This document shows, in pieces, positions 1 to 11,183 of a stretch of 11,183 nt of DNA. The DNA comes from Acidobacteriota bacterium (lineage in GTDB: Bacteria > Acidobacteriota > Vicinamibacteria > Vicinamibacterales > CAVVIG01). The stretch is taken from positions 1 through 11,183 of the forward strand of contig JBKPSC010000194.1 of the NCBI GenBank assembly GCA_046734915.1, given 5' to 3'. Made by a program: the position numbers and the translations under genes. Each line of letters opens with the position of its first letter. Within the stretch, counting starts at the first letter, position 1. The notes under the pieces were generated by a model, which ran no database searches, was not told the DNA's origin, and worked only from the letters and a program-made list of their open reading frames with translations.

Positions 1-42
1 CGTCTGCGCCGAGCACGTCCTCGAGGGCGACGACCCGGTTCG

Positions 43-414
43 TCAGATCGGCAAGGGCCATCCGAAGAAGAGCCGCGCGCCGAGGATCGTGAAGTTGATC
101 TGGACGCCTCCCGAAGGACCTGCGGTGCCGACAAGGGCATACGTGTCGAAGCTGCCGGTCGTGAAGCTGTCGTGGTCGGTCCATCGCCTGAAGTCGTCGG
201 ACTCGAAGATGCGGACCGGCGCACCGAGGTTGATGACTACGGGAACCTCGTTCGACGGAGGTTCGCGCCGATAGAACGGCGTCGCCGTGTGTTCGAACCA
301 GCCGACGTACTCGCGGACGTAGGCGCGCAAGGCGGGCGGAGGCGCGGCAATGGTCATCTCCCACTGGCCGAGAGCCGAGTCGTGGCGGAGAGTGGTGTGT
401 GCGCCAGCCGGCAC
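43..414 (-). CDS. AraC-family regulator, N-terminal ligand-binding/dimerisation-like domain (DUF6597-type). Likely truncated by a frameshift near nt 45-60; the continuation runs in another frame to the window edge.
   Basis: The 123-aa ORF shows the typical DUF6597 pattern (…EVPVVINLGAPVRIF…GVQINFTILGARLFFGWP). The ORF stops at TGA 43-45. In the +1 frame, the ATG at 60-58 opens MALADLTNRVVALEDVLGAD…, which reads like the usual continuation (L.eL.drvv.LedvlG) of such regulators and runs off the window. No helix-turn-helix domain is visible in-window. Confidence 0.5.
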   Translation of the reverse strand: MPAGAHTTLRHDSALGQWEMTIAAPPPALRAYVREYVGWFEHTATPFYRREPPSNEVPVVINLGAPVRIFESDDFRRWTDHDSFTTGSFDTYALVGTAGPSGGVQINFTILGARLFFGWPLPI

Positions 415-493
415 GCGCCGATCGTAGACGCGCCGTGAAGTCGGAGCAAGCGCCCGTAATGAGTCGGCGCGATGCTAAGCTGGCGGCCACACA

Positions 494-1009
494 ATGCGGC
501 CGGTGGTTCGCCTGGCTCGTCGCCGCGCTGCTCTTGCCCTGTTGCTCACAACCGCGGTCGCGCCGGCCTGGGCCGGGTGGTCGAACCCGGCCGCCAGATC
601 GAGTGTACAACCTGCACCGCTTTACGACCTCGAGCGCGACGAGCGGCTCGGCGGTCACACGATTGAGCGCCACGTCGGCCGCAGCGATCGCGAGCTGGCC
701 GACCGGCTCAGACGCGAGCCGTAGATCGGCGCGGCGTCGAGCTATGCCGATCTGGAGACGGCGCAGCGGGTCGTCGGTGACGCAGTGACTCGATCACGCA
801 CGCGAATCGACAGTTGGGTTCGCCGTACAGGATCGCGACCAAACCTGGCGCTCGAGTACGAGGAGGCTGCCGGCCGGCCCATCGGGCGCTCCCTCGCTCG
901 CGGAACGCGCGTGGCGGTCGTCTGCACACGGGCGCTCATCGTGCTGCGGTGGAACGATCGGCAGCAACGTTGGTACGTGCTGACGTCCTATCCGGAGCCG
1001 CCACGGTGA
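494..1009 (+). pseudogene. Secreted bacterial RNase A-like toxin (CdiA-CT RNase A family, PF18431-like) with a signal peptide, interrupted by an in-frame TAG at 722-724.
   Basis: ORFs 494..724 and 785..1009 are in the same frame, separated only by TAG 722-724. The read-through product would be ~171 aa. The N-terminus has a signal peptide: a basic n-region (RPVVRLARRRAA), a hydrophobic core (LALLLTTAVAPAWA) and an A-W-A cleavage-type site. Family motifs present are GGHTIERHVGRSDRELADRLRREP, then IGAASSYADLETAQRVV, then …WV…IGRSLARG…ALIVLRWNDRQQRWYVLTSYPE (the typical vLTaYP C-terminus). TAG is a genuine stop elsewhere in this window (the DUF5916, CHRD and activator genes all end with TAG). Confidence 0.6.
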
Positions 1010-1362
1010 AGCGGAACCGGAAACCACGCCGCTCGCTGACACGGCGGTCGCCGAGTAACGCGAGTATCAACGCGACGGCCGTCAACGCCTCGGCGCTGCC
1101 GCATCTGAGCGCGTTCCTTTCAAGCTATCTTCACCAGGACTTTTTCCTCGACCATCCGACGCCAGGCGCCGCGCTGCGAGCCTATCTCGACGAGTCGAGC
1201 TACGCCGAGCGCCGGGCGCTGCAGCGCGACTGGTCGCGCTTCCTCGAAGCGACCCACGGATGGGCCTGGCGGGACGTGCGACGCGCATTCGCCGATCTCG
1301 GCGGTGCCTGGCTGCCGGCGTCTCGAGCGGCGCTGGCCGATCTGTTCTCGGCCATCAACTGA
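1006..1362 (+). CDS. Hypothetical protein; positional candidate for the immunity/inhibitor protein of the upstream RNase toxin.
   Basis: A GTG start at 1006 overlaps the toxin TGA stop (GTGA, 1006-1009), and a GGAG at 994-997 sits 8 nt upstream, which is classic translational coupling. The C-terminal ~85 aa are non-repetitive and protein-like (LPHLSAFLSSYLHQDFFLDHPTPGAALRAYLDESSYAERRALQRDWSRFLEATHGWAWRDVRRAFADLGGAWLPASRAALADLFSAIN). The N-terminal ~30 aa are basic and low-complexity, so the true start is uncertain. The six-frame track extends this frame to an ATG at 814, but that would overlap the toxin by ~195 nt. The stop is TGA 1360-1362. Confidence 0.45.
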   Translation: MKRNRKPRRSLTRRSPSNASINATAVNASALPHLSAFLSSYLHQDFFLDHPTPGAALRAYLDESSYAERRALQRDWSRFLEATHGWAWRDVRRAFADLGGAWLPASRAALADLFSAIN

Positions 1363-4225
1363 CTGCAGTATCGAGGCGGGTGCCGTCGCCGATCGGCGCG
1401 ACGGCAACGGCTTCCTCCGAGGCGTGGATGGGCAGGCGCACGACGAACTCCGATCCGCAGCCCGGACCGTCGCTTCGCGCTTCGACTTCGCCACCGTGGA
1501 GAACGACGAACCGGCGGACGAGCGCCAGGCCAAGGCCAAGGCCGCCCGTGCCACGATCGAGCGTCTGTGTTCCTTGGCTGAACTCGTCGAAGACCTTGCT
1601 CAACAACTGCTCGCTCATCCCGACGCCGGTATCGCGGACGTGAATCGCGGCGCGGTGCGACGTACTCTCGATCTCCATCCTGAGGGACACAGCGCCACCG
1701 CTCGGCGTGAACTTCTGCGCGTTGTGCAGCAGGTTGCCGACGACCTGCGCGAGCCGCGTGCGATCCCCTTCCACTCGCACCGCCTGTGACAGCAGCTGGA
1801 CCTCGAACTCGATGCCGCGCTCCTCGAACGACGGCCGCAGATCGATCGCCGTCTCGCGAACGACGGCCACGAGATCGATGACCTCTTGTTCGAGCGACAG
1901 TTTGCCGCGCGACAGACGCGACACGTCCAGCAGATCGTCGACGAGACGGACGATATGGGCCAGCTGACGTCCGATAATCTCGCGCGCTGCGGCCTGAGTT
2001 GCGCTGCTGGCCTGAGCGATCTCCAGAATATGGACGGCGTTCTGGATCGGCGCCAGCGGGTTCCGTAGCTCGTGCGCGAGCATCGCCAGGAATTCGTCCT
2101 TCCGCCGGCCTTCTTCGAGCAGCTCACCCTCCGCCACCTTCCGATCGTGAATGTCGACGTAGGTCCCCACACGCTGCAGGATGCGACCATCGTCGCCCGC
2201 GATGGCCACACCGCGGCTCAGGAACCAGCGGTAGGTGCCGTCGCGGCCCCGTAGACGGAATTCGGTTTCGAAGACGGCCCCCGCTTCTGACTCGAACCAC
2301 TCCCGGCGAGCGCTCTCACGATCGTCCGGGTGCACCGGCTCCAGCGCGGCGTCCGTTGCGTCCTCGGCTGGTGTCGGCAGACCCGTGTAATCGGCCCATC
2401 GCGGGCTGAGATACTGCACGCCTCCGGGCTCGGTCACCCACACGATGACCGGGCCCGACTCGGCCAGCGTTCTGAATCGGGCCTCGCTTGCCCGCAGCGC
2501 CTGTTCGGTGCGCTTCTGCTCGGTGACGTCTTCCGCGATGACGCCGACGCCGACGACTGCGTCTCCGATGCTGACCGGAAACCAGTTCTCGCGCCACTCG
2601 CGCCGATCACCCGGTGTCGCCGGCGTTTCTCCGGTGACTTCCACCCCGAGTAGCGGCACACCTGTATCGACGATGCGCCGCAGGTCGGCCATGATGTCGG
2701 ACATGTTCTCGATGCCCGGGAGCAGATCCGGCGGTGTCTTGCCGATGTGCGCGGCGACTGGCAGCCCGTTGATTGAGGCCAGGCGCTCGTTGATCCGCTG
2801 AAAACGCAACTCTCGATCGAGAAAGGCGAGACCGACCGGCGCGCCTTGGAACACCGCATCGAGCTGGGCGTCGGCTCGCGCCAAGGCGTCGGCCGCCAGC
2901 GTGTAGTCGTGGACATCGATGATCGAGCCGACGTAACCGACCGACTTGCCATTCTCGTCCAGTTGAGGCCGCCCGACGTTCATCACCCAGCGGTAACTGC
3001 CATCAGCCGTGCGAATCCGGTAGCGATGCCGAACGAGGGAGCCTTCCTGCATCGCCGCGGCCACACGTTCGCGGGCGCGCTCGCGGTCGTCGGGGTGTAT
3101 CGCCTCCAGCCACTTGAAGTCCAGGCCAGCGCCTTCAGCGAGTCCGGTGAGCTCGTACCAACCGCGGCTCATGAAGGTCCGACGGCCGTCGAGACCGGAC
3201 GCCCATAACATGGCCGGCGCGGTGTCGGCGAACTGCCGGACGCGTGCATCCTGGTCCCGTGCCCGTAGCTCGGCGATCGAGTCTTCGCGCTCGCGCAGGG
3301 CCGCCGCAAAGCACAGAAAACACATCGTCCCGACGCTGACCAACGTTTGGACCACCATCGGCGCGTCGCCCGAGCCGCTGAAGTCGCCAAGGGGTCCGTA
3401 GCCTTCGATCGTTCCACGGATCGTTATCGCGGCCGTCGTGATGAGGCCAACCATGATGCCCTGCGTGCCGAATTTGAACGTGATCCACAGGAGGTATGGC
3501 AGCAGGTAGAACGACGGCCGGTACGGACTGCGAGGGTGCCAGTAGACCGCCCAGACGACGACCAGCAGCGACAGTTGGGCCAGCACCGCTTCGACGGCAC
3601 GCCGGCCGTGCAGCGTGCGCGTCAGGGCCTGCCACTCGTACCGCGGCGTCAAGAGCGGTGGCGCGACGACGAGGACGCCGACGATGTCGGCAACCCACCA
3701 CGTGCGCCACGCGGCCAGAAGCGATCCGCCGTAGTACGACGTTGCCAGCCACGATCCGAGCAAGCCGCCCGGCACGGCGGTCACCAGGGCCGCGACAGTG
3801 ATGAACCGCACGACGTGGGCGACGCGCCCAAGATGAGGCACGCCGCCGAGGGCCCGAAGCAGCGAGGCCCCCGTCAGAGCTTCGACCGTGTTGACCAGTG
3901 CGAAGCCGAATGCAGGCAGCCACGCGCGGGAGGCGACCACGACGTCGGTGCCGACGTTGCCGACGATTGCCCCCGCAACGAGGAAGGGCCAGAGCGATCG
4001 GTCGAGGCGAACCAGCGCCGCGAGGTAGAGCCCGCTTGGCACCCAGACCGTCGCGAAATCACTGGTCCCGACTGACAGCCAGCGGCTGGCCAGCACGCAG
4101 AGACCGTAAAGCGCGGCGAACGCCGGCACGGTCAGTAAACGACTCGTAACAGTCGATGAGGCGGGCGGGCGCGCCAAGGCGGCGTCGAGCGGTCCGGCTG
4201 CAGTCATTGAGTCCGACCGAGCCAT
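1355..4225 (-). CDS. Sensor histidine kinase: N-terminal MASE1-like multi-pass membrane domain, three PAS domains, HisKA and HATPase_c. No receiver domain.
   Basis: HisKA H-box EFLAMLAHELRNPLAP. HATPase_c motifs HNAQKFTPSGG…VRDTGVGMSEQLLSKVFDEF…GTGGLGLGLALVRRFVVLHGGEV. Three PAS-like blocks (e.g. FADTAPAMLWASGLDGRRTFMSRGWYELTG…HPDDRE…YRIRTADGSYRWV; VIVWVTEPGGVQYLSPRWADYTG…HPDD…FRLRGRDGTYRWF). A ~290-aa hydrophobic N-terminus is typical of MASE1. The start is chosen at the ATG at 4225 (MARSDSMTAAG…) because the six-frame ORF's further extension to 4456 overlaps the divergent 2TM gene. Confidence 0.85.
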   Translation of the reverse strand: MARSDSMTAAGPLDAALARPPASSTVTSRLLTVPAFAALYGLCVLASRWLSVGTSDFATVWVPSGLYLAALVRLDRSLWPFLVAGAIVGNVGTDVVVASRAWLPAFGFALVNTVEALTGASLLRALGGVPHLGRVAHVVRFITVAALVTAVPGGLLGSWLATSYYGGSLLAAWRTWWVADIVGVLVVAPPLLTPRYEWQALTRTLHGRRAVEAVLAQLSLLVVVWAVYWHPRSPYRPSFYLLPYLLWITFKFGTQGIMVGLITTAAITIRGTIEGYGPLGDFSGSGDAPMVVQTLVSVGTMCFLCFAAALREREDSIAELRARDQDARVRQFADTAPAMLWASGLDGRRTFMSRGWYELTGLAEGAGLDFKWLEAIHPDDRERARERVAAAMQEGSLVRHRYRIRTADGSYRWVMNVGRPQLDENGKSVGYVGSIIDVHDYTLAADALARADAQLDAVFQGAPVGLAFLDRELRFQRINERLASINGLPVAAHIGKTPPDLLPGIENMSDIMADLRRIVDTGVPLLGVEVTGETPATPGDRREWRENWFPVSIGDAVVGVGVIAEDVTEQKRTEQALRASEARFRTLAESGPVIVWVTEPGGVQYLSPRWADYTGLPTPAEDATDAALEPVHPDDRESARREWFESEAGAVFETEFRLRGRDGTYRWFLSRGVAIAGDDGRILQRVGTYVDIHDRKVAEGELLEEGRRKDEFLAMLAHELRNPLAPIQNAVHILEIAQASSATQAAAREIIGRQLAHIVRLVDDLLDVSRLSRGKLSLEQEVIDLVAVVRETAIDLRPSFEERGIEFEVQLLSQAVRVEGDRTRLAQVVGNLLHNAQKFTPSGGAVSLRMEIESTSHRAAIHVRDTGVGMSEQLLSKVFDEFSQGTQTLDRGTGGLGLGLALVRRFVVLHGGEVEARSDGPGCGSEFVVRLPIHASEEAVAVAPIGDGTRLDTAVS

Positions 4226-4351
4226 GCTCGGCCGTTGTTCTGCCCAGCTTACAACCGCTGCCGCAAAGGATGACGGCAAATCTGAGCTCAGCAGTAGATG
4301 AGTTTGAACTTTCCAGTGAAGCCCACGTCGAATGCGGCTGAGGAGTGACCA

Positions 4352-4573
4352 ATGAGAACGCTGCGTGCCTTGTCGTTTCTTTTCAAGGGACCTTTGATTC
4401 TGGCTTTCCTCTTCCTCATCAACCTGATGACCTCGCCCGGTCACTGGTGGGTCCAATGGGCGGCCCTTGGCATCGGCATCGCCTGGGTTCTCAGCCTCGC
4501 TCGCGTCATCCGCGCCGTCGTTCTGGCTGGCGGGCTGGCGGCCCTTGGCGTCTATCTCGCCAAACGTTCGTAA
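4352..4573 (+). CDS. Small (73 aa) two-helix membrane protein, 2TM-domain-like.
   Basis: A strong SD site (GGAG 4341-4344, 7 nt before the ATG at 4352). Two predicted TM helices (LILAFLFLINLM; WAALGIGIAWVLSLARVI…VVLAGGLAALGVYL) with a W-rich GHWWVQW linker as seen in 2TM proteins. TAA stop. Confidence 0.6.
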   Translation: MRTLRALSFLFKGPLILAFLFLINLMTSPGHWWVQWAALGIGIAWVLSLARVIRAVVLAGGLAALGVYLAKRS

Positions 4574-4583
4574 CTCTGCCGGC

Positions 4584-6878
4584 CTACCAGCGGAACAGAC
4601 GCGTCATCTTCACCACCAGCGAACGGCTCTCGACCTCCGGAAATCCCGAGGTGAGAGTCGTTCGCCCGTCGCTGTACACCACGAACAATTCGCTGCCCGG
4701 CTGATACTCCCAGCGAAGCCGCGCGTTGGTGCTGACGGTGGCGATCCGCGACTGGTACTGCACGAGAGCCGACACGAACATCCGCGGCGAGAGAGTGAAG
4801 GTGGCGCGGCTGCTCAGAAGATTCGTGTCGTCCTGGCCCCATGGCACGTCTACCCGGTTCCACGACAGTGTCGGCTCGGCGTAGAACCGTCGGGTGAATT
4901 CGAGCCGTCCGCGCCACGTCACCTCGATCAGCGTGCCGTCGTAGAATCCGCTCCGCCCGGCGGTGATGCTGCCCGAGATGGGCCGCTGTGATCCGAGCGT
5001 GTACGTGCCCCTGACCTGCGCGAAGTCGTACTCGCCGGGCGGCACGAACAGCTGCCTGCCCACTTCGAATCGGCTGGTCAGCCGCTCGTAGTTGCGGCTG
5101 ACATCCACACTCCAGATGTCGCTGTTGTTCAACTCCATCTGATACGTGCCCTGGGCCTCTTTCGACTCGGGGCGGTTGTGGGTGTCGGTGATGTAGTCGA
5201 CGCTGCCGATGTAATACAGCTTGCGGACGCCGCGCCACTGAGGACGTGGACTGAAGCGCGCCTGACCGTACGACCGGCGGAACGCGGTGCGGCGCAGGAA
5301 TCCGACCTCGGGGTTGAAGTTCGGTTCGACCGTGAGATGTTCGGCCTGCACGCCGTAGCGATCGGCGTTCCAGTCGAATCGCCCGCGGTAGCTCCCGTCA
5401 TCGGTCTCACGCCCCGCCGTACGGGTCCGGGCGGCGTAGCCCGCGATGCTGATCTCGTTGGTGGGGTTCACCACCGTGTCGAGGCCATAGGCGAGGTTGT
5501 CGCCGGTCGATCGTGCGGGGGTCGAAGCCGCCAGCGGATCGCGGCGGCTGACGAGCATCCCGATCCGGCTTCGCCGCAGGACGTCACGGTTGACGCGCAG
5601 CACGGAGAAGTTCGTCGACGCCGCGCGCGCATCCGTCGACTCCGCGGTTTGAATGTTCAAGGCGCCGAACTGCCAGGGTCCGGTTCGGCCCAGCAGGCGG
5701 CCGCCCGCCCGAATCGGCACCTCGAGGCCGTTGTTCAAGCCGATGCGCCGACTGTAGAAGAGCAGCGGCGTCGTGCTGGTGTTCTGGCCGCTGCCCTGGA
5801 CGCCGCCGCCACCGCCGGTCCCGCCGGTGCCGACCGAGCCGCCGCCAAAGTTGAACGTGTCGGCGCCTTCGAGGAAGAAATCGCGTTTCTCGGGAAACTG
5901 CAGGCTGAATCGCGTCAGGTTCACCTGCTGTTCGTCGTCCTCGACTTGGGCGAAGTCGGTGTTGACCGTGAAGTCGGCGACCAGCGTCTGGCGGACGCCC
6001 CATTTCACGTCCAAGCCGAGGTCGGCATCCGGATCGTTCGATCGCGTCGGCGAAGCGTTGCGATCCGTCAGCATCGAGCCGAGCGCGTACGGCTTGACGT
6101 CGATGTTTCGCAGCTTGCCAGGGACCTCGAGATTGCCGACTGCGGCAGCCACCGACATCTTCGACAGCGCGGGCCGGCCCCATGACGCCAGCACCGGCAC
6201 CAGAAAGCTGACCTCGTTCTTGAAGGCCACGCGACGGCGGAAGTTCATGCCCCAGACGTGACCGTTCTCGCGGAACCGGAACGAGCGAAAGGGATAGCGG
6301 ATTTCGATCGTCCAACCGCCGGCGAATTCCCCGGTCCGGGCGTCCCAGATGCCGTTCCAGTTGTTGTTCGGCTGCTCGTTGGTGATGGACCAATCGAGCA
6401 TGCCGCCCTGCGGGTTGATGGCGAAGCCGTAGCCGTTGTGACGGTCGTAGAACGAGTCGAATGCCACCCCGAAGTGATCGTTGGCGTACAAGTTGTTGGC
6501 GTCCCGTCGCATCTCGGTCGAGAGGCGGTGTCCCGGCTCCGTTTCCCACAGCCTGGCCGACACATACAGCGCGTCATCGTCGTAAAAGAGCCACACCTCA
6601 GTCCGATCGGTGGCCGGCTGGCCCTCGCGGGGCTCCTGTTGGACGAAATCACCAAAGGAGGGGACGCCCTCGTAAAACGCTTCGTCCAGCCGGCCATCGA
6701 GGCTGACGGGGCCAGGTAGCCGCAAGGCGCGAACCGTAATACGGCCCTCCGCGTCGCGGGCAATGACGTCCGGCGGCGCCGGAACGGCGGGTCCTTCGAT
6801 CAACGGATCAACGGAAGGTTGGGCAGAGAGCGGAGTCGATAGAGCGAGCGCGCACAGCGCGAATCCGAGGCACCTCAT
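4584..6878 (-). CDS. CBM9-like / DUF5916 family secreted outer-membrane-type protein.
   Basis: N-terminal signal peptide (MRCLGFALCALALSTPLSA|QP). CBM9-like block (…ITVRALRLPGPVSLDGRLDEAFYEGVPSFGDFVQQEPREGQPATDRTEVWLFYDDDALYVSARLWE…). Long beta-rich body ending in the aromatic C-terminus …MTRLFRW, typical of this family. ATG at 6878 (an alternative TTG at 6881); TAG stop at 4584-4586. Confidence 0.8.
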   Translation of the reverse strand: MRCLGFALCALALSTPLSAQPSVDPLIEGPAVPAPPDVIARDAEGRITVRALRLPGPVSLDGRLDEAFYEGVPSFGDFVQQEPREGQPATDRTEVWLFYDDDALYVSARLWETEPGHRLSTEMRRDANNLYANDHFGVAFDSFYDRHNGYGFAINPQGGMLDWSITNEQPNNNWNGIWDARTGEFAGGWTIEIRYPFRSFRFRENGHVWGMNFRRRVAFKNEVSFLVPVLASWGRPALSKMSVAAAVGNLEVPGKLRNIDVKPYALGSMLTDRNASPTRSNDPDADLGLDVKWGVRQTLVADFTVNTDFAQVEDDEQQVNLTRFSLQFPEKRDFFLEGADTFNFGGGSVGTGGTGGGGGVQGSGQNTSTTPLLFYSRRIGLNNGLEVPIRAGGRLLGRTGPWQFGALNIQTAESTDARAASTNFSVLRVNRDVLRRSRIGMLVSRRDPLAASTPARSTGDNLAYGLDTVVNPTNEISIAGYAARTRTAGRETDDGSYRGRFDWNADRYGVQAEHLTVEPNFNPEVGFLRRTAFRRSYGQARFSPRPQWRGVRKLYYIGSVDYITDTHNRPESKEAQGTYQMELNNSDIWSVDVSRNYERLTSRFEVGRQLFVPPGEYDFAQVRGTYTLGSQRPISGSITAGRSGFYDGTLIEVTWRGRLEFTRRFYAEPTLSWNRVDVPWGQDDTNLLSSRATFTLSPRMFVSALVQYQSRIATVSTNARLRWEYQPGSELFVVYSDGRTTLTSGFPEVESRSLVVKMTRLFRW

Positions 6879-7085
6879 CAACCGACCATTGTAGTTTACG
6901 CACCGGCGTCGGTCTTTCTCGAATCGTAAGCCTGAATCGATCTGGCCGCCGGCGCGAATCCGGTGTATCTAATTGGCGCGCCATTGGTTGGCTGTTGGTC
7001 GCGTACTTGGTCCGGTTCGTGCCTAGCCGCCGGTCGCAACGTGCAGTCTTGTGATTCCTACCCCCAACTGTCGAAAGGAGTCGAT

Positions 7086-7577
7086 ATGCATCTCTCAGCG
7101 GTGCGCAGGATTCTGTTGGTCGTGGCGTTCGTCAGCCTGGCGGCGCTTCCGGCTTCGGCCCAAACATACACTCTTACCGCAAACCTGTCGGGTGCGAGCG
7201 AAGTCCCGATCATTGGCACCGGAGCCTTCGGCACCGCAACGGTCGTTGTCGACTTGGGGGCGCGCACGGTCAACTACCGTGTCGACGTATTCAACCTTCC
7301 CAGCGGCGTCACGGTCAGCCACATCCACGTCGGTCCGCCTGGATTCGCCGGCCCGGTCGTGATTAATTTCGCCCCACCAGTGACCGCCTCGAACGATTTC
7401 GCGTACAGCGGCACCGTTCGTGACACTGAGTTCGCCCTGCAGCCGAACCTGGGCATTCGTTCGGCAGACGACATGTTCCAGGCCATCATCGGCGGCAACA
7501 CCTACGTGAACGTCCACTCGCAGGTGAACGGTGGCGGCGAAATCCGCGGCCAGTTGACGCTCAGCACGACCCGCTAG
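7086..7577 (+). CDS. Secreted CHRD-domain protein (163 aa).
   Basis: GGAG at 7077-7080, 5 nt before the ATG at 7086. Signal peptide MHLSAVRRILLVVAFVSLAALPASA|QT. CHRD hallmarks: LSGASEVP…GTATVVVDL…VNYRVDV…VTVSHIHVGPPGFAGPVVINF…IIGGNTYVNVHSQVNGGGEIRGQL. Confidence 0.85.
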   Translation: MHLSAVRRILLVVAFVSLAALPASAQTYTLTANLSGASEVPIIGTGAFGTATVVVDLGARTVNYRVDVFNLPSGVTVSHIHVGPPGFAGPVVINFAPPVTASNDFAYSGTVRDTEFALQPNLGIRSADDMFQAIIGGNTYVNVHSQVNGGGEIRGQLTLSTTR

Positions 7578-8905
7578 CCGCGGTAGCGAAGCCGACGCTT
7601 CATCGCCCTCACGGTGCCGCCCGGATCGCGGGCGGCACCGCGTCCCACTGTCCCCAGCAGCCTGGCCGCTTTCGTTGCGTTCCCACCCGACTCGCCGAGC
7701 GCGGCCGAGAGCGCGGTTTTCTCCAGCGCTTCGATTTCCTCCCGGAGATTCATCCGGCCCTCCCGGATCTTGGTCCGGATGAGCGACGCGTCGGCGACCG
7801 GCGTCAGACCGGTCGTCGAGTCGCGGAGAATACGCCGCGGGAGGTCGGACAACAGCAGCTCCTGCCCGGTGCGCTTGTAGACGAGCGACTCGTAGATCAC
7901 GTTGCGCAACTCGCGGATGTTGCCCGGCCACGGATACGTGGCGAGCGCACGCAACGCCTCCGGCTGCACCGATGCCAGCCGCGGCTGCTTCTGCTCCCGC
8001 GCGAACCGATCGAGCATGTGGTCGACGAGCGCCGGGAGATCCTCGAGGCGTTCCCTCAGCGGCGGCAGATGGATGCGGACAATGGCCAGCCGCTCGTAGA
8101 GATCCGCTCCGAAGGCGCCGGCGGCGACCAGCGGCTCGAGATCGCGGTTGGTCGCGGCGATGATGCGGAAATCGACCTCGCGCCACACGTTTTCTCCGAG
8201 CCGGCTGACCGTCCGGTCTTCGAGCACGCGCAGCAGCTTGACCTGGGTTTCGAGCGGCGTGTCGTCGATTTCGTCCAGAAAGACCGTGCCACCCTCCGCC
8301 GCGGCGAGCTGGCCGTCATATGCCTGAACGGCACCCGAGAAGGCGCCACGCGCGTAGCCGAAGAGCTCGGCTTCCATCAACTCGTTCGGGATGGCGGCGC
8401 AGTTGATCGGCACGAACCGGTGCTGGCGCCGAGCCGACCACGTGTGAATCAGTCGGGCAAACACCTCCTTGCCAGTGCCGGTTTCTCCGGTGAGAAGAAT
8501 TGCCATCGAGGTCCGGGCCGCCCGCGCGGCGTGGGCGGCGAGGGCCTCCGAGCGCGGGCTCCTCGCCACGAGGTGGTCGGCTTTCGGCGGCGCCGGCTCC
8601 GGCACCAGCATCTCGTTTAGCCGCGCCATCAGACGGGGCGTGGCATCCGCCGCGCCCGTCCAGATGACGTCGTACGCGCCGCGCAGAATGGCGTCGGCGA
8701 CCTGCGCATCGGGCGGCCGCGCGGCCGTCAGCCACACCCAGCGTCCTCGCGGCAAATCGGGTGACGGGACGCGACGTCCCGAGACGGACGATACGACGTG
8801 CGGCAAATCCTCGGGTGCCTCGCGATCGACGGTCAGGGCCTGTTCGGCCAAGGCCGCCAGCATGACTCGTGACGGCGGCGTTCCCATCCAAGCGATCGAG
8901 TGCAT
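7574..8905 (-). CDS. Sigma-54-dependent transcriptional activator (bacterial enhancer-binding protein, bEBP): degenerate receiver-like N-terminal domain, AAA+ sigma-54 interaction domain, C-terminal HTH.
   Basis: Walker A ([14 protein letters not shown]). Walker B and sensor motifs ([11 protein letters not shown]…). The GAFTGA-loop position reads [12 protein letters not shown], a substituted GAFTGA. Also [12 protein letters not shown]…, [11 protein letters not shown], and a C-terminal Fis-type HTH remnant. The N-terminal ~140 aa resemble only the second half of a REC domain ([31 protein letters not shown]) and lack the canonical acidic pocket. Confidence 0.85.
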
Positions 8906-8911
8906 CTCGTG

Positions 8912-8954
8912 ATTAGAACACGAACATGACAGGATTCAATTCATGATCATGTTC
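8912..8954. promoter_or_regulatory. AT-rich divergent control region with nested palindromes, a candidate enhancer/operator. It also carries a sigma-70-like promoter for the bEBP gene on the minus strand.
   Basis: Region 8906-8980 is ~33% GC against ~68% elsewhere. An inverted repeat GAACATGA (8922-8929) / TCATGTTC (8947-8954). A 10-bp perfect palindrome CATGATCATG (8942-8951). On the minus strand, TTGAAT (8939-8934), a 16-nt spacer, then an extended TGtTCTAAT (-10 hexamer at 8917-8912). This places the transcription start essentially at the bEBP ATG (8905), i.e. possibly a leaderless mRNA. Confidence 0.3.
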
Positions 8955-8983
8955 ACAAACTTTAGTAAAAACAGGCATTTGTG

Positions 8984-9000
8984 GCGGTCCAGGCGATGCA
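8984..9000 (+). promoter_or_regulatory. Weak sigma-54 (-24/-12)-like element upstream of the flotillin gene.
   Basis: GG at 8986-8987 and GC at 8998-8999 with the canonical 10-nt spacing (cGGtcc-aggcg-aTGCa). This matches about 3/6 and 4/5 of the TGGCAC-N5-TTGCA consensus. It lies ~45-55 nt before the candidate ATGs and directly across from the divergent bEBP gene. Confidence 0.2.
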
Positions 9001-9052
9001 CTTACAGGGAGCGGCGGAATGCACCAATCCCCGCCACAAAGGGATGCAGACC

Positions 9053-10858
9053 ATGCTGACGACGCTTATCCCAACCTGGGTGCTCTGGGGCGCCGCCGTT
9101 CTAGCTGCCGCGGCGTTCGCCCTCGCCGCTGTCATTGCCGGCGCCTGGAACATCGGCGCTGGATCGTCGGGCCTGATCGTCAAGCGCTTCGGCCCGCCGC
9201 TTTCGTCCGGACGGATCCTCGCGCTGAACGGCGAGGCCGGATATCAGGCACGGCTGCTGTCGCCTGGCTGGCACTTCGGTCTCTGGCGCTGGCGGTACCG
9301 CATCATCAAGGTGCCTGCGGTCATCGTGCGCCCCGGCCAGATCGCGCTCGTCGTCGCGGCTGACGGCAGTCCGATGCCGTCCGAGCGAGTCCTCGGTCGG
9401 ACGGTCGCCTGTGACAACTTCCAGGACGCCGAGGCGTTTCTGCGGAACGGCGGCGAGCGCGGGCGCCAGACGGCGTTTCTCACCGCCGGTACGTACCGCA
9501 TCAACCCGGCACTCTTCGAGGTCGTGACGATGAAGACTGCCGCGGAGCACGGCATCGCGCCGGCTGATCTCCGCGTCGCGGAGGTTCCTCCCGATCGCAT
9601 CGGCATCGTGACGGTCCTCGACGGCAAGGCGATCCCGTCGGGCGACCTGGCCGGCCCGATCGTTCCGAACCACGACAGCTTCCAGCGCCCGCAGGCGTTC
9701 ATAGATGCGGGCGGCTGCCGCGGACTGCAGGAAGAAGTGCTGATGTCCGGATCGTGGAACCTGAACCCGTGGTTCGTCCACGTCGAGCAGGTGCCGCTCG
9801 TCGAGGTTCCGATCGGCTACGTCGGCGTCGTGGTCAGCTACGTCGGGCGTGAACACCTCGATGTCTCGGGGGAGTCGTTCACGCATGGCGATCTGGTCGA
9901 ACGCGGCCGCAAAGGCGTCTGGGTCGAGCCGTTGCTGCCGGGCAAGCATCCGCTGAACACCAAGGTGATGAAGGTGGAGCTCGTGCCCACGACCAACATC
10001 GTGCTCAATTGGGCGCAGCGGTCGGAAGCGCATCACTACGACGAGCGGCTGTCGTCCATCCTCGTGCGATCGAAGGACGGCTTCTCGTTCAGCCTGGACG
10101 TTTCACAGATCATTCACATCGGCATGCGCAATGCTCCGCGTGTCATCTCACGCGTCGGGTCGATGCAGAACCTCGTCGATCACGTGCTGCAGCCGACCGT
10201 GGGCAACTACTTCCGGAACTCGGCGCAGCAGGTGACGGTGCTCGAGTTCCTGTCGGACCGCGCCGAGCGCCAGCGGCAGGCCGTGGCGAACGTGCGGCAT
10301 GCCATCGAAGCCTACGATATCGAGTGCATCGACACGCTGATTGGCGACATCGCCCCGCCGGCCGATCTGATGAAGACGCAGACCGACCGGAAGATCGCCG
10401 AGGAGCTGGAGCGCACCTACGACGCGCAGCGCGAAGCGCAGATCAAGCGGCAGGCGCTCGAACGCGAGACGTCGGTGGCGAACCTCCAGAACGAAGTCGT
10501 CCGCTCCGAGCAGATGGTCCGCGTGGCGCAGCAGAACGCGCTGGCTGCGGCCGAATCCGCGCGCGGCGAAAGCCAGGCCGTCCAGTTGAGAGCCGAAGGC
10601 CAGGCGGCTTCCGTGCGCATGGCTGGAGACGCCGAGGCGTCAGCCGTCCGGGTCGTCGGCGCGGCGAAAGCGGAAGCCTACAAGCAAGGATCCGACGCGC
10701 TCGGCACGGCGGCCTACACCGCGATGCAGGTCGCGGCAATCCTCGGCGAGCACCACGTCAAGGTCGTGCCCGACATCGCCGTGAGTGGAGAGGCGACGAC
10801 AGGCCTGGCCAGCGCGTTCGTCGCCAGGCTGGTCCACGGGTCTGGCAGCGAACGCTGA
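9053..10858 (+). CDS. Flotillin / SPFH (band-7) family membrane protein, YqiK-like.
   Basis: N-terminal TM helix (LTTLIPTWVLWGAAVLAAAAFALAAVIAGAW). SPFH-type start (GLIVKRFG…LSPGWHFGLW). Long Ala/Glu/Gln-rich coiled-coil flotillin repeats (…AQREAQIKRQALERE…AESARGESQAVQLRAEGQAASV…AKAEAYKQGSDALGTAAYTAMQVAAILGE). The six-frame ORF opens at GTG 8981. In-frame ATGs at 9044 and 9053 are the more likely starts (AAGGGA 10 nt upstream of 9053). Confidence 0.8.
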   Translation: MLTTLIPTWVLWGAAVLAAAAFALAAVIAGAWNIGAGSSGLIVKRFGPPLSSGRILALNGEAGYQARLLSPGWHFGLWRWRYRIIKVPAVIVRPGQIALVVAADGSPMPSERVLGRTVACDNFQDAEAFLRNGGERGRQTAFLTAGTYRINPALFEVVTMKTAAEHGIAPADLRVAEVPPDRIGIVTVLDGKAIPSGDLAGPIVPNHDSFQRPQAFIDAGGCRGLQEEVLMSGSWNLNPWFVHVEQVPLVEVPIGYVGVVVSYVGREHLDVSGESFTHGDLVERGRKGVWVEPLLPGKHPLNTKVMKVELVPTTNIVLNWAQRSEAHHYDERLSSILVRSKDGFSFSLDVSQIIHIGMRNAPRVISRVGSMQNLVDHVLQPTVGNYFRNSAQQVTVLEFLSDRAERQRQAVANVRHAIEAYDIECIDTLIGDIAPPADLMKTQTDRKIAEELERTYDAQREAQIKRQALERETSVANLQNEVVRSEQMVRVAQQNALAAAESARGESQAVQLRAEGQAASVRMAGDAEASAVRVVGAAKAEAYKQGSDALGTAAYTAMQVAAILGEHHVKVVPDIAVSGEATTGLASAFVARLVHGSGSER

Positions 10859-10866
10859 ACGAGGTG

Positions 10867-10892
10867 CCGGGCGCCGCGTCTGCGGCGCCCGG
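10867..10892. terminator. GC-rich hairpin between convergent genes; candidate bidirectional intrinsic terminator.
   Basis: A perfect 11-bp stem, CCGGGCGCCGC (10867-10877), a GTCT loop, then GCGGCGCCCGG (10882-10892). It sits between the flotillin stop (10858) and the vWA gene stop (10908). The plus-strand 3' flank is TCTCGTC, only a weak U-tract. Confidence 0.4.
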
Positions 10893-10907
10893 TCTCGTCG
10901 ATACTGA

Positions 10908-11183
10908 TCAGTCGCGGCGATCCTGCCTGCTCAATTGCTCGGCGGCGTCGATCAGCCGAATGAACTCAGCGCGGTGGCCGTGGCGATCGTCGCCTTTGAA
11001 CCGCGTGGCCAGCAGCCGCGCGCCGGCATACGACGAAGATCCCTTGAAGGCGCTGTCGCGCAGAACCATTCCAAACTCGGCGACGGCGGCGGCGAAATTG
11101 AGTGAAGCCAGCTCTACGCTTTCCCGCCGCACAATCGCCGAGGTGAGCGAGCTGACGACGCCGTCAGGCGCCTTGTACCGGAC
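10908..11183 (-). CDS. C-terminal end of a vWA-domain/DUF3520 (YfbK-like) protein; the 5' part lies outside the window.
   Basis: The open frame runs to the window edge (…VRYKAPDGVVSSLTSAIVRRESVELASLNFAAAVAEFGMVLRDSAFKGSSSYAGARLLATRFKGDDRHGHRAEFIRLIDAAEQL…) and ends at TGA 10908-10910. The FAAAVAEFGMxLRDS block is recalled from the YfbK/DUF3520 C-terminus. Confidence 0.5.
   Translation of the reverse strand, partial: VRYKAPDGVVSSLTSAIVRRESVELASLNFAAAVAEFGMVLRDSAFKGSSSYAGARLLATRFKGDDRHGHRAEFIRLIDAAEQLSRQDRRD

Follow-up and report, generated by a model that had tools for sequence, protein, structure and literature searches.

Positions 494-1009 of the 11,183-bp DNA stretch analysed here (the window, which is one entire NCBI contig) encode an RNase A-like ribonuclease whose reading frame is broken by a single amber codon, and the immunity gene that overlaps its end is intact. 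Judged from its sequence, the locus belongs to a known kind of self-contained two-gene cassette, namely an exported RNase together with its protective inhibitor. The amber codon lies at 722-724, replaced an ancestral CAG codon and is private to the window sequence. We favour, with somewhat better than even confidence, a real and recent loss-of-function allele that retained its immunity gene over an assembly error. The features of the window are as follows.

1-451, minus strand: 5' part of an AraC-type regulator gene (DUF6597 + HTH_18), divergent from the toxin gene and running off the contig end
494-1009, plus strand: RNase A-like ribonuclease (toxin) gene, 171 codons with one internal amber (translation, PF18431 and 5E3E_B matches)
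494-574, plus strand: predicted N-terminal export signal, residues 1-27 (hydropathy heuristic)
653-994, plus strand: RNAse_A_bac domain, residues 54-167 (PF18431 match)
722-724, plus strand: amber codon 77 (TAG), a C-to-T transition at 722 relative to CAG in three close relatives
994-997, plus strand: Shine-Dalgarno-like GGAG motif, 8 nt 5' of the immunity start (read from the sequence; putative function)
1006-1362, plus strand: intact CdiI_2-family immunity (RNase inhibitor) gene, 118 aa (PF18593 match)
1355-4456, minus strand: MASE1-PAS-HisKA-HATPase kinase gene (Pfam), its 3' end overlapping the immunity gene by 8 nt
4584-6881, minus strand: gene of a DUF5916 protein (Pfam), ending in TAG
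6963-7577, plus strand: gene of a CHRD protein (Pfam), ending in TAG
7574-8905, minus strand: gene of a sigma-54 activator (Pfam), ending in TAG
Remainder of the contig: gene of an SPFH protein (Pfam)

An RNase A-like toxin gene with one internal stop

Translation of 494-1009 gave a single frame of 171 codons, in which TAG at 722-724 is the sole internal stop and TGA at 1007-1009 the terminal one. The mechanical ORF list splits this frame into one ORF of 76 aa (494-724) and one of 74 aa (785-1009), and the earlier note had joined them into one protein of about 171 aa split only by the TAG, which our translation confirms. The note had also recognized the motif order of an RNase A-like toxin. 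The motifs that it quoted, GGHTIERHVG, AASSYADLETAQRVV and VLTSYPE, are present in the translation, and the profile search of the read-through protein, proposed there as a check, was clearly positive: with X at codon 77, the conceptual toxin matched the full PF18431 (RNAse_A_bac) profile (1-113 of 113) with 101 bits and E=9.5e-29, the gathering cut-off being 27 bits. Because residues 54-167 are covered by one alignment, the match spans both sides of the TAG. The combination of reading frame and family match at 494-1009 is far beyond chance. The coding sequence of a functional PF18431 member is uninterrupted; that of the window toxin is broken by the TAG at codon 77.

A phmmer comparison of the conceptual toxin with the PDB matched 5E3E_B, the CdiA-CT RNase of Yersinia kristensenii, with E=1.1e-13. 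The residues H60, R71, T164 and Y166 align to His175, Arg186, Thr276 and Tyr278, the active-site residues of that toxin (PMC5435912), and all four columns are invariant among 44 homologues. The Pfam scan of the toxin and the immunity gene returned nothing at E<=1 beyond PF18431 and PF18593. A scan of 300-1600 for promoter and terminator consensus sequences found none, and a repeat search of 1-1700 gave short matches at chance level only.

Upstream of the domain, the toxin is predicted to carry the N-terminal export signal that the earlier note had ascribed to it. By a hydropathy heuristic, the signal has a basic n-region (RLARRR), the h-region AALALLLTTAVAPAWA and a putative cleavage site between AWA and G, and the hydrophobic stretch AALALLLTTAVA has a mean Kyte-Doolittle value of 2.25. 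The heuristic classifies the signal as Sec-type; a Tat-like RRxAL is also there. No lipobox Cys was found, nor any Cys within the N-terminal 50 residues of the toxin. A comparable hydrophobic N-terminal stretch was detected by the same approach in 108 of 121 family members, and a lipobox-like Cys, again heuristically, in 35 of the 121. The toxin gene thus reads as a signal peptide joined to a 114-residue RNase domain by a linker of about 25 residues.

The immunity gene completes a two-gene cassette

The earlier note had called the toxin gene standalone. This description is inaccurate, as the gene that follows, at 1006-1362, is a CdiI_2 immunity gene and overlaps the toxin stop, its GTG start at 1006 sharing the sequence GTGA with the toxin TGA. 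The GGAG motif at 994-997 is made by conserved Pro-Glu codons of the toxin itself. The immunity protein matched PF18593 (CdiI_2) with 37.7 bits and E=3.7e-9 against a cut-off of 26.7, and a profile built from 79 downstream ORFs of the family matched 5E3E_A, the CdiI of Y. kristensenii, with E=3.8e-6. In the alignment of these 79 ORFs, D45 of the window protein (motif YLHQD) is the sole invariant internal residue and aligns to Asp21 of the Y. kristensenii CdiI, which forms salt bridges with Arg174 and the catalytic His175 of its toxin (Batot et al. 2017, PMC5435912). Arg174 and His175 have their counterparts in R59 and H60 of the window toxin, both of which are invariant. Since the hydropathy heuristic detected no hydrophobic segment in the immunity protein, its location is presumably cytoplasmic.

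Homology to these proteins indicates how an intact cassette would operate. Gene 1 would produce a ribonuclease that is exported by its signal peptide and whose His/Arg/Tyr(Thr) site cleaves RNA. The co-translated CdiI_2 inhibitor would remain in the cytoplasm and plug the active site of the RNase as in the 5E3E complex, probably with immunity Asp45 set against toxin Arg59 and His60. In this way, the inhibitor would protect the producer, following the logic of barnase and barstar.

The cassette is common in Acidobacteriota

A search of a collection of 5.8 billion proteins recovered 584 toxin homologues at E<=0.001, and all 120 listed of the 584 are 128-267 aa long with PF18431 as the only domain. 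In a GTDB scan with one genome per species, we found 382 toxin-encoding loci. The best 80 of the 382 belong mostly to Acidobacteriota (Vicinamibacterales, Holophagales, Thermoanaerobaculia, Terriglobales), with a minority in Chloroflexota, Verrucomicrobiota and Acidimicrobiia. Directly 3' of the toxin, 78 of these 80 loci have an ORF of 96-137 aa, mostly with a 4-nt NTGA overlap, and in the remaining two the sequence ends before the position of a downstream ORF. PF18593 (CdiI_2) was matched by 78 of 79 downstream ORFs, the window's own included. The clustering of flanking ORFs revealed no conserved family other than the immunity gene in more than 8 of the 80 loci, and no secretion or delivery partner is conserved near the toxin in the 80 related loci. 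The family identity of both genes and the conservation of the cassette are hereby established by sequence comparison.

The nearest named relatives of the toxin, and likewise those of the sigma-54 activator of the same contig, come from Vicinamibacterales MAGs, in which proteins named by NCBI as "RNase A-like domain-containing protein" are 54-58% identical to the window toxin. The contig itself is therefore probably from a Vicinamibacterales-like member of Acidobacteriota, and the window toxin belongs to a large, uncharacterised clade of this phylum.

It had been suggested in the earlier note that a free-standing copy with a signal peptide is unusual. With more than 580 homologues, of which the 120 listed are all 128-267 aa long, 382 GTDB loci, the naming by NCBI and the published stand-alone forms, this suggestion is unsupported. 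A 2017 study described exported stand-alone RNase A-like forms, accompanied by immunity genes, for Bacillus lipoproteins (PMC5435912), and Mushegian et al. likewise noted stand-alone RNase A-like ORFs (PMC7297114). The cassette of signal peptide, RNase A-like domain and CdiI_2 is very common in Acidobacteriota, where it occurs without a conserved delivery partner.

The amber codon replaced a glutamine codon

The protein nearest to the window toxin, P0001 (ENA ERZ27257663; locus L001), is intact at 171 aa and 95% identical, and it reads ...RREPQIGAASS... around codon 77. A DNA alignment of 1.5 kb between the window and L001 gave 96.5% identity, with C in L001 opposite T722 as the sole mismatch within the stop codon. 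Two further loci read CAG at codon 77, namely L082 (Ga0075421_100381793), found by a pattern scan of JGI metagenomes, and L083 (ENA ERZ27257732, k141_2681301). All three relatives come from other metagenomes and show about 96-97% nucleotide identity to the window. An in-frame stop occurs in none of 82 aligned toxin homologues, a set that excludes L083. Across 43 sequences, the codon-77 column contains Gln 23 times; the other members have N, R, G, H, D, K or S there, and a stop never occurs. From the CAG in the three relatives and the absence of stops among the 82 homologues it follows that the TAG at 722-724 is a private, derived C-to-T change. The alignment of orthologues suggested by the earlier note thereby names the sense codon that was replaced, CAG for Gln. 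In CdiA-CT of Y. kristensenii, codon 77 corresponds to Asn191, which adjoins the loop overlaying the catalytic Lys of angiogenin and whose N191A substitution did not reduce activity (PMC5435912).

The consequences for the product were examined on an AlphaFold (AF2) model of P0001, the intact 95%-identical orthologue, standing in for the window toxin. The model has a mean pLDDT of 89.4, with values of about 95-98 across the domain, and its top match in the PDB by Foldseek was 5E3E_B (E=1.3e-10, TM(target) 0.87, rmsd 2.3 Å). Residue 77 lies between a helix (65-74) and the first strand (80-84). As projected on the model, the truncated toxin keeps three helices with His60 and Arg71 and loses all six strands together with Thr164 and Tyr166.

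The CAG-to-TAG change at nucleotide 722 would thus end translation of the RNase at residue 76, and about 49 residues would be left after removal of the signal peptide. As this product would be without every beta-strand and without Thr164 and Tyr166, it is predicted to be inactive as an RNase. The inhibitor, on the other hand, should still be producible because its gene is undamaged, and a GGAG motif of its own, 8 nt upstream of the start, makes its independent translation plausible despite the amber codon. Translational coupling to the toxin would be lost, with possible polarity after the amber. A cell carrying the window allele would hence be an immune non-producer.

We also considered an RNase S-like reconstitution from the products of the two ORFs, 494-724 and 785-1009, and rejected it on the start and the compartment of the second. 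ORF 2 starts at residue 98 and therefore contains neither strand 80-84 nor half of helix 87-100. Moreover, it has no signal peptide, whereas fragment 1 would be exported.

The stop codon is unlikely to be recoded

In principle, the TAG could be functional, with programmed read-through, amber suppression or recoding keeping the RNase at a low and safe level. The undamaged remainder of the toxin ORF would agree with such a function. So would the base that follows the stop, which is A, since TAG-A is not the strongest terminator context. However, three intact genes of the same contig end normally in TAG, those of the DUF5916 protein, the CHRD protein and the sigma-54 activator. The earlier note had pointed to at least three genes using TAG as a bona fide stop and had deemed a reassignment unlikely, and we agree on both counts: recoding is unlikely where TAG is an ordinary stop. 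No tRNA gene, and hence no suppressor tRNA, was found in the window, and an Rfam search over the whole window detected no RNA family. Neither is the stop a conserved feature, given that L001, L082, L083 and all 82 aligned homologues are free of it. We therefore rejected reassignment and suppression and regard a functional TAG as extremely improbable.

A recent mutation or an assembly error

The earlier note had offered a nonsense mutation or a sequencing error as the simplest explanations, and these are indeed the two live readings. Its mention of a domesticated toxin found no support, as the gene is without other lesions once the stop is set aside. The 76-aa toxin fragment is on record as P0123. 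An exact-sequence look-up found no second assembly with an identical immunity protein, 76-aa fragment or sigma-54 activator.

The four-way alignment with L001, L082 and L083 revealed 41 differences private to the window, of which 13 lie in the AraC part, two in the intergenic region, 10 in the toxin gene, 10 in the immunity gene and six in the 3' end of the kinase gene. Their even spread over all genes points to true divergence between strains, of about 2.7%. Three of these differences stand out as unusual, namely the amber at 722, a 1-nt deletion at 430/431 and a GGGG-to-GGG change at 55-57, and all three are located at most 724 nt from one contig end. The change at 55-57 frameshifts the AraC-type regulator, which is 300 aa long in L001, between DUF6597 and HTH_18, and the ORF stops at position 43. 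The deletion at 430/431 affects either the 5' leader of the same gene or an extension of its N-terminus. Two adjacent genes accordingly carry disruptive differences, the AraC frameshift and the toxin amber. The rest of the contig, some 10 kb, contains five large ORFs, all unbroken.

One possible explanation is that the toxin gene is intact in the organism and that T722 is an artefact of assembly or sequencing or a minority variant, and likewise both upstream deletions. We take this explanation seriously and consider it quite possible, if not the one to be expected. The three anomalies are close to one end of a short contig from a metagenome, a part in which assemblies are at their least trustworthy, and the G4-to-G3 homopolymer change is a classic type of error. 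Stop aside, the toxin ORF is perfect with every conserved residue kept, the immunity gene and the coupling overlap are intact, and L001, L082 and L083 all read CAG. The frameshift of L083, described below, likewise lies in a short contig, whose end is about 140 nt away. However, the other 38 private differences look genuine, being evenly spread with many at third codon positions, and the five large ORFs of the remaining 10 kb or so contain no frameshift. Besides, a contig of 11 kb suggests a short-read assembly, in which single-base indels are rare. Finally, the independent contig L083 also has a disabled toxin with several lesions.

L083 bears four private changes, all of them inside the toxin: P42L, D45G, G113E and, near codon 131, a -1 frameshift at a GGG-to-GG site. 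The column of D45G holds Asp in 41 of 43 sequences and that of G113E holds Gly in 43 of 43. The 820 nt of AraC sequence in L083 show no private change. Because this independent toxin is disabled as well, loss-of-function alleles plausibly circulate. Furthermore, the toxin sites 582-598 and 823-873 group the four alleles in incompatible ways, which suggests recombination among co-existing strains.

On the lineage of the window, the ratio of non-synonymous to synonymous changes is 5:6 in the toxin gene and 6:4 in the immunity gene, and these changes are too few to show relaxed selection. As the toxin fares no worse than the immunity gene, there is no signature of long-term decay. The window toxin, stop aside, also keeps the family consensus at conserved sites such as Y84 and G127. 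The kept consensus, taken with a toxin ratio resembling that of the immunity gene, suggests that the amber lesion is recent. A real and recent loss-of-function allele remains the reading that we prefer.

Among the four near-identical alleles, two are intact and two are disabled by different lesions, the amber in the window and the frameshift in L083. These alleles raise the idea that an exported RNase has been knocked out repeatedly and independently, with the inhibitor kept, in one uncultured Vicinamibacterales-like soil population, an idea that we put forward tentatively and think rather unlikely. If true, it would amount to a natural "immune non-producer" or cheater polymorphism for a secreted nuclease. 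If reads confirm the lesions, the locus would represent a small natural producer/non-producer polymorphism in an uncultured soil lineage.

The AraC-type gene was considered as a conserved partner of the cassette and rejected. By tblastn, it stands beside the toxin only in L001 and L082 among 82 loci, as it also does in L083, and it is thus a neighbour in the closest relatives only. Given the co-occurring frameshift, the regulator could control the cassette in this lineage.

For annotation, we propose to describe 494-1009 as a pseudogene, or to flag it as a possible error, and 1006-1362 as an immunity gene. The window locus is one more copy, a disabled one, of a family already recognised by Pfam and NCBI. 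The intact relative P0001 and its immunity gene provide an easy experimental entry point to the role of the cassette.

Comparison with known systems

Both genes of the window are homologous to the two chains of the CdiA-CT/CdiI complex from Y. kristensenii ATCC 33638 (5E3E). The window pair resembles this complex in the predicted fold of the toxin (TM 0.87), the His/Arg/Thr/Tyr site, the Asp of the immunity protein and the order of toxin and then immunity gene. In contrast to CdiA-CT, the window toxin is a protein of 171 aa behind a plain signal peptide and with its own start codon. It has no VENN motif, no cytoplasm-entry domain, no cdiA and no cdiB. The identity between the two toxins is about 34%, and the window copy is stopped by the amber. 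A Pfam search of the window ORFs for genes of a CDI system found no TPS, haemagglutinin or POTRA genes. With neither a large exoprotein nor cdiB, the window protein is not a CdiA.

Barnase of Bacillus amyloliquefaciens is a small Sec-exported RNase with a co-encoded cytoplasmic inhibitor, barstar, which blocks the active site with an acidic residue. The earlier note had likened the locus to a barnase/barstar-type module. The logic of this comparison stands, by virtue of the CdiI_2 gene. Homology is not indicated, as there is no Pfam match to barnase or barstar and neither occurs among the listed fold matches from the PDB. The two pairs are unrelated in fold and in family, and the likeness is an analogy rather than a membership.

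Ribocin (RbcN) of Pseudomonas aeruginosa is, as far as the accessible part of its description goes, similar to the window toxin in being a stand-alone RNase A fold with a periplasmic signal peptide. That part of the report gives 15% identity to CdiA-CT of Y. kristensenii, eukaryotic ribosomes as the target, and His, Thr and Tyr among the proposed catalytic residues (PMC13189344, 2026). It mentions no cognate immunity gene, and the likeness to the window toxin is one of description.

The lipoproteins of B. cereus and B. anthracis (PMC5435912; NF041883) are similar to the window toxin in combining an export signal with an RNase A-like domain within about 150-200 aa, next to an immunity gene. Against the NCBIfam model NF041883 (RNase_A_lipo), the window toxin scored 56.6 bits at a cut-off of 200. 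With this score and without a lipobox cysteine, it lies outside this narrow Bacillus model.

For the Bacillus lipoprotein homologues, Batot et al. proposed a role in nucleotide scavenging (PMC5435912). The intact family could likewise consist of exported RNases that digest or scavenge RNA in the periplasm or outside the cell, rather than of interbacterial toxins, with CdiI_2 serving only as a cytoplasmic safety inhibitor in the manner of barstar, and losing the enzyme would mean the loss of a dispensable or "public-good" enzyme and no disarmament. This alternative concerns function only and fits the main anatomy of the cassette. We rate it as nearly, although not quite, an even prospect. Besides the role proposed for the Bacillus proteins, it draws on the architecture of the toxin, which consists of a 114-aa RNase behind a short linker and a signal peptide, with no delivery, receptor-binding or translocation domain. 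Further arguments for it are the absence of conserved secretion-system genes nearby, the lipobox-like, possibly tethering Cys in 35 of 121 homologues (by the heuristic) and the 382 loci in the GTDB species-genome collection. However, toxin and inhibitor alike have homologues in a proven CDI toxin/immunity pair. In addition, close strains frequently show non-synonymous differences in both genes, and the alleles are mosaic, as would be expected of conflict systems. Toxin loss with immunity kept, which is the preferred reading of the window allele, is familiar from bacteriocin, CDI and T6SS systems.

Damaged and possibly mosaic alleles of the toxin gene

The 76-aa toxin fragment of the window is already on record in the protein collection as P0123, with NCBI as its source. 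The contig listed for P0123 measures 11,183 nt, exactly as long as the window, which thus appears to be an entire NCBI contig; exact-sequence queries with the proteins of the window nonetheless gave no record. A second damaged allele was found in L083, the third close relative of the window toxin among the metagenome sequences:

865-1353, ENA ERZ27257732, contig k141_2681301: L083 toxin gene

Codon 77 of this allele is CAG, and the gene carries its own -1 frameshift at about codon 131, where GGG has become GG. It also bears P42L, D45G and G113E, all in columns that are conserved or invariant. In the four-way alignment of the window with its relatives L001, L082 and L083, all four of the differences carried by L083 only lie inside the toxin, and the 820 nt of the AraC-type gene present in L083 contain none.

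The same four alleles group differently along the toxin gene. At sites 582-598 the alleles pair as window with L082 and L001 with L083, whereas at sites 823-873 the window pairs with L083 and L001 with L082. The mutual incompatibility of these two groupings suggests that recombination has occurred inside the toxin gene between co-existing strains.

Genes flanking the toxin

Divergent from the toxin gene lies a regulator:

43-451, minus strand: AraC-type regulator (DUF6597 and HTH_18), frameshifted

The copy in L001 is unbroken and encodes 300 aa. The window ORF stops at 43 because of a 1-nt deletion (GGGG to GGG) in a G-run at 55-57, and a second 1-nt deletion is located at 430/431, 16 nt upstream of the GTG start at 414. 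Neither deletion is present in L001 or L082.

In the immunity gene, codon 40 (window 1123) encodes Ser, directly N-terminal of the conserved YLH-D motif. The relatives have Gly (72/78) or Ala (6/78) at this position; the L001 and L082 immunity proteins have Gly. The substitution may have no effect, may be compensatory or may mark the onset of relaxed constraint. The immunity gene and a convergent MASE1/PAS histidine-kinase gene, the latter encoded on the minus strand and ending in TGA, overlap by 8 nt (1355-1362) at their 3' ends.

Other genes of the window

Among the further genes are:

4584-6881, minus strand: DUF5916 protein, 765 aa (partial profile match)
6963-7577, plus strand: CHRD-domain gene
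7574-8905, minus strand: sigma-54 activator gene

The DUF5916 match is confined to profile positions 18-86 of 572, and outside this part and a sub-threshold CBM9-like stretch the protein gave no family match. The CHRD and sigma-54 activator genes are convergent, and their TAG stops overlap in a palindromic CTAG (7574-7577) common to both 3' ends. Pfam returned no match for the first ~112 residues of the activator and no receiver domain in the protein; its relatives are labelled 'NtrC family response regulator' by their sources. The best database match of the activator reaches just 74% identity, whereas three other metagenomes contain relatives of the toxin region that are ~96-97% identical in nucleotide sequence.
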